Shown here: in pieces, positions 1-64,000 of the stretch
How the letters are laid out: every line of letters begins with the position of its first letter
Numbering within the stretch: the stretch's first letter is position 1
IMG/VR virus record: IMGVR_UViG_3300042261_000588
Location: 32,001 to 96,000 of that record
Strand: one strand, 5' to 3'
Origin: a virus
Length of the DNA stretch: 64,000 nt
Program-made: the position numbers and the translations under genes
Notes under the pieces: model-generated
The model's database searches: none
What the model was told of the DNA's origin: nothing
The model's input: only the letters and a program-made list of their open reading frames with translations

Positions 1-37
1 GAATTTCGATGAGAGCAATAATAATTTGTGAGTGATT

Positions 38-913
38 ATGTCTACATGGACAAAAGAAAAGAAAGAGTTGTTCTATCATATCGCTCGACAGGCGGAGATA
101 GTAGTCGTCAAGGATAAAGATGTTGTTGCATTTGTATCCGAAGCTATTGGATTGACAGGCACTCAGGGTACGCAAGGACTCGAAATTTATAGAGGGAATC
201 CGGATGAGACTGGGTCGCAGGGATATCTGATGTGGTCTGAAGACGATCCAGCGCCTATTTTACCTTCTGAGAGAGTGCTTTTGTGGGCTCGAATATCGGG
301 TTCTGATTTGGTCTCCGGATTTAGATGGGTACCGTATACTATTTCATCTGACCCTGATGAAACAGCAGTTAAACCTCTTCGAGAGTGTTATTCCCCTCGG
401 GTTACTTATGATAGAACTAGTAACATGCTGCACTTATGGTTCTGGACGAATGTGAGTTGGAATTATACCGGAACGGAATATAATGAGGCAAATATTGTTC
501 CAATTGGATATAAGGATTATAATGGTCTAATCAATACGGCTGAAGATAAGATGACGTGTAAGAGAGTCTTGTGTTATGCAGTAGGCCAATTTGGACATTA
601 CTGGATCAATGGAGGATTGTTGGAAGGCTATCAAGGAGCCTTGGGACTTCAGGGCGTTCAGCAAGCGCAATATGACATGATTCCCGTTTTCACTAGGCCG
701 GTGATTATTACTAATTATCCTGTCACTGGATTGTCGGATGCTCCAGGATTAATAACGGATGGTTGGTATGATGCATTACAAGGGTTTCAAGGTGTGCAAG
801 CGGATAATATCTCGATCAACAAGAATACTACCGACAAGCTACAGATATATGGCTGGGAAACTGGCTTACCGTTAGCAGCCAAATCAATCGCTCAAATCCT
901 AATGGGGTTATAG
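38..913 (+). CDS. Hypothetical virion structural protein (tail-associated)
   Basis: Short G-x-Q-G collagen-like triplets (GTQGTQG, GYQGALGLQG, QGFQGVQ); directly upstream of a fibre-like gene. Confidence 0.35.
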   Translation: MSTWTKEKKELFYHIARQAEIVVVKDKDVVAFVSEAIGLTGTQGTQGLEIYRGNPDETGSQGYLMWSEDDPAPILPSERVLLWARISGSDLVSGFRWVPYTISSDPDETAVKPLRECYSPRVTYDRTSNMLHLWFWTNVSWNYTGTEYNEANIVPIGYKDYNGLINTAEDKMTCKRVLCYAVGQFGHYWINGGLLEGYQGALGLQGVQQAQYDMIPVFTRPVIITNYPVTGLSDAPGLITDGWYDALQGFQGVQADNISINKNTTDKLQIYGWETGLPLAAKSIAQILMGL

Positions 914-914
914 A

Positions 915-3821
915 ATGGCATTTAAGCTAATAACCCGTGTAGTCAAAAGTGGGGTAGTCTCGCTTGAGTATCTGCCATTAGCCCCTCTTACTGCTGGTTC
1001 CGCACACCCGCATTTGATGCCTGCGGTTGGTCCGTTATTTAAACATGGACATACATCTGCCATTGACCCTGCCATTCTTGTTCCAGAGCAATATGTGGAA
1101 GACCACGTTCACGATCTCGCAGGGTTCAAAAAACATACTCATCAGGTTGTTTTTGGTGATCATGTTGCCCATTCGCACGATAGCTCAGCCACAACGCATA
1201 AACACGAAGTTAGGTATGAGAGTAAGATTTACAAGTATTCTGTAACCCATATCACTGGTACAGATGAGCCAGTAGTTACCGAAGATGTTGGTGCGTCCGC
1301 TGCGTTTTACGTGCCTAAAGCAGACGGTGCATTATCAGCCGACACAACTTCTGAAACCATTGATGTTGCGTTGCGTGAGTGTCGAGACTTTGCCAACCCT
1401 ACAGTTGCTGAAAGTGAGCTAGACGGCGAGCAAACTGTAGATGGGACTACAGGCCCCTCTACAGCCCCTATTTACGCTAGGTATGAGATAGGTGATGCAG
1501 AGGTTAGTGCTGTTGGCACAGGGGGGCAATCTACCTCTTCTGATATGCACAAAGGGGTTATTGGAGCCTCACCGACAGTCAAGGTAACTACTGATGGGGA
1601 AAATAATAAGCTAGTTCAAGTGGATAGTGAGGGTAAGGTTGCCAGGTATTATGTCACTGGAGCCTATGATCCTGGGATAAATGCTTTATATACCAGATAT
1701 CTCGATACTAATATGTATGATGACCCAACGCATTCAAAAAGTATTGTAGTCTACCCTCATGTTATTAACATTTCGACCATTGTTAATGAGGGAGCTGATA
1801 CAAGCTACCTAAATGTATACTACAAAACCAGTTTAGATGATGTAGCTGGTGGTTATTCAAATTATCAGCATAACGATATTTTGACCGTAACAAACTCCAC
1901 GATTAATCCTCCGTCTGTGAACCTTGCTGGCAATTATGTAGTTACTGATGGCCATCTTGTTGAGTATGATACTTGGGCAGAAGGCGAGCTAGAAACTAAA
2001 ATACAGTTCGAGGATGGTACTGGTTTCGTGCTATCTCAGTATGATTATGGCACTGAAACTTATATTCCAAAATTCAAAAAAGTAACTACTGAATTTTGGA
2101 ACGCTACTGGAGAATATGTCGGTGTGGCTCCTGTTACTGGTTCTGTTATTGTTACCAGCACACCTATCACTGGTAATGTAAAGGCCAAATATGAGACGCC
2201 ACCTACCATAAAATATTCACAAGTTCAAGCGTTTAATCCTCTTCCGCACGAACACGATTTAACTGCTACACCAACTTTCTCCGACTTAACGCACGATCAT
2301 ATAGGAACTGCTGACTACATACATTCACATGGTGCATCTGTGCCAACCCATACGCACGAGTTTACCACTACTGTAGTTACTGACCACACACATAATGTAG
2401 AGATAACAGACCATTCGCACGAGCCTGTCCTTGCGGGTATATGGGATCACATTGATGTTTTGAGCAATGTTACGTTTGTCCGGGAGGATGAATTATCGCC
2501 TTGGGTTCTGGATAGCGTGGATACGGTTTCAGTACCATATCCAAGACCTACTGTTGGAGCGGAGGTAGCCGATGTTGAGTGGCCAGTTGGCAAGGCCGAG
2601 GACGTTGTGCTAGTAGTTGAATCCAGCGCACCACTCATTACTGCGGTAAACTTGACTTCCGCATTAGCGGTAGGAACTGGGGCGAATAGGTTTGTTACAG
2701 GTATATATACCATACCTGATATTCCCTACGAGTCAGACGCTTATGTGGCTGGTAGCCCGGAAGTAGCTTGGCAGGCTGTGGATAAAACTGTAGCTGCGAC
2801 GCATATTGGGGTTATTGGCGCAGTAGCAGGAACCGACGAGCAAAAGTCATTGGTAAGTCCGTATGACGAATTACACCAATTTTTGGCTAGAGAAGATGAT
2901 GGGGTTCTAGTCAGGGTTAAGTGTGGTAAATTGCCGTCTGGAGTAGCACATAGCCATACATACACAAACATAATCTACAATCTGCCTGATCATGGCCACG
3001 CCCTACGAGTTCATGGGCATACTGTAGAAGATTGGTATCTGCCATATAACCATACGCACGAACTGATATATGGTTATCCGCATACACATCCTGACTTAAC
3101 GGGTTTTGATACCTCAACACATACACACGGCAAAATTAGCTGTGATGATGGGAAACATACCCATGATGTTAATTTTAAGTTCTTAACAGCATGGCCTTAT
3201 GCAAGCGGGATTAAAAATGTGGTTGGTGACACATTTAATCTAATATGGTCAACCCACAATGTTTTATGCCCAGACCTGGCAAGCACTGATTTAACTGTTG
3301 AAACTGGTGTTGCCATAGTAGAAGAGGCGGACAGGTTTATTGGGCACGTTATAGTGAGTGGAACTATCAACCCTGATATGACAGGTAGTTACCAGACACA
3401 AGGTGACTCGTTACAGTATTGGCACGATGGATATTTAACTCCCCCAACTGCGTATTATATGCTAGTTGGTGTACCTGACGTTAGGTGGGGGCTACTATCT
3501 CCGCCTGATAGGGTTTTTGAAAAAGCATGGGATGCCGGCAATCCAGTTGGCACATACACTCCAACTGAAGGGACGGGAACTCCAGTTGTTAGTCTATACG
3601 ACGGTATGTCCATTGTCAGCGTATCTAACTCTAACGTGGCGTCTATTAACCCGTATTTTGCTACAGCTACATTAAGCGGGTACACAACAGTATCCGACGA
3701 TCCATTGTACTCTGGTTCTGCTGACCCGCACCCAGTTGAAGCCATAATGTATGCAGAAGGCGGGGCTGTGTCAGTAACTATGTCCGGGGTAGTTGCTGAT
3801 AAAATGCATTCAGGGATTTAG
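915..3821 (+). CDS. Tail fibre/needle-like protein with 19 HxH motifs
   Basis: 968 aa, rich in T/V/G/D; HxH motifs in three clusters (6, 6, 7) as in metal-bound trimeric fibre tips. Confidence 0.6.
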   Translation: MAFKLITRVVKSGVVSLEYLPLAPLTAGSAHPHLMPAVGPLFKHGHTSAIDPAILVPEQYVEDHVHDLAGFKKHTHQVVFGDHVAHSHDSSATTHKHEVRYESKIYKYSVTHITGTDEPVVTEDVGASAAFYVPKADGALSADTTSETIDVALRECRDFANPTVAESELDGEQTVDGTTGPSTAPIYARYEIGDAEVSAVGTGGQSTSSDMHKGVIGASPTVKVTTDGENNKLVQVDSEGKVARYYVTGAYDPGINALYTRYLDTNMYDDPTHSKSIVVYPHVINISTIVNEGADTSYLNVYYKTSLDDVAGGYSNYQHNDILTVTNSTINPPSVNLAGNYVVTDGHLVEYDTWAEGELETKIQFEDGTGFVLSQYDYGTETYIPKFKKVTTEFWNATGEYVGVAPVTGSVIVTSTPITGNVKAKYETPPTIKYSQVQAFNPLPHEHDLTATPTFSDLTHDHIGTADYIHSHGASVPTHTHEFTTTVVTDHTHNVEITDHSHEPVLAGIWDHIDVLSNVTFVREDELSPWVLDSVDTVSVPYPRPTVGAEVADVEWPVGKAEDVVLVVESSAPLITAVNLTSALAVGTGANRFVTGIYTIPDIPYESDAYVAGSPEVAWQAVDKTVAATHIGVIGAVAGTDEQKSLVSPYDELHQFLAREDDGVLVRVKCGKLPSGVAHSHTYTNIIYNLPDHGHALRVHGHTVEDWYLPYNHTHELIYGYPHTHPDLTGFDTSTHTHGKISCDDGKHTHDVNFKFLTAWPYASGIKNVVGDTFNLIWSTHNVLCPDLASTDLTVETGVAIVEEADRFIGHVIVSGTINPDMTGSYQTQGDSLQYWHDGYLTPPTAYYMLVGVPDVRWGLLSPPDRVFEKAWDAGNPVGTYTPTEGTGTPVVSLYDGMSIVSVSNSNVASINPYFATATLSGYTTVSDDPLYSGSADPHPVEAIMYAEGGAVSVTMSGVVADKMHSGI

Positions 3822-3969
3822 TTTACTATGAAATGAGTTTTGGAGTTCGACGTGTATAATTGTTTAAAGCATGGTGAGTGTTCATTGAAGTTGAAAGTTC
3901 GGGATATGAGTATTTGTTCTTGTAGTGATTACAAAGAAGTGGTGAAGTCTTTAAGCGTGAGGATTATTT

Positions 3970-4461
3970 ATGCCAATTGTGCTTTATGATGCGAGTCAGT
4001 TACATCCGGACGACCTGAATGGGATACTGGAGTCCGAGACGCAGTTATGCGGTATTGTGAACAATTATCCCGTAAGGAGATCAGCCGTGCCTTTTGAACC
4101 GATGGACATTTATGCAAATGACGACAGGACACTCAGAGTCTATGTCAAGACACCCGATCTGAATATCGTGAATCTGACCGGGGCACAGGGGCTTCTAACC
4201 GTCAAAACGGACAAGGATGCCACATCTGCAGTCATCACTAAAACGACCGCTTCCGAAACACAAGGAGAGATTGGATCAGCAGATCAGGGAGAGATGTTTT
4301 TCTATCTCGTGCCTACTGATACGGCATCGTTACCCATTCGCCAATATGTCTATGATGTTAAGGTGACATTATCTACTGGTAAAAAATATACCGTATTGGA
4401 GGGTGTCATCAACTTGATCGCTCCAGTCGGATTACATGGTGTCATCAATGAAGCCGGATAA
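3970..4461 (+). CDS. BppU N-terminal-like baseplate/Ig-like structural protein
   Basis: Pattern 'VNLTGA..LTVK...G.....L.PTDT..L....YVYDV......YTVLEG' typical of this phage domain. Confidence 0.55.
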   Translation: MPIVLYDASQLHPDDLNGILESETQLCGIVNNYPVRRSAVPFEPMDIYANDDRTLRVYVKTPDLNIVNLTGAQGLLTVKTDKDATSAVITKTTASETQGEIGSADQGEMFFYLVPTDTASLPIRQYVYDVKVTLSTGKKYTVLEGVINLIAPVGLHGVINEAG

Positions 4462-4516
4462 TCCTGCAAGCTCGGATCAATTCTGAGTATAATAGGGGAG
4501 CAGCGCAGGAGGTCTT

Positions 4517-7360
4517 GTGGCTTTTTTGAGTGTTGATTCAACAAATTCTTTGGTCGTATATGACGCTTACAATCATAGAGCCGTCATTGGCGATCTTGGT
4601 GGATACTGGGATGCCGATAAAAAGGCATGGGTAATCGTATTCACAATTGCCAATCTAGAAGGACTCTTGGATGCCATTCCTGATATTTCTGTGTCTGAAG
4701 ACCTGTCGAATAAGGTCAAGGAGCAGATGGAGAAGGAGGCTAAGCTCGAAAAACTAAGGGCTATGTCGAAGCAGGATGTTCCAGTGAGTCTTCGCATTCC
4801 TGGTATGAAGTTGCCATTGTATAACTATCAGAGGCTTGGGGTTATGTATGCGGCAACGAATCGGGTTGGACTGCTTCTAGCGGACGAAATGGGACTTGGC
4901 AAAGCCGAAGTTGTTGATAATCAAGTATTTACAACTACAGGACGCCGCAGGATAGGGAGCTTGAAGATTGGAGATAATGTAATAGGGAAAGACGGAAAAC
5001 CCCATTGTGTTGTTGGCGTTTATCCACAGGGGATGCAAGATATTTATCGGGTTTGGTTCAATGATGGGTTTTACCTAGATGTTGGACCAGAACACCTGTG
5101 GGAAGTAAGGTCAAACAACCAACACAACAAAAAAAGAACATCGAAGGGTGTTGTGTTATCGATGAGTCAACTTCTTGACAAGAATGGAGTTTCAAATAGG
5201 GTTGGCGAGGGACACAACAGAGATAAGGTATATGAGTTCAAGACATATTACAAGAAGTCTAACGGCGACAACAGTTGGGTAATACCAATGGTTGATGTTA
5301 TTGATTTTGAAAAAAAAGAAGTTTTGATGGACTCGTATCTTCTGGGAGTGTGGCTTGGAGATGGGCATATCTGTAAGAACGGGCATGTAATATTGAGAAT
5401 GCTAAAGACGGACTTGGAAGATATGCCTATTGGCGGGAAGACCCTATCCGGTAAGCGACCACATGTGCAATCTGTTTCGTTTGACATGTATAAAAAAGAG
5501 TTGGTCAATCTTGGTTTAAACGGAAAGAGAGCTTGGGAAAAGTTCATACCTGTCGACTATAAATACAATTCTGAAGAAGTAAGACTTGGAATCATTCAGG
5601 GGTTGATGGATACAAATGGTCATGCGGCAGATGGTGAGACCGAGTTTTCGACCAGTTCCAAGCAGTTGTGTGACGATGTGGTTGAGATTGTTCAAACGCT
5701 TGGCGGTATTGCAAGAGTGAGGACGAAAATACCGACATATTGGCATAAGGGAGTAAAGAAGACGGGAAGGACATCGTATAGGGTCAACATCAAGTTGCCT
5801 TCTGGTGTTGTTCCGTTTCGTCTATCTAGAAAGATTGCGGACTATGACATGTGCCGTAAGTATGCCCCTGAGCGATATATTTGTAATATTGAAAAACTCG
5901 CAGAAAAGAAAGAAACGGTTTGCATCTCAGTCGATGCGCCTGATAATCTTTATGTCACGGAACATTGTATTGTCACTCATAATACCCTCCAGGCTATCGG
6001 AACATCTCTATTCCTGAAGGCTTATGCTGGAGCCACAAAGGCACTCATTGTCACTCCGGCTTCACTCAAATTCAACTGGCCGTTGGAGATAGAAAAGTTT
6101 ACGGATGAGAAGTATGTAGTAATTGATGGAACACCCGAGGAGCGTGTCGCTCAATGGCTTCGTGAGGATGTGTTCTTTTACGTGGTCAACTTCGAGTTGT
6201 TGTTGGAGGACTTGTTCGGAGGTAGAAAGTTTAGAGAAAAGAAGGGTGAGTCAGACGAGGATAAGGAGAAAAGGCTTGCTAGGCATGAGAAGATTTCTGT
6301 TAAGGCTAAACAGAGGAGAGGAATACTAGACAGAGTTCGTAATAGAGTATGGGATATTATTGCAGTTGATGAGGCGCAGGCGATCCGACATCATTCTTCG
6401 AGCAGGACTAGGAATTTGAAGGAGTTGAAGGCCAAGTGTAGGATGGCTCTTACGGGAACTCCGATGGATGGAAGGCTTGAGGAGTTGCACAGTCTGATGC
6501 AGTTCGTGGCTCCTGGATTGCTCATGTCAAAGACTAGGTTCTTTCAACGGTATGTCGAGACCGACTTCTGGGGCAGGGTTACGGGATACAAGTGCATCGG
6601 CGAAGTATCACAGAAGATTCAGCCGTTCTTTCTTAGAAGGCTCAAGAAAGATGTGTTGAAGGATTTGCCTGACAAGGTTTATCACAACCGTATTGTTTCG
6701 ATGGATGCCAGTGAGCATAAAATTTATAAGTCTATTGCAGAGCAGGGGCATGAGGCGACAGAAGACGCTCTTGCCGTTGTTGCATTGATCAGGTGTAAAC
6801 AGTTCTGCAATTTGCCTAAGATGGTTGATCCTTCATGTACGACGAGTTCCAAGCTGGATGAATTCAAAGATGTAGTCGACGAGGTTGTGCTTCAAAATGG
6901 ACACAAGGCATTGATATTCAGCCAGTATAAGGAGATGCTGGATGTCATTGTGTCGGAATTGGAAAAGATGGGTATCAAGTATCTCAGAATTGACGGGGAT
7001 ACGCCTACAATACAGCGTGCTTCTATGCAGAAGCAGTTTAATGAGGATAAAGCTATTGACGTGATGGTTGGAACTGAGGCAATGTCTACTGGATTGAACT
7101 TCCAGTCTGCGGATTATGTCATCAACTATGATGATAACTGGTCTCCATCTATTATGGCTCAGCGTGAAGACAGAGCGCATCGGAATGGGCAGAGGAATGT
7201 GGTGACTATCGTGAACTTTATATGCCAAGACACAATCGAAGAGAGAATTCGTGGAGTAATCTATGCAAAGAGTCGAATGTCATCACAAGTTCTTGGTGAC
7301 GAGACTGAAGAACATATCCTGAAAAGATTGGGTCCTAAAGATTTGGCCAAACTATTGTGA
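4517..7360 (+). CDS. SNF2-family helicase/ATPase containing an intein
   Basis: YQRLG Q-motif, LADEMGLGK|T, DEAQ, LTGTP, LRRLKKDV, IFSQY, RIDG, GLNFQ, QREDRAHRNGQ. Confidence 0.95.
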   Translation: MAFLSVDSTNSLVVYDAYNHRAVIGDLGGYWDADKKAWVIVFTIANLEGLLDAIPDISVSEDLSNKVKEQMEKEAKLEKLRAMSKQDVPVSLRIPGMKLPLYNYQRLGVMYAATNRVGLLLADEMGLGKAEVVDNQVFTTTGRRRIGSLKIGDNVIGKDGKPHCVVGVYPQGMQDIYRVWFNDGFYLDVGPEHLWEVRSNNQHNKKRTSKGVVLSMSQLLDKNGVSNRVGEGHNRDKVYEFKTYYKKSNGDNSWVIPMVDVIDFEKKEVLMDSYLLGVWLGDGHICKNGHVILRMLKTDLEDMPIGGKTLSGKRPHVQSVSFDMYKKELVNLGLNGKRAWEKFIPVDYKYNSEEVRLGIIQGLMDTNGHAADGETEFSTSSKQLCDDVVEIVQTLGGIARVRTKIPTYWHKGVKKTGRTSYRVNIKLPSGVVPFRLSRKIADYDMCRKYAPERYICNIEKLAEKKETVCISVDAPDNLYVTEHCIVTHNTLQAIGTSLFLKAYAGATKALIVTPASLKFNWPLEIEKFTDEKYVVIDGTPEERVAQWLREDVFFYVVNFELLLEDLFGGRKFREKKGESDEDKEKRLARHEKISVKAKQRRGILDRVRNRVWDIIAVDEAQAIRHHSSSRTRNLKELKAKCRMALTGTPMDGRLEELHSLMQFVAPGLLMSKTRFFQRYVETDFWGRVTGYKCIGEVSQKIQPFFLRRLKKDVLKDLPDKVYHNRIVSMDASEHKIYKSIAEQGHEATEDALAVVALIRCKQFCNLPKMVDPSCTTSSKLDEFKDVVDEVVLQNGHKALIFSQYKEMLDVIVSELEKMGIKYLRIDGDTPTIQRASMQKQFNEDKAIDVMVGTEAMSTGLNFQSADYVINYDDNWSPSIMAQREDRAHRNGQRNVVTIVNFICQDTIEERIRGVIYAKSRMSSQVLGDETEEHILKRLGPKDLAKLL
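4904..5983 (+). mobile_element. Class 3 intein (360 aa) with LAGLIDADG homing endonuclease domain, inserted in the Walker A motif
   Basis: Splits GLGK|T; starts with Ala, ends VTHN before +1 Thr; W (EHLW), C (VCISVD), T (VTHN) triplet; LLGVWLGDG and IQGLMDTNG motifs. Confidence 0.92.
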
Positions 7361-7368
7361 GGTAATCA

Positions 7369-9072
7369 ATGTCGAGTTTTCATGATACGGTAGACCTGGA
7401 ACGGGCATTTCTTAAAGCTGTTACGAGCAGCATCATCATGGCTCGTTCTTATATTCATCAAGGTCGTGAGGAAATGTTTACCTCCGATCCCCGGAAGTTC
7501 ATCTTTGTTTTAGCAACGATGTCTTTAAATGATGCCAATTCTCTTTTGACTCGGCAGGTCTATGAATACGAGGTGAGATCAAGAGCAATTGACGAGGCAG
7601 ATTTCATTGGTGAGTGGAACATGATAGATGGTGTGTCGTCAGCCGATTCGCCAGAAGCTCTCTTGGCAAAGATTCGGGATGCTGATACGGGTCGTAAAGC
7701 ATTGAGGTTGTCAGAAGACGCCATTGATATGTTGTCGAAGGGCAGGATCAAAGAAGCTGTAGCATTTTTGAAGCGAGAAGCGATGATGATCGGTGGTAGT
7801 GATAAGGGGGATCGCCCTATGCTGCCACTATCAGACATGACACTTAGAATAAATCTGTATAAGGATCGTCTGGAGCATCCTGAAAAATATCAAGGACTGA
7901 AGATTGGATTTCCGACATTTGACAAATTTACTGGAGGATTGTTCCCCGGTGAGTTGACATTGATTGCGGGCGTTACGGGTCTTGGTAAGTCGACGCTTTG
8001 TCGTGCTATCGCCAGAAATATTGTTACTCTAAATGGTGCAAAAAATGTACTTCATGTTGCCAACGAGGAATATCTAGAGCAGGTTCAATATAAGTATGAT
8101 GCTTTGTTTATGGGTTTTTCATATTCCGACTTCAAGCAGGCGAGACTTAGTGAAGATGCGTTGGATCGTTGGCAGAAATTCATGCAGAAGGAAATGAAGG
8201 AATCTGGAGCCGGACAGATTTTTGTCAAGGAAGTTCCGGCATTTACGGATGTGTCTTTGGTCGAACAGCAATTCCGTATTCTGGAGAATCGTGGAATACC
8301 TATTCATGCTATCGTTATTGACCATCTCCCGCATGTGAAGCCGATAGAAGAGGCATGGGGTGAGAATGATGAGAGATTCAAGGCTGCCGTAGATTGTAAA
8401 GAGTTGGCTCGTGCGTTGAGAGTCCCTGTTGTAACTCCGACGCAGGCAGCCACAGAGGTTGAAAAGAAGCAGACGGCTGGTAAAAGAGCAGGCAAACTGG
8501 ATGTGTATGGCTCCAAGGGGCAGGTTCATGTCGCCAATACCTTTCTCATTATCACATATAGGGGCACGGACGATACTCAACAGGATTTGGAAGATTATCT
8601 TCGTGATGTCTATTGGTTGTGTGATGCTAAGAAAAATCGTGATGGACCACCGTTTTACTTTATGGCTAAACATAGGGTCAGGGATGGCTTTGTGGAGGAA
8701 ATCGTAGACCCTAGTAAGAAACCTCATAAAGAAGCCGCAGACGGGGTAAATTCAGCATTAGCGGAGGCAGAGGGCAATGATAAGGCTCCTACGGCTACTG
8801 CCTTGCCAGCGGCTTCTAATGCCCCTTCTAATCTCAATACGGGGCTACGAGACGCTCAGATGGCTTTTGTGGAGGCTATAGAGGGCAATCTTGAGGGAGA
8901 GGATGAGGTTCCAGCAGTTTCCGGTTTAGAGTCTCAGGGTATCGATTCGATCTTGTCAGAGGCGGCTGGAGAGGTGATGGGAGATATAAATCCTCCGATT
9001 CAAGAACCCGATGCTCCAAAATCAATGAGAGATAAAATTCGTGCCGCAAAGATTCCAATTCCGGGAGTATAA
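7369..9072 (+). CDS. dnaB: Replicative DNA helicase, DnaB-like
   Basis: GFPTFDKFTGGL, GVTGLGKS, IDHL, TQA, KNRDG; acidic low-complexity tail. Confidence 0.9.
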   Translation: MSSFHDTVDLERAFLKAVTSSIIMARSYIHQGREEMFTSDPRKFIFVLATMSLNDANSLLTRQVYEYEVRSRAIDEADFIGEWNMIDGVSSADSPEALLAKIRDADTGRKALRLSEDAIDMLSKGRIKEAVAFLKREAMMIGGSDKGDRPMLPLSDMTLRINLYKDRLEHPEKYQGLKIGFPTFDKFTGGLFPGELTLIAGVTGLGKSTLCRAIARNIVTLNGAKNVLHVANEEYLEQVQYKYDALFMGFSYSDFKQARLSEDALDRWQKFMQKEMKESGAGQIFVKEVPAFTDVSLVEQQFRILENRGIPIHAIVIDHLPHVKPIEEAWGENDERFKAAVDCKELARALRVPVVTPTQAATEVEKKQTAGKRAGKLDVYGSKGQVHVANTFLIITYRGTDDTQQDLEDYLRDVYWLCDAKKNRDGPPFYFMAKHRVRDGFVEEIVDPSKKPHKEAADGVNSALAEAEGNDKAPTATALPAASNAPSNLNTGLRDAQMAFVEAIEGNLEGEDEVPAVSGLESQGIDSILSEAAGEVMGDINPPIQEPDAPKSMRDKIRAAKIPIPGV

Positions 9073-9120
9073 TAGGCAAAGAAGGAATGCTATTGGGGCA
9101 ATCCGGTAACAATTAGGAGA

Positions 9121-10128
9121 ATGGGCATGACACAGGCAGTTGAACACGCATTGATTCGGCATCAGGAGATCGGAACGTCATTTGAAGGAGTTTATTATGT
9201 CGAGAGTGCGTTCGTTAAGCAGACGGTTCAGAAGAAGGATTTCACGGACCTCATGTTGCGGGACAGGTCTGGGGCACGGAATGTCAAATATTGGGGTCGG
9301 GTCGACGGAGTGGGAAAGGGTGATTACGTCTTCATCGCCGCCAACGTCGAAGAATACCAGAGCCATCCCAGTATCATCGCAAAGAATATCGAGAAAGCGG
9401 ATGTGCCGGAAGACTTGTCTCCGTTTATTCCCGTTTATGATGAGAATGGAGCGAGTGATAACGCTTCCCGCTTTGACTCGATCCGGGCAGAACTCGCTGA
9501 TATCGAGACAGTTACTGGCAATCAAACAGCAGGATTGATTGTTGATGAGGTTTACAAAAACTCAACATTTTTCTCCAAATTTATCGTATCACCGGGGAGT
9601 GGGCGTTCGCATTACGGTCGTCAAGGCGGATTGCTGGCGAATACCGTTCGTGTGGCTGCGGCAAGTCTTTTAGGAGCAGATTCCTATGGACTGGATGAGC
9701 AGGAGAAGGCAGTACTTCTGGCTTCGGCATTGCTCTCCCGGATCGGTGCAATTGAGGCGTTTGAGTTTCAGGATTGTATGCCCGTTGTGACGAAGAAGGG
9801 AATGCTTCTCGGGATCAACAATCTGACCATGAGCCGTATTTCGTCAGCTCTCAAGCGTGTCGTGTCTACTCTGAGCAAGGAAGGTAAGGCGGTAGACAAT
9901 GAAATTGTGATTCGGATTCTTCATGCGGTCACATCCCATGACGGGGTTTGCGTGAAGCCGATGACGAAAGAGGCGATGGTCCTGAATGCGGCTTTCAAGA
10001 CTGATGCCGAGATCGTGGATGCGATGGACTTCATTGCCGCCGACTTGAACAAGACGGAAGAGTTCACTGCATGGGACCCGTCAATGGGTCGCAAGTATTA
10101 CACTGGCAGCGTAAAGAGTGTTGAGTGA
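9121..10128 (+). CDS. YhaM/Cbf1-like OB-fold + HD-fold protein, metal ligands lost
   Basis: N-terminal OB fold (LRDRSG...KYW), SPG...HY...GGLL, SHDG, P.TKEA..L; HD dyad replaced by SR. Confidence 0.7.
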   Translation: MGMTQAVEHALIRHQEIGTSFEGVYYVESAFVKQTVQKKDFTDLMLRDRSGARNVKYWGRVDGVGKGDYVFIAANVEEYQSHPSIIAKNIEKADVPEDLSPFIPVYDENGASDNASRFDSIRAELADIETVTGNQTAGLIVDEVYKNSTFFSKFIVSPGSGRSHYGRQGGLLANTVRVAAASLLGADSYGLDEQEKAVLLASALLSRIGAIEAFEFQDCMPVVTKKGMLLGINNLTMSRISSALKRVVSTLSKEGKAVDNEIVIRILHAVTSHDGVCVKPMTKEAMVLNAAFKTDAEIVDAMDFIAADLNKTEEFTAWDPSMGRKYYTGSVKSVE

Positions 10129-10131
10129 TTT

Positions 10132-10315
10132 GGAGACCGAGAGCAGCGAGGGCTGAGCGGCATTAAGACGTAGCTAGAGGTCAACGCCTCTACTGACGGG
10201 TTTCAAGCCCGAAGGTATGCGTAATTTGAGCCGAGTATTCCGGCTTCGCAGGCGGGAGAATAATCGGCGTCGGCGTCATCTGGCATCAGAGCGACATGGC
10301 ATCTCTCGGTTCTTC
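10132..10315 (+). ncRNA. Candidate structured RNA, about 180 nt, unassigned family
   Basis: Closing stem 10136-10143/10303-10310 enclosing five hairpins in a GC-rich intergenic gap; strand assumed from the operon. Confidence 0.5.
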
Positions 10316-10330
10316 ATTGATTCGGATAAT

Positions 10331-11419
10331 ATGGAAGCAGGGATCAGAGAGCGAGACCGTTACAAGGATATTTCTTGGTTGATGCCCAGCATCGACTTGG
10401 AAAAGGTCTTTGAACAGCTTGGCATCTTGGTTGATCATAAGAGTGGCTGCCAGATAAGGGCGTTTTGTCCTGACCATCATCTATTCACTGGCAGGAAACC
10501 GTCAGATCCTAATTGGACGATCAATACAGAAACAGGAGAGACGTTCTGTTTCACAGAGGCGAGAGGAAGCAATCTCGTCTTTACTGTTTGTCGTCTTCTC
10601 AAGAAAGAGCCGGATGAGGTTGCTAGGTTTCTGACGGGCAAGGACACGACCGAGTTCGCTGAAATGAGGATGGCTGCTGCCAAGTTGAAGGTTGCGAAGA
10701 TATTCAAGACGAAAGAGGATGAGAGCAAGGAATTGATGCCAATCAAGGGTTTGGATGCGATAGTCAAAGATATTGCAAGTCCAAAGATGTCTGAAATGGC
10801 ATATCAGTTTTTTATCCATCCACCCGGCAAAAAGTATCCTACAAATATCAATCGTGAGACGGTAGATCGGTATCGCGTATTCGAGAGGACATGGGGGTTC
10901 TACGCCAATCGTATTGTCATTCCATATTTTATGCGGAAAGAGATTGTTGGGTTCTGTGCGATAGACCTACTTGGCAAGGAGGCATGGAAAAAGGCTCATC
11001 CCGTGTTAGACGAAAAACAATATAGAAAGGTGAGATACCCGGAGAATTTTCAGTCCACGGAGTGTCTGTTTGGGTTCGATGATTGCCAGAAGGGTGCTGA
11101 ATTCGTTATCGTGACAGAGGGGGCCAGAGAGGTGATGAAGCTCACTCAGGAGGGCTTTCCTGCTGTAGCTATTTTAGGATCATACATCAGCAAGACACAT
11201 CGATTGTTGTTGGCTGAGTTGTGTCCTAAACGGATCATCCTGATGTTCGATGGAGATGATGCTGGCGTGGCGATTACGACTCGTGCCGCAGATGCCTTGA
11301 CAGGTGGAGGGGTTTATTCAAAGTCGACGGTTCAGAAGTGTTTTTTACCTAAAGGAAGGGACCCCAAGACCTTGGATAGGAACGACTTGAATCATCTTAT
11401 TGAAAAGGGAAAGATTTGA
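10331..11419 (+). CDS. dnaG: DNA primase, DnaG-like (zinc finger + TOPRIM)
   Basis: CPDH...CF zinc-binding region, RIVIP, VTEG, FDGDDAG, DP; start moved from 10217 to 10331 because the upstream part is the structured element. Confidence 0.88.
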   Translation: MEAGIRERDRYKDISWLMPSIDLEKVFEQLGILVDHKSGCQIRAFCPDHHLFTGRKPSDPNWTINTETGETFCFTEARGSNLVFTVCRLLKKEPDEVARFLTGKDTTEFAEMRMAAAKLKVAKIFKTKEDESKELMPIKGLDAIVKDIASPKMSEMAYQFFIHPPGKKYPTNINRETVDRYRVFERTWGFYANRIVIPYFMRKEIVGFCAIDLLGKEAWKKAHPVLDEKQYRKVRYPENFQSTECLFGFDDCQKGAEFVIVTEGAREVMKLTQEGFPAVAILGSYISKTHRLLLAELCPKRIILMFDGDDAGVAITTRAADALTGGGVYSKSTVQKCFLPKGRDPKTLDRNDLNHLIEKGKI

Positions 11420-11512
11420 GTTGTTGATTTGACGAACATCTGATATTTTGTATCTTGTTTTAAGGCCGTATTGGCTAATGTGTCGATATTCGACGAAAAA
11501 ACTAGGAGGCAT

Positions 11513-12433
11513 ATGAACGGGCAAATTGGGCTGTCTTCGTCTATTTCTAATTCTTCCGAGCGGGTTTCCGTTCGTGATCAAATCAAGCGGATAAAGTCTG
11601 AAATTTTCCAATCTGCGAAAGCTGTTTCAGTCTTTGTTCCTCCTCCTCCTCCTTCTGAATCGGAAAAGAAAATATCGATTCAAGAACTTTTGGCGCAGAT
11701 TAAAAAGTCGTATCTAGACGATTTGGCGGCAGGAGTTGGATTACTTCCTATCGTTGATGATTCAAATCATGGTGTCGAACTGACAAGAGACCAGATTGCC
11801 GTTGCTGTCGCATTGGATATGTCTGGCAAAAAGCCGTTGTCTATGAAAGATCGTCTTCGGTATAACACGATGCTATATGATTCGATTCGTAATCTTGTTT
11901 ATCTTCGGGCATCTCGTTATTCTGTCACATGTCCAGAGGAATCCGTTGATGATCTGGCTCAAGAGTGTATGTTTCAGATTCTTAAGAAGCTCCATGGTTT
12001 CAATCCGAAACGTGGAGCTTTTTCAACATGGTCGTGGTACGTTTGTACGGGAACGATGAATCGGAAATATCGGAATGGTCAGAAGAGTAGAAAAGCCATC
12101 GTGTCTGCTGGTCATTTCGTAGACGAAGATGGGAACAGCATGTTGGAGAATCTCCCTGAGAGCCCACTTGAAGGAGTGCAAAGTCATGAGTGTCAAGGAA
12201 TCATGGCGAATGAGATCATGGATTCAGTAAGGGAATTGGCAGGGAACTATCCTGAACAAAAACAGCTAATTTTTGAGATATTTGGCAATCCTGATTCTGA
12301 ACAGTTTGTCATGCCGAGTAATATTAACGTGTCGGAATCTGCCAAGGCCATAGGAATGAAGTATAGTCGGGCACACTCTTTTTTCAAAACGGTTATCCGT
12401 CCGTTCTTTCAGAAGCAGTTGGCGGGGTGTTGA
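11513..12433 (+). CDS. Phage sigma70-family RNA polymerase sigma factor
   Basis: Region 2 signature DDLAQE...FNPKRGAFSTW; C-terminal HTH (VSESAKAIGM); RBS AGGAGG. Confidence 0.75.
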   Translation: MNGQIGLSSSISNSSERVSVRDQIKRIKSEIFQSAKAVSVFVPPPPPSESEKKISIQELLAQIKKSYLDDLAAGVGLLPIVDDSNHGVELTRDQIAVAVALDMSGKKPLSMKDRLRYNTMLYDSIRNLVYLRASRYSVTCPEESVDDLAQECMFQILKKLHGFNPKRGAFSTWSWYVCTGTMNRKYRNGQKSRKAIVSAGHFVDEDGNSMLENLPESPLEGVQSHECQGIMANEIMDSVRELAGNYPEQKQLIFEIFGNPDSEQFVMPSNINVSESAKAIGMKYSRAHSFFKTVIRPFFQKQLAGC

Positions 12434-12874
12434 ATGTCAAATACATTATGGGCAAAACATCATTATGCCAAATGTTTCGGGTTTTGGGTTGTATCTGAAT
12501 TGGAGTGTGTCAAGTGTGCTCTATCCGAAAGTTGTGAAAAAAGGACTAAAGCTAAAGTAGAAGAAGTTGATCGCTCTAAGGATTCGGATGTAGATACAGA
12601 GGCAGATGGGAATGTAGAATCAGAAGAGGTTCCAGTACTTTCTCCTTTAAACTATCTAATTCAAAGTCTTGCTGGTAAGTTTGATCAGGAAACAGATGAG
12701 AAGGAGAATGCTATTCTTCATAAGTTTCGTAATAATGGAAGAACAGTGATTGCTGTTGCCATAGGAGCTTATGGGAAAATCAAGATCGTTTCTGTAGTCA
12801 AGAATACGTCTAAAGTATTCGACAAATTAGAAAGCATTGATGAGGTTGAGTCAGTGCTAAAGGAGATGTTGTGA
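12434..12874 (+). CDS. Hypothetical protein with N-terminal CFG-x7-EC-x2-C-x5-C motif
   Basis: Four-Cys motif; abuts the sigma gene. Confidence 0.6.
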   Translation: MSNTLWAKHHYAKCFGFWVVSELECVKCALSESCEKRTKAKVEEVDRSKDSDVDTEADGNVESEEVPVLSPLNYLIQSLAGKFDQETDEKENAILHKFRNNGRTVIAVAIGAYGKIKIVSVVKNTSKVFDKLESIDEVESVLKEML

Positions 12875-13773
12875 GGACGATTGAATATCCTTGGTATCAC
12901 CCACCATTTTCTGAATATAATGCAGCACAGGCAACAGCGATACCATTTCTTGATAAGGATGTGAATCTTGTCATTTCTTTTGCTACGGCAGCAGGAAAGA
13001 CTGTGCTTGCGGAATGTGCGATGGCTTTTCATTTAGCGAATCGTGAAGATTGCAGGGTTGCATATGTTTGTCCGTTCAAGAGTTTGGCTTCTGAGAAACT
13101 CAAGGCGTGGACGGAAGAGCAGCAACTTGGAAAGTATGGATTGGCACTCTGGTCCAGTGATAGCAAGGATGATGGTAGGGATGGAAGACTGACCGTTTCG
13201 ACATTGGAGTCGTTTGACATGAAGACTCGGTCGAAGGCATGGAAGGACTGGATGGAAAGTTTTGATTGTGTCGTTTTTGATGAGTCGCATATTGTTGGGG
13301 ATGATGTAAGAGGTGGTGCAATGGAGGCAGCAGTGATGCGGCTAACCGATTTAAATCCCAGAGCAAGGATCGTGTTTTTGTCGGCGACGATGGGTAATTC
13401 CGGGGATTTGGCAAAATGGGTAAAGTCTCTCAATGGTAAACCTACAAAGTGTATTACGAGTTCATGGAGACCGACCAAGGTAAAAATGGAGTATCATCTG
13501 GTAGATGGTCACGATGAAAAGACAAGCAAGGCGGTAGAACTGGCAACTCAATCAGCTTCTCGTAAGACATTGGTGTTTGTTCATTCAAAGGTGACAGGAA
13601 GCAAGATTGTAAAGAGTTTACGGTCAACGGGAGTACGTGCTGTATTTCATAATGCTTCTTTGTCTTCTGCGAAGAGGAGAAAGATTGAGGAAGCATTCAA
13701 TAGTCCAACATCTGGACTCAATGTTTGTGTGAGTACATCGACATTGGGTGCTGGGGTCAATATGGGAGGGTGA
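12871..13773 (+). CDS. Ski2/Hel308-like SF2 helicase, N-terminal part (motifs Q to V)
   Basis: YNAAQ, TAAGKT, DESH, LSAT, WRP, LVFVHS, FHNA, STSTLGAGVN then stop. Confidence 0.9.
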   Translation: MRTIEYPWYHPPFSEYNAAQATAIPFLDKDVNLVISFATAAGKTVLAECAMAFHLANREDCRVAYVCPFKSLASEKLKAWTEEQQLGKYGLALWSSDSKDDGRDGRLTVSTLESFDMKTRSKAWKDWMESFDCVVFDESHIVGDDVRGGAMEAAVMRLTDLNPRARIVFLSATMGNSGDLAKWVKSLNGKPTKCITSSWRPTKVKMEYHLVDGHDEKTSKAVELATQSASRKTLVFVHSKVTGSKIVKSLRSTGVRAVFHNASLSSAKRRKIEEAFNSPTSGLNVCVSTSTLGAGVNMGG

Positions 13774-13774
13774 T

Positions 13775-14368
13775 GTGGAAAAGACAATTCAACTTGAAGC
13801 ATTGAAGGTAGAGTGTTTGGCGTGTCGTCGTTGCAAAATCGGCGGGCAGATGATTTCTGGAAAGTTTCTTGGAAATGTCTTTTCCAACATGAATTGTACT
13901 GCGGAGTACATGGTTGTTGGTCAGAATCCCGGATCGGAAGAGACTGAGAAGTGTGAGCCATTTGTCGGAATTTCCGGGAAGATGTTTGACCAGTTAGTTG
14001 AAGAGGTCATGGAGATGAAACGATCCATGTTCTACATCTCCAATACGGTTCGTTGCTATACTCCCGGAAATCGAAAACCAACAATGGAAGAGGTGTCAAA
14101 CTGTCGGTATTTCATGGACTTGGAGATTCAAGCACTTCGACCAAAGGTGATTATCACGCTTGGTGGTCCGGCATTTGAGCAGGTTACGGGCATTCATGGC
14201 ATTATGAAGCATCATGGAAAGCCTGAATTCTCTCCTCGGTACAAGGTTCCTGTATTTCCATTACTGCACCCGAGTCCGATAAATTTGAATGACCCGGCGA
14301 AGATGGAGTTATTTGTGGCTGACCTTGTATTGCTGGAGGAGTTTATCAAGAATGGATGTGTTCTGTGA
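13775..14368 (+). CDS. Uracil-DNA glycosylase, family 4 (Fe-S)
   Basis: CRRC, VGQNPG..E, PFVG.SG, N.VRC, PKVIITLG, HPS. Confidence 0.92.
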   Translation: MEKTIQLEALKVECLACRRCKIGGQMISGKFLGNVFSNMNCTAEYMVVGQNPGSEETEKCEPFVGISGKMFDQLVEEVMEMKRSMFYISNTVRCYTPGNRKPTMEEVSNCRYFMDLEIQALRPKVIITLGGPAFEQVTGIHGIMKHHGKPEFSPRYKVPVFPLLHPSPINLNDPAKMELFVADLVLLEEFIKNGCVL

Positions 14369-14634
14369 GACGCGTGGACCCATGGTCAATCTACAGAGAT
14401 GTTGATGAGTTCCTGACGGACATGAGAGAAGGAACATTGAAGGAGGGGTTCACATTATCACAGTTAGCGTGGGATGGATTGATGGAAAAGGTGAATGCTG
14501 ACTCTGTGTTCGCTGACGAGATTGTTGCCAATGGGGTCTTATTACTCATGGCTACGCATTCAAAGTCCGAGATTGACGGGTTGATGTCATTAGCAGAGGT
14601 GTGTTACGGGCAGGAAGGACAGGTGGATGCTTGA
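14356..14634 (+). CDS. Hypothetical protein
   Basis: ORF overlapping the UDG stop; start uncertain. Confidence 0.5.
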   Translation: MCSVRRVDPWSIYRDVDEFLTDMREGTLKEGFTLSQLAWDGLMEKVNADSVFADEIVANGVLLLMATHSKSEIDGLMSLAEVCYGQEGQVDA

Positions 14635-14636
14635 AA

Positions 14637-14996
14637 ATGACTTTGCCGAACATTGTTCATTGGTGGAGATTTACCCGAATCAGATTATGGATGAAATCGT
14701 TGGGATATTGGAAACAGTATTGGGGGATTGTGTGGAAGTCTAGGTTACACCAGAAAGCGTGTATAATGGGTGCAAAAGATGTTGTGCCGGTGAAGGTTGG
14801 TCTTGGGCTTATTTCTCCTTATGCTGGACTCGTTGAGGTTCGAGAGTTTGAGGATTTGCAACAAAGATGGAAAGAATGGGAAAGGGAGAGATTGTTTATC
14901 GGTGCGGCACAAGACCACCCGGATGGAATCTTAGCCGAGAGTGGTGAGGACATGGTTTGCATGACGAGTGAGGAGTTTGAACACTGGTATGGCTGA
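14637..14996 (+). CDS. Hypothetical Trp-rich protein
   Basis: Fills the gap; its stop overlaps the start of the helicase C-terminal part. Confidence 0.45.
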   Translation: MTLPNIVHWWRFTRIRLWMKSLGYWKQYWGIVWKSRLHQKACIMGAKDVVPVKVGLGLISPYAGLVEVREFEDLQQRWKEWERERLFIGAAQDHPDGILAESGEDMVCMTSEEFEHWYG

Positions 14997-16002
14997 CGTT
15001 GTTATAGTGGTAGGCACGAAGCGGGGGAAGGAGAATGTATCCCCGATAGAGATCAAGCAGATGGTGGGTCGGGCTGGTCGCAAGCATGGTTGTGAGACAG
15101 CCTTAGCTCATGTTCTGGTCGAGGATGATCGTATAGACGAGGTTCAGGAGGGGTTGGATCATGGCACTAATATGGATGTTCATTCCTCGTTCAGTGATAC
15201 TGACAGATTGATCTTTCATTTGATGCCGGAAATAGCGGCGGAACGTGTTGTAAACGTAGATACGGCTACAAAGTGGTATTCTAGGAGTCTAGCGTCTTTT
15301 CAGGGGCGGAATGTTGACTTCCACAAGGTCTTTGACAAGATGTTTGAGATGGGGGCGATAAAGCTTGAACCATCGGATAATGTTCGTCCAACGAGGGCTG
15401 GAAAGATTGCGGCTGATCTCTATTTTCATCCCGGAGACGTACAGGCGTGGTTGAATAACTTTACTCGGATTTTCGAGATGGGTTTGGAAAATGACAATGC
15501 GGCGATGGCATGGGCATTGGGAACTAGGATTCATACGAAGTGTCATGGAGACTTTGCAGATCATCGATTTGTAATCAATGAGTGCAAGAGTGCTCTTCCG
15601 TTAGGGTTGGAAATGGAGCCGGGAACAGTGACTCAAGTAGTATTGTGGTGGTGTTCGATGGGTGGTCCTCCTGTTGGTAAAATGAAAAATCAGATGCTCG
15701 AATTGAGGGAAGACATTGGAAGGATCAAGAGGGCATTGGCAAGACTGGATAAAGAAGTCGCTGGTTGGAATAGAATCGGATTTTTTGATGATGTCGAGTT
15801 GATGGTTCGTAAGGGGATCAATACAACACTGCTAGATTTATGTAAACTTCCAGGAATTACGAAAGGAAGAGCGGATTTCTTGTATAATGTAGGTGTGAGG
15901 GACATTCATGGGATTGCAGAGGCTCTTCCTAATATCGAGGATGATATTGACGAGCCATTCAAGGCGGCATTGAAGGAGATTGTTAGTGGTATTCGGAAGT
16001 AG
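14989..16002 (+). CDS. Ski2/Hel308-like helicase, C-terminal part (motif VI, winged helix, ratchet, HhH)
   Basis: ADVVIV strand, QMVGRAGR, PTRAGKIAADLYFHP, LCKLPGITKGRA..LY..G. Confidence 0.88.
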   Translation: MADVVIVVGTKRGKENVSPIEIKQMVGRAGRKHGCETALAHVLVEDDRIDEVQEGLDHGTNMDVHSSFSDTDRLIFHLMPEIAAERVVNVDTATKWYSRSLASFQGRNVDFHKVFDKMFEMGAIKLEPSDNVRPTRAGKIAADLYFHPGDVQAWLNNFTRIFEMGLENDNAAMAWALGTRIHTKCHGDFADHRFVINECKSALPLGLEMEPGTVTQVVLWWCSMGGPPVGKMKNQMLELREDIGRIKRALARLDKEVAGWNRIGFFDDVELMVRKGINTTLLDLCKLPGITKGRADFLYNVGVRDIHGIAEALPNIEDDIDEPFKAALKEIVSGIRK

Positions 16003-16435
16003 AGCCGTTGAAGCGTGTATCCGGGATTGGTCTTCAGGGACGGTTGATGAAGGCAATATCCGCAACTTGCTCAAATGCAGGGACGTGAACGTTACTGGGA
16101 TGGAAGAGTACTTGAGTAAATCTCATCCGTCGGAAGTACGTTGGGCTGCTGCACGGGTATTGATGGAAAAGGGACAGGCGAAGGAAGTCGTTGCTGCGGC
16201 GATGCTTTCACAGGATCGGGAATCTATACTGTCCTTGTTGAGTCTACTGGGAAAGAACAAAGTCGGTATCGATGCTTTGGAAAGTCTTATTTCTTCCGAG
16301 GATACAATGGTTAGGGATGCGGCGATAGAAATGTTTAGAAGGGCTGGCAAGGTGGATGTCATCTTCCCATTGATTTTTGATAGTGATGATGGAGTCGTGA
16401 AAAGGATTAAACGGTACATCAATGAAGCGGGATAA
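15980..16435 (+). CDS. HEAT-repeat-like protein
   Basis: EVRWAAARVL, D.MVRDAAIE, DSDDGV repeats. Confidence 0.65.
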   Translation: MLVVFGSRAVEACIRDWSSGTVDEGNIRNLLKCRDVNVTGMEEYLSKSHPSEVRWAAARVLMEKGQAKEVVAAAMLSQDRESILSLLSLLGKNKVGIDALESLISSEDTMVRDAAIEMFRRAGKVDVIFPLIFDSDDGVVKRIKRYINEAG

Positions 16436-17141
16436 TGTAGATAGACATGCGGTTCCAGAAAATCGGCTTGAACGGTTCATGGGGATTGTATACTCTTTAG
16501 TGGAGCCATTCGGGGTGGAAGAAGTTCCCGAAGTCTTTCATTATGTAGAGTTACTAGGACAAGCCATTGAAAGGCACATTGTGGAATCCAGACTTGTTGG
16601 TTCTCCACAAGGTCGTCTTGCTTCAGACCGTAGAAAGTTTATTTCAATTTTTAAGAACCGTTATTTATCTGTGACTGATATAGAATATTCTCGTGTCATA
16701 ACAGGAGTTGATGGCAGGCTCATCAATCAATTGAATAAGGTGTTGACAGACAATGGGTTTGAAGTGGACGAGTATCTGACATGGTTATTTGATACTTTTC
16801 TGGCAGAGAATCAGAAGTTCAATCCTCCAACAATTAAGCTTTCTTGCGGTAATTTTGTTGTAGAGAAGTTCCTCTATGAGCATAAGGATAAGATAAAGCA
16901 GCGTCGGGAGGACAAGATTAGGAAGAAGGAGTCTCTTGATCTGATTTCAAGAGCAAGAGTCTTAATTCGTTCTGGAGACGAGGCAATAAAAATAAAAGTT
17001 GTAGAAGTGCTTAAAGGTTATCGAGATGGGGGTATAATGTTGGAGAAGATGAGATCGGAAATTGAAGGAATGGAAAAGGCACTGCGAAATTCGCAACTGG
17101 CAAAAGGGCAAAAACAAGGAGGAAACGATGGGATTGTTTGA
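16422..17141 (+). CDS. Hypothetical protein
   Basis: 239 aa ORF overlapping both neighbours. Confidence 0.6.
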   Translation: MKRDNVDRHAVPENRLERFMGIVYSLVEPFGVEEVPEVFHYVELLGQAIERHIVESRLVGSPQGRLASDRRKFISIFKNRYLSVTDIEYSRVITGVDGRLINQLNKVLTDNGFEVDEYLTWLFDTFLAENQKFNPPTIKLSCGNFVVEKFLYEHKDKIKQRREDKIRKKESLDLISRARVLIRSGDEAIKIKVVEVLKGYRDGGIMLEKMRSEIEGMEKALRNSQLAKGQKQGGNDGIV

Positions 17142-17730
17142 AAATATGAAGTCTTCTATTGACGGTCTAGGACAGATCGAATTGTCCGGTATCAAGTTGG
17201 AGTCTGCGGATTCCAGACTTTTGGACGTTGGAACGCTTGACTTGGATAAGCATGTTGCGATGCAGCCTTCGGCAATCGCTTATTTCGGAGCTATGAAGAA
17301 AGAGGCGGCTCGTCGGTTAGACATGTTAAAGAGGAATAAGGATCGTTGGGAGAAGAAGTGTTGGGCACTTGCAAAGGCAGCAGTTCTTTCAGGAACAACC
17401 GTTTCGTGGAAACCAACACTCGCTGACATCGAAGCTCGTTTCATTACAGATAACGAGAGAGATATTGAAGCATGGGATACGCAGATGGAAAGGGCACAGG
17501 AAGAGTTGGACACATTGGACGCTTGGTATGAAGGATGGCGTCAAAAGTCTTTCGCCCTGCAACAACACGTTGCAATCGAAGAAGATGAGAGGTTCAATGG
17601 TTCAAGTTCAATGAAAGGAGGTGACGGGGGAATAGAACAGCGGCATTCGGGCGGAATCGCAGAAAAACCACTTTCGAGTGACAAACTTCGTGAAGTCCGG
17701 GATATAATGAAAAGGAAGAGATTGGGATGA
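17128..17730 (+). CDS. Putative UvsY-like recombination mediator
   Basis: Helical/coiled-coil with QPS..AYF motif; directly upstream of SSB and RecA; RBS AGGAGG. Confidence 0.45.
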   Translation: MGLFENMKSSIDGLGQIELSGIKLESADSRLLDVGTLDLDKHVAMQPSAIAYFGAMKKEAARRLDMLKRNKDRWEKKCWALAKAAVLSGTTVSWKPTLADIEARFITDNERDIEAWDTQMERAQEELDTLDAWYEGWRQKSFALQQHVAIEEDERFNGSSSMKGGDGGIEQRHSGGIAEKPLSSDKLREVRDIMKRKRLG

Positions 17731-17784
17731 CTTCATTCAGGCCGTGTGGTTTGGAAAGTCAGACGTATAACAGAGTAGGCCTGG

Positions 17785-17823
17785 GGCAACAAGGCAACTA
17801 GGCAAACAAGGCAACAAAGGCAA
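17785..17823 (+). repeat. Five GGCAA repeats in the SSB leader
   Basis: GGCAA at 17785, 17793, 17801, 17810, 17819, between a GTATAA box (17765) and the RBS. Confidence 0.85.
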
Positions 17824-17835
17824 GAGGAGATCAGT

Positions 17836-18963
17836 ATGAGCGTGTTAGACAGGTTGACGAAAGCACAAGCGTCTCGTCCGCAGGGCGGGACCTTTCAAAA
17901 GGTCAAGGGTATCTTCCATAACTGGAAGGTAGGAGTAAATCGGATTCGTCTGGTTGGTGACTATACGGAGGTGAGAACACATTTCATCGCTCCGTCGCAA
18001 AAGTCGCAAAAGAGGAAGGATCGTGGTTTGTGCATGGCAACGGCATTCCAAGGTAACGATAAGATTCCACAAGTCATCAACTGCCCCGATTGGGATATCG
18101 CCCTAGAGCGTCCCAAGAAGGAAAAGAGTTGCCCTATCTGCAAGTTGAATGCGGTTGCTAAAGCGGTTCTCGCAGAAAAGCCGAGTGCCGAAGAGAAGGA
18201 GTTCTTCGAGAATCTGCGGGCTGCTTCTCGGGCGACGAATACACTCAAGTGGAATATCATTGATCGTGACGACCCGTTTGTCGAAGTGGATAACGACGGT
18301 AAGACTGAGAGGGTTCTGGGATTCAAGATTGCTTCTGTTGGAGCGGAAGCCTTCAAAGATATCACCGGAATCTACATGCAGCTCGGGTATGACATCAATG
18401 AACCTGACAAGGGAATCGACATCGAGGTCACTCGGGATGATAAGGGTGCTCGCACGACTTACTCTGCTCGTCCGGTTATTGAGGGCACATCTCTCAAGGT
18501 GACGCCGCTCACAAAGGAAGAGAGAGCATTGGCACTCCATGATCTCAAGGTTCGTTGTGGACGGCAGACTGAAATCGACAAGATCGTGAATGCTCTTCAC
18601 GACGATCTTCGTCAGATCATTTCCGTTGACGTGACGGAAGAAGAACCTGATGTTGATGCTGCGGTTGAGGAAGCTGTGGCTGAAGTTTCAACGCCTGATC
18701 CTGCACCTCGTCCGACGACTCAGGCTCCTAAGACTGCGGCTCCGACGGCTCGTCCTGCGGCTCCTGCGGCTCCTGCGGCTCCGACGGCTCGTCCTGCGGC
18801 TCCGACAGCGAGTAAGGTGCCTGCGTCAGTGTTGGATAGACTCCAGAAGAAGCCTACCGTGGCTAATGCCGTGGTCGAAACTCCTGAGGATGAAGCACTT
18901 CTGGAAGCCATTGAGGGGGACGGCGACGGACTTCTCGGTGGCGATTCGATAAAAAAAAATTAA
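17836..18963 (+). CDS. gp32-like single-stranded DNA-binding protein (short form)
   Basis: NRIRL, HF, CP..CPIC, NIIDRDD, D...P..G.DI...R......T.Y; Pro/Ala linker; acidic tail. Confidence 0.75.
   Translation: MSVLDRLTKAQASRPQGGTFQKVKGIFHNWKVGVNRIRLVGDYTEVRTHFIAPSQKSQKRKDRGLCMATAFQGNDKIPQVINCPDWDIALERPKKEKSCPICKLNAVAKAVLAEKPSAEEKEFFENLRAASRATNTLKWNIIDRDDPFVEVDNDGKTERVLGFKIASVGAEAFKDITGIYMQLGYDINEPDKGIDIEVTRDDKGARTTYSARPVIEGTSLKVTPLTKEERALALHDLKVRCGRQTEIDKIVNALHDDLRQIISVDVTEEEPDVDAAVEEAVAEVSTPDPAPRPTTQAPKTAAPTARPAAPAAPAAPTARPAAPTASKVPASVLDRLQKKPTVANAVVETPEDEALLEAIEGDGDGLLGGDSIKKN
18736..18806 (+). repeat. Internal tandem repeats encoding the APTARPA/PAA linker
   Basis: gcggctccgacggctcgtcct twice plus repeated cctgcggct units. 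Confidence 0.8.
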
Positions 18964-19160
18964 CCTCGGTTGAGGATGGTGCGGCTCCGGTTAAAACGGT
19001 GTCCGCACCAGTTTCTGATAAGGCTGCGGTTAAGACTCAAGTCGAATCTCCAATCAGTGTCAGTCCATCCGATTATGTCTGTTTCGGGACTATCGACAAG
19101 AGTCACCCGGAGTGTCAGAAGTGTCAGAACAACACACTGTGTGAAGAAGCGACGAAGTAA
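18960..19160 (+). CDS. -1 frame extension of the SSB ending in a Cys4 motif (no start codon of its own)
   Basis: 66 open codons after the A9 run: LTSVEDGAAPVK...DYVCFGTIDKSHPECQKCQNNTLCEEATK*. Confidence 0.75.
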   Translation, partial: LTSVEDGAAPVKTVSAPVSDKAAVKTQVESPISVSPSDYVCFGTIDKSHPECQKCQNNTLCEEATK

Positions 19161-19165
19161 AATTG

Positions 19166-19202
19166 CGGGAGGCGGTTGGGCAACCGACCGTCTCCCGTTC
19201 TT
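19166..19202 (+). terminator. Strong hairpin after the extended SSB (terminator or processing stem)
   Basis: cgggaggcggttgg-GCAA-ccgaccgtctcccg, 14 bp with G-U pairs, followed by ttctt. Confidence 0.65.
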
Positions 19203-19213
19203 GGGAGGATTTT

Positions 19214-20353
19214 ATGGCTAAAAGAGAAGTGAAAGAATTTGTAGATGAGCGGTCTGAAAGGATTGGCAAAATCTGCAAGATAATCAATGCTGGTACGTTC
19301 GGCGGAGAGAACAAAGATGCCGTAACATGGCTTGGTTCTCGCGAAGCAGTGTCAATTGAACGTTTCCCATCTGGTGATCCCAGTTTGGATGAGGCTCTTG
19401 GTGGTGGTTGGCCTAAAGGCCGATTCATAGAAATATACGGCTCCGAGTCCGGTGGTAAAACGACATTGGCTCTACACGCTATAGTCGAGCATCAGAAGAA
19501 GTATCCCGATGAGGATTGTGCTCTGATCGATACTGAGTATACATTTGACGAGCTATATGCTTCGGCAGTTGGCGTCAATACGAAGTATCTGATTGTGCAT
19601 CAACCCGATTCTGGCGAACAGGCATTGAACATCCTCAAGTTGTTGATGCAGAATGGAGTGAAGTGTATTGTCGTTGACTCTGTGGCTGCTCTGACAACGA
19701 AGGCGGAACTTGAAGGTGACATTGGCGATATGCATGTTGGTCAGCAAGCTCGTTTGATGAGTGGTGCCCTGCGTCAGTTGGGTGCTGTGGCTGGAAATAC
19801 GAATTCCACGGTGTTCTGGACAAACCAGATGCGAGACAAGATCGGCGTGACGTGGGGTGAGAAGACCACAACGCCTGCTGGTCGAGCTCTTCGCTTCTAT
19901 GCCTCGATTCGTGCCCATATCTGTGCCATTGGAAAGATCAAGGAGAAGATTAACGGCGAGGATGTGGTCGTTTCATCGAGAAATAAAGTGGATGTGAAGA
20001 AAAACAAGACAGCGCCGCCTTTCAGGGTCGCTGAGTTCTGTATCTCGTTCGGACATGGTATCGATAAGGTCGCCGGGATACTGGATATGGCAATGGCTAT
20101 GAAGGTCGTTACCAAGAAGGGTTCGTGGTTCAGTTGTGGAACAGAACAGCTTGCTCAGGGTCGTATTCAAGTGCTAGACTTGATGCGCAAGAATGATGTT
20201 CTCACTCAGGGAATCCTCGAAAAGATTGAAGCGGCTAAGGCGGCTGGCGTCGTTCCAGAAGAAGAGCCTGATGTCGAGAAGGCAGTGAATAAGGGAGAAG
20301 ACCCTGACGCTATCGACGGAGCTGAGGAAGGGGCGGAAGTTCAAGATGTCTAG
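19214..20353 (+). CDS. recA: RecA recombinase
   Basis: GSESGGKTT, DSVAAL, QARLMS, NQMRDKIGV, GRALRFYAS, KNKTAPPF. Confidence 0.97.
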   Translation: MAKREVKEFVDERSERIGKICKIINAGTFGGENKDAVTWLGSREAVSIERFPSGDPSLDEALGGGWPKGRFIEIYGSESGGKTTLALHAIVEHQKKYPDEDCALIDTEYTFDELYASAVGVNTKYLIVHQPDSGEQALNILKLLMQNGVKCIVVDSVAALTTKAELEGDIGDMHVGQQARLMSGALRQLGAVAGNTNSTVFWTNQMRDKIGVTWGEKTTTPAGRALRFYASIRAHICAIGKIKEKINGEDVVVSSRNKVDVKKNKTAPPFRVAEFCISFGHGIDKVAGILDMAMAMKVVTKKGSWFSCGTEQLAQGRIQVLDLMRKNDVLTQGILEKIEAAKAAGVVPEEEPDVEKAVNKGEDPDAIDGAEEGAEVQDV

Positions 20354-20404
20354 CTCTAGGATTCAATTGTTTAGCGTATAAAACATTGGAATGTAAGGAG
20401 AGAG

Positions 20405-21322
20405 ATGAGCAATCCCAAGCTGCTACTGATTGATGGCAATAACATGAGTCATCGTGTCTTCTGGACGCATCAGGAGCTTCAATATAAGGGTAGGTATACG
20501 GGAGTCTTGTTCGGGTTCTTCAAGCAATTGATTTACCTTCGCAAGAAGTTCCCGGATCACTACATGATTATTGCTTGGGATCGTGGATATGCTCGTCGTA
20601 AAGCCGAGTCACAAGCCGGTGTTGCGGCGGGCATTATCCCTTCTGCTTACAAGGAACAACGGGAGACGGCTAGAGCAGAGGCTGATCCTAAGAAGTTAGA
20701 AGAACTAGAGTCTTTGAAGACTCAGATGGATCAACTTCGACATGAAGTACTTCCGTTGGTTCGATGCACTCAAGCGATTATAGATGGCACCGAGGCTGAT
20801 GACATTATCTATTCGTATTGTCAATATGCTCATAAGTGGGGTGGGCAAGCTATTGTTGTTTCTTCGGACAAGGACTTCTATCAGGTGCTGGGGATAGGAC
20901 CAGAAATCTCTATTTATGACGCCATGAAGGATGAGTCATGGACAGCGGAAAGAGTTCGGATGGAGTTTGCATTTGACCCTGGGCTATGGGTTGATTTTGG
21001 GGCATTGCAGGGCGACAAGGGAGACAATATTTGGGGAGTCGACGGATGGGGTCCAAAAACTGCCGGAGACTATGTTCGTCAATATGGGAACATTGAGTCT
21101 ATATTAGCCGGAGTTCGTGAGAAGCCCAAAAAGTCAAAGAAGGAGCAGCAACTTCTGGATAGTATTCCAAGGATCAATCTAGCATTTTCTCTAAAAAAGA
21201 TGGATGGGGTTCCTCACGTTCCTATGCCTCGTTGTGGCAATAAAGACTCGAAGACACTTCTTGATAAATTCTTGGAACTTGGATTTATAAGTTTGGTAAA
21301 GGAAGTCAAGCTGCTGACATGA
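20405..21322 (+). CDS. 5'-3' exonuclease (FEN / PolI N-terminal / T4 RNase H-like)
   Basis: LLIDGNN, YK..R, EADD, SSDKD, GDKGDN..GV.G.GPKTA. Confidence 0.93.
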   Translation: MSNPKLLLIDGNNMSHRVFWTHQELQYKGRYTGVLFGFFKQLIYLRKKFPDHYMIIAWDRGYARRKAESQAGVAAGIIPSAYKEQRETARAEADPKKLEELESLKTQMDQLRHEVLPLVRCTQAIIDGTEADDIIYSYCQYAHKWGGQAIVVSSDKDFYQVLGIGPEISIYDAMKDESWTAERVRMEFAFDPGLWVDFGALQGDKGDNIWGVDGWGPKTAGDYVRQYGNIESILAGVREKPKKSKKEQQLLDSIPRINLAFSLKKMDGVPHVPMPRCGNKDSKTLLDKFLELGFISLVKEVKLLT

Positions 21323-21930
21323 GTACGGGGAAATACATAGCCCTTCGTACAAAGGCAATGGTCTTGAAGGACGTTGGTGGATATGAAATTGCCAAGGCAG
21401 AGTTAAACCCGGTATTTTTTGAGGAGTTTGTAGGTAATGTTCTTGAAAATGACTATCTTCCTACTGTAATATGGGAACCGTTTGCAGGACATACTGGTAA
21501 AAGTCGAACACAGGATTTTGCACAGGGGATATCTTTAAAGTTGGTATCTTTCGATATTGAACCTTCAGACGATAGAGTTGTGATGGCGGACTCTACTGTG
21601 ACAGGACCTGGGGAAATGGTTGGAGGGGTGTTCTTTCATCCTCCGTATTTTGGGACTATGCCATTATCTCATGATGGTCGGGACATATCTCTGATCGGTA
21701 AATGGGATGAGTATGTTGTAGCATTGTCGAAGACGGTTAGGATAGCGAGTTTGGTGACGGCGGAAGGCGGGCTTGTGTGTGCGGTTGGGCGCGATTATCG
21801 GCATGGAGGCAAGCGCATACGACTCGACTATGAATATTTGAAGATGTTCGAGAAAGAGTATTTCGAGGTAGAATCAGTTATGGAGAGTGAGCCGGATGTG
21901 GCTATTGTGTTTAGGAAAGTAGGTTGTTAA
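21319..21930 (+). CDS. Amino-methyltransferase-like protein
   Basis: SAM-binding WEPFAG and motif IV-like HPPY. Confidence 0.6.
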   Translation: MSTGKYIALRTKAMVLKDVGGYEIAKAELNPVFFEEFVGNVLENDYLPTVIWEPFAGHTGKSRTQDFAQGISLKLVSFDIEPSDDRVVMADSTVTGPGEMVGGVFFHPPYFGTMPLSHDGRDISLIGKWDEYVVALSKTVRIASLVTAEGGLVCAVGRDYRHGGKRIRLDYEYLKMFEKEYFEVESVMESEPDVAIVFRKVGC

Positions 21931-22502
21931 TGAGTATGCGATTGGGAATTTGTGGCAGTGCAGGAACAATGAAAAGCACCTTGGCAGAAGGAGTGGCTAC
22001 CGCCTTGGGTATTCCAAACCTAAAGTCTCGGGAGATTACCGAGGACATTCTTCGTAGGGATGGATATAATTATGGTTCAGGGATTCAGATTGAGAGGTTC
22101 TTGGCTAACACCGGGCGACAGAATGAGATTCTGAGGCGAACAATAGAACAGCAATCCGTTCCAGATTTCGTGACGGATCGGACGGTGATTGATCTGACTG
22201 CCTATGCTGTGTGTGAGATGCATCATTCGGATGCTTCGGCACTAAGAAGGATCGTTGATACATGTCGGAAGAATGTTTCGGTATACACCCATCTTTTCTT
22301 CTGTCCGTGGGTGGATGCTTCGGTTTCTGCCACAGGGAAAAGAACACTGAATCCTTGGTATCAATACCTTATCCATCTGACTGAGCGTGGGATTTTGGAT
22401 GAATGGGGATGTAAGTATCATATTCTCGTTGCCGAAGGTCGGGAGAAGAGGCTAGAGGAGATCATATCATTCTTTAAGACTGATGTGCCTAAAGAACCAT
22501 AA
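21930..22502 (+). CDS. P-loop nucleotide kinase (AAA_28/NadR-like)
   Basis: GSAGTMKSTL, TDRT..D..AY. Confidence 0.7.
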   Translation: MSMRLGICGSAGTMKSTLAEGVATALGIPNLKSREITEDILRRDGYNYGSGIQIERFLANTGRQNEILRRTIEQQSVPDFVTDRTVIDLTAYAVCEMHHSDASALRRIVDTCRKNVSVYTHLFFCPWVDASVSATGKRTLNPWYQYLIHLTERGILDEWGCKYHILVAEGREKRLEEIISFFKTDVPKEP

Positions 22503-22540
22503 TTCTTTAATAAGTGATCCTATTGTAGGAGGAGAAACTT

Positions 22541-22804
22541 ATGAGCTATAGGAAGAATGTGACTGACAAGCAACAGGGTGATGTCGAGGCAGCTACCGCC
22601 GATTCGGCAAATCGTTTTGCTTGGTTTGATGGAAAGGCGATTCAGACTGGGGCGACAAAATCCATTCCAGCACTAGACCTTCAGGGACAAGGAAATACGG
22701 GCGGGATTTCGACAAGCTCGAAGAGAGCAATTCCCGGAAGTGGTGCTGTAATCGGTTCTCATAATGATAATCCATCTCGGTTTGATAGCCCCGGGAAAGT
22801 GTAA
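22541..22804 (+). CDS. Small hypothetical protein
   Basis: Strong RBS AGGAGGAG; fills the gap. Confidence 0.6.
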   Translation: MSYRKNVTDKQQGDVEAATADSANRFAWFDGKAIQTGATKSIPALDLQGQGNTGGISTSSKRAIPGSGAVIGSHNDNPSRFDSPGKV

Positions 22805-22845
22805 AAATTTTTTCACAATTTGTCATGCCGTGAGTATAATAAGGC

Positions 22846-23769
22846 ATGACAAAGTTTTTATTTTTTACCGATTTGCATACGGCTGGTGAAAACCCACGCC
22901 ATCGAATAGATAACTTCCCGAAAACCATCGTAGAAAAGTTACGGGAAGTATATTCCATCGCCAAGAAGGAAAACTGCGATTTCGTAGCCTTCGGGGGTGA
23001 TTGGAACAACTACTATCGCCTCTTCAATTACGATGTTCTATCGGATCAGATGGACATCGTCTGTGGTGCAGGTTTGCAGACATATTTAGTCGTAGGAGAA
23101 CATGACATCTATGGACACAATATGGACACATACAAGTCGTCCACATTGGCATTTTTTATTCGTAGATGCGGAAGGATGACGGTGTTATGGGAGCCGACAG
23201 AGGTTGCTGGTGTGGTGCTGCATGGAAAGCATGAGCCAGATAAGATGCCTGAAATGTTGGCTAGACCTAAAGACATTTCAAAGACAAACATCATGGTTTG
23301 TCACGAGCTGATAACATGCAATGATGCTCCATTTGAAATGATAAAGACGGATACTCTTAGGAATACTGGATTCGATCTGATAGTGTCAGGGGACTTGCAT
23401 GATGGGTATCCGACTCATCAGGTTGACGGGACGTGGTTTTGCAATCCTGGAAGCCTGGTTCGTCGTGCCACATCAGATGCTTGGAGACATCCGCAAGTTG
23501 CCATCGTGACAATCGAGAAGGGTAAAGACCCCAATATCGAGCTTCGGAGATTGTCGTGTGCGAAGGATGGTTCCGAAGTATTTGGAGAGAGTATCGCCGA
23601 AGTAGCCAAGTCTGGAGATATTGACGCTTCCGTGTTTGCCAAAGAACTTCTTCAGTTTGAGGCAGAGTCAACGGACGTATATGAACTTGTGCAAAAGGTT
23701 GGACGCAAGGCAGGACTTCGAGAGGAAGTCTTGAAGTATCTAGCATCAAAACAGATTCCTTTCGACTAA
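22846..23769 (+). CDS. SbcD/Mre11-like metallophosphoesterase nuclease
   Basis: TDLH, GGD, GEHD, CHE, GDLH, NPGS. Confidence 0.85.
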   Translation: MTKFLFFTDLHTAGENPRHRIDNFPKTIVEKLREVYSIAKKENCDFVAFGGDWNNYYRLFNYDVLSDQMDIVCGAGLQTYLVVGEHDIYGHNMDTYKSSTLAFFIRRCGRMTVLWEPTEVAGVVLHGKHEPDKMPEMLARPKDISKTNIMVCHELITCNDAPFEMIKTDTLRNTGFDLIVSGDLHDGYPTHQVDGTWFCNPGSLVRRATSDAWRHPQVAIVTIEKGKDPNIELRRLSCAKDGSEVFGESIAEVAKSGDIDASVFAKELLQFEAESTDVYELVQKVGRKAGLREEVLKYLASKQIPFD

Positions 23770-23784
23770 TGGAGGCCGGGGACT

Positions 23785-24936
23785 ATGAATGACAAAAGAG
23801 AGAGAAGTGTTATTAGCCCAAGGTCGACGCATGAAGATGAATTCCGTGGTTTTGGCGATGACCTGCTTCATAAAGAAGAGTCGGAACAGGATGATGCAAT
23901 CAAAGTCACCGAGAAGGGTCAACGAGTTAAAAAGACATTGAGACAGAAAGCTCTCAGGGTCATGCTTAAGCGTGCAGGGATTAAGAATATTCCGACTATT
24001 GAGCAGATTTTTGAAGGTAAGACTGGACCTAAAATCTCAATCACTGAGATCGGATTCATTTCCCATGATAAACAGTCCGATCCTCTTCTTGCCGAACTGA
24101 GTCAGGAGTTCAATGAAAGGAATAGGCTAAATCGGGACGAGATTCTCAAGAGTCGGATATTGGCTGTTGGATCGGAGATATTCAAGGCTGGAAGGATGTT
24201 GACTCCTATTCATGTTTTCCATGATGCCAGCACTGGTGGTATCGAATGTATCAGTGGGCGTCATCGTTTGGCATTTATTGCCATAGTTTATGGTTCTGGC
24301 GTCAAGGTTCCGGTATATATTGAGAATTTGACTCTGATGGCTGCTAGGGAGGCCGTGGCGGTAGCCAATGACTCTAGACCGATCAAAGCCTTGGAGAGGG
24401 CGTCCTATGCCATCCTTAGGGCTGCTGGCGGGGATACTGAGTCTAATAGAGATAGGATATACGAAAAGATGTCCTCTCATAAACCCGACATAGGCAAGTA
24501 TTGTGTTCATGCCGTCATTGACAAGGGACATCCGGCAAAACTGACTTTCAAGCTATCTGAGCTGTCTTCTCGTCGAGACGGAGGGATAACGACAGTCAGT
24601 AACATCGAGGAATTCTGGTGCGAGGCTCTACTGAGAAAGAAGGGTATGACACGCAAAGAGTTCGAGGTTGGACTATTGCAATCGGTGAAGTTTCTAAATG
24701 CCTTCGTGGAGGCAATTCAGAAATTGCCAGGATTCGATTCAGATCAGCATTTGACTGCGAACATGATGTCCGCCATTGGGCGTTACTATAATGATCGTGC
24801 CGGTATGATGGCAGATGTCGAGCCATTAGCTTCCAGAGTTGTGAAAATTGGACAGACGACAAGAAAATCTTTCCCAGAGTTATATGAGGCAGTAGTTGGG
24901 AAAGAAAATATTTTCCAGAGTGATACGAGACGGTAG
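23785..24936 (+). CDS. ParB/Srx-fold domain protein
   Basis: LTPIHV...IECISGRHRL. Confidence 0.55.
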   Translation: MNDKRERSVISPRSTHEDEFRGFGDDLLHKEESEQDDAIKVTEKGQRVKKTLRQKALRVMLKRAGIKNIPTIEQIFEGKTGPKISITEIGFISHDKQSDPLLAELSQEFNERNRLNRDEILKSRILAVGSEIFKAGRMLTPIHVFHDASTGGIECISGRHRLAFIAIVYGSGVKVPVYIENLTLMAAREAVAVANDSRPIKALERASYAILRAAGGDTESNRDRIYEKMSSHKPDIGKYCVHAVIDKGHPAKLTFKLSELSSRRDGGITTVSNIEEFWCEALLRKKGMTRKEFEVGLLQSVKFLNAFVEAIQKLPGFDSDQHLTANMMSAIGRYYNDRAGMMADVEPLASRVVKIGQTTRKSFPELYEAVVGKENIFQSDTRR

Positions 24937-24948
24937 GATGGATCACTC

Positions 24949-25953
24949 ATGAAGAGATTTGGATACGATAAGGATACGGGATCGCTATTCTCTTGGGATC
25001 AAGATTTTCTGTTCGAGGGGAGTGGGAAGGTCGTACCAGAGGGAGCCTTTGTATCTGAAGATCGAATAAGGGATGAGATGACTGGATGCGCATTCATGTC
25101 CGGATGGACTGGCAAATGTATTGTCATCTCTTCGGATGGAGAGACTGATCATGCCAGTCTACTTGGATTTGTTTTTAAGGAAGGGTATCTTTTCAAAGGA
25201 TTGGATGTAGATCAGGAAGAATTGAAGAAGATGTCCGTTGGAATTCCTATTTGTGTTTGTGGCAGTGTAGTTCTTTCTGCCGAAAAGATAGCTAGTTTGT
25301 GTGCCTTGTATCCCAATTCGAGGATGTATGTTTGTCCTTTGGTGTATGGGTTGTCAGCATTAGGCGTCTTGGTTCGTAACGCCGATAAGACATTTTCGCC
25401 ACGGAGGATGCAAATTACTTGCGAAAACAAGGAGCCAATTGATGCCGAATTCAAGGAGTTCGACACAAAGTTGGATGGTGATGGTTTGGGCAGGATGGCT
25501 GACTTGGTGACTCATGGATTGTTGGTCGTGAATGAGATGAAGACTGTGCAGGGAGTTTCACCTTTCTTTGGGAAGACGTTGCACAGGGATTGGATGCCAG
25601 GAAGTCAGGTCATCGTTCGTCGGGCGGAGATAGACTCTCTCTTTCCGCAGGTTCCGATTTCTGCAAAAGACTATGCGGCAACATCTGTTTTTGTGAAAAT
25701 GAAGACAACGGATCAATTTAGGGATGCGGCAGGGTATAATGAACCGTTCGTGGATGTAGTGGTTTCGACAGACTATCTTCCTGAATTAAGTACATTCATG
25801 CGGTTTTACAAGACATTCTCAGGGAGAGGGTTTGTTTTCGTTTCAGAGCAGAATCTGGTTCGACACAAAGAGATCGTTCCGGTGTTTAGAGCCAACAAGG
25901 CTTACCGGGTTCTAAGGGGAAAGTATGAAAACTGTAAGGCTTTCGGGAAATGA
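24949..25953 (+). CDS. Hypothetical protein
   Basis: 334 aa ORF in operon; no motif recognised. Confidence 0.6.
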   Translation: MKRFGYDKDTGSLFSWDQDFLFEGSGKVVPEGAFVSEDRIRDEMTGCAFMSGWTGKCIVISSDGETDHASLLGFVFKEGYLFKGLDVDQEELKKMSVGIPICVCGSVVLSAEKIASLCALYPNSRMYVCPLVYGLSALGVLVRNADKTFSPRRMQITCENKEPIDAEFKEFDTKLDGDGLGRMADLVTHGLLVVNEMKTVQGVSPFFGKTLHRDWMPGSQVIVRRAEIDSLFPQVPISAKDYAATSVFVKMKTTDQFRDAAGYNEPFVDVVVSTDYLPELSTFMRFYKTFSGRGFVFVSEQNLVRHKEIVPVFRANKAYRVLRGKYENCKAFGK

Positions 25954-25995
25954 GGAGATTGTTATGCACAATAAGGCGATATGGAAAGAGGAGCA

Positions 25996-28900
25996 ATGAG
26001 CAATCTTTCTGACTTCTATGTTGAAAATAAGACTCCTAATTCGGACAAGATTCAACTTGAGAAGAACATCCTCTTCGTAGTTCCTGAGAAAGGACACGAC
26101 ATATCGGGAGTTCTTGCTGAGTTTGGATTGTCTCGTTTCGAGATTGCACTGACATGGCCGAAATCTTCAGTATCGATACTCGATGAGATTGAGGCTGTTG
26201 GGGCAAAAGTGGTTTTACAGTTGGACTGTCAGTTGTCCATGAAGTATCCCGTTATCAACAGTCAGAAGCTTGAAACACTCGAACCGTTCAAGGCTCGTGT
26301 ATCCAAGGAGATTGCCGATCAGTTCGTTGGACTTCATCATCACGACGAGTTCAGTATCAAGGATGGACTCGGTACTGTTTCAAGTCTTGTTAAGTTATTG
26401 AAAGCTCAGAGACGTTCATTCTGTTGTATCACCAATCATGGTAGTGTTGGCGGATGGATCAAGCAATATAATGCTTGCAAGAAAGCCGGAATCAAGGCCA
26501 TTTTCGCCATGGAGGCATATACCTCAAACTATCGTGGAGCCGATCCAGAGATAAAGAAGGCTCATCGTTCGGCTAATCATCTTGTTCTCCTTGCCAATAC
26601 AGAAGAAGGGTTTTTCAACATCATTCGTATTCATAATGATGCTCAGCTCAATGGTTTCTACTACACTCCAAGGGTCAATCGGGAGGCTTTGGAGAAGTGG
26701 GGCAAGGGAATTATCGCCACATCAGCTTGCATGGCGGGAGAGCTGTCTAGGCTTCTCATGGATGGCAAAGAGGCAGAAGCCAAGGAGATGTGGGAGTTTC
26801 ATTCGAGGGTCTTCGACGCTTTCTATGTTGAGATTCAGATTATCGAAATGGAAGAACAGAGAGAGGCAAATCGTCGGTTGATTAAGTTTGCTCGGAATGT
26901 TGGAGCACCCATTGTAGTCACATTGGACTCTCACTATTTAGACCCGGAATATTCATCAACTCATGATGTTCTGATGTGTCTTCGTCAGAAGAAAACGCTC
27001 GTAGACAAGCGTGAGAAAGATGATGTCTGGAGTTTCGATGTCAAAAATCTTTTCTATCGAGATGCAGATTCCGTGAGAGACGTATTTGAGAATGGTTGGA
27101 CAGATGACAATGGAGAGTATCACTATCCTTTCAAGGATGGTGTATTTACAGAGGAAGTTTTTGCTGAGGCGATGGAGAATACATTGAAGATCGCTAGGGG
27201 AACAAAAGAGATTACATTGGACTCAAAGATCAAGCTCCCCCAGCTTTATGATAATGGAAAGGAAGTTCTTCGCAAGAAGGTCAATGCCGGTTTTACAGCT
27301 CGCGGGTATATGAAGAAACCAAACCGGGATGAATATGTAAGTAGGCTCAAGTACGAGTTTGACATCATTACAAAAACTGGATGGTGCGATTATTTTCTAA
27401 CGATGGAGAGGATTGTGGCAGATGCAAGAAAAGAATTCGGAGAATGGGCGTGGGGATATGGCAGGGGATCATCGGCATCTTCGTTGGTCGTAAATTGTCT
27501 CGGTATTACCGATATTGATCCAATAGAGTACGGCCTTATTTTTGAAAGATTCCTAGATTATTCCAGACCAGACCCTCCAGACATAGATGTGGATGCAGAT
27601 CCACGTATTCGCGATTGGATTAAAAGGCACATCGTGGAAGTTTTTGGAGAGAATAAAGTCTGCTCGATTGGCACTTATGCGACATACAAGACTCGTGCCG
27701 TCATCTTGGACGTTGCAAGGGCACTTGGAGAAAATCTAGCAGAAGTTAGTGCCGTGACTAAAAGAATTGAACCGCTGAGAGCATTTGAGGATGGGGCCGG
27801 AGAAGAGTTCAAAGTGGATCAGATGGACTTCGATGTCCTTTGCGAGCACTATCCAGAGTTGAAGGCTTACTTTGATCAGCACCCGGAAGTTAGAACACAT
27901 TCAGAGATACTTAGAAATCAAGTCAAGAATATGGGGACTCATGCTGGTGGTGTCATCGTGTCAGACCTTGACCTTAAGGATCGAATTCCCGTATGTCGAG
28001 ATAAGAGTGGTCAGATTGTTTCAACATGGGGGGAATCCGGCAATGTCCAGGAATTGAGTGCCGTTGGTCTTGTAAAACTAGATTTGCTCGGATTGAAGAC
28101 GTTGTCTGTCATTTCTGACTGCGTCAAGATGATTGAGAACACAACCGGGCAACATATAGCCAGGGCCGACATTCCCATTAGTGATCGCGAATCGATATTG
28201 AAGGGATCAAAAAAGGATTTGGTCGGTATATTTCAGTTTGAAAATCCTGTTACAAAACCGATTGCTGATGCGGTTGGTATGGAATCGTTGATGGACGTTG
28301 CCGTCGTAACATCTTTGATTCGCCCAGGGCCAATGGATGCAATGATCGATGGTGTCAGGATGCCGATGGAGTACGCACGTCGTAAGCACGGAGGAGAGTA
28401 TAAATCCCCGGAGTTTATTAAGACGGCACTGTCTAATACTCATTCACTATTGGTTTTCCAAGAAGACACGATGAATCTAGCTCGCGTGTTGGCCGGATAC
28501 TCGCCGTTAGAAGCAAATCGGCTTAGAAAATCAGTCGGAAAAAAGATTCGAGAATTGATGATTTCGATGCGTGATAGCTTTATTAACGGGGCAAAACCGA
28601 GAATAGATTCTGGAGAAATCACACTAGTAGAAGTCGAGGATATGTGGAGCCAGATTGAGAAGTTTTCTGGGTACGGGTTTGCAAAACCACACGCCGTTGC
28701 CTATGGAGCCATTACGACGGTTGAATTGTGGTTGAAGTACAACTTCCCCATTCAGTTCTGTACTGCTCTTCTCAACAATACGAAGCTAGGAAAGAAAAAG
28801 CACGGGTCAGATAATGTTCTCGTGGACTACATCAATTATGCTCGCAGGCGTGAAATTCCAGTTCTTGTTCCTGACATCAATATGAGTAGAGACGAATTCA

Positions 28901-29940
28901 GTATTGAAGGTGACTCGATTCGTTTTGCATTAGGACATGTAAAGGGTGTTGCCACGGCAGCAAAACTTATTGAAGCCTTTCAGCCTTTCACTGGTATGAA
29001 GGACTTCTATGACCGGGTTAAGGTAGTTGATGACGAAGATGATGATACGGTCACGGAAGTGGCCGATGGTGAGGCCGGAGTAAAAGAGGATACAGAGACA
29101 GAGCCGACTATTAAAACACCGAAGAAGGTCGCTGTTCGGCGTCCTAATCGTAGGGTGGTAGAGACTCTGATTGCGGCTGGCGCTTTTGATAGATTCGGCA
29201 CTCGAAACGAGATGTCGATGGAATACTGGCGTCTTTGCAGGAAGCCGACAAAGAAGGATCGTCTGGCTCTAAAGGTCTTGGAAGCAGAAGAGGCCGTTAA
29301 AGAGGCTGCGTTGGCCCTAGTGACGGCACAACAGAGTGGTGTCGAAAAGGACATCAAGAAGGCGACAAAGGCACTCTCCAAGGCAGAGGAGAGAGTGGTT
29401 AAGACTAAGCAAGCGATCATTGACGACGACAAGGTTGACAAGGTGATTGCCGATAGTCAAAAAGATGAAGGCGCAGCGGAAGAGGTAATTAAGAAGGCGA
29501 GTAAGGATTTGCCTCCAGAAGACAAGACTGTTGAGGAATGGCAAGAAGCAGAAGCCGAAGTTCTTGGTCTATGCCTGTCTCGTCCGATGCTTTACAAGGA
29601 GTATGAGGACCGGATTCAGAAAGAGGGCTGGCATCTGATTTCTGAAATAGACCCATCACAAAAGAGGGTGATGGTGTTTGGAGAGATCATGGAGGTAAGG
29701 CAGCAAATCTCAAAGGCTGGGAACTCCATGCACGTCGTTCAGTTGTCTGATGGTCTGGATACGATGAATTTCTTCGTCTTTCAGGGCGGATGGGATTTTT
29801 TCAAGGATAACTTCCGCACAGGGTATATTGGGGCAGTGCCACTGGCTAAATTTGACGATGATGGAAACTCTGACAATTCAAAGAAGCAAACTAGGTTCTT
29901 TGATGACCGTGGCAAGTGTATAATACTCAAGAAGGGTTAA
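25996..29940 (+). CDS. dnaE: DNA polymerase III alpha subunit (family C)
   Basis: PHP (H.H..FS..DG, TNHG, DSHY), GRGS, FERF, PDIDVD, HAGG, KLDLLGL, FQE, YGF.K.HA, PDIN.S, C-terminal OB fold. Confidence 0.97.
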   Translation: MSNLSDFYVENKTPNSDKIQLEKNILFVVPEKGHDISGVLAEFGLSRFEIALTWPKSSVSILDEIEAVGAKVVLQLDCQLSMKYPVINSQKLETLEPFKARVSKEIADQFVGLHHHDEFSIKDGLGTVSSLVKLLKAQRRSFCCITNHGSVGGWIKQYNACKKAGIKAIFAMEAYTSNYRGADPEIKKAHRSANHLVLLANTEEGFFNIIRIHNDAQLNGFYYTPRVNREALEKWGKGIIATSACMAGELSRLLMDGKEAEAKEMWEFHSRVFDAFYVEIQIIEMEEQREANRRLIKFARNVGAPIVVTLDSHYLDPEYSSTHDVLMCLRQKKTLVDKREKDDVWSFDVKNLFYRDADSVRDVFENGWTDDNGEYHYPFKDGVFTEEVFAEAMENTLKIARGTKEITLDSKIKLPQLYDNGKEVLRKKVNAGFTARGYMKKPNRDEYVSRLKYEFDIITKTGWCDYFLTMERIVADARKEFGEWAWGYGRGSSASSLVVNCLGITDIDPIEYGLIFERFLDYSRPDPPDIDVDADPRIRDWIKRHIVEVFGENKVCSIGTYATYKTRAVILDVARALGENLAEVSAVTKRIEPLRAFEDGAGEEFKVDQMDFDVLCEHYPELKAYFDQHPEVRTHSEILRNQVKNMGTHAGGVIVSDLDLKDRIPVCRDKSGQIVSTWGESGNVQELSAVGLVKLDLLGLKTLSVISDCVKMIENTTGQHIARADIPISDRESILKGSKKDLVGIFQFENPVTKPIADAVGMESLMDVAVVTSLIRPGPMDAMIDGVRMPMEYARRKHGGEYKSPEFIKTALSNTHSLLVFQEDTMNLARVLAGYSPLEANRLRKSVGKKIRELMISMRDSFINGAKPRIDSGEITLVEVEDMWSQIEKFSGYGFAKPHAVAYGAITTVELWLKYNFPIQFCTALLNNTKLGKKKHGSDNVLVDYINYARRREIPVLVPDINMSRDEFSIEGDSIRFALGHVKGVATAAKLIEAFQPFTGMKDFYDRVKVVDDEDDDTVTEVADGEAGVKEDTETEPTIKTPKKVAVRRPNRRVVETLIAAGAFDRFGTRNEMSMEYWRLCRKPTKKDRLALKVLEAEEAVKEAALALVTAQQSGVEKDIKKATKALSKAEERVVKTKQAIIDDDKVDKVIADSQKDEGAAEEVIKKASKDLPPEDKTVEEWQEAEAEVLGLCLSRPMLYKEYEDRIQKEGWHLISEIDPSQKRVMVFGEIMEVRQQISKAGNSMHVVQLSDGLDTMNFFVFQGGWDFFKDNFRTGYIGAVPLAKFDDDGNSDNSKKQTRFFDDRGKCIILKKG

Positions 29941-29959
29941 AACAAAAAAGGAGGAAGGC

Positions 29960-30313
29960 ATGATCGAGAAGGGAACAGTGTTGCGTTGTAAGACGCAGAC
30001 GTTTGGAGATACGTTTGGAATTGTTTTGTGGGAGGTCGTTGAGACCGGGCTTCAAGCACCTGAGAAGGGACGTGAGAATCAAAAGGATGGTGTGAAGGTT
30101 GTCATGCTTGGTGGTTCTGGAGCCAATGCAAGGTCGGGAATTACGCTGACGGACTCCGAGGCTCATATTCAGCAGGACATTGATGCTGGTATTACCACCA
30201 TCGTTCCGTCTGACAAGCGAGAGGATATGCTTCTGAGTATCAAAAAGATGGTGAAGAGTGCGGGTGTTGGCAATATGCCCAAGCACTGTGGAGCCGGAGT
30301 CATCGAAATCTAG
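29960..30313 (+). CDS. Hypothetical protein
   Basis: Strong RBS AGGAGG. Confidence 0.65.
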   Translation: MIEKGTVLRCKTQTFGDTFGIVLWEVVETGLQAPEKGRENQKDGVKVVMLGGSGANARSGITLTDSEAHIQQDIDAGITTIVPSDKREDMLLSIKKMVKSAGVGNMPKHCGAGVIEI

Positions 30314-30327
30314 GGGGATCCATCATC

Positions 30328-30861
30328 ATGAGATGTCTTAATTGCGGAAAAGAGTTGTCGACGGGTGATGCTCCGAACAGTGCATTTTGCCGACAATGCC
30401 AAGATATTGGCACTTCGAAGCATTCTATGTCATTTGTAGCCGGGTGTGCAGGATGTGCAAGAGAATACGGTGGAGGGGCGATATGTTCACATTGCACACG
30501 AAATCCGATACACAAAGACATGTGGACCCAGAGATGTCGAGGTTGGATTTCATACGACTTTCACACGACACCACCCAGCGTGACGACTGTCCGCGAATTG
30601 GCATCACCGACTGGTTCGGGCTGCTACGCGCCAGAGCATCACGGACGCTGCTGCTGCAACTGCCGCTACCATCTTCGCGACCACTCGCACCCGCTCACGG
30701 ACGGCGGACGAATCACCGCGCAGCGCGGGTGGTTATGCAGCCCGCCTGAACTCGATGCAGCTTTCAGCGGTTGGTCCGAACATGGAATGTGCGAAATGCA
30801 CGATAGCCCGAATCACGAACGGGGCTGCTCACCCTCGGGCGGCCAAGGAGAAACGCCATGA
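30328..30861 (+). CDS. Cys-rich hypothetical protein, probably a fusion; ends inside attC-like site A
   Basis: Several CxxC pairs; composition turns GC-rich from about 30560. Confidence 0.5.
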   Translation: MRCLNCGKELSTGDAPNSAFCRQCQDIGTSKHSMSFVAGCAGCAREYGGGAICSHCTRNPIHKDMWTQRCRGWISYDFHTTPPSVTTVRELASPTGSGCYAPEHHGRCCCNCRYHLRDHSHPLTDGGRITAQRGWLCSPPELDAAFSGWSEHGMCEMHDSPNHERGCSPSGGQGETP

Positions 30862-30913
30862 CAAAACCGAAACGCCAGCGGGCCTCCCGTAGCGGTGAAG
30901 CGGCTTGTTCGGC
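30814..30913 (+). mobile_element. attC-like site A (100 bp)
   Basis: CACGAAC..gctgctcacc ... ggtgaagcggc..GTTCGGC imperfect palindrome with an extra base; right arm 20/22 identical to site C. Confidence 0.75.
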
Positions 30914-31118
30914 AGATACCATCCGCATGAACTGGTTGGAAACGGTATCGTGCAAAATATACGGTGTCGCGGTTCCGAGTGGCGACATTACCGTTCTGGA
31001 ATGGGATACGGATGGACACACCGAACGCACAGCCGAGGCCGCTACGCTTCGAGACGCGATTGACGCCGCAATGCTGATGCCGAACATGAGGCTTGAGGAA
31101 CGGAGCGCAGCGGAATGA
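30858..31118 (+). CDS. Cassette-borne hypothetical protein
   Basis: Starts inside site A (ATGA overlap), stops inside site B. Confidence 0.65.
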   Translation: MTKPKRQRASRSGEAACSADTIRMNWLETVSCKIYGVAVPSGDITVLEWDTDGHTERTAEAATLRDAIDAAMLMPNMRLEERSAAE

Positions 31119-31145
31119 CGAATAGCCTCGACTCTCTGGTTGGTC
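31079..31145 (+). mobile_element. attC-like site B (67 bp)
   Basis: GCCGAAC..ttgagg ... cctcga..GTTGGTC; central ggagcgcagcgg. Confidence 0.7.
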
Positions 31146-31663
31146 TTTCCGGGTTCCGCACGATTGTGGCTGACCCGCCGTGGCCGATCAAGTGGCAGCG
31201 CAACGCCGGGATCGGGAAGCGAGAACTTGACTACCCGACAATGCCGATAGCAGAAATGTGCCTGCTTCCTGTGCGCGAGTTGGCCGACAAGGACGGTTGC
31301 ACGCTGTTTTTGTGGACGACGAACGCCTTTCTTCAGGAGGGGCTAGGCATCGTGAAGGCGTGGGGGTTCACCTATGAAATGCTCTATACATGGTGCAAGA
31401 ACAACGGCATGGGCGGACATCCACGATGCGCCACAGAACACATGATTATCGCCGTACGAGGAACACCAAAGCGTGGAGACAGACACGACCCCATGACGTT
31501 GAACTGGGGTGTGTTTCCGCTTGGCAAACACAGCGAGAAGCCTGAAGCCGTGCAAGACATGATCGAACGGATTACAGAGGGGCCACGGCTCGAACTGTTC
31601 GCCCGTCGCGTCAGGCCGAACTGGGTTTGCTGGGGTAACGAGGTAGAGGCTAACCATGTATGA
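31115..31663 (+). CDS. MT-A70 family N6-adenine methyltransferase (cassette-borne)
   Basis: ADPPW, Y.TM, LFLWTTN, WGF, W.K, HSEKP, LELFAR, W..WGNE. Confidence 0.93.
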   Translation: MTNSLDSLVGLSGFRTIVADPPWPIKWQRNAGIGKRELDYPTMPIAEMCLLPVRELADKDGCTLFLWTTNAFLQEGLGIVKAWGFTYEMLYTWCKNNGMGGHPRCATEHMIIAVRGTPKRGDRHDPMTLNWGVFPLGKHSEKPEAVQDMIERITEGPRLELFARRVRPNWVCWGNEVEANHV

Positions 31664-31867
31664 CAAACGGGTTTGTCTCCGTGGGCACAAACGAAGTGCA
31701 ACATGCCATGGATAAAGATTCCTATGTCAAGGGTGCCAACGATGCGCTGGACGGAATTATGCTTCTAGACCTTGAGCAACGGTTGCAGGGACGAATCGAA
31801 ATTGGGAAACAATGACCGAGGTTGTTTGTGCGAGATTAAACATTAAACGATCAAAAATAGGAGACGT

Positions 31868-32401
31868 ATGAAAAATCGAATTGTGATTGTAACAGCTATC
31901 ATTATAGTTTATGGCGTATTTGCACAGGAGCCTATCAAGGTTGATCTGTCAGAGATGGTGGGTTCGCCAGCGGCGATGATCGCACCACCAATTACTAACT
32001 TGTTATTGCTTTATCCAGAGGATACAAATACCATTCGTATAGATGCGACAAATTCTATGGTGATGGCAACAAATATTTGGTTTAGTCCTATGGTCGGTTT
32101 TGGATATACCAATAGTTCTTGCACGATTAATAGTCTTTTCACGAATGATTTCTGTTTAGTCCCAATGACCAATCTATGGGCGAGGGATATAGACAATACA
32201 ATCAAAGACATCCGGAGAGAAGGATCGATGCCAGACCTAGTTGAAAAATTAGTGAAGGCTGGAGATGTCTGTGAAGTCATTGGTCATAAGTGGGAGGACG
32301 GATGTGGAATGGAAGGATGTTTTAATTTTCACACGGTTCCTGAGCGCTATTGTGTGATCTGTGGAAAAATTCAGACAAAGGAGGTTTCAGAGTGGAAATG
32401 A
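31868..32401 (+). CDS. Exported hypothetical protein
   Basis: Signal-peptide-like N-terminus; C-terminal C...GHKW...C..CGK motif. Confidence 0.55.
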   Translation: MKNRIVIVTAIIIVYGVFAQEPIKVDLSEMVGSPAAMIAPPITNLLLLYPEDTNTIRIDATNSMVMATNIWFSPMVGFGYTNSSCTINSLFTNDFCLVPMTNLWARDIDNTIKDIRREGSMPDLVEKLVKAGDVCEVIGHKWEDGCGMEGCFNFHTVPERYCVICGKIQTKEVSEWK

Positions 32402-33285
32402 ATCCGTTAGTGACTATTGCGGTTTGCTTTAAGGCTGGAACTAAAGACATTCTCAAGATATTTCTTTCGTCCATATTCTTGTATACTCGAAAGAATTTTA
32501 AAATTGTCGTCATTACGGCGGACAATCAGTCTACTCATGAGGCAAAGGAAGCTATCTCGCCGTCTATCTATGTGGAATGCGTAGAGGTTAAAATCGGAGA
32601 TGTCCCAAAAGCACGGATTCATGGAGCTATGCTGGATTCTTATCTGGCATCAAATCAGGTTACTACGGAATATCTATTGACGATGGATTCAGATTGTTTT
32701 CCGGTTGCAGACGGTTGGCTGGAAGGATTGTTAAAGATGATGGATGATGGGGCAAGAGTTTCAGGGATTCTACATCCTTGGGCACCGCCTCCAACTGACA
32801 TGGATCATCGCAAGATAGAATGGAGGGTGATGTCGCAACATTGCTGGGATAGCACTCATGTTGCCTGTCAGATGATTCGTGTGGCAGACCTTAAAGAACT
32901 GGGCGTCACATACGCAGGCGGCGATGATACGGGTCTGTTGATCCCATTGGAGGCCAAGAAGCGTGGCTGGAAGGTTGATGGGTATAAGGTGACTAGATGT
33001 GCGAAGCCTCTTGATAAATCTGATCCAGAGTCCAATCGTTATGTTTGTTTGATATTCGGCGATAAGGTGTATCATCATGGCGGATTTACCCGTATTGCAA
33101 CAATGGGAGATAAGCCCGTTATGGAAGCAGCATACGAGTGGGTATTGCAATCTTTGATGTTGTGGGGAGAGGCGGGATTTTTACTCAATGAAAATAATTC
33201 GTATAAATTCAAGTTTGATCGTGAAGAGGATGTCGCTCAGGAAAAAACAAGTCGGTTGTTTCATAACGGATTTGCAAAGAAGTGA
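32398..33285 (+). CDS. GT-A fold glycosyltransferase-like protein, paralog 1
   Basis: HG..LD, MDSDCFPVADGWL (DxD), DDT, YHH. Confidence 0.7.
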   Translation: MNPLVTIAVCFKAGTKDILKIFLSSIFLYTRKNFKIVVITADNQSTHEAKEAISPSIYVECVEVKIGDVPKARIHGAMLDSYLASNQVTTEYLLTMDSDCFPVADGWLEGLLKMMDDGARVSGILHPWAPPPTDMDHRKIEWRVMSQHCWDSTHVACQMIRVADLKELGVTYAGGDDTGLLIPLEAKKRGWKVDGYKVTRCAKPLDKSDPESNRYVCLIFGDKVYHHGGFTRIATMGDKPVMEAAYEWVLQSLMLWGEAGFLLNENNSYKFKFDREEDVAQEKTSRLFHNGFAKK

Positions 33286-33470
33286 ATGCTAAATATTATG
33301 AAGACAAGACTTCTGATTGGCTTAGAAGCGTCTTAAAGGCTCTGAGAGAGGGAAGGTATCTTGGCAATTTTAGGACTGAGAAGGATATTCTCAGGGAGTT
33401 GAAGCGAAGGATTCCCGAAGGATGTGTTGATGTTTGGGATAACAGGAGGGTAAAAAATGGATTTAGATAA
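33282..33470 (+). CDS. Small hypothetical protein
   Basis: Overlaps both neighbours. Confidence 0.4.
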   Translation: MNAKYYEDKTSDWLRSVLKALREGRYLGNFRTEKDILRELKRRIPEGCVDVWDNRRVKNGFR

Positions 33471-34389
33471 GTCAGTTACAATCTTGATGGTCTATGCTTC
33501 TGGTATTCAGAAGATGCTTCGAGTTACGTTAGAGGCTTTACTGAGGCACGAAGCAGGAATGCCATATATTTTGCGTATTATCGTGGACAAGAAAGACGGT
33601 GACGCATTAAGAGAGATACGAGAACTTGCCCCCTGTGTCGACATCAGGTCTTATCAAGTGGGAGATTCGAAGAGTGCTAGTGGACAGCATGGACGATTGT
33701 TAGATCGTGCAGTTTTGAATGTAACGACTTCTCATTTTCTAGCTATGGATTCAGATTGTTTCCCAGTTGCGGACGGTTGGTTGAAGAAGTTAATGGATAT
33801 GCAAGGAGACGATGTTGCTGCTTCAGGGATATTATGGCCTTGGATTCCTCCGCCAGATACAGTGGGAAGGAATACTTTTGAATGGAGAATCCGTAAGTAT
33901 CATAATTGGAATAACATTCATCCAGCATGTGAACTTGTTCGCACAAAGTTGATGCTGGATCATGGGTGGATGTTCTCTGATATAGAAGGAGATGATACCA
34001 ATCATGGGTTTATGGAGAAGGCAAGAGCGGCAGGATTAAGGATGGTAGGACTTATGCCAACTAGGGGGCCTTTGTCCGATCACGGTGATTTTGACCCAGA
34101 GCACAATCGCATGGAATCTCTCATTTTTGGAGATATGATTTATCATCATGTTGGTGCGACAAGAGAATGCCGTGGGTATTCCGATGGAAAGGCAGAGCTT
34201 TTTACAAAATCTAGGGAGCGGGTGTATAATGAAGGAGGAGCGGAGTGGATGTTATTGCCTGGAAACTCACATGTTTTCAAACTTGATCGTGAAGAGGAAG
34301 TAGCTCAGGTCAAGATGAATATGGCTTATGAGACGATGAGGATATTTCTGCAAAAAAACGATTGCTTATTTTCGAGAGAATGGGCTTGA
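33457..34389 (+). CDS. GT-A fold glycosyltransferase-like protein, paralog 2
   Basis: Shares MDSDCFPVADGWL, PW.PPP, EWR, DDT, IFGD..YHH and FK.DREE with paralog 1. Confidence 0.7.
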   Translation: MDLDKSVTILMVYASGIQKMLRVTLEALLRHEAGMPYILRIIVDKKDGDALREIRELAPCVDIRSYQVGDSKSASGQHGRLLDRAVLNVTTSHFLAMDSDCFPVADGWLKKLMDMQGDDVAASGILWPWIPPPDTVGRNTFEWRIRKYHNWNNIHPACELVRTKLMLDHGWMFSDIEGDDTNHGFMEKARAAGLRMVGLMPTRGPLSDHGDFDPEHNRMESLIFGDMIYHHVGATRECRGYSDGKAELFTKSRERVYNEGGAEWMLLPGNSHVFKLDREEEVAQVKMNMAYETMRIFLQKNDCLFSREWA

Positions 34390-34481
34390 ATATACCAAGC
34401 TGTGTCTTTGTATGGGATGAAAAGGTTTTGTGCTAAATGAGGCCAAGATGATATGCTTGTATTTGATAAGGGAGGTAGGAT

Positions 34482-35387
34482 ATGAATTTCGAGCTGCCAT
34501 TCAGTGATAAGACGATTCGGGACATGGCCGGGAAGACGATGGTTCTTTCAAACAACGAGCGTGGTCTCTCCACATTCAGTTCGTTTATGAATGTTGCCGT
34601 GAAGAGTGGCGGCGATATTGACAGGGGACATTTCGAGATCGTTGACGGAATCCTAAAGATGATGGACAAGCAGGGTGTTTTCTGCGAATTCAATGGGATT
34701 GAAACTCGTAATGGGGTTGTGTATGCTGTAGGAACAGCGATGCAGACCATATCACCATCTGAACGAGATCGTGTGGTAATGCACGAGAAGACGCTTCTTC
34801 CACAAGACGGGTTTGGAATTTGTGTTTCCTCTTGTACCAAATATTCCGGTAAGACACTGGTCCCTCTTCTTGAGTCTATTCGCAAGGCCAAGTTCGATAT
34901 GAAAAAGGTGGTCGTCGTCGTTGGAGGGTATAACGGAGAAAAAACGGAAGAGATCGAGGGAGCAAAGGTTGTCTATCAACAGGGAAATAGCTTAGGGTTT
35001 AGCGGACTTCTAGCCACAACAGGTGACTTCCGTTATTGGTTGATGCTGCCTGATACCTGTGAGGTAGAGAGGTCGTTCATCGAGTCTATTGGAGACATTG
35101 ATGTTGGCTTGTGTCCTGATCTGATTCGTCTTCATAGAGGAAATGAAAGCGGTATTGGGTTCTATCGAACAGGTTTCATAGATCGGATTCGGACTCAGAT
35201 GACTGAAAATCCAGAAACTATCGATCATATTATTAGATTGTCTGCCGGAATCATAATGAATTCTACTGGTCCCGTTATGGAGATGGGAGTCAAAGATGTT
35301 TACGGGACTGGCAATCGTCGTGTCGTTGAAAAACTATCCGTAGGTATTCGCAAGTTTAAATCAACTACAGGAAGGCGAATACCGTAA
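34482..35387 (+). CDS. Hypothetical protein with probable degenerate GT-like C-terminal domain
   Basis: PLLESI...VVVVVGG...W..LPDT...DVYGTG..R; sits in the GT cluster. Confidence 0.45.
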   Translation: MNFELPFSDKTIRDMAGKTMVLSNNERGLSTFSSFMNVAVKSGGDIDRGHFEIVDGILKMMDKQGVFCEFNGIETRNGVVYAVGTAMQTISPSERDRVVMHEKTLLPQDGFGICVSSCTKYSGKTLVPLLESIRKAKFDMKKVVVVVGGYNGEKTEEIEGAKVVYQQGNSLGFSGLLATTGDFRYWLMLPDTCEVERSFIESIGDIDVGLCPDLIRLHRGNESGIGFYRTGFIDRIRTQMTENPETIDHIIRLSAGIIMNSTGPVMEMGVKDVYGTGNRRVVEKLSVGIRKFKSTTGRRIP

Positions 35388-35396
35388 GGAGCAATT

Positions 35397-36623
35397 ATGT
35401 CCGGTCTGCCTGTGGTTTGCCTATTCGGGAAACAGGGAATTAAGCTGGTATCGCCTCCTGCACCTCCATTTGAAACAAGAGAGATGGATGTCAGGTGCTA
35501 TCTCGATGATACCAATCTGAATGTCATTCTTGCCAAGGATCGTCCTTCGGCTATCGTGTCTTTTGGGGATGTTCAAAGATATAAACATCTTCTTGGGTCG
35601 CCAGAATTTGTTCTCAGAATGTGGTTTCACTTTGAAGACGATAAAAACTTGAATGATATTGGGAGCAAGGTCTTTAGCGGTTTCTTCTTTAATGCGACAA
35701 AGGCTGTGTGCGATAAACCTCTCGTTTCTGTTTTCACACCGGCTTTCAAGACAGGAGATAAGATAGAAAAACCTTTCCGGTCGTTGTTGGCTCAAACGCA
35801 CTTGGAGTGGGAATGGGTCATCGTTGATGATTCGGATGACAACGGGGAAACATTCAAGCGTCTATCTGATCTTGCCGAGCAGGACAATCGAATCAGAGTG
35901 TATCGTGAGAGCAGGCATTCAGGAAGGATCGGAACAGTCAAGAGGTCTGCCTGCGGACTTGCTAGAGGCAAGTATCTTGTCGAGTTGGACCATGACGATG
36001 AGTTGACTCCTAATGCTCTAAAATGGGTTGCGGAAGCTTTCGATGCTCATCCTGAAGCTGGATTTGTATATACGGATTTTGCAGAATGTTTTGAGGATGG
36101 TACGCCGTGGACGTATGGTCATGGGTGGGGATTGGGATATGGGTCGTATAGGGAGGAGACACATGGTGGTATTAAGTATATGGTCGTCAACTCTCCGAAT
36201 ATAAACGCCAAGACGATCAGACATATCGTGGCGGCTCCTAATCATATACGGGCTTGGAGAAAGACGGTTTATGATGCAATTGGTGGACATCGTGATCTCA
36301 TGCACGTCGCAGATGATTATGAATTGATGGTGAGGACGTTTTTAAATACGAGAATGATCCGAATACCCAAAATGGGATATGTTCAATATAGGAATATGGA
36401 TGGGAGCGGGAATACTCATCAGGCTAGGAATAAGGAGATTCAGCGATTGGTTCGGTATATCTCGGTGAGCAATGATCTGGAGATTCACAATAGACTGCTG
36501 GAGCTTGGAGTGGACGATCCGATTTTTAGCAAGGATGATTCTCCGTCTTTTTACAGATTGCGCAAAATTCCAAATCCTCTCGTAGAGTCTCACTGCACGA
36601 TCACTTACGAGCCAAAGACATGA
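35397..36623 (+). CDS. Glycosyltransferase family 2
   Basis: VSVFTP, QT..EWEWVIVDDS, ARGKY...LDHDD, DDYEL. Confidence 0.9.
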   Translation: MSGLPVVCLFGKQGIKLVSPPAPPFETREMDVRCYLDDTNLNVILAKDRPSAIVSFGDVQRYKHLLGSPEFVLRMWFHFEDDKNLNDIGSKVFSGFFFNATKAVCDKPLVSVFTPAFKTGDKIEKPFRSLLAQTHLEWEWVIVDDSDDNGETFKRLSDLAEQDNRIRVYRESRHSGRIGTVKRSACGLARGKYLVELDHDDELTPNALKWVAEAFDAHPEAGFVYTDFAECFEDGTPWTYGHGWGLGYGSYREETHGGIKYMVVNSPNINAKTIRHIVAAPNHIRAWRKTVYDAIGGHRDLMHVADDYELMVRTFLNTRMIRIPKMGYVQYRNMDGSGNTHQARNKEIQRLVRYISVSNDLEIHNRLLELGVDDPIFSKDDSPSFYRLRKIPNPLVESHCTITYEPKT

Positions 36624-36925
36624 GTTTAGAAGCTAAAAGATGTGCTGCTAGGTCCGGCAAGATGATCTGTCCTCTTTGTGACAAACAGGGCCTTCTAGTG
36701 GAACATCATCTTCACGGTAGAGACATTCCAGGAAGTCAAATGGCATGGAATAGGTGCTACATTTGTGCATCATGTCATGACGAGGTTCATAAAGGAATGA
36801 TAGTAATAGAGAAATGGGCTCAGACCTCCGAAGGTAAAAAACTTATGTTTAGAAGGGCAGGAGAGGAAGCCATCGTGGATGAGGGTGCGAAACCTCACTT
36901 ATATGGTAAAACCGTGAAAAACTGA
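36620..36925 (+). CDS. HNH endonuclease-like protein
   Basis: CPLC...HH...N...CASCH..VH. Confidence 0.7.
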   Translation: MSLEAKRCAARSGKMICPLCDKQGLLVEHHLHGRDIPGSQMAWNRCYICASCHDEVHKGMIVIEKWAQTSEGKKLMFRRAGEEAIVDEGAKPHLYGKTVKN

Positions 36926-36930
36926 AAAAA

Positions 36931-36965
36931 TTTTTCCTTATTCTGACCGAATTTCGGTAATGTAT
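36931..36965 (+). promoter_or_regulatory. Repeated promoter motif, copy 1 (TATTC-N14-TAATGT)
   Basis: 35 bp identical to 37563-37597. Confidence 0.8.
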
Positions 36966-36987
36966 AGATATGAAAGGGGACATCAAC

Positions 36988-37503
36988 ATGTCTTACGAAG
37001 TCAGGAACGTGAAGACCTTCATGGGTATGGATTCCCACGGATACAATGCGACTCTGTACCGTGATGGGGTAAAAGTCGCCTTTGTCATCGAGGATGGCAA
37101 TGGTGGCGAGTCTGAAATCCAGTGGTTCGACCATCAGGCTCCCAAGGTGGAAGTCCAGTGGACGGACTATACGGGTAAGCCTTTGTCAATCCGCTGCACT
37201 CCCGAAGAGGCGAAACTCTACGAGTTCATTCGCGGGAAGACGTGGGATTCCGAGGTGTCCGGCAAGTTTCAGATGAACATCGGGATGTTTGTTTCGGAGC
37301 TGGTGGATGAGTTCGAGAACGCCAAGCGGTTCAAGCGTATCTGCAAGGACAAGACCCTGTTCCGTATCAAGGGCGACAAGGCTGACGTGTGGAGAACCAT
37401 CAAGGCGGCGTTCAGCAAGCGAGTCAAGGACTTCATCGTGGGCAAGTACGGCGACCAAGTGGATGAGATTCTGAACGAGAAACTTGGGCAAGTGGCGGCT
37501 TAA
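36988..37503 (+). CDS. Hypothetical early-type protein
   Basis: Follows promoter copy 1; C-ending codon bias. Confidence 0.7.
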   Translation: MSYEVRNVKTFMGMDSHGYNATLYRDGVKVAFVIEDGNGGESEIQWFDHQAPKVEVQWTDYTGKPLSIRCTPEEAKLYEFIRGKTWDSEVSGKFQMNIGMFVSELVDEFENAKRFKRICKDKTLFRIKGDKADVWRTIKAAFSKRVKDFIVGKYGDQVDEILNEKLGQVAA

Positions 37504-37526
37504 GAGAGGAAACTGGCGAGTCTCTT

Positions 37527-37568
37527 GAAAAAAGAGGGCCATTTCTTTCAAAACGACCCTCTTTTTTC
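37527..37568. terminator. Probable bidirectional intrinsic terminator
   Basis: 12-bp inverted repeat gaaaaaagaggg/ccctcttttttc with A and T tracts. Confidence 0.6.
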
Positions 37569-37597
37569 CTTATTCTGACCGAATTTCGGTAATGTAT
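37563..37597 (+). promoter_or_regulatory. Repeated promoter motif, copy 2
   Basis: Identical to copy 1. Confidence 0.8.
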
Positions 37598-37610
37598 GGG
37601 TGGAGGACAG

Positions 37611-38426
37611 ATGAGAACACTTATTGAGAAGCAGGCTGACGGCTATACAGTCACAGAGGACGACGGGAGACTCGAGATTACCGTACCGTCTGGAAAAAAG
37701 TACATTTGTCATGGCTCGCATTTTCATACATGGGACAAGCTCGACGAGCCGACTCGCTCCATATGGGCTGGGAAACTCCCAGAGGAGAAGAGAACCGGGC
37801 TTTTTGCTAGTCCGTATCCACAAGTCCTTTACCGGATAAGACCGATCGGCGATGCCGTCGAGCAGGTCCTTGAAATCGTTGATAAAACCAATAAAGAACG
37901 CGAGAAAATGGCCGCCGAGCGGCTCGCGGCTCGTAATGCCGCAGAGGCTCCTTTGCTTGCGATTGTGAAAGAGCGTGAGAACGAACTTCTTCAAAAGATG
38001 CCTGCTGATGCCATCCGTTGTGATGTGCAAATGAAAAGCGATGGCGATGGAGGTAGTTACCCAATATTCTCGATCAAAAATATTGAAATTAAGTTTCCGA
38101 AAATCGTTGGGTGGGCTTCGGCTCCAAGAACGACTGTCGGAGTCAATTCGGTTTGTGTGGCATATATCACCAAGGCTGAATTCGATGCGATTCAGGAAGG
38201 ACTTGCTCTAAAAGCGAAGAAGGACATGGAAGCGAAACAGGCCGAGCAAGACCGGATAGCTGCGATTTTCGCAAAGGCACGGGAAACAGGACAGCGGCAG
38301 GTGATGGACAGTTGGGTAACGGATCGGTGTATGAACCGGAATGAAGACGACTGCAGTTTTGATACTGCGTATCAATGGGCGATGCCAGATGGAACGACTC
38401 GTGTCACTTACACCTGTTGTTATTAA
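37611..38426 (+). CDS. Hypothetical early-type protein
   Basis: RBS GGAGG; follows promoter copy 2. Confidence 0.7.
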   Translation: MRTLIEKQADGYTVTEDDGRLEITVPSGKKYICHGSHFHTWDKLDEPTRSIWAGKLPEEKRTGLFASPYPQVLYRIRPIGDAVEQVLEIVDKTNKEREKMAAERLAARNAAEAPLLAIVKERENELLQKMPADAIRCDVQMKSDGDGGSYPIFSIKNIEIKFPKIVGWASAPRTTVGVNSVCVAYITKAEFDAIQEGLALKAKKDMEAKQAEQDRIAAIFAKARETGQRQVMDSWVTDRCMNRNEDDCSFDTAYQWAMPDGTTRVTYTCCY

Positions 38427-38487
38427 ATCGGGCTGAGGGTCCGGCTCGAAAGTGCCTGCTGTGAATGCCATGCTAAGATTTTTATCT

Positions 38488-38512
38488 TATTCCGGGCTGG
38501 TTTCGGTAATGT
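38488..38512 (+). promoter_or_regulatory. Repeated promoter motif, copy 3
   Basis: tattccgggctggtttcggtaatgt, 6 nt before ATG 38519. Confidence 0.78.
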
Positions 38513-38518
38513 ATAGGC

Positions 38519-39097
38519 ATGAATGGTTACGAAAACGCCCCTGCCACGAAGATGTTAGCGACCTCGTGTTTGATTTGTGGTCGTCCTTTGGTTGATGCGG
38601 TATCGGTGTCTCTGTCGGTTGGTCCCGAATGCCGAAAGGAATATGACGGCGGGATTTCAGAGGAAGTCCGTATCAAGGCCAACAAGATCGTCTATGATGC
38701 GGCTCTGGCGGCTGGCATCGGTCGGATAGCCGAAGTTCTGAATGCGGCGGACAAGATCGAAGCTCTAGGGTTGTCGGTTCTGGCAAACAAGATGCGTCGG
38801 CGGTTCAAGAATGCCGAGAGGCTGGCGGAGATCGAGATTGAGGAAGTCGGTGGGGCTTATCGGGTGGTGACTCCCTATCGCCGCAAGGACTCCAAGGCGT
38901 TTATCAAGGCATGGCGAACAGTCCCTGGTCGTCGGTGGGAGAATGGGGCTAACGTGGTGCCAGTGGCTTCCAAGAAGGCTCTGTGGTCGGTTCTTAAGCA
39001 GTTCTTCGGCGGCAAGTATGCGAAGGGACCGAAGGGCGTGTTTCGGATACCGGAGGAGGCTCCTGCTATGGTTCAGGAACAGTTGAGTTTGGCTTGA
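38519..39097 (+). CDS. DUF6011-like zinc-finger protein
   Basis: C..CGRPL.D..S....GPEC. Confidence 0.65.
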   Translation: MNGYENAPATKMLATSCLICGRPLVDAVSVSLSVGPECRKEYDGGISEEVRIKANKIVYDAALAAGIGRIAEVLNAADKIEALGLSVLANKMRRRFKNAERLAEIEIEEVGGAYRVVTPYRRKDSKAFIKAWRTVPGRRWENGANVVPVASKKALWSVLKQFFGGKYAKGPKGVFRIPEEAPAMVQEQLSLA

Positions 39098-39108
39098 AGG
39101 AGATAGCA

Positions 39109-39426
39109 ATGAGTCAGAAAACCAGGTTTGAAGGACCTATCAAAATCGAAGGACCTTTTGAGGATTGCTCGATTCCTTTTGGATTCGGGACGACTACTCT
39201 ATATCGAGAGACTTGGTTCGTCACTCGACCACTGCCGCTGAAAGAGCGTAAAACTCCTTGTCAGAAGATCACTGGGTCCAAGGGGCTTGGCAGCATTGTT
39301 CGGTTTAAAAATAATCCTAAACGATTCGTTGTCAACGATCTTCATCCCTGCAAGGCGTTTGATTCTCTGATGAAGGCGGTAGATTTCCTCGTGAAGAACG
39401 ATGGTAAGATTGTGTTCTGTTCGTAA
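39109..39426 (+). CDS. Hypothetical protein
   Basis: RBS AAGGAG. Confidence 0.55.
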   Translation: MSQKTRFEGPIKIEGPFEDCSIPFGFGTTTLYRETWFVTRPLPLKERKTPCQKITGSKGLGSIVRFKNNPKRFVVNDLHPCKAFDSLMKAVDFLVKNDGKIVFCS

Positions 39427-39440
39427 AAAGGAATGAGAGT

Positions 39441-39806
39441 ATGAAGTTTCTAGTCACAAAGACCTGTAAGGGCGTATTTGACACCGAATTCGAGCGACAG
39501 AGGATCAAGAGGGCGTTCAAGGATAAGCCGGAAATTCAAAAGCGCCTCACGCTGCTCATGGATGCCATTGAGGCTGGCGAGTGGAAGAAAGCTTATCGGA
39601 TGCTCGAAGGCAAGTGGTGGGGAAGTTATGATAAAAAGTATGGATGTCCCCGTAAGGAATTTATCGGTAGCCCGGATTTGAAAAACCCCCAATGGCAAGG
39701 ACAACCGGCAAATGGATTTGACCCTTGGCATGGGTATGCCAGCTTGGTGTATAGGATGTCACATCAGGTAAAGGGCGGCGTCAAGTATGTGGTTGAGAAG
39801 ATTTAG
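39441..39806 (+). CDS. Hypothetical protein
   Basis: ORF in operon. Confidence 0.55.
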   Translation: MKFLVTKTCKGVFDTEFERQRIKRAFKDKPEIQKRLTLLMDAIEAGEWKKAYRMLEGKWWGSYDKKYGCPRKEFIGSPDLKNPQWQGQPANGFDPWHGYASLVYRMSHQVKGGVKYVVEKI

Positions 39807-39809
39807 TCA

Positions 39810-39834
39810 TATTCTGGCTGACTTTCGGTAATGT
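39810..39834 (+). promoter_or_regulatory. Repeated promoter motif, copy 4
   Basis: tattctggctgactttcggtaatgt. Confidence 0.78.
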
Positions 39835-39864
39835 ATCAGCATAAGATGGTTGGAGGAGGTTTCA

Positions 39865-41340
39865 ATGGCAACACAAATTATTGTTCCAGTGTCGAAGATC
39901 GCAAATGTTCGGGTTCACCCCAATGCTTCGATGCTTGGACTTGCTCAGGTTTCGAATTACCAGGTCGTTGTTGGCCTTGTGGAAGACCCCAAAGGTAGCA
40001 TCGTTCGGCATTTCTTGAAGGGCAAGCTGGATGATAAGGGCAAGAGAATTCCGCTCTTTGCAAACCCTCTAAGCCTGACTGGAACTGAACTCGTTCTGAG
40101 CTATCAGTGCTATACCGAAGACAAGGAAGGTGTTAAGACATTTATTAACCCAGAAGATGTCGAGGTGGTGAATTTTTCTTTCCGCTATCACGAGGGCGAC
40201 CTGATCGTCTATGTTCCGGGTGACTCAATCGTAACGGATGAGTGGGCTGAAAAGCTTGGCATCAAGACTCTCCTCAAGGGCGGAAATCGGGTAGCCAAGA
40301 TCGCTTTGCGTGGAGAGCCGTCATTCGGTCTGGTCATTGAAATCCCCGAAGATAAGAAGGGCATCTGGCAGGAGGGGGATAATGTCGCTGACTACTTTGG
40401 GATCACCAAGTATGAACCGCCGGTTAGGGCAAATGCTGGTGATGCTGCTCCTCGTGATTCCGAGATCGATCCTTATTTTGACAAGTTCACGGACATCCAG
40501 AATTTGCGCTTCTTCACATCAGTCTTTCAACCGGGAGAAGAGGTCGTTATTAGTGAGAAGCTGCACGGGACCAATTGTCGTCTTGGCATTATCAATGGTC
40601 ACAAGATTGCTGGCTCTATGGAGATTCGGCGTGCAATGCCAGTTCGTGTTCCCAAGAATGAGCTAACCAACGAGCAGATGGTTGGGATGCGAGTCAAGAA
40701 TCCGTCTGGTAAACCGTTTAAGTCGGGCAACAAGATCAACACGGTCAAAGAGATTGTGGATCATCCCAATAGAGAAGGTGTAAAAGCATTTTCGTTTTAC
40801 GAGGATGATTCGGTTGTGGGCTGCAACACCTGTGTTCCTGAAAGCCTTATGAATGAGCCTGTTGGTTTCAACGACGAGGAAGTCAAGAAGAGCACCTATT
40901 GGTTCCCGTGGTCATTGCCGTCTGTGGAAGCCTTGCTGGTAGAGCTGTCGAAATCTCATCCAATTGTCGAGTTGTTCGGTGAGGTTTACGGGAATTCTAT
41001 TCAGAAGGGCTTCCATTACGATGCTGGAAACGGGTTAGGTTTTAGGGCGTTTGGTATTAAGGCTGGAGACAAGTTCCTTGACTGGCAGGATTTCGAAGAT
41101 ACTTGCAATAAGTTCGGCGTGCCAATGGTTCCGGTGCTTTATAAGGGGCCGTTTGACATCGCAAAGATTTTGGTCCTTGCAGAGGGGAATACAACCGTCG
41201 GGAATGCCCCCTTGATAGAGGGTGTTGTTGTGGTGCCAGCAAAAGAGCGGTGCGATCCGAAGATCGGACGTGTGGCACTCAAGTGTGTAGGGATAGGTTA
41301 TGATCTTCTCAAAAATAAACCAGACTCGAAGGATGTGTAA
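39865..41340 (+). CDS. RNA ligase, DRB0094/Rnl5-like
   Basis: HPNA..L, LRG..S.GL, GITKYEPP, EKLHGTN, GEVYG..IQ, VPVLY.G, EGVVV, LK. Confidence 0.88.
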   Translation: MATQIIVPVSKIANVRVHPNASMLGLAQVSNYQVVVGLVEDPKGSIVRHFLKGKLDDKGKRIPLFANPLSLTGTELVLSYQCYTEDKEGVKTFINPEDVEVVNFSFRYHEGDLIVYVPGDSIVTDEWAEKLGIKTLLKGGNRVAKIALRGEPSFGLVIEIPEDKKGIWQEGDNVADYFGITKYEPPVRANAGDAAPRDSEIDPYFDKFTDIQNLRFFTSVFQPGEEVVISEKLHGTNCRLGIINGHKIAGSMEIRRAMPVRVPKNELTNEQMVGMRVKNPSGKPFKSGNKINTVKEIVDHPNREGVKAFSFYEDDSVVGCNTCVPESLMNEPVGFNDEEVKKSTYWFPWSLPSVEALLVELSKSHPIVELFGEVYGNSIQKGFHYDAGNGLGFRAFGIKAGDKFLDWQDFEDTCNKFGVPMVPVLYKGPFDIAKILVLAEGNTTVGNAPLIEGVVVVPAKERCDPKIGRVALKCVGIGYDLLKNKPDSKDV

Positions 41341-41449
41341 TTATGAGCCGTTATGATTTTGGGGATCGTATAAAGCTCTTGTAAAGACGGACTGACTCAT
41401 GTTCGGTTGCGATCTTATCAAAAAACAAGATAAAAGATGTTTAAAGCTA

Positions 41450-41474
41450 TATTCTGGCTGACTTTCGGTAATGT
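41450..41474 (+). promoter_or_regulatory. Repeated promoter motif, copy 5
   Basis: Identical to copy 4; 6 nt before ATG 41481. Confidence 0.78.
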
Positions 41475-41480
41475 TTGGTT

Positions 41481-42035
41481 ATGAATATCGTTCTGACAAG
41501 AAAATCGGATACCAACAAGTCTGAGTTTTATCTGGCTGCTGTGAAGCGGTCAGGTGATGTTTACGTGGCAATCAGCAAGCGAATCACGAATGATGGGCGC
41601 ATGATTGCGACGTGTTCTGACTTCAAATATAGCACGGAGAAAGAGGCGAAGAAGAAGGTTCGTGATCTCATCAAGATCAAGATGAAGAGGCAGGATTGGA
41701 ATCTGATTGATTTGTCGAATCTTCCTCAGCCAGTGATGAAGTTTCTGGAAGTGCCGCCGGAGATGCAGGTGACTCCCGAAGAGCTGGTTATGATTCTTCG
41801 TGATGCTCAGAAAGAACGGTATTGCGTATTCTCGGATGTGGCAGGGCTGGAAGAATATTTCGATGCAGGGATTGAATACATCGGATATGAAACCGGAGAT
41901 GCTCATACATTCAAGGCTTTTGACAAGTTCGGGACTTTGCGGGAGTGCTTCATTCGTCGTTTGTCCAAGATCGAGCCGACTGAACGGGCGATTGAGGCGG
42001 AATACTTGGCTAATAGGATGGAGACTAAGCTATGA
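41481..42035 (+). CDS. Hypothetical protein with WGR-like N-terminal domain
   Basis: FY...strand pattern followed by EA.K....LI..K.K..W. Confidence 0.45.
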   Translation: MNIVLTRKSDTNKSEFYLAAVKRSGDVYVAISKRITNDGRMIATCSDFKYSTEKEAKKKVRDLIKIKMKRQDWNLIDLSNLPQPVMKFLEVPPEMQVTPEELVMILRDAQKERYCVFSDVAGLEEYFDAGIEYIGYETGDAHTFKAFDKFGTLRECFIRRLSKIEPTERAIEAEYLANRMETKL

Positions 42036-42622
42036 GATCAAAACCACAGGTTTCTGATCATTGGCGAGCAGACTTTCGTTGTGAGGCATCACAGTGTGGC
42101 TATCGGTGCGGAAATGAGATTGCCAAGCTGATCGACTTCATTCGTGACGAGTATAGGGTAAAATACGGTGTCGAATATCGATTGCGCAAGATCGGAAAGA
42201 ATCAATTTCTAGCCGTGCCGGGAGATCAGAGCGATTTGGGCGTCTCATATGCAGTTGAGGCAGCTCAGAAGTTTAATACGTCTGTGACTTGTGAATCTAG
42301 AAAAGTAGATCAAGGGAAATTGAAAAATCACACTCAAAGACCCGAATGGCAAGGAGTTCAAATGAAAGATGAGGAAAACAATCTGATGTTCCAGGAGAGA
42401 TTGCTGGCTGAGAACAAGAGACTGCAAAACGTGCTGGAAGAGGATCGGGATCGGTTCATCAGGGTTCAGGATGCAGAGGTGTGTCTCGCAGAGTCGCCCG
42501 ATCTAGAGTCGATGGTATGCTCGTTTGGTTCGTATCCGGCGTCGATGCGTAAAGAGGCTCTTCGAAAGATCGCAAGTTTCTGTGTTGGATTTGTAGAGGA
42601 GAAGCTGAAGGATGGCGTCTGA
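42032..42622 (+). CDS. Hypothetical protein
   Basis: ATGA-coupled ORF. Confidence 0.55.
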   Translation: MRSKPQVSDHWRADFRCEASQCGYRCGNEIAKLIDFIRDEYRVKYGVEYRLRKIGKNQFLAVPGDQSDLGVSYAVEAAQKFNTSVTCESRKVDQGKLKNHTQRPEWQGVQMKDEENNLMFQERLLAENKRLQNVLEEDRDRFIRVQDAEVCLAESPDLESMVCSFGSYPASMRKEALRKIASFCVGFVEEKLKDGV

Positions 42623-43217
42623 TAGAGCCATAAAGGTCAGAGATGATCTAAATCGGCTAATCGATAAACTGACGGAAGATGAATCCGATCAGGATGGTTA
42701 CGTCATGTCGTGTTGCATCGCACTTGCCGTTGAAGAGATCGAAAAGTGGATGTATCATGGCGAGTTCACTCCATCAGTCACTCCGTATCGAGAAGGCAAA
42801 GACTTAAATCCCAAGAAAAAACAAAAACAGGCCTCCGAGGGTAATTTCTTTGCCTTTGTCCATCCTCTGCCAACACCCGCTTCGGTAGGGAATCCAACCT
42901 CTTCTCCGGTGCAACCACCTGCAAATCAAGGTCTTCCAGCGTCATCGCCAATTTTTGAAAGACTTCGTGTTAGGGCAGAAGCAGCACCAATTAAGATCAG
43001 GTCTTTCTCGTTTCTCGACACTTTAGCTCTAGAGGATTGGACGCCAGATATGATGAAGGCGTTTCGTGAGGGTAGTCGGGAGCGATTTTTCAATAGCATC
43101 AAGATGCTTCTAAGTAGTCCGTCTTGGTTAAGTTGTACAGAGGTGATGAACTATGTGAACAAGATGATAAAGGCGTATCCACACCTATGGATGGTAGATT
43201 GCAAAGAAAAGGCATAA
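42612..43217 (+). CDS. Hypothetical protein
   Basis: Overlapping operon ORF. Confidence 0.55.
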   Translation: MASDRAIKVRDDLNRLIDKLTEDESDQDGYVMSCCIALAVEEIEKWMYHGEFTPSVTPYREGKDLNPKKKQKQASEGNFFAFVHPLPTPASVGNPTSSPVQPPANQGLPASSPIFERLRVRAEAAPIKIRSFSFLDTLALEDWTPDMMKAFREGSRERFFNSIKMLLSSPSWLSCTEVMNYVNKMIKAYPHLWMVDCKEKA

Positions 43218-43219
43218 AC

Positions 43220-44191
43220 ATGAGAACATTCACTGGAAAGTTGACGAAAGAACAGTTGGCCGGGGCAATCGCATATGCGTTTTCCACCATGGAAGGATTT
43301 AAGGGTGACATTCCTCCTTCGGAGTGCAAGGATGCTATTGATTTCCTCAAGAAGAATGAAATGCAGACGGGGCAATTCACCAAACAGATCGAAGCCGACC
43401 TGAAGAAGGTCAGTTTTGACGAGGAAAATCTCGAATGGGAGGAGGGAGAGGGTTATTCCGGGACAGGATCAATCACCGGGTTTCATACCCTGCCCAATGG
43501 ATTGACTTATCTTGGGATTTCGGCTGGCGGTGATTGGGAGGTTCCCCTGTTTTACATCCTCTACTATGATGGTTTGAATTTGCGTGGGTATATCCCGACG
43601 GATGGCAATCACTGGAACACTGACACCAAGACGGCTTATGGCAGCGAGGACGATGCAGGGATTGAAGATGCTGAGGCTGTTTCAGATGTTAATGCCAGGA
43701 AGCGGTTCAGGGTGAACAGCAGGGCCGATTTGGGAAACATGGACCCGGATAAGATTCTGGAGGACATTACTCGTAATATCGTGTTTACTCAGGGTCGGTT
43801 TGTGGCTCCCAAGGGCTTAGCAGATATCGATGAGGCGAAGTTCAAGTCCGACACGGCTGCTCGGTTTAGTCAGTCTGTTGATAATATGAAGGATTGGGAC
43901 GCCCATTGGAATCAGAGATGTTCTAGGAATGATGAGACATTCTCTATTGGCAGTCCTGTAACTCGGGCTCCCGAATCTCAGAAACCCATTGACAAGATCA
44001 TTGAAGACATCAAGCAGGAGACTCGGTTGTTTGTTGGTGATATTGAGAGGCTAGAGAAAATGCAACATATTGGTTGGGATGAACAAAGATTTGCAAACGA
44101 GATTGAGGTGCAGACTCGGTTGTATTGTTCCCGTATTTTGGCACAGTTCCCGAAGGGATACAAGCCGGCGTCTGATTCTGCAAGGAATTGA
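43220..44191 (+). CDS. Hypothetical phage protein (GGDWE motif)
   Basis: DL.KV.FD.EN, AGGDWE.P....Y.DG..LRGYIP..GN. Confidence 0.65.
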   Translation: MRTFTGKLTKEQLAGAIAYAFSTMEGFKGDIPPSECKDAIDFLKKNEMQTGQFTKQIEADLKKVSFDEENLEWEEGEGYSGTGSITGFHTLPNGLTYLGISAGGDWEVPLFYILYYDGLNLRGYIPTDGNHWNTDTKTAYGSEDDAGIEDAEAVSDVNARKRFRVNSRADLGNMDPDKILEDITRNIVFTQGRFVAPKGLADIDEAKFKSDTAARFSQSVDNMKDWDAHWNQRCSRNDETFSIGSPVTRAPESQKPIDKIIEDIKQETRLFVGDIERLEKMQHIGWDEQRFANEIEVQTRLYCSRILAQFPKGYKPASDSARN

Positions 44192-44372
44192 GATTTCGGA
44201 GTATAATAGGATGCGATGTGGATAAGGAGGCTGATTAGTGTGAGAAAGGCAAGACGAATGAACGGAGAGCACTCGCACAAGACTTTTCTTTTGCGATGTC
44301 GGAGAATGCCAAAAGGATGTTGGCAGAGATATTAGCGGCTGATTATGTGCGTCTTTCGAGCGTCGAAAAACC

Positions 44373-45674
44373 ATGATACAGAGAATTGAAGTTTGGAATT
44401 TTGAGTCACATGAGCATTCAGTCCTTGAGGATTTGTCTCCGGGACTGAATTTACTTCTTGGAGACTCAAACAGTGGCAAGACCAGCATTAGTGCAAGGGC
44501 GCTTAAGCTGGTTGCCTATAACGACTTCAATCCTCGTTCTGTTCGCACGGGAGCTACTCATTGTGTCGTTCAAGTGGATACCGACAAGGGTAGGGTAAAG
44601 GTAACAAGGGGTCCGAAACACAATGCTTGGGAAGTCACAAAGACTGGACAGCAGACACAGTATTTTGACAAGGTTGGTGTCAACATCATTCCAGAAGTGT
44701 CAGAGATCATTGGTTTGAATATCGTGACCTTGGGAGATGTTAAGGTTCCAGTCAATATCATGGATCAGCTTGAATCCCACTTCATGCTTGCAGGAGTCGG
44801 AGACAAGGATGCCACTGGTTCGATGCGGGCACAGATCGTGGATGAGATTTCTGGGTTGTCGGGGATTGAGAGCATCATCAAGGATGTCAGTCTTGACAAT
44901 ACTCGATTTGGGCGTGAGATAAAGGAGATTGAGAAGCAGATGGCCGTCGTCAGGGGACAACTTCATCCAGAGCCTCCTTTAAAGGAAGAGGAAGAAGTCT
45001 TAACCAAGGCAGAACAGGAATTGAAGGACAGTGCGATGATGCTTTCATTGATGGATGAAGGCAATGATTTGATGAATAAGGTGAATTCAGCTTCAAGACA
45101 AATAAGTGATCTGAATCGTCGGGAGTCGGAGATTCCGAATACAGCTCTTGCCATTCAAGAGATTTCAAGAGCAGAAGAATTGACAGTTCGTGCGGTGTCG
45201 GCGGGAAACCTTCATCGTGACGGTGTCATATCTGCGGGTCGTCTGGCTGGGATAAACAAGATATTGGCTGGGATGCCGGATGTTCAGCAGGCGGCTTGTT
45301 TTCTCAATGAGTCAGATACTGCCAGCAGGGTTCTGGTGAATGCCACGGACATCTATGGGCGGTGGAAGTCGGCAAGTCGGGACGTGGTAGTGAAACAGGA
45401 CATGGATCGTAAGATCGTTGAAGCTTTAAAGTCTAGTGTGGAGATGGGAAAGGCTCAGGATGCTGTGACTAAGCGTGGTGAGGCCGAGACATTACTTTGG
45501 GAGGCTCAGCAGAAGATGGCTAGTCTGGCAGGATTGCAGGATAGAATCAAGGATTATGAAAGGTTGCTCAAAGATGCGGAGAAGGAACGGGACGATCTTC
45601 TCGCTTTGATCAAGACTTGTCCGTTGACTTTAAAACCTGTTTTTAAGCAATGTATGGAAGGGGTGATAGTATGA
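44373..45674 (+). CDS. SbcC/Rad50-like ATPase, N-terminal half only
   Basis: NFESH, GDSNSGKT, Q-loop (DQLESHF), coiled coil ending at CPLT...C; no signature motif or Walker B. Confidence 0.85.
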   Translation: MIQRIEVWNFESHEHSVLEDLSPGLNLLLGDSNSGKTSISARALKLVAYNDFNPRSVRTGATHCVVQVDTDKGRVKVTRGPKHNAWEVTKTGQQTQYFDKVGVNIIPEVSEIIGLNIVTLGDVKVPVNIMDQLESHFMLAGVGDKDATGSMRAQIVDEISGLSGIESIIKDVSLDNTRFGREIKEIEKQMAVVRGQLHPEPPLKEEEEVLTKAEQELKDSAMMLSLMDEGNDLMNKVNSASRQISDLNRRESEIPNTALAIQEISRAEELTVRAVSAGNLHRDGVISAGRLAGINKILAGMPDVQQAACFLNESDTASRVLVNATDIYGRWKSASRDVVVKQDMDRKIVEALKSSVEMGKAQDAVTKRGEAETLLWEAQQKMASLAGLQDRIKDYERLLKDAEKERDDLLALIKTCPLTLKPVFKQCMEGVIV

Positions 45675-45854
45675 AGCCAAATGTAGATGAGGAAAACTTG
45701 GAAAGCATATTCGTTTGTGTCGACGTAATCTAAGGTCGGATCGGGTGAAGTGTTGTGCGACGTGTCCTTTCGAGGAGTTCATCGTGACTCATACCCCCTG
45801 ATTTAAAGAGTCTTTTCGAGACCAAGAGGAGTATGGTTTAAACGGGAGGTCTGA

Positions 45855-46076
45855 ATGAATGAGCCATTGGAGACGGAATCCAAAGTTGATTTGGTTCTCT
45901 ACGAGTTGAAGCGAAGAAGTCTTAGGATCGCAAGAGACTTCTTCGCTGAGAGGGGAATAGCTGAACAGGAGAAGAGACATGCCGAATGGGAGCAGCAGAA
46001 CGCTACCGCTCACTCGCGAGCGGTAGCGAGTCGCGGTGAAGCTGGTTGTTCGGCTTTGAATGGATGTGCAAAATGA
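45855..46076 (+). CDS. Hypothetical protein reading through attC-like site C
   Basis: RBS GGAGG; last third is translated repeat. Confidence 0.5.
   Translation: MNEPLETESKVDLVLYELKRRSLRIARDFFAERGIAEQEKRHAEWEQQNATAHSRAVASRGEAGCSALNGCAK
45995..46054 (+). mobile_element. attC-like site C (60 bp)
   Basis: GCAGAAC...cgctcac ... gtgaagc...GTTCGGC; 53/60 identical to site D. Confidence 0.8.
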
Positions 46077-46291
46077 CAGTCGGAGAACTCAAGAAGGCGC
46101 TGGAACTATGGCCGGACGAACTTCCGGTCGTCCTTTCACGTGACGCGGCAGGGAACGAACACCGCCCGCTGTTAAAGGTAGGCCAGGGCTACTACGAGGC
46201 GGAGGCGAAGTGGTACGGACACGCGACCGAGACGGTAGATGATGCCGGGTCGGACGCCAAATTGGTGGTGATACTGTGGCCGGTGAACTGA
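46073..46291 (+). CDS. Cassette-borne small phage protein
   Basis: MTV.EL...L...P.E.PVV.S.D..GN pattern; bounded by sites C and D. Confidence 0.75.
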   Translation: MTVGELKKALELWPDELPVVLSRDAAGNEHRPLLKVGQGYYEAEAKWYGHATETVDDAGSDAKLVVILWPVN

Positions 46292-46292
46292 A

Positions 46293-46352
46293 GCCGAACG
46301 TTCCCGCTCACCAGCGAGCGGTAACGAGTCGCGGTGAAGCTGGTTGTTCGCC
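46293..46352 (+). mobile_element. attC-like site D (60 bp)
   Basis: GCCGAAC ... GTTCGCC; starts 2 nt after a stop codon. Confidence 0.8.
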
Positions 46353-46367
46353 AATTGGAGGTACGTT

Positions 46368-46532
46368 ATGATCTGTTCTATCTGCGGCGGCCGCGTCGAG
46401 TGGCAAGGGCTGCTCCACAATCTGACGCATACGAAGTGCCGCGCGTGCGGAGCAATCAACGCGCAAGAGGTTGACCCGCAAGACGATGACCCGCAAGACG
46501 ATGAGGAATCCGATACGGAGAACATGTTGTAA
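46368..46532 (+). CDS. Cassette-borne small zinc-ribbon protein
   Basis: RBS GGAGG; CSICGG...CRACG; 15-bp tandem duplication. Confidence 0.65.
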   Translation: MICSICGGRVEWQGLLHNLTHTKCRACGAINAQEVDPQDDDPQDDEESDTENML

Positions 46533-46624
46533 TGCGGCTGAGAGAGGAGGGAAAAGAGAGAAATGGATGAAAGACAATTATATTACACCAGCCGATATGG
46601 CAGGGTTTATGAACTAGGAGGCTT

Positions 46625-47158
46625 ATGAGAGAGTTTATCGGGCACAAGATCAAGGTAGCCACACGGGCGATTGGAATTGTTGAGGGGTTGTTGGTCGATG
46701 ACCGTTCATCTATGATTCTCGTGAAAGGTTCTGACAGAAAGATCACTCGTATTATGAAGTCAGACATTGGCAGTTTTATGCCGATGGACTTCGAGCCTTT
46801 CGAGTATGTCCCCTTCCACGTTTTATTCTGCGAGAACAAAAGAATGCCGTGTCCGGGAGTACAATACATCAAGGAAGGAGATGGATTCTCAAAATCAGAC
46901 GTTGAAGACTTTGTCGGTCCCTGTCCGTGCAGGAGCGAAGAATGCGTGATGGGAACAAAGGGAGAGCTTAGAAGTGTGTCAGGAAAGTTTCTAAAAGGAA
47001 TGTTGGCTGGAACAATGTTCGGGGAATACCCGAAGAAAGAAGGTAGAGATGGCAGATCAGAAACAGGATCAGGATTTGCAGCAGCAGATGCAGCGGCTCC
47101 AAAAGGCAAGGGCAAAGGCAGAGGAGCTGTCAAGGGAGAAAAGCCGGATAACGGGTGA
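46625..47158 (+). CDS. Hypothetical protein
   Basis: RBS AGGAGG; Cys cluster. Confidence 0.6.
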   Translation: MREFIGHKIKVATRAIGIVEGLLVDDRSSMILVKGSDRKITRIMKSDIGSFMPMDFEPFEYVPFHVLFCENKRMPCPGVQYIKEGDGFSKSDVEDFVGPCPCRSEECVMGTKGELRSVSGKFLKGMLAGTMFGEYPKKEGRDGRSETGSGFAAADAAAPKGKGKGRGAVKGEKPDNG

Positions 47159-47453
47159 GCTTGGGGCACTTCAGAATCAGATGAAGGACCTTGAGGCGAA
47201 GTGCAAGACCGATTTCGATTGTAATATTAACGATCTTCCTGCTTTCATCGCGAAACTGAAGGAAGAGTCTGCAATCTCATTGCAGAATGCGGAGATCATC
47301 CTTGGTATGCGGGAAGGCACAGTTATCGTTCCGAAGCCCCAAGAGGTGTCAATACCCATCCCGGAACCAGAGAGGCCAAGAATGGGTGCTAGAGTGGCTC
47401 CAGTGGCACGCCCTGTCTTAGATTCCGGGCATGATGAAGACGGTCTGCCCTGA
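47049..47453 (+). CDS. Small coiled-coil protein
   Basis: Heptad-like N-terminus; RBS GAAGGT; overlaps previous ORF. Confidence 0.55.
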   Translation: MADQKQDQDLQQQMQRLQKARAKAEELSREKSRITGELGALQNQMKDLEAKCKTDFDCNINDLPAFIAKLKEESAISLQNAEIILGMREGTVIVPKPQEVSIPIPEPERPRMGARVAPVARPVLDSGHDEDGLP

Positions 47454-47472
47454 TTTTCTGGACAAATGACTT

Positions 47473-48243
47473 ATGGAAGTAGACCACATATCGGCATCGG
47501 CGGTCAAGACATACAAACAATGTCCCTTGAAATTTTGGGCGGTTTATGTCGAAAAGCTCCCCGAGCCACCTCCTCATCCCAATACCGTCATGGGGTCATG
47601 TCTCCACGACATGATGGAGTCGGCGACAAATCAGAGGATGATCCCGGATAGTGATCCAGATAAGCATGATCCGATGTTCTGGAAAGAAGCTGCTGTCACT
47701 CAGCATAAGGTCGAGAGGCAACTTCTTCCGGTGATTGATGAATTGGTTGCCAATGCGGTTCGGTGGGGATATTTCAGGAACATTCATAGAACAGTCGGTT
47801 GTGAAATCAAGATCGAGTTTCCACTTCCTAATGGTATCAATGTGACGGGGTATATTGACCGTCTGGATGTGATGACCCCAGACATGGACATCATTGATCT
47901 CAAGACGCAGAAGAACGCCTTTGAACCGGACGAGCTAAGTGATAATTGGCAGGCTCGAATTTACAATATCGGCGCAAGGCGTCTTAGGCCGGACATAACA
48001 GGGATTGCTACCGTTTCATTTTGGGTATTGCGCCATCAGGTTCAGAGGGTTATACTAAATTCCCAAGATGCGGATAACGACATTATTCGTCTTGCGAGTA
48101 TAGTAGATGAGATTCGTGCATGCAAGGACCCTGAAGGCAAGCCTTCTGGATTGTGTCCTTGGTGTCCGTATGAGAAGCAGTGTCCTACGAAGAATGGCAA
48201 TGCAAGGTATCGGTTGAAAAATGCAAAAAACAAAAAAGCGTAG
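47473..48243 (+). CDS. PD-(D/E)XK nuclease, RecB/Cas4-like
   Basis: S.S....Y..CP, G...H, E, G.IDRLD, IIDLKT, Q...Y, CPWC....C. Confidence 0.88.
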   Translation: MEVDHISASAVKTYKQCPLKFWAVYVEKLPEPPPHPNTVMGSCLHDMMESATNQRMIPDSDPDKHDPMFWKEAAVTQHKVERQLLPVIDELVANAVRWGYFRNIHRTVGCEIKIEFPLPNGINVTGYIDRLDVMTPDMDIIDLKTQKNAFEPDELSDNWQARIYNIGARRLRPDITGIATVSFWVLRHQVQRVILNSQDADNDIIRLASIVDEIRACKDPEGKPSGLCPWCPYEKQCPTKNGNARYRLKNAKNKKA

Positions 48244-48487
48244 TCCGGCGCATCATTTATCTAAGGGGTTCCACCCGAGTTAAAAGAGAATTGCCAAAAG
48301 TTGAAGACTGGGGTTTGCACAGAATGTGGTATGTTCCCTTACAGTGGAAGGCTTACCAGAAAGCACAAGTGTTTGAAAAAGACTCCACAATTGTTTGTGT
48401 AGATGGTGATAATTTCCTGTTCGATTTACAATGTAAAATCAGTAGAAACAAAGGAGACAGTATGGATCAGCTATGGATATGTGGAAA

Positions 48488-48559
48488 ACTCATCGCCAAA
48501 GTTGAGTTTTCTGAAAGGAGCGAAGCGAGTGAAAGATAAACTCAAACGCCTTGTTCGGC
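48488..48559 (+). mobile_element. attC-like site E (72 bp, left AAC degenerated to ATC)
   Basis: ttgagttt/aaactcaa inverted repeat, central ggagcgaagcga, right arm ending GTTCGGC. Confidence 0.65.
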
Positions 48560-48690
48560 GTTTTCTATGGGGGTGGATTGGCTTGCTGGGCGACAATCTC
48601 ATAGTGTGGCACGCCCGCAAGACAGGACGCCCCGGTGTGGAAAACTCGCCGGGACCAATTCAACAGTGGTGCAGGGAGCAGTGGCGATGA
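48529..48690 (+). CDS. Cassette-borne small protein
   Basis: GTG start and RBS AAGGAG inside site E; GCCGAAC 2 nt after the stop. Confidence 0.55.
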   Translation: MKDKLKRLVRRFLWGWIGLLGDNLIVWHARKTGRPGVENSPGPIQQWCREQWR

Positions 48691-48908
48691 CGCCGAACAG
48701 TGAATGGGAAGATACTGGAATTGTGTGGGCATTTCAGGGAGTCTTCGATGATGAAAAGAAGGCCGACGCTGCATGTAAGGATGCGAGCTATTTCATCTTC
48801 CCGGCAGTCTTGAATCAGGAATTGCCTCGTGAAGACAAGGATGCTGAAAACGTAAGGTTTCCTCGAATTGAAGAAGACATCCCTTCTGTCGAGCAAGAAG
48901 GAAAGTAG
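48687..48908 (+). CDS. Small hypothetical protein
   Basis: ATGA-coupled; W.FQGVF..E..A..AC motif. Confidence 0.55.
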   Translation: MTPNSEWEDTGIVWAFQGVFDDEKKADAACKDASYFIFPAVLNQELPREDKDAENVRFPRIEEDIPSVEQEGK

Positions 48909-48917
48909 GACTTGAAT

Positions 48918-49508
48918 ATGTCAGAAGAACAAGAGAAGTATGTTGCCGGTCAGTCTTTTTGCGGGCTCGATCTTTCGTTGACCAACACAGGATTCTGTCT
49001 TAAAAATGGGAGCACTATAACCATTGACACAATCAAGACGGAGCCGAAGAACTTCAAGAACGACTTGGATCGTCTGATTCACATTAGGAATACCATTATC
49101 TCCAAGCTTCCAGTAGGTGTGAAAATGGTTTGCATCGAGGACTTTTTCGTACCATCCAACAGACTTCAGATCGGGTCCGGCATAAAGTTGGCTATGTTAG
49201 GAACGGCTATTAGGTTGTCTCTGTATGAGAGAGGTATTCCTTTCGTGATCGTATCACCCCTTCAGCTTAAGAAATTCGTCACCGGAAAGGGCGTTGGCGA
49301 CAAGAGCATGATTCTACGGGAAGTTTTCAAACGATGGGGGATCGATGCCAAGGATGACAATCAGGCAGACGCATCTGTTCTTTCGTATTTGGCAGAGGCA
49401 TTACTATCTGAAATAACCGATGATACTCCAAAGTTTCAAGCGGAGGTCATTCGGACTGTTAGGCAGGATAGACCCAGATACAATGTCAATGCAGAGTGGG
49501 CCGTATAG
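48918..49508 (+). CDS. ruvC: RuvC-like Holliday junction resolvase
   Basis: GLDLSLTNTG, IED, LKKFVTGKG..DK, DNQADA. Confidence 0.88.
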   Translation: MSEEQEKYVAGQSFCGLDLSLTNTGFCLKNGSTITIDTIKTEPKNFKNDLDRLIHIRNTIISKLPVGVKMVCIEDFFVPSNRLQIGSGIKLAMLGTAIRLSLYERGIPFVIVSPLQLKKFVTGKGVGDKSMILREVFKRWGIDAKDDNQADASVLSYLAEALLSEITDDTPKFQAEVIRTVRQDRPRYNVNAEWAV

Positions 49509-49666
49509 GGAAACAAATTGGGGGAAATAACATGGACAAAGAAACACTGAACGCGTACACTATCTGGATTGCTCGTGAGGCTATAGTGGGGGACAATACA
49601 TTCGGCAGTCCGAGTTGCAAGTGCGGCGCTTGAGCAAGCAGAAGAGGACGAATAGGAGGATTGTTC

Positions 49667-50647
49667 ATGCTAAGATTCGATGCTCATTGTCATGTTTTTA
49701 ATGGCCGAATTCTGGCCGATGCAACTAGGATGATGGCTAAGCCAGAAGTGGCCAAGGCTTCGTGGTTTAGTTGGATTACAGAGACTATCCTCAGTCTTAT
49801 TCGATCTGAGTCTGGGAATAATCAATTCATCTGCAGGTCTATCAAGAGACGTTTTCCAGATGATACTCCTGCTACGATCCCTCTTGCAATGGACATACAA
49901 TATCTCTTTACTCCTCCTTTGAAACAGTGTGAGATGTCTGGAGTCGAGGGCAAGCCACTTTCCATAAATTCTGGGCTGATGGATCAGATCAATGCTCTTA
50001 AGAAGCTATCGGCTCGTGGAAATTGCTTTCCATTCTTTCCAGTTGATCCTAGACGGCCTGGAATCGTCAAGGCGGTGCTTGATGGCAATATTGTGACGAA
50101 GAAGAAGGGTGGGTTCTATGGAGTTAAGTTATACCCTCGCTTGGGGTATCATCCTCAATCAAGCAATCTATGTGACCTCTATCGCTACTGTGAGGCCAAG
50201 AAGATTCCCATAACATCACATGCTGGTGCGGGTGGATTTCCACCATTCGGAACGAATTCTGGCTGGTTCTCAAACCCCGAGGAATTCAGGCCAATCTTAA
50301 ATCAGTTCCCTGATCTGAGAATCGACTTCGCACACTGGGGAATTGGGAATGATGCGTGGTCTGAATCAATTCTGTCGTTGATGCATGACTTTCCGAATGT
50401 CTACTCCGACTTGGCGTGTTTCAACTCGCCGGGAGACTTACCCAAATTCATTCGTAAGTATCTGGGGAATTCTCTTGTTCTCAAAAGGACCTTGTATGGA
50501 AGCGATTTCGATGTGTTCTACCTTACAGAAACAAAATTCGATATGGATTCATATTTGGATTCATTTATCAATCTAGTAGGGATGGATGATTTGGATAGTA
50601 TGATGTGTTTGAATCCGGTAAAATTTTTAGGTATCGAGCCGAGATAG
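49667..50647 (+). CDS. Amidohydrolase-superfamily metal hydrolase
   Basis: DAHCH, DPRR, GVKLYP..G, PI..H, AHWG, NVYSD, YGSDF. Confidence 0.85.
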   Translation: MLRFDAHCHVFNGRILADATRMMAKPEVAKASWFSWITETILSLIRSESGNNQFICRSIKRRFPDDTPATIPLAMDIQYLFTPPLKQCEMSGVEGKPLSINSGLMDQINALKKLSARGNCFPFFPVDPRRPGIVKAVLDGNIVTKKKGGFYGVKLYPRLGYHPQSSNLCDLYRYCEAKKIPITSHAGAGGFPPFGTNSGWFSNPEEFRPILNQFPDLRIDFAHWGIGNDAWSESILSLMHDFPNVYSDLACFNSPGDLPKFIRKYLGNSLVLKRTLYGSDFDVFYLTETKFDMDSYLDSFINLVGMDDLDSMMCLNPVKFLGIEPR

Positions 50648-50659
50648 AAGGAGTGGGAT

Positions 50660-50881
50660 ATGCCTCGTAAGATCGTCGACAGTTCATGTAATCAGAGAAC
50701 TCTTTGGGAGATCAAGGTGCCTAATCGGGAGCCTAATCGGGAGCCAGCTTCAGGCGTTACTTGTCCGTCATGTGGCGGAGAAATGACCAGAGGTTCGGTT
50801 CCTTGTCCAGATGGTAAGCCTTGGTGCATTGTCAATCATCAAGGACTTCAGTGTTCTAAATGCAGTAAGTTTTGGAATTGA
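50660..50881 (+). CDS. Small zinc-ribbon protein
   Basis: CPSCG, CPDG...C...H, CSKC. Confidence 0.55.
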   Translation: MPRKIVDSSCNQRTLWEIKVPNREPNREPASGVTCPSCGGEMTRGSVPCPDGKPWCIVNHQGLQCSKCSKFWN

Positions 50882-50893
50882 TTGGAATATAAA

Positions 50894-51217
50894 ATGAGTG
50901 TTTATCTTGCACACCTGATCGGCGACTACCTATTGCAAACGGACCGGATGGCTATCGGGAAGAAGAAGTCGTCTTGGATTTGTCTCGTTCATGTTCTGAC
51001 ATATTTGATTCCATTTATATTCACGCCATTGGTTTGGTGGAAGCTGGCTCTGATAGGGCTACAGCACTTCTTACAGGACAGATGGAACTTCGTTCCTTGG
51101 TTTATGTGTGTTAAGGGTAGTGGTCAGTTTACCCTCCCTCCTTGTGGTCCATGGTCGGTGATTGTGACCGATAACATCCTACATATCTTGTTTATCGCTT
51201 GGATCGCTTCGATCTGA
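50894..51217 (+). CDS. DUF3307-like membrane protein
   Basis: HLIGDYLLQ...MA..K, H...Y, HF.QD, DN..H. Confidence 0.8.
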   Translation: MSVYLAHLIGDYLLQTDRMAIGKKKSSWICLVHVLTYLIPFIFTPLVWWKLALIGLQHFLQDRWNFVPWFMCVKGSGQFTLPPCGPWSVIVTDNILHILFIAWIASI

Positions 51218-51219
51218 AA

Positions 51220-52188
51220 TCAGATCGCCTGCTCAAGCGAGTCAGTCAAGACAGTCCGTAGTGTCCTAATCGGAGAGGGCGGACGACCACTGAACGTGAA
51301 GTGTAGAGAATCACCAACCTTCATTTTAGCCCATCGAATCTCTTTCATTGCTTTTCGGATCGCTTTCATTGTCAAGCAGTGTTGTTCGACAGTTATCCCA
51401 ATATGTTTCTTGAGCTTATCTAGACCGATAAAGTAATGATTTCTACCCGCTTGCATTCCCAACCAAAGTCTTAGACAAAGCACACACATGGAGTTTGTTT
51501 CTACTTCGTTTAATGGGACGAACCATGGATTTTCATTCAGCATGTTCAAGTATTCTTTCGATATATGAATTTCAATACTATGATCTTGTCGATGATGACC
51601 ACAGATAACGCCGACGACTTGGAGTTGATTGAGAGCATCATCTAATGACGCGAAGAATGATTTTCCAGGTTTCTTACCAATCAATTCTGCAAAACGTCTA
51701 CGATGTACGTTCAAAATCCTACTTTCGACATGACCGTTCATCAAGTGCCAGCCAATACCTAGTAGAGTTTGATAAGCAATCAATCCAACCGTCCCTGCTC
51801 GCCGAATCTTCGTCGAATGATTGGGAATGAGATTAAGCATTCGAGGGATGACACACCAAGTGTCTTTGTTGACCGGCTGATAGGAGGTTGATAGGACTCT
51901 TCCAGGATGTCTGGACTCATGGCATTTAAGACAAAGGGAGTAACCTTCCAACATGTCGTTCTCGTGATAGGAGATAGCATGGTTGAATGTTTCCTCCTCA
52001 TCTCCGTAAAACTTCCATAGCCCTAAAAGAACATGATAGAGATCGATCATGTGATGCGTTTCAAGCTTCTCAGTGGAATGACATTTAACACAAGCGATGC
52101 CACGATTACGTTTCTCCCATCCAGAATATGCCAGAGATGAACGAACTCGATGGTCTAATGTTTTGAGGATAACTGATTGATTTTGCAT
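51220..52188 (-). CDS. HNH-like zinc domain fused to putative Rep-type winged-helix domain
   Basis: C..C.....LETHH...LC..CH...H, then a helical DNA-binding pattern; only credible minus-strand gene; own -10 box. Confidence 0.55.
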   Translation of the reverse strand: MQNQSVILKTLDHRVRSSLAYSGWEKRNRGIACVKCHSTEKLETHHMIDLYHVLLGLWKFYGDEEETFNHAISYHENDMLEGYSLCLKCHESRHPGRVLSTSYQPVNKDTWCVIPRMLNLIPNHSTKIRRAGTVGLIAYQTLLGIGWHLMNGHVESRILNVHRRRFAELIGKKPGKSFFASLDDALNQLQVVGVICGHHRQDHSIEIHISKEYLNMLNENPWFVPLNEVETNSMCVLCLRLWLGMQAGRNHYFIGLDKLKKHIGITVEQHCLTMKAIRKAMKEIRWAKMKVGDSLHFTFSGRPPSPIRTLRTVLTDSLEQAI

Positions 52189-52193
52189 GTTCG

Positions 52194-52353
52194 ATTATAC
52201 TCTTGATACTTACACTCACGAAATGCGGTATTTACACTCACTTTGGGTTTTTTACAGCAAATTTTATAATCTGTTGTCGTGTGGGTGGTTATGGTCTGTT
52301 TTTCGAACAAACGATTTATAGCTTTTCAGGTGGTTATTATATTATTACACTCA
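52194..52353. repeat. TTACACTCA direct repeats in AT-rich divergent intergenic region
   Basis: Copies at 52210, 52232, 52345; variant TTATACTC at 52195. Confidence 0.7.
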
Positions 52354-52440
52354 TACTTTGCTGTATTCGGCAGTAGTTTCCTGCAAATAACTGTGATAAT
52401 TTTTCGATATTTTACTAAGTGTTAGTGGGGAGTATAATTT

Positions 52441-52827
52441 ATGAGATCAGAGAGAATAGCAAATAGCTTAGTTAAGCGGATTACTGGTAATTACTCTGTT
52501 TTTGGGTGGAATCATGTAGTTGATGGGATGGTAGATCGATTGGAAGACCTATCTTCTGAAATAAGTATTTCCAAGTTTGATAATCTGGATGCTGTAGCTG
52601 GATGGTCCAAGCTGGTCGAGAGGGAACAGATCGACTTATACGACGAGGTATTATCTCGTGAGGTTGACGAACTTAGGGGTGAGTTGGCAAATATCTTAAA
52701 TGAGGCAGAGTCAATCAATCGTTGGTGGAGCGACGAATTGAGAAAAATGAAGCAGAAATGTCAGAAGGTATCGAAAGACATGCTTAGTTTAGCCGCTAAG
52801 TTCAAGAAAATGGAGAAAAGATCATGA
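52441..52827 (+). CDS. Helical protein with RIA-type leader
   Basis: MRSERIANSLVKRITG. Confidence 0.6.
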   Translation: MRSERIANSLVKRITGNYSVFGWNHVVDGMVDRLEDLSSEISISKFDNLDAVAGWSKLVEREQIDLYDEVLSREVDELRGELANILNEAESINRWWSDELRKMKQKCQKVSKDMLSLAAKFKKMEKRS

Positions 52828-53318
52828 ATAGAGAAGAGCGGATTATTGGTCGTGTAGCTAGTAAGTCTCTAGAGAGTTGGCAGATGATGGACATCAGTAA
52901 GGTATTGCGTAGAGAGCAAAATTTAAGGGGGAAGATAGCTGATGCGATTAGAGACATCAAGACATGGATGGCAGACATACGACATGATAACACGATGAAG
53001 ATGGCGGCAGAGGAAGCGATGAGTGCGCTCGTAGGTGCATTGAAGGCGACGGACATACTAATTGGCATTAGTTTGGGTGAGATGCATGGGGAGATGACTT
53101 ATCTAGCCGGAGAGAAGACGGCTGCGAACAATTGGATGAATATAATTCACATGAGGAGGGATTTAGATGATATGGTGGCACAAGCTAAGATGTGGGTAAG
53201 AAGCGAAAAGGATGCAACATCTGATGGTGGTTTTTCAAATGTTAAACATTATGAGTCTGTAGTGAGTGCTCTCGCCGAGTGCTCTGACAAACTTCGTAAA
53301 GTCGAACATATCACCTAA
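52824..53318 (+). CDS. Two-module protein with RIA-type leader
   Basis: MNREERIIGRVAS; internal EKTAA. Confidence 0.6.
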   Translation: MNREERIIGRVASKSLESWQMMDISKVLRREQNLRGKIADAIRDIKTWMADIRHDNTMKMAAEEAMSALVGALKATDILIGISLGEMHGEMTYLAGEKTAANNWMNIIHMRRDLDDMVAQAKMWVRSEKDATSDGGFSNVKHYESVVSALAECSDKLRKVEHIT

Positions 53319-53338
53319 TAAAAACTGGAGAAATTTCT

Positions 53339-53725
53339 ATGAAAGATGTTGATAAGATTATTGAGCGTGTAGCCAAGGGGGTTACTGGGGCTGGCAAGTG
53401 GGGTTGGGAAATATTTGAAGTCAATAAGACAGGGGCCTTGCTTCAAATCAGACATGATACATTGGCGAGATTCATCAAATTGGGAGAGTTGACTAGAATC
53501 ACGAATGAGATGGCTGGAAAGGTTAGGTCTGATTTGGCTCAGTTGGTAGCTTATGGGTTATCGATCAACATGGCGAAAATAGAGATTGGTGAGAAAGAAG
53601 TTGCTATCGAGGATGGCAAGATCACTATTTTTGTTAATGTGACTGTGAAGTGGTTGCCGGGAGAACAAAATATAGTCTGGGAAGATATTTATGAGGGGAT
53701 GCGAGATAATGGGCTATTGCGTTAA
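53339..53725 (+). CDS. Protein with RIA-type leader
   Basis: MKDVDKIIERVAKG. Confidence 0.6.
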   Translation: MKDVDKIIERVAKGVTGAGKWGWEIFEVNKTGALLQIRHDTLARFIKLGELTRITNEMAGKVRSDLAQLVAYGLSINMAKIEIGEKEVAIEDGKITIFVNVTVKWLPGEQNIVWEDIYEGMRDNGLLR

Positions 53726-53800
53726 GAAATATTGGGAGTCGGTAATTATCAAGCCATTGGTCGACGAGTGGGTGTACGGTGATAATTAGGAGTTAAGAAT

Positions 53801-54427
53801 ATGAATAGAGAAGTGAAGATAGCTAATCGGGTGATGATGGCGGCGACGTTTTCTCAGTTTGAGCAAGCTCTTAAGCAGCATGACTGGACGTATAATTACA
53901 GTGATGATGGTAGGGTATGGCGTCGTGGCGAGGCACAAGCCAAGGATATTGAGTCTATGGCTAAGGAGTTGGTATTGGTTGATGCTGATCGGACGGTTGA
54001 TTTATACAACAAGTATGGTCGAGAAGGATGGAGCGGGGACTGGACTGATGTTACGGCTGATAAGTGGATGAATATTCATAGGCATGAGGCTGAGTTGGCG
54101 GCGTATCGCAAGACATTGGAAAAGGAGATACGGGAAGGTGGGCGTTTATTTGGTACGCCTATAGCGGGGAAGTGGTCAGATAATGGATGGATTGGGTATC
54201 CGCCGAATTTCACGTTATTAGTTCGAGGAAAGGATCATTCTGAGTTCACCATTGTATTATCTGGTACGGGTCGTGGGAGTCATTTAGCGATTCGGAAGGG
54301 GACATTGGTAGCACAGGAGAAGGTGGAAGGGTATTACAGCATCGTGGGTGGGGTAAAGCCAGAGGAAGTTGCTCGAACGATTCAGAAGATGTATAAGGAT
54401 TTGGTAGAGAGAGGGGTTATTGAGTGA
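53801..54427 (+). CDS. Protein with RIA-type leader and HDW.Y..SDD motif
   Basis: MNREVKIANRVMMAA. Confidence 0.65.
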   Translation: MNREVKIANRVMMAATFSQFEQALKQHDWTYNYSDDGRVWRRGEAQAKDIESMAKELVLVDADRTVDLYNKYGREGWSGDWTDVTADKWMNIHRHEAELAAYRKTLEKEIREGGRLFGTPIAGKWSDNGWIGYPPNFTLLVRGKDHSEFTIVLSGTGRGSHLAIRKGTLVAQEKVEGYYSIVGGVKPEEVARTIQKMYKDLVERGVIE

Positions 54428-55128
54428 TACCTCGTGGGATACAGGCATGGAGCAAGAACAAGAAGGTGGAGCGGACAGCACCTGGTTCCAAGAATCATTA
54501 CAAGGTCACTTACTGGGATGGGCAGGAGAAGTGGACGGATCAATACCCCGGAGCCGGGAAGCCGGGTAAAAGAGAACAAAAACTGGAAAATAAGAAGCAG
54601 GGAAGACCATCGGTTCAGGATGCAAAGGGGACATTGGCAGCAGCAGTGAAGAAGTATGTTAGTGGAGGGGAGAAGGGAATATTAGAGAATGCTGTAGATA
54701 ATGTGATTGTTCACTTAGGTCGTGAGATGGCTAAAGAGACAATCAGAAAATATCTGAAAGAGAACAAGACAGATGAAGATGGGAAGGTGAAAGAGGCGCA
54801 GGGTGTGATACGGGATCGGATGACGGACAAACTAAGGGGCAAGAAGGTTATGAATGGCAGGATAGACAAGATAGCGAGTCGAGTGGCGGGTTCTACTTAT
54901 CCGACTATGCAGCAGGTAGAACATGCCGAGTTGTATCAGTTGGTGCATTGGAATCGGTATTTGCCTAGTCCGGGAGAATGGGCGATAGGCGGTAGGAATA
55001 GGGCAGAATTTGAGAGGGCGTTAAATCACGAGGCACCGATCATCACTCGGATCGTCGAAAGAATTAAGGAATTGGGTGGTATCACGCCATCAGTGAGTAA
55101 GGCGGTTGGTTGGGATAGGTATCGGTAG
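54424..55128 (+). CDS. Two-module protein with internal RIA-type leader
   Basis: Internal MNGRIDKIASRVAG at 54850. Confidence 0.6.
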   Translation: MIPRGIQAWSKNKKVERTAPGSKNHYKVTYWDGQEKWTDQYPGAGKPGKREQKLENKKQGRPSVQDAKGTLAAAVKKYVSGGEKGILENAVDNVIVHLGREMAKETIRKYLKENKTDEDGKVKEAQGVIRDRMTDKLRGKKVMNGRIDKIASRVAGSTYPTMQQVEHAELYQLVHWNRYLPSPGEWAIGGRNRAEFERALNHEAPIITRIVERIKELGGITPSVSKAVGWDRYR

Positions 55129-55423
55129 GGGGCTAGGACCGTCAAGGCGTGGCTTTATAGGTAGGGGCTATGGCCATGGTAGTGGGGCAGGGCATCAAAA
55201 CTCGATTTTAAGGGCTCTGGGTGTGTTGTGGCTTGAATAAAGAAAGAGTAGAGTTTAGAAATGATTATTTTAAGATATTGGCTTTGTTTTTGTGAGTGGT
55301 TATTACGATTAGGGAGGACGCTAGAAGTTATAGCAGATGAGGAGAAGACAATCTAGAGGTTTAAAATGAATTGGGTATCAAGCAATTCATATGGGTATTT
55401 TATTAGGAATTGGGGATAGAGTA

Positions 55424-57235
55424 ATGGGATTGGAGAGGACAAACAGGATTCGAAGGATGGTCTCAAGTCTCATGGTGACAGCCTCAGAGATTTTAGGTAG
55501 CTCTGCGTGGATGAAGGGGTGGATTGATCCACACGGGAATTTTCATGCGATTCCTGGTGGATTAACGCATGAACATCTTGCTCGTAAAATATGGGATGGG
55601 AAGACTGAGACAGAGGATATGGCATCTCCGCTTTGGGGATCAAAACAGATGTATAAAAATGGGTGGGCTAGGGTAGTCCCATATGGGAGAGACACGCTTT
55701 CAGCGGAGGTTTCTAGAGGAGTTCGATCACTAACATACTCTCAGCTTGAAAAGTTAAAGGACTTGGCGATAGAAGAAGGGATGACTAGCATAAGATTGGA
55801 TAATGGAAACTCATTGACGGCAATCTGGGAGGACGAAGATTTGTTGGTTGCTCGATCCAAAGTTGGTTTTGAGTTCCCTTCACAGGATGCCATGAGCAAA
55901 TACCTTAAGGATCATCCCAAGGCGAAGAAAGAAAATCATTGGGTTCAAGATCAAAAACCGAAGAAAAATCTTCAGGAAAATGCTCCTAAAACTGAAGAAA
56001 AAGCTGATGATTCTGGCAAGGCTGGGAAATTCAGAGTGCCGGAACACAAGTTGTTGAAGTTCGAAATGGACGGGGATTTGGGGAACATGGACAATTGGAG
56101 GGCAAGGATAGTTCTCGGCAACTCGATGGGCGAAGACAAGAAGGTCGGGGATATGGATAAGATCGGTTATGTGGCGTTCAGCACGGTGAATGATGAGATT
56201 GTGCCGATAGCGAGAGCCGACGAGCATCAGGCAGGATATGAGTTGTTATATCATCTGGATAAGAATGGTGCGATCAGGAGCAGACCACAGGATTTTATCA
56301 CATTGTTTAATGGAAGCAATTATCCGCATTGCACGACGAAAGATACGAAGGCGTATGCAAGTGCGGTGAAGAAGTGGTTGGCTTGTGGTGGTCCAAATGT
56401 GTGCGTTCACTCCCAGAAAAATGGAAAGAATTATGTGACTGACATGGAAGAATATGCGGCATTAGGGGGAGATGTGCCGTATGAACAAAAGGGACCGTCA
56501 AAGGCTGGGCGTGAGATTTTAGATCACTTGGAAGGTGCGATTGGTAGTTTAAGAGAAGGTAAGGATAAAGAAGCCCTTGAACATGCTAAAAAGTTAGCAA
56601 ATAGGTTAGAAGTTTTTAGAAGTTATGTAGGTTATCCAGACGTATTTATTGATGAGTTGGATAAGATGGAGAAGGACAGGGATATATCGGGTCTTGGCAG
56701 GGCAATTAAGGCAGTAGCGAAAGATATTTGGGATCATCTCAAAGAGGAACGTGATCGTAAATATTCGTATGTGTCGGGGCTTTACGGAACAGGAGATGAT
56801 GCAGATAAGAGGTTGGAGAAAGCGGCTGGTGCAGACACAGAGCCTCCTAAGAAGGAAGGCGAGACCGAGAGACCTCGTTTATCTGATGTTGGGCATAATA
56901 TCGTTAGTCATTTAGAGAAGGCGGCGAAGGCAGGAATTCAGGAATTTGGCCGTGGAATTGATCGAATGAAAGATTCGGCAATGGATTTAATTTTTTATTT
57001 ACAGCCTATGATGGAGGATGTAGATGATTTAGGACCTGCCTTAGAGAGATTGCATCGTGCGATGGCAGGGGAGGATAGTGACGAGATACAACAAGCGTTG
57101 TTCTCGTATAACGGGGTTAAGAATTTATTGCATCAGCGGTTGAGGAAGTTGATGGCGGATGGTGTGGTGAAGGACAAGCATTTTGGAGATGTGAAGTCGG
57201 CTTTTGAGGAGTTTGAGAGGTTGGGACAGATTTGA
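55424..57235 (+). CDS. Multi-module protein with RIA-type leader
   Basis: RIRRMVSSLMVTAS; GWIDP.G...H...GW.R module; EF......YL..HP module. Confidence 0.65.
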   Translation: MGLERTNRIRRMVSSLMVTASEILGSSAWMKGWIDPHGNFHAIPGGLTHEHLARKIWDGKTETEDMASPLWGSKQMYKNGWARVVPYGRDTLSAEVSRGVRSLTYSQLEKLKDLAIEEGMTSIRLDNGNSLTAIWEDEDLLVARSKVGFEFPSQDAMSKYLKDHPKAKKENHWVQDQKPKKNLQENAPKTEEKADDSGKAGKFRVPEHKLLKFEMDGDLGNMDNWRARIVLGNSMGEDKKVGDMDKIGYVAFSTVNDEIVPIARADEHQAGYELLYHLDKNGAIRSRPQDFITLFNGSNYPHCTTKDTKAYASAVKKWLACGGPNVCVHSQKNGKNYVTDMEEYAALGGDVPYEQKGPSKAGREILDHLEGAIGSLREGKDKEALEHAKKLANRLEVFRSYVGYPDVFIDELDKMEKDRDISGLGRAIKAVAKDIWDHLKEERDRKYSYVSGLYGTGDDADKRLEKAAGADTEPPKKEGETERPRLSDVGHNIVSHLEKAAKAGIQEFGRGIDRMKDSAMDLIFYLQPMMEDVDDLGPALERLHRAMAGEDSDEIQQALFSYNGVKNLLHQRLRKLMADGVVKDKHFGDVKSAFEEFERLGQI

Positions 57236-57339
57236 TTTCATCTGGGATATTTGCGAGCTAACAAATAACCTTGCCAAAAATGCAATCTGGTATGTTATGC
57301 GGACGGTATCCTGGATGGATTTTCAAGAGGAGGATGAGG

Positions 57340-57846
57340 ATGAGTATTGCAAGCGACATTGTTTCAGTAGCCAAGGACTTAATAGCTGGTGAAGGTTTGT
57401 TCGACATAATGTCAGAAATGATGAAGGGCATGAAGATAATGATCTACACGCCAGATGTAGGTGATGTTCAACTTATTGGAGGTAGTTATGCTCCTTCTCC
57501 AACTACTTTCATACCACGGAGAAAGAGTTGTGTGGCTATGCTTGTTTCGAGTATCACAGTAATGCCAGAGAGGCCGTATATCAATGCGGAGGTTGTGCCG
57601 GGTCGGCGATACATGATGGTTATTACTATAACGACCGCTGGTGGTCACATGTCAGATAAGATTGAGGCCCCGCTGATTTTGAGGGCTAACGCCGAGGATG
57701 ATCTTAATCGGTTTTTACAAACATATGTTCCTCATTTGGTTTCTAGATATTTGCGGGAACATGGAGCGAAGATGATGGAAGTGAGTGAAGGGATTCACAA
57801 GAGCATTTCAGAGATGTATGACGGTGGTCGTGACATGGGTGACTGA
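57340..57846 (+). CDS. Protein with leader variant
   Basis: MSIASDIVSVAKDLIAG; RBS GAGGAGG. Confidence 0.6.
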   Translation: MSIASDIVSVAKDLIAGEGLFDIMSEMMKGMKIMIYTPDVGDVQLIGGSYAPSPTTFIPRRKSCVAMLVSSITVMPERPYINAEVVPGRRYMMVITITTAGGHMSDKIEAPLILRANAEDDLNRFLQTYVPHLVSRYLREHGAKMMEVSEGIHKSISEMYDGGRDMGD

Positions 57847-57995
57847 TAAAGGAGACGACCATGAAGACGAGAAGAGGATCAGATACAGAGGTTTTTAGGA
57901 GGATGTTGTAGACTTAGAATATCTGAATGATGGATTGGATCACTTACTTCTTTATCATTAAAGAATCACTATAAGACTCTTAGTGAAAGGTTTTT

Positions 57996-58217
57996 ATGAT
58001 TATTGATCCATGGCTTAGTGTAGATCAAGTTGGGTTGGTATGCCAGTCTTGTGCCGAGTCTATGAAGAACAAGGGGATTAAGGCGATCAGGGCGTCTGTG
58101 TTGAGGAATGCTCAGATAACGTGGCAGGAGTGTGTGGACAAAGCGATTAAGAAGAATATGGCGAAGGATGCTGGCGCGTTGTGTGGATGGTTGAAGAGTA
58201 GGGATCAGAGTGTCTAA
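57996..58217 (+). CDS. Small Cys-containing protein
   Basis: CQSCAESM and EC...ALCGWLK modules. Confidence 0.55.
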   Translation: MIIDPWLSVDQVGLVCQSCAESMKNKGIKAIRASVLRNAQITWQECVDKAIKKNMAKDAGALCGWLKSRDQSV

Positions 58218-58229
58218 ACAGGGGGAATC

Positions 58230-58430
58230 ATGAATAGGGAAATCTAGGATTGCCGAGCGGATTGTTGCGAGGTATCCTGATACAGCCAACAGAGCAGGAG
58301 CGTAACTCTGGCGTGAGCAGGCAGAGGAGCCTCGACGGAAAGAGGGAATTCGTCCTCGCAAGGAAGATTAGGTCATCTATAGATGCCAGCGACGTGAATT
58401 TAGAGAGGATAAGCTATGAAAAAAAGTAAA
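58230..58430 (+). pseudogene. Frameshifted remnant of an RIA-leader gene
   Basis: MNRE followed by an extra A, then SRIAERIVARY in the next frame. Confidence 0.45.
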
Positions 58431-58571
58431 AACGGGAAGGGTAAGATTTTTATCGACTTGCTTTTAATTCTTCTCGTTGCTTGTTTTTTTATGGGTTTGA
58501 TTCTGTTTTCTTTTCAGGGTTTGTCTAACATTCTTAATTCGGGAGTAGCGAATGAGATCAGTTCTAAATAA
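58416..58571 (+). CDS. Small membrane protein (51 aa, below ORF-track cutoff)
   Basis: RBS GAGG; basic N-terminus then one hydrophobic segment. Confidence 0.4.
   Translation: MKKSKNGKGKIFIDLLLILLVACFFMGLILFSFQGLSNILNSGVANEISSK

Positions 58572-64000: not shown

What the first reader, a model, noticed from the sequence alone, without database searches (positions are those of the whole stretch)
18949..19160. Probable programmed -1 frameshift/slippage giving the SSB an optional Cys4 domain
Seen: the SSB ends ATA AAA AAA AAT TAA over nine A's (18951-18959). The -1 frame continues for 66 codons with the same Ala/Pro/Val linker composition and ends in CFG-x7-EC-x2-C-x5-C. It has no start of its own and stops just before the strong hairpin at 19166. 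Hairpins follow the run (cctc/gagg 18964-18975; tggtgcgg/ccgcacca 18977-19010). Established: A_AAA_AAN heptamers and A9 runs drive ribosomal frameshifting or transcriptional slippage, as in dnaX. Inference: two SSB isoforms, one ending near the acidic tail and one with a metal-binding interaction module.
Basis: partly seen in the sequence, partly recalled or inferred. Interest (0 to 1): 0.8.

Follow-up and report, generated by a model that had tools for sequence, protein, structure and literature searches.

The report
Conserved frameshift extends phage SSB
The DNA-coating protein (SSB) gene of this large uncultured phage ends in a slippery run of A's that very probably lets some ribosomes slip back one base and add a 66-residue tail with a four-cysteine metal-binding module. 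The arrangement is kept across dozens of related phages, and I found no published description of it.

Summary

- **In the window:** the gp32-like SSB gene (17836-18963) ends ATA AAA AAA AAT TAA, with A9 at 18951-18959. The -1 frame runs on for 66 codons to 19160 and ends in a C-x10-C-x2-C-x5-C module.
- **Across relatives:** of 70 non-redundant homologous loci from metagenomes, 45 need a -1 shift to reach the module, 17 are in-frame fusions, and none has it as a separate gene.
- **Slip site:** 44 of the 45 carry an in-phase X_XXY_YYZ heptamer, 0-6 nt from the 0-frame stop in 43 of them. The background rate is 0.28% per codon. Most are A9 runs, but four are C_CCA_AAA, G_GGA_AAC, C_CCT_TTC and A_AAG_GGT, which only ribosomal slippage explains.
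- **RNA structure:** stable hairpins with compensatory base changes follow the site.
- **No own start:** the extension has no conserved start codon.
- **Not an assembly error:** two independent assemblies of the closest relatives also have A9.

Best reading: a programmed -1 ribosomal frameshift, possibly helped by transcriptional slippage at A9, gives a 375-aa and a 441-aa SSB, much as dnaX gives tau and gamma. The function and metal (Zn or Fe-S) of the module are unknown.

First-stage notes of this scan describe the same feature in other genomes.

The parts
17836..18963 (+). gp32-like SSB gene, 0 frame (short isoform, 375 aa)
   Evidence: ORF. PHROG 1192 'single strand DNA binding protein', E 6e-13. 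AlphaFold model pLDDT 80, with residues 1-265 folded and the tail disordered. The six best Foldseek matches in the PDB are all T4/RB69 gp32 (E 1.7e-5 to 2e-3).
18951..18960 (+). Slippery site: A9 run (18951-18959) holding two in-phase heptamers, A_AAA_AAA (18951-18957) and A_AAA_AAT (18954-18960)
   Evidence: The same position holds an in-phase X_XXY_YYZ heptamer in 44 of 45 frameshift-type homologs.
18961..18963 (+). 0-frame stop codon TAA directly after the slippery site
   Evidence: In homologs the stop lies 0-6 nt after the heptamer in 43 of 44 cases.
18971..18973 (+). +1-frame stop TGA, three codons after the 0-frame stop
   Evidence: The +1 frame closes within 2 codons in 24 of 45 loci and within 5 codons in 36 of 45, against 11% and 20% at control positions.
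18960..19027 (+). Downstream RNA stem-loop. The conserved inner stem is 18972-19015, with its core tggtgcgg/ccgcacca at 18977-19010.
   Evidence: MFE -37.8 kcal/mol, z -3.56. Consensus structure of 7 relatives has 24 pairs, 9 with compensatory changes.
18951..19160 (+). -1 frame extension, 66 codons after KKK, with stop at 19158-19160. The long isoform is about 441 aa.
   Evidence: The frame is open in all 45 frameshift-type loci (47-226 codons, median 66). There is no conserved start codon.
19080..19142 (+). Four-cysteine module C-x10-C-x2-C-x5-C (CFG...EC..C.....C)
   Evidence: The four Cys are invariant in 63 sequences; Gly17 and Glu25 are above 90%. AlphaFold pLDDT 82. A profile finds 144 cluster representatives among 1.8 billion proteins.
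12434..12874 (+). Second protein of the same genome with the same module at its N-terminus (Cys motif from 12473). It lies between the sigma-like gene and the helicase gene.
   Evidence: It is hit at E 1.7e-4 by a module profile built without it. A syntenic counterpart exists in five related phage records.

Best explanation
The SSB gene is decoded in two ways.

- Most ribosomes stop at TAA 18961 and make a 375-aa gp32-like SSB, which ends just after its acidic tail.
- A fraction slip back one base while two Lys-tRNAs sit on A_AAA_AAA / A_AAA_AAT (18951-18960). The adjacent stop codon and the stem-loop at 18972-19015 probably help. These ribosomes go on in the -1 frame to 19160.
- The result is a 441-aa SSB carrying a flexible linker and a C-terminal four-cysteine metal-binding module.

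The site therefore fixes a ratio of two isoforms that share the DNA-binding core and differ in a C-terminal module. This is the logic of dnaX tau/gamma and of the phage tail chaperones G/GT.

On A9 runs, RNA polymerase slippage that adds one A would give the same long product and may contribute.

What is shown: the anatomy and its conservation. What is inferred: that the shift happens, its efficiency, and the role of the module. The module is probably a docking or metal/redox module, shared with a small protein encoded next to the helicase gene.
For: 1. Conservation. Of 70 non-redundant homologous loci, 45 need a -1 shift to reach the module, 17 are in-frame fusions, and none has it as a separately initiated gene.
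2. Slip site. 44 of 45 have an X_XXY_YYZ heptamer in 0-frame phase inside the short 0/-1 overlap, 43 of them 0-6 nt from the stop. The background is 0.28% per codon.
3. Heptamers other than A runs. These are C_CCA_AAA (L036), G_GGA_AAC (L039), C_CCT_TTC (L045) and A_AAG_GGT (L094). The overlaps are only 10-43 nt. The tree scatters these loci among A-run lineages.
4. Downstream RNA structure. The 75 nt after the stop fold with mean z -2.77, against -0.53 for control windows (n = 45, Wilcoxon p = 4e-6).
5. Covariation. Three lineage-specific hairpins show compensatory pairs: 9 of 24, 7 of 23 and 5 of 11. In two of these lineages the spacer after the heptamer is 6-8 nt.
6. No independent start. 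9 of 45 loci have no ATG, GTG or TTG between the stop and the first Cys. Elsewhere the candidate starts are not conserved.
7. The module is a real domain. It has four invariant Cys in 63 sequences. It is fused in frame to the same SSB in 17 loci and in 17 cluster representatives.
8. Not an assembly error. L019 and L020 are independent assemblies at about 91% identity and also have A9 plus a stop.
Against: - No expression data exist. The frameshift product and its efficiency are inferred.
- In the window's own lineage the strongest stem begins 11-14 nt after the heptamer, longer than the usual 5-9 nt. The closer cctc/gagg hairpin is not conserved.
- A9 is kept far more often (28 of 45) than a heptamer alone requires. 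This fits transcriptional slippage as well or better.
- There is no general upstream SD-like stimulator as in dnaX (p = 0.09).
- Exceptions: L037 has no heptamer in a 130-nt overlap. L026 has A9 in a register that needs +1, not -1.
- The host is unknown, so the shiftiness of its tRNA-Lys is unknown.
Confidence: 0.8

Rival explanations
1. Transcriptional slippage is the main route in A9 lineages, including this window. RNA polymerase adds one A on the A9/T9 template, and A10 transcripts encode the fused protein by standard translation, as in Thermus thermophilus dnaX. Ribosomal frameshifting would then be minor here.
For: - 28 of 45 loci keep exactly A9 and 3 keep A10, more than a heptamer needs.
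- The +1 frame closes within 1-5 codons in 36 of 45 loci, so A8 transcripts would still give a near-normal short SSB.
- L021 shows the A10 fused form at the DNA level. L026 has an odd register. Both show that run length does vary.
Against: - Four lineages use heptamers with no homopolymer, and nine use A6-A8.
- Conserved, covarying hairpins lie downstream of the site, where they act on ribosomes. By established knowledge, slippage stimulators lie upstream in the nascent RNA.
- A stop codon abuts the site.
Confidence: 0.2
2. Assembly or sequencing error in a homopolymer. The real gene has A10 and is a plain in-frame fusion, so there is only one isoform.
For: Homopolymers are error-prone.
Against: - A9 plus a stop recurs in dozens of independent assemblies from different samples, including the nearest relatives L019 and L020.
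- Non-homopolymer heptamers sit at the same position.
- 85 of 144 module-bearing cluster representatives are short ORF fragments of the kind gene callers produce when the frames differ.
Confidence: 0.02
3. The extension is a separate small gene, translated on its own by internal initiation or by termination-reinitiation after the SSB stop.
For: A GTG lies at 18999. Gene callers often call such fragments.
Against: - No SD motif precedes the GTG, and the start position is not conserved.
- 9 of 45 loci have no start codon at all before the module.
- The -1 frame is open right back to the heptamer in all 45 loci.
- The module is fused in frame to the SSB in 17 loci.
Confidence: 0.03
4. DNA-level phase variation. 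The A run expands and contracts during phage replication, so the population mixes A9 (short) and A10 (long) genotypes.
For: A9 and A10 states both occur among close relatives (L021 against L001 and L025).
Against: Non-homopolymer heptamers and conserved RNA hairpins are not explained. A10 states are rare: one shown, a second inferred, among about 40 A-run loci and proteins.
Confidence: 0.03

Closest known systems
E. coli dnaX tau/gamma -1 frameshift (A_AAA_AAG + downstream stem-loop) and Thermus thermophilus dnaX (A9 transcriptional slippage)
   Same: - It is a replication protein.
- The slippery sequence is identical (most relatives read A_AAA_AAG; the window reads A_AAA_AAA/AAT).
- A stable downstream hairpin follows.
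- Two isoforms share the N-terminal part and differ by a C-terminal interaction region.
- Homologs may alternate between ribosomal and polymerase slippage.
   Different: - In dnaX the shift truncates the protein (gamma). Here the 0 frame is the short form and the shift extends it.
- There is no conserved upstream SD-like stimulator.
- The 0-frame stop abuts the site.
- The gene is an SSB, not a clamp-loader subunit.
Phage tail assembly chaperones G/GT (lambda G_GGA_AAG and relatives)
   Same: It is a conserved phage -1 frameshift that adds a C-terminal extension to a fraction of the product. The heptamer identity varies between lineages while the frameshift is kept. Gene callers miss it.
   Different: The gene class differs (replication, not morphogenesis). 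The extension here is a small Cys4 module rather than a tape-measure-binding domain.
[quoted passage not shown]
   Same: The predicted core fold matches best. The core has conserved Cys residues at a zinc-site-like position. The C-terminal region is disordered and acidic. The gene lies beside the recombinase gene.
   Different: - Sequence identity is only about 12-14%.
- There is no Pfam PF08804 hit for the window's protein.
- As far as I know, and as far as the papers searched show, gp32 has no recoding site and no C-terminal Cys4 module.
4Fe-4S cluster sites with C-x2-C-x5-C spacing (EndoIII/MutY cluster loop C-x6-C-x2-C-x5-C; WhiB-like proteins; Cas4/AddB 'iron staple')
   Same: The C-x2-C-x5-C spacing is the same, often with Pro after the second Cys of CxxC. 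The same genome has a PD-(D/E)XK nuclease (47473-48243) with a C-x10-C-x2-C-x5-C stretch near its C-terminus.
   Different: No profile match reaches a Pfam threshold. WhiB is hit by only 2 of 63 members at E 0.038, and the C-terminus of DDE_Tnp_1_6 by 10 of 63 at E >= 0.014. There is no structural match. The metal is untested.

Membership tests
Programmed -1 ribosomal frameshift site | X_XXY_YYZ slippery heptamer in phase with the 0 frame | tested here: met
   Window: A_AAA_AAA 18951-57 and A_AAA_AAT 18954-60. 44 of 45 homologous frameshift-type loci have one, against a 0.28% background.
Programmed -1 ribosomal frameshift site | The -1 ORF overlaps the end of the 0-frame ORF, encodes a conserved product and lacks its own initiation signal | tested here: met
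   In-frame fused homologs show that the product belongs to the SSB.
Programmed -1 ribosomal frameshift site | Stimulatory RNA structure about 5-9 nt downstream | tested here: inconclusive
   Structure is enriched in 45 loci. Covarying hairpins with 6-8 nt spacers occur in two lineages. In the window's lineage the conserved stem starts 11-14 nt after the heptamer.
Programmed -1 ribosomal frameshift site | The frameshift is kept while the heptamer sequence changes between lineages | tested here: met
   C_CCA_AAA, G_GGA_AAC, C_CCT_TTC and A_AAG_GGT occur among A-run lineages. L036 (C_CCA_AAA) shares its hairpin with the A-run loci L033, L038 and L055.
Programmed -1 ribosomal frameshift site | The trans-frame protein is observed | not testable with these tools
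   This needs a reporter assay or mass spectrometry.
dnaX-type site specifically | Upstream SD-like stimulator about 10 nt 5' of the heptamer | tested here: not met
   Anti-SD duplex energies upstream of the site are not different from control positions (p = 0.09).
Transcriptional slippage site | Homopolymer run of about 9 or more A/T | tested here: met
   A9 in the window. A9 or A10 in 31 of 45 loci, but absent in at least 4 loci and only A6-A8 in 9.
Transcriptional slippage site | Transcripts heterogeneous in run length | not testable with these tools
   This needs cDNA deep sequencing.
T4 gp32-like SSB | gp32 core fold | tested here: met
   The top six Foldseek matches are gp32 of T4/RB69, E 1.7e-5 to 2e-3, probability 0.97-1.00, but TM is only 0.43-0.50 by target.
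T4 gp32-like SSB | Family profile match | tested here: inconclusive
   PHROG 1192 at E 6e-13 and PHROG 1607 at E 2e-3. No Pfam hit for the window's protein. One homolog carries PF08804. No PDB sequence hit.
T4 gp32-like SSB | Binds single-stranded DNA cooperatively | not testable with these tools
   This needs a biochemical assay.
4Fe-4S cluster-binding modules (EndoIII loop, WhiB, Cas4 type) | Cys spacing C-x2-C-x5-C plus a fourth Cys | tested here: met
   C-x10-C-x2-C-x5-C is invariant in 63 sequences.
4Fe-4S cluster-binding modules (EndoIII loop, WhiB, Cas4 type) | Significant profile or fold match to a known Fe-S family | tested here: not met
   No Pfam family reaches its threshold. No PDB sequence match and no fold match.
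Zinc ribbon / zinc finger families | Profile match or paired CxxC knuckles | tested here: not met
   There is only one CxxC pair and no significant Pfam zinc-finger hit.

The most novel reading that the evidence does not exclude
The four-cysteine module is a small 4Fe-4S (redox- or iron-sensing) docking domain shared by the long SSB isoform and by the small protein encoded between the sigma-like gene and the helicase gene. Through it, a set fraction of SSB on single-stranded DNA would be tied to the helicase or to the phage's transcription factor. That would be a replication-transcription or replisome-assembly link, dosed by frameshifting and of a kind not described for any SSB.
Probability: 0.12. 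Interest if true: 0.85.

Novelty: new member of a known kind. Interest (0 to 1): 0.62.

Why it matters
- **A new case in a new gene class.** Conserved programmed frameshifts in bacteria and their phages are few: dnaX, prfB, IS elements, tail chaperones and some capsid genes. This would add a replication gene, the SSB, in a large family of uncultured big phages. The comparative support is unusually clean: heptamer turnover, covarying stimulators, and both fused and frameshifted states on one tree.
- **A missed protein form.** These phages would make two SSB forms in a set ratio, the long one carrying an undescribed Cys4 module. Gene callers split or drop it: 85 of 144 module-bearing cluster representatives are orphan fragments.
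- **A natural test series.** The family could be used to ask when A9 runs act through ribosomes and when through RNA polymerase.

Tried and rejected
- **Cultured relatives:** none found. blastn against the phage collection gave only low-complexity hits. tblastn of the SSB gave no match. A scan of prokaryote genomes gave no locus.
- **The extension as a query on its own:** no Pfam or PHROG hit and no longer homologs by word search.
- **Module profile:** no PDB sequence match and no Pfam family at threshold.
- **Module model:** no match by Foldseek or VIA-align wide.
- **ESM Atlas look-up:** failed because the machine was busy.
- **Rfam:** no known frameshift element or other RNA family at 18700-19300.
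- **Upstream SD-like stimulator:** not enriched.
- **Codon-position test of the extension between the closest relatives:** too few differences to be informative.
- **DNA of the fused homolog P0005:** not available.
- **SSB profile against PDB sequences:** no hit. Fold search was needed instead.
- **Tree:** the careful search did not finish, so only the quick tree was used.
- **Literature:** three full-text searches and two recoding papers (a review and the PRFect tool paper) gave no report of a frameshift in a phage SSB gene. This is absence in the library searched, not proof.
Full report
**1. What is in the window**

- The ORF 17836-18963 (+) encodes a 375-aa protein. Its last codons are GAT TCG ATA AAA AAA AAT TAA, with nine A's at 18951-18959 and the stop at 18961-18963.
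- The -1 frame is open from the run to a stop at 19158-19160. After KKK it reads 66 more residues and ends ...DYVCFGTIDKSHPECQKCQNNTLCEEATK.
- The +1 frame closes after three codons, at TGA 18971.
- The next gene (19214-20353) is a RecA/UvsX-type recombinase with a strong Shine-Dalgarno motif. A 5'-3' exonuclease gene follows it.
- The window is part of a 143,854-bp IMG/VR virus record estimated to be 67% complete, so this is a large phage.

**2. The gene is an SSB of the gp32 kind**

- The protein matches PHROG 1192 ('single strand DNA binding protein', E 6e-13) but no Pfam family.
- An AlphaFold model built on 41 homologs has mean pLDDT 80. Residues 1-265 are folded and the last 110 or so are disordered.
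- The six best Foldseek matches in the PDB are all gp32 of T4 or RB69 (E 1.7e-5 to 2e-3), with modest TM-scores of 0.43-0.50 by target.
- I therefore call it gp32-like by fold and context, not a close family member.

**3. The same arrangement in relatives**

- A protein search gave 69 homologs at 40-82% identity. Nearly all end ...KKK, KKN, KKT or KKS, meaning a Lys run sits right at the stop. Three run on in frame into the same Cys module.
- I fetched DNA for 18 IMG/VR loci and 80 metagenome loci and walked each SSB frame to its stop.
- After removing duplicates, 70 loci (the window's own among them) have the stop inside the fetched DNA:

| Class | Loci | Notes |
|---|---|---|
| Module in the -1 frame | 45 | frameshift-type |
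| In-frame fusion | 17 | mostly one clade |
| Module in the +1 frame | 2 | L026, L047 |
| Cut by the contig end | 4 | not classifiable |
| No module | 2 | end ...IELPF |

- No locus has the module as a separate gene cut off by stops.

**4. The slip site**

- In 44 of the 45 frameshift-type loci, a canonical X_XXY_YYZ heptamer lies in 0-frame phase within the short overlap of the two frames. In 43 of the 44 it is 0-6 nt from the 0-frame stop; in L088 it is 27 nt away.
- Elsewhere in the same genes such in-phase heptamers occur at 39 of 14,127 codon positions, or 0.28%.
- The usual form is nnA AAA AAA AAG TAA. This combines A_AAA_AAA and the dnaX-type A_AAA_AAG with an adjacent stop.
- Run lengths are A9 in 28 loci, A10 in 3, A8 in 2, A7 in 6 and A6 in 1 (L088's A9 lies further upstream).
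- Four loci have no homopolymer at all. They are C_CCA_AAA (L036), G_GGA_AAC (L039), C_CCT_TTC (L045) and A_AAG_GGT (L094), with overlaps of only 10-43 nt. By established knowledge of tandem tRNA slippage, these fit ribosomal frameshifting and cannot be read as polymerase slippage.
- A quick maximum-likelihood tree of the SSB cores places these loci among A-run lineages. It shows the frameshift state across most of the tree, with one mainly fused clade (11 of 13) and scattered fused tips.

**5. RNA structure downstream**

- The 75 nt that start at the 0-frame stop fold more stably than shuffles in most loci. Mean z is -2.77, against -0.53 for same-length windows inside the SSB core (n = 45, Wilcoxon p = 4e-6). 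These were mononucleotide shuffles in my own script.
- Three lineages show homologous hairpins with compensatory changes:

| Lineage | Pairs | Pairs with compensatory change | Spacer after heptamer |
|---|---|---|---|
| Window's lineage (7 sequences) | 24 | 9 | 11-14 nt to the conserved stem |
| L033, L036, L038, L055 | 23 | 7 | 8 nt |
| L005, L006, L044, L054 | 11 | 5 | 6 nt |

- In the window the conserved stem is tggtgcgg/ccgcacca (18977-19010) within a longer structure (18960-19027). The region folds with z -3.56.
- Its distance from the heptamer (11-14 nt) is longer than the textbook 5-9 nt. The small cctc/gagg hairpin closer to the site is not conserved.
- No Rfam family matches.
- There is no general upstream SD-like element as in dnaX.

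**6. The extension is not a gene of its own and not an error**

- Nine of the 45 loci have no ATG, GTG or TTG anywhere between the SSB stop and the first Cys. In the others the candidate starts are at varying positions and mostly lack an SD motif. The window has one GTG without an SD.
- Among fused loci, L021 has A10 (TTA AAA AAA AAA GTA ACG). With A9 it would read AAG TAA like its neighbours.
- The other fused loci have neither a run nor the KKK.
- So A9/A10 variants or miscalls do occur, but they are rare. The two closest relatives of the window, from separate assemblies, share A9 plus a stop.
- Two exceptions remain unexplained. L037 has no heptamer in a 130-nt overlap. L026 has A9 in a register that would need +1; with A10 it would be canonical.

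**7. Ribosome or polymerase?**

- For ribosomal frameshifting: the non-homopolymer heptamers, the adjacent stop and the downstream covarying hairpins.
- For some contribution of transcriptional slippage: the strong preference for exactly A9, and the fact that the +1 frame closes at once. It closes within 2 codons in 24 of 45 loci and within 5 in 36 of 45, against 11% and 20% at control positions. Often this is through a TAAnTGA pattern. That pattern would make A8 transcripts harmless.
- Both routes give the same long protein.
- Established precedent, from my own knowledge: homologous dnaX genes use one route or the other (E. coli against Thermus thermophilus).

**8. The module**

- An alignment of 63 sequences has four invariant Cys with fixed spacing C-x10-C-x2-C-x5-C, plus Gly and Glu in over 90%.
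- It has no significant Pfam, PHROG or PDB match. A confident small model (pLDDT 82) matches no solved fold.
- A profile search of 1.8 billion cluster representatives found 144 proteins:
  - 85 are short fragments, 75 of them with the module at the C-terminus. This is what gene callers produce from the -1 extension.
  - 17 are fused SSBs.
  - The remaining 42 are longer than 160 aa and lack the SSB core. Of those scanned, several carry HEAT plus cNMP-binding, TPR or double zinc-ribbon domains.
- The same genome has a second copy at the N-terminus of ORF 12434-12874, which sits between a sigma-70 region 2 protein and the helicase gene. A profile built without that ORF still finds it at E 1.7e-4.
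- Five related phage records, both frameshifted and fused types, each carry such a second module protein 6-7 kb upstream of the SSB, just before the helicase gene.
- The C-x2-C-x5-C spacing is what EndoIII/MutY, WhiB-like and Cas4/AddB proteins use for 4Fe-4S clusters (my knowledge, not tested here). A PD-(D/E)XK nuclease of this genome has a C-x10-C-x2-C-x5-C stretch near its C-terminus.
- Whether the module binds Zn or Fe-S, and what it docks to, is open.
- A side observation fits a docking role for this end of the protein. Two related SSBs lack the module and end ...IELPF, like the partner-binding tip of bacterial SSB.

**9. Comparison and novelty**

- Mechanistically this is a standard bacterial-type -1 frameshift site, closest to dnaX and to phage G/GT.
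- What is new is the gene (a phage SSB), the direction (the shift extends the protein rather than truncating it), the undescribed Cys4 module, and the breadth of the comparative evidence.
- No cultured phage in the collection searched has this SSB. Three literature searches and two recoding papers, a review and the PRFect tool paper, gave no earlier report.
- First-stage notes of this scan describe the same feature in other genomes, including one with a C_CCG_GGT heptamer that I did not check.

**10. Verdict**

- My confidence that this is a conserved programmed recoding site giving two SSB isoforms, with ribosomal -1 frameshifting as at least a main route, is 0.8.
- Class: new member of a known kind. 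Interest: 0.62.

Noticed in passing
window 12434-12874 (+); L106, L107, L109, L110, L111: A small protein (about 140-250 aa) with the same C-x10-C-x2-C-x5-C module at its N-terminus. It is encoded right after the sigma-70 region 2 gene and right before the helicase gene. A syntenic counterpart lies 6-7 kb upstream of the SSB in all five related phage records examined.
   Followed up: partly
window 47473-48243 (+): A PD-(D/E)XK nuclease (PF12705, E 4e-28) with one N-terminal Cys and a C-terminal C-x10-C-x2-C-x5-C stretch (CPWCP...C). This looks like the Cas4/AddB-type Fe-S arrangement.
   Followed up: partly
L080, L087 (proteins P0067, P0069): Two related SSBs have no Cys module and no slippery site. 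They end ...DDIELPF, which resembles the partner-binding C-terminal tip of bacterial SSB.
   Followed up: no
L012, L050, L056 (-1 extension of 225-226 codons): In one lineage the frameshift extension is much longer. It carries double zinc-ribbon motifs (Pfam DZR in the matching fragments P0092 and P0100) before the terminal Cys4 module.
   Followed up: partly
L026:970-990 and L037:1180-1312: Two loci break the rule. L026 has A9 followed by TAGC TAA, so the module is in the +1 frame; A10 would make it canonical. L037 needs a -1 shift but has no slippery heptamer in its 130-nt overlap.
   Followed up: partly
window 19166-19208: A strong hairpin (gggaggcggttgg/ccgaccgtctccc) lies right after the extension's stop. 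An alternative terminator-like hairpin (19191-19208) includes the RecA gene's Shine-Dalgarno motif GGGAGG. This may control recombinase expression.
   Followed up: no
many loci, first 7 nt after the A run (for example TAAcTGA, TGAtTGA, TGAgTGA): The 0-frame stop is very often followed one base later by a +1-frame TGA, so both non-productive frames close at once.
   Followed up: partly
proteins P0072, P0098, P0121, P0133: The Cys4 module also occurs, sometimes in several copies, in long proteins with HEAT repeats plus a cyclic-nucleotide-binding domain, or with TPR repeats (one also has an Mrr-type nuclease domain). It is therefore not confined to phage SSBs.
   Followed up: no
window 5310-5317: The only other A8 run in the window. 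I did not examine it.
   Followed up: no
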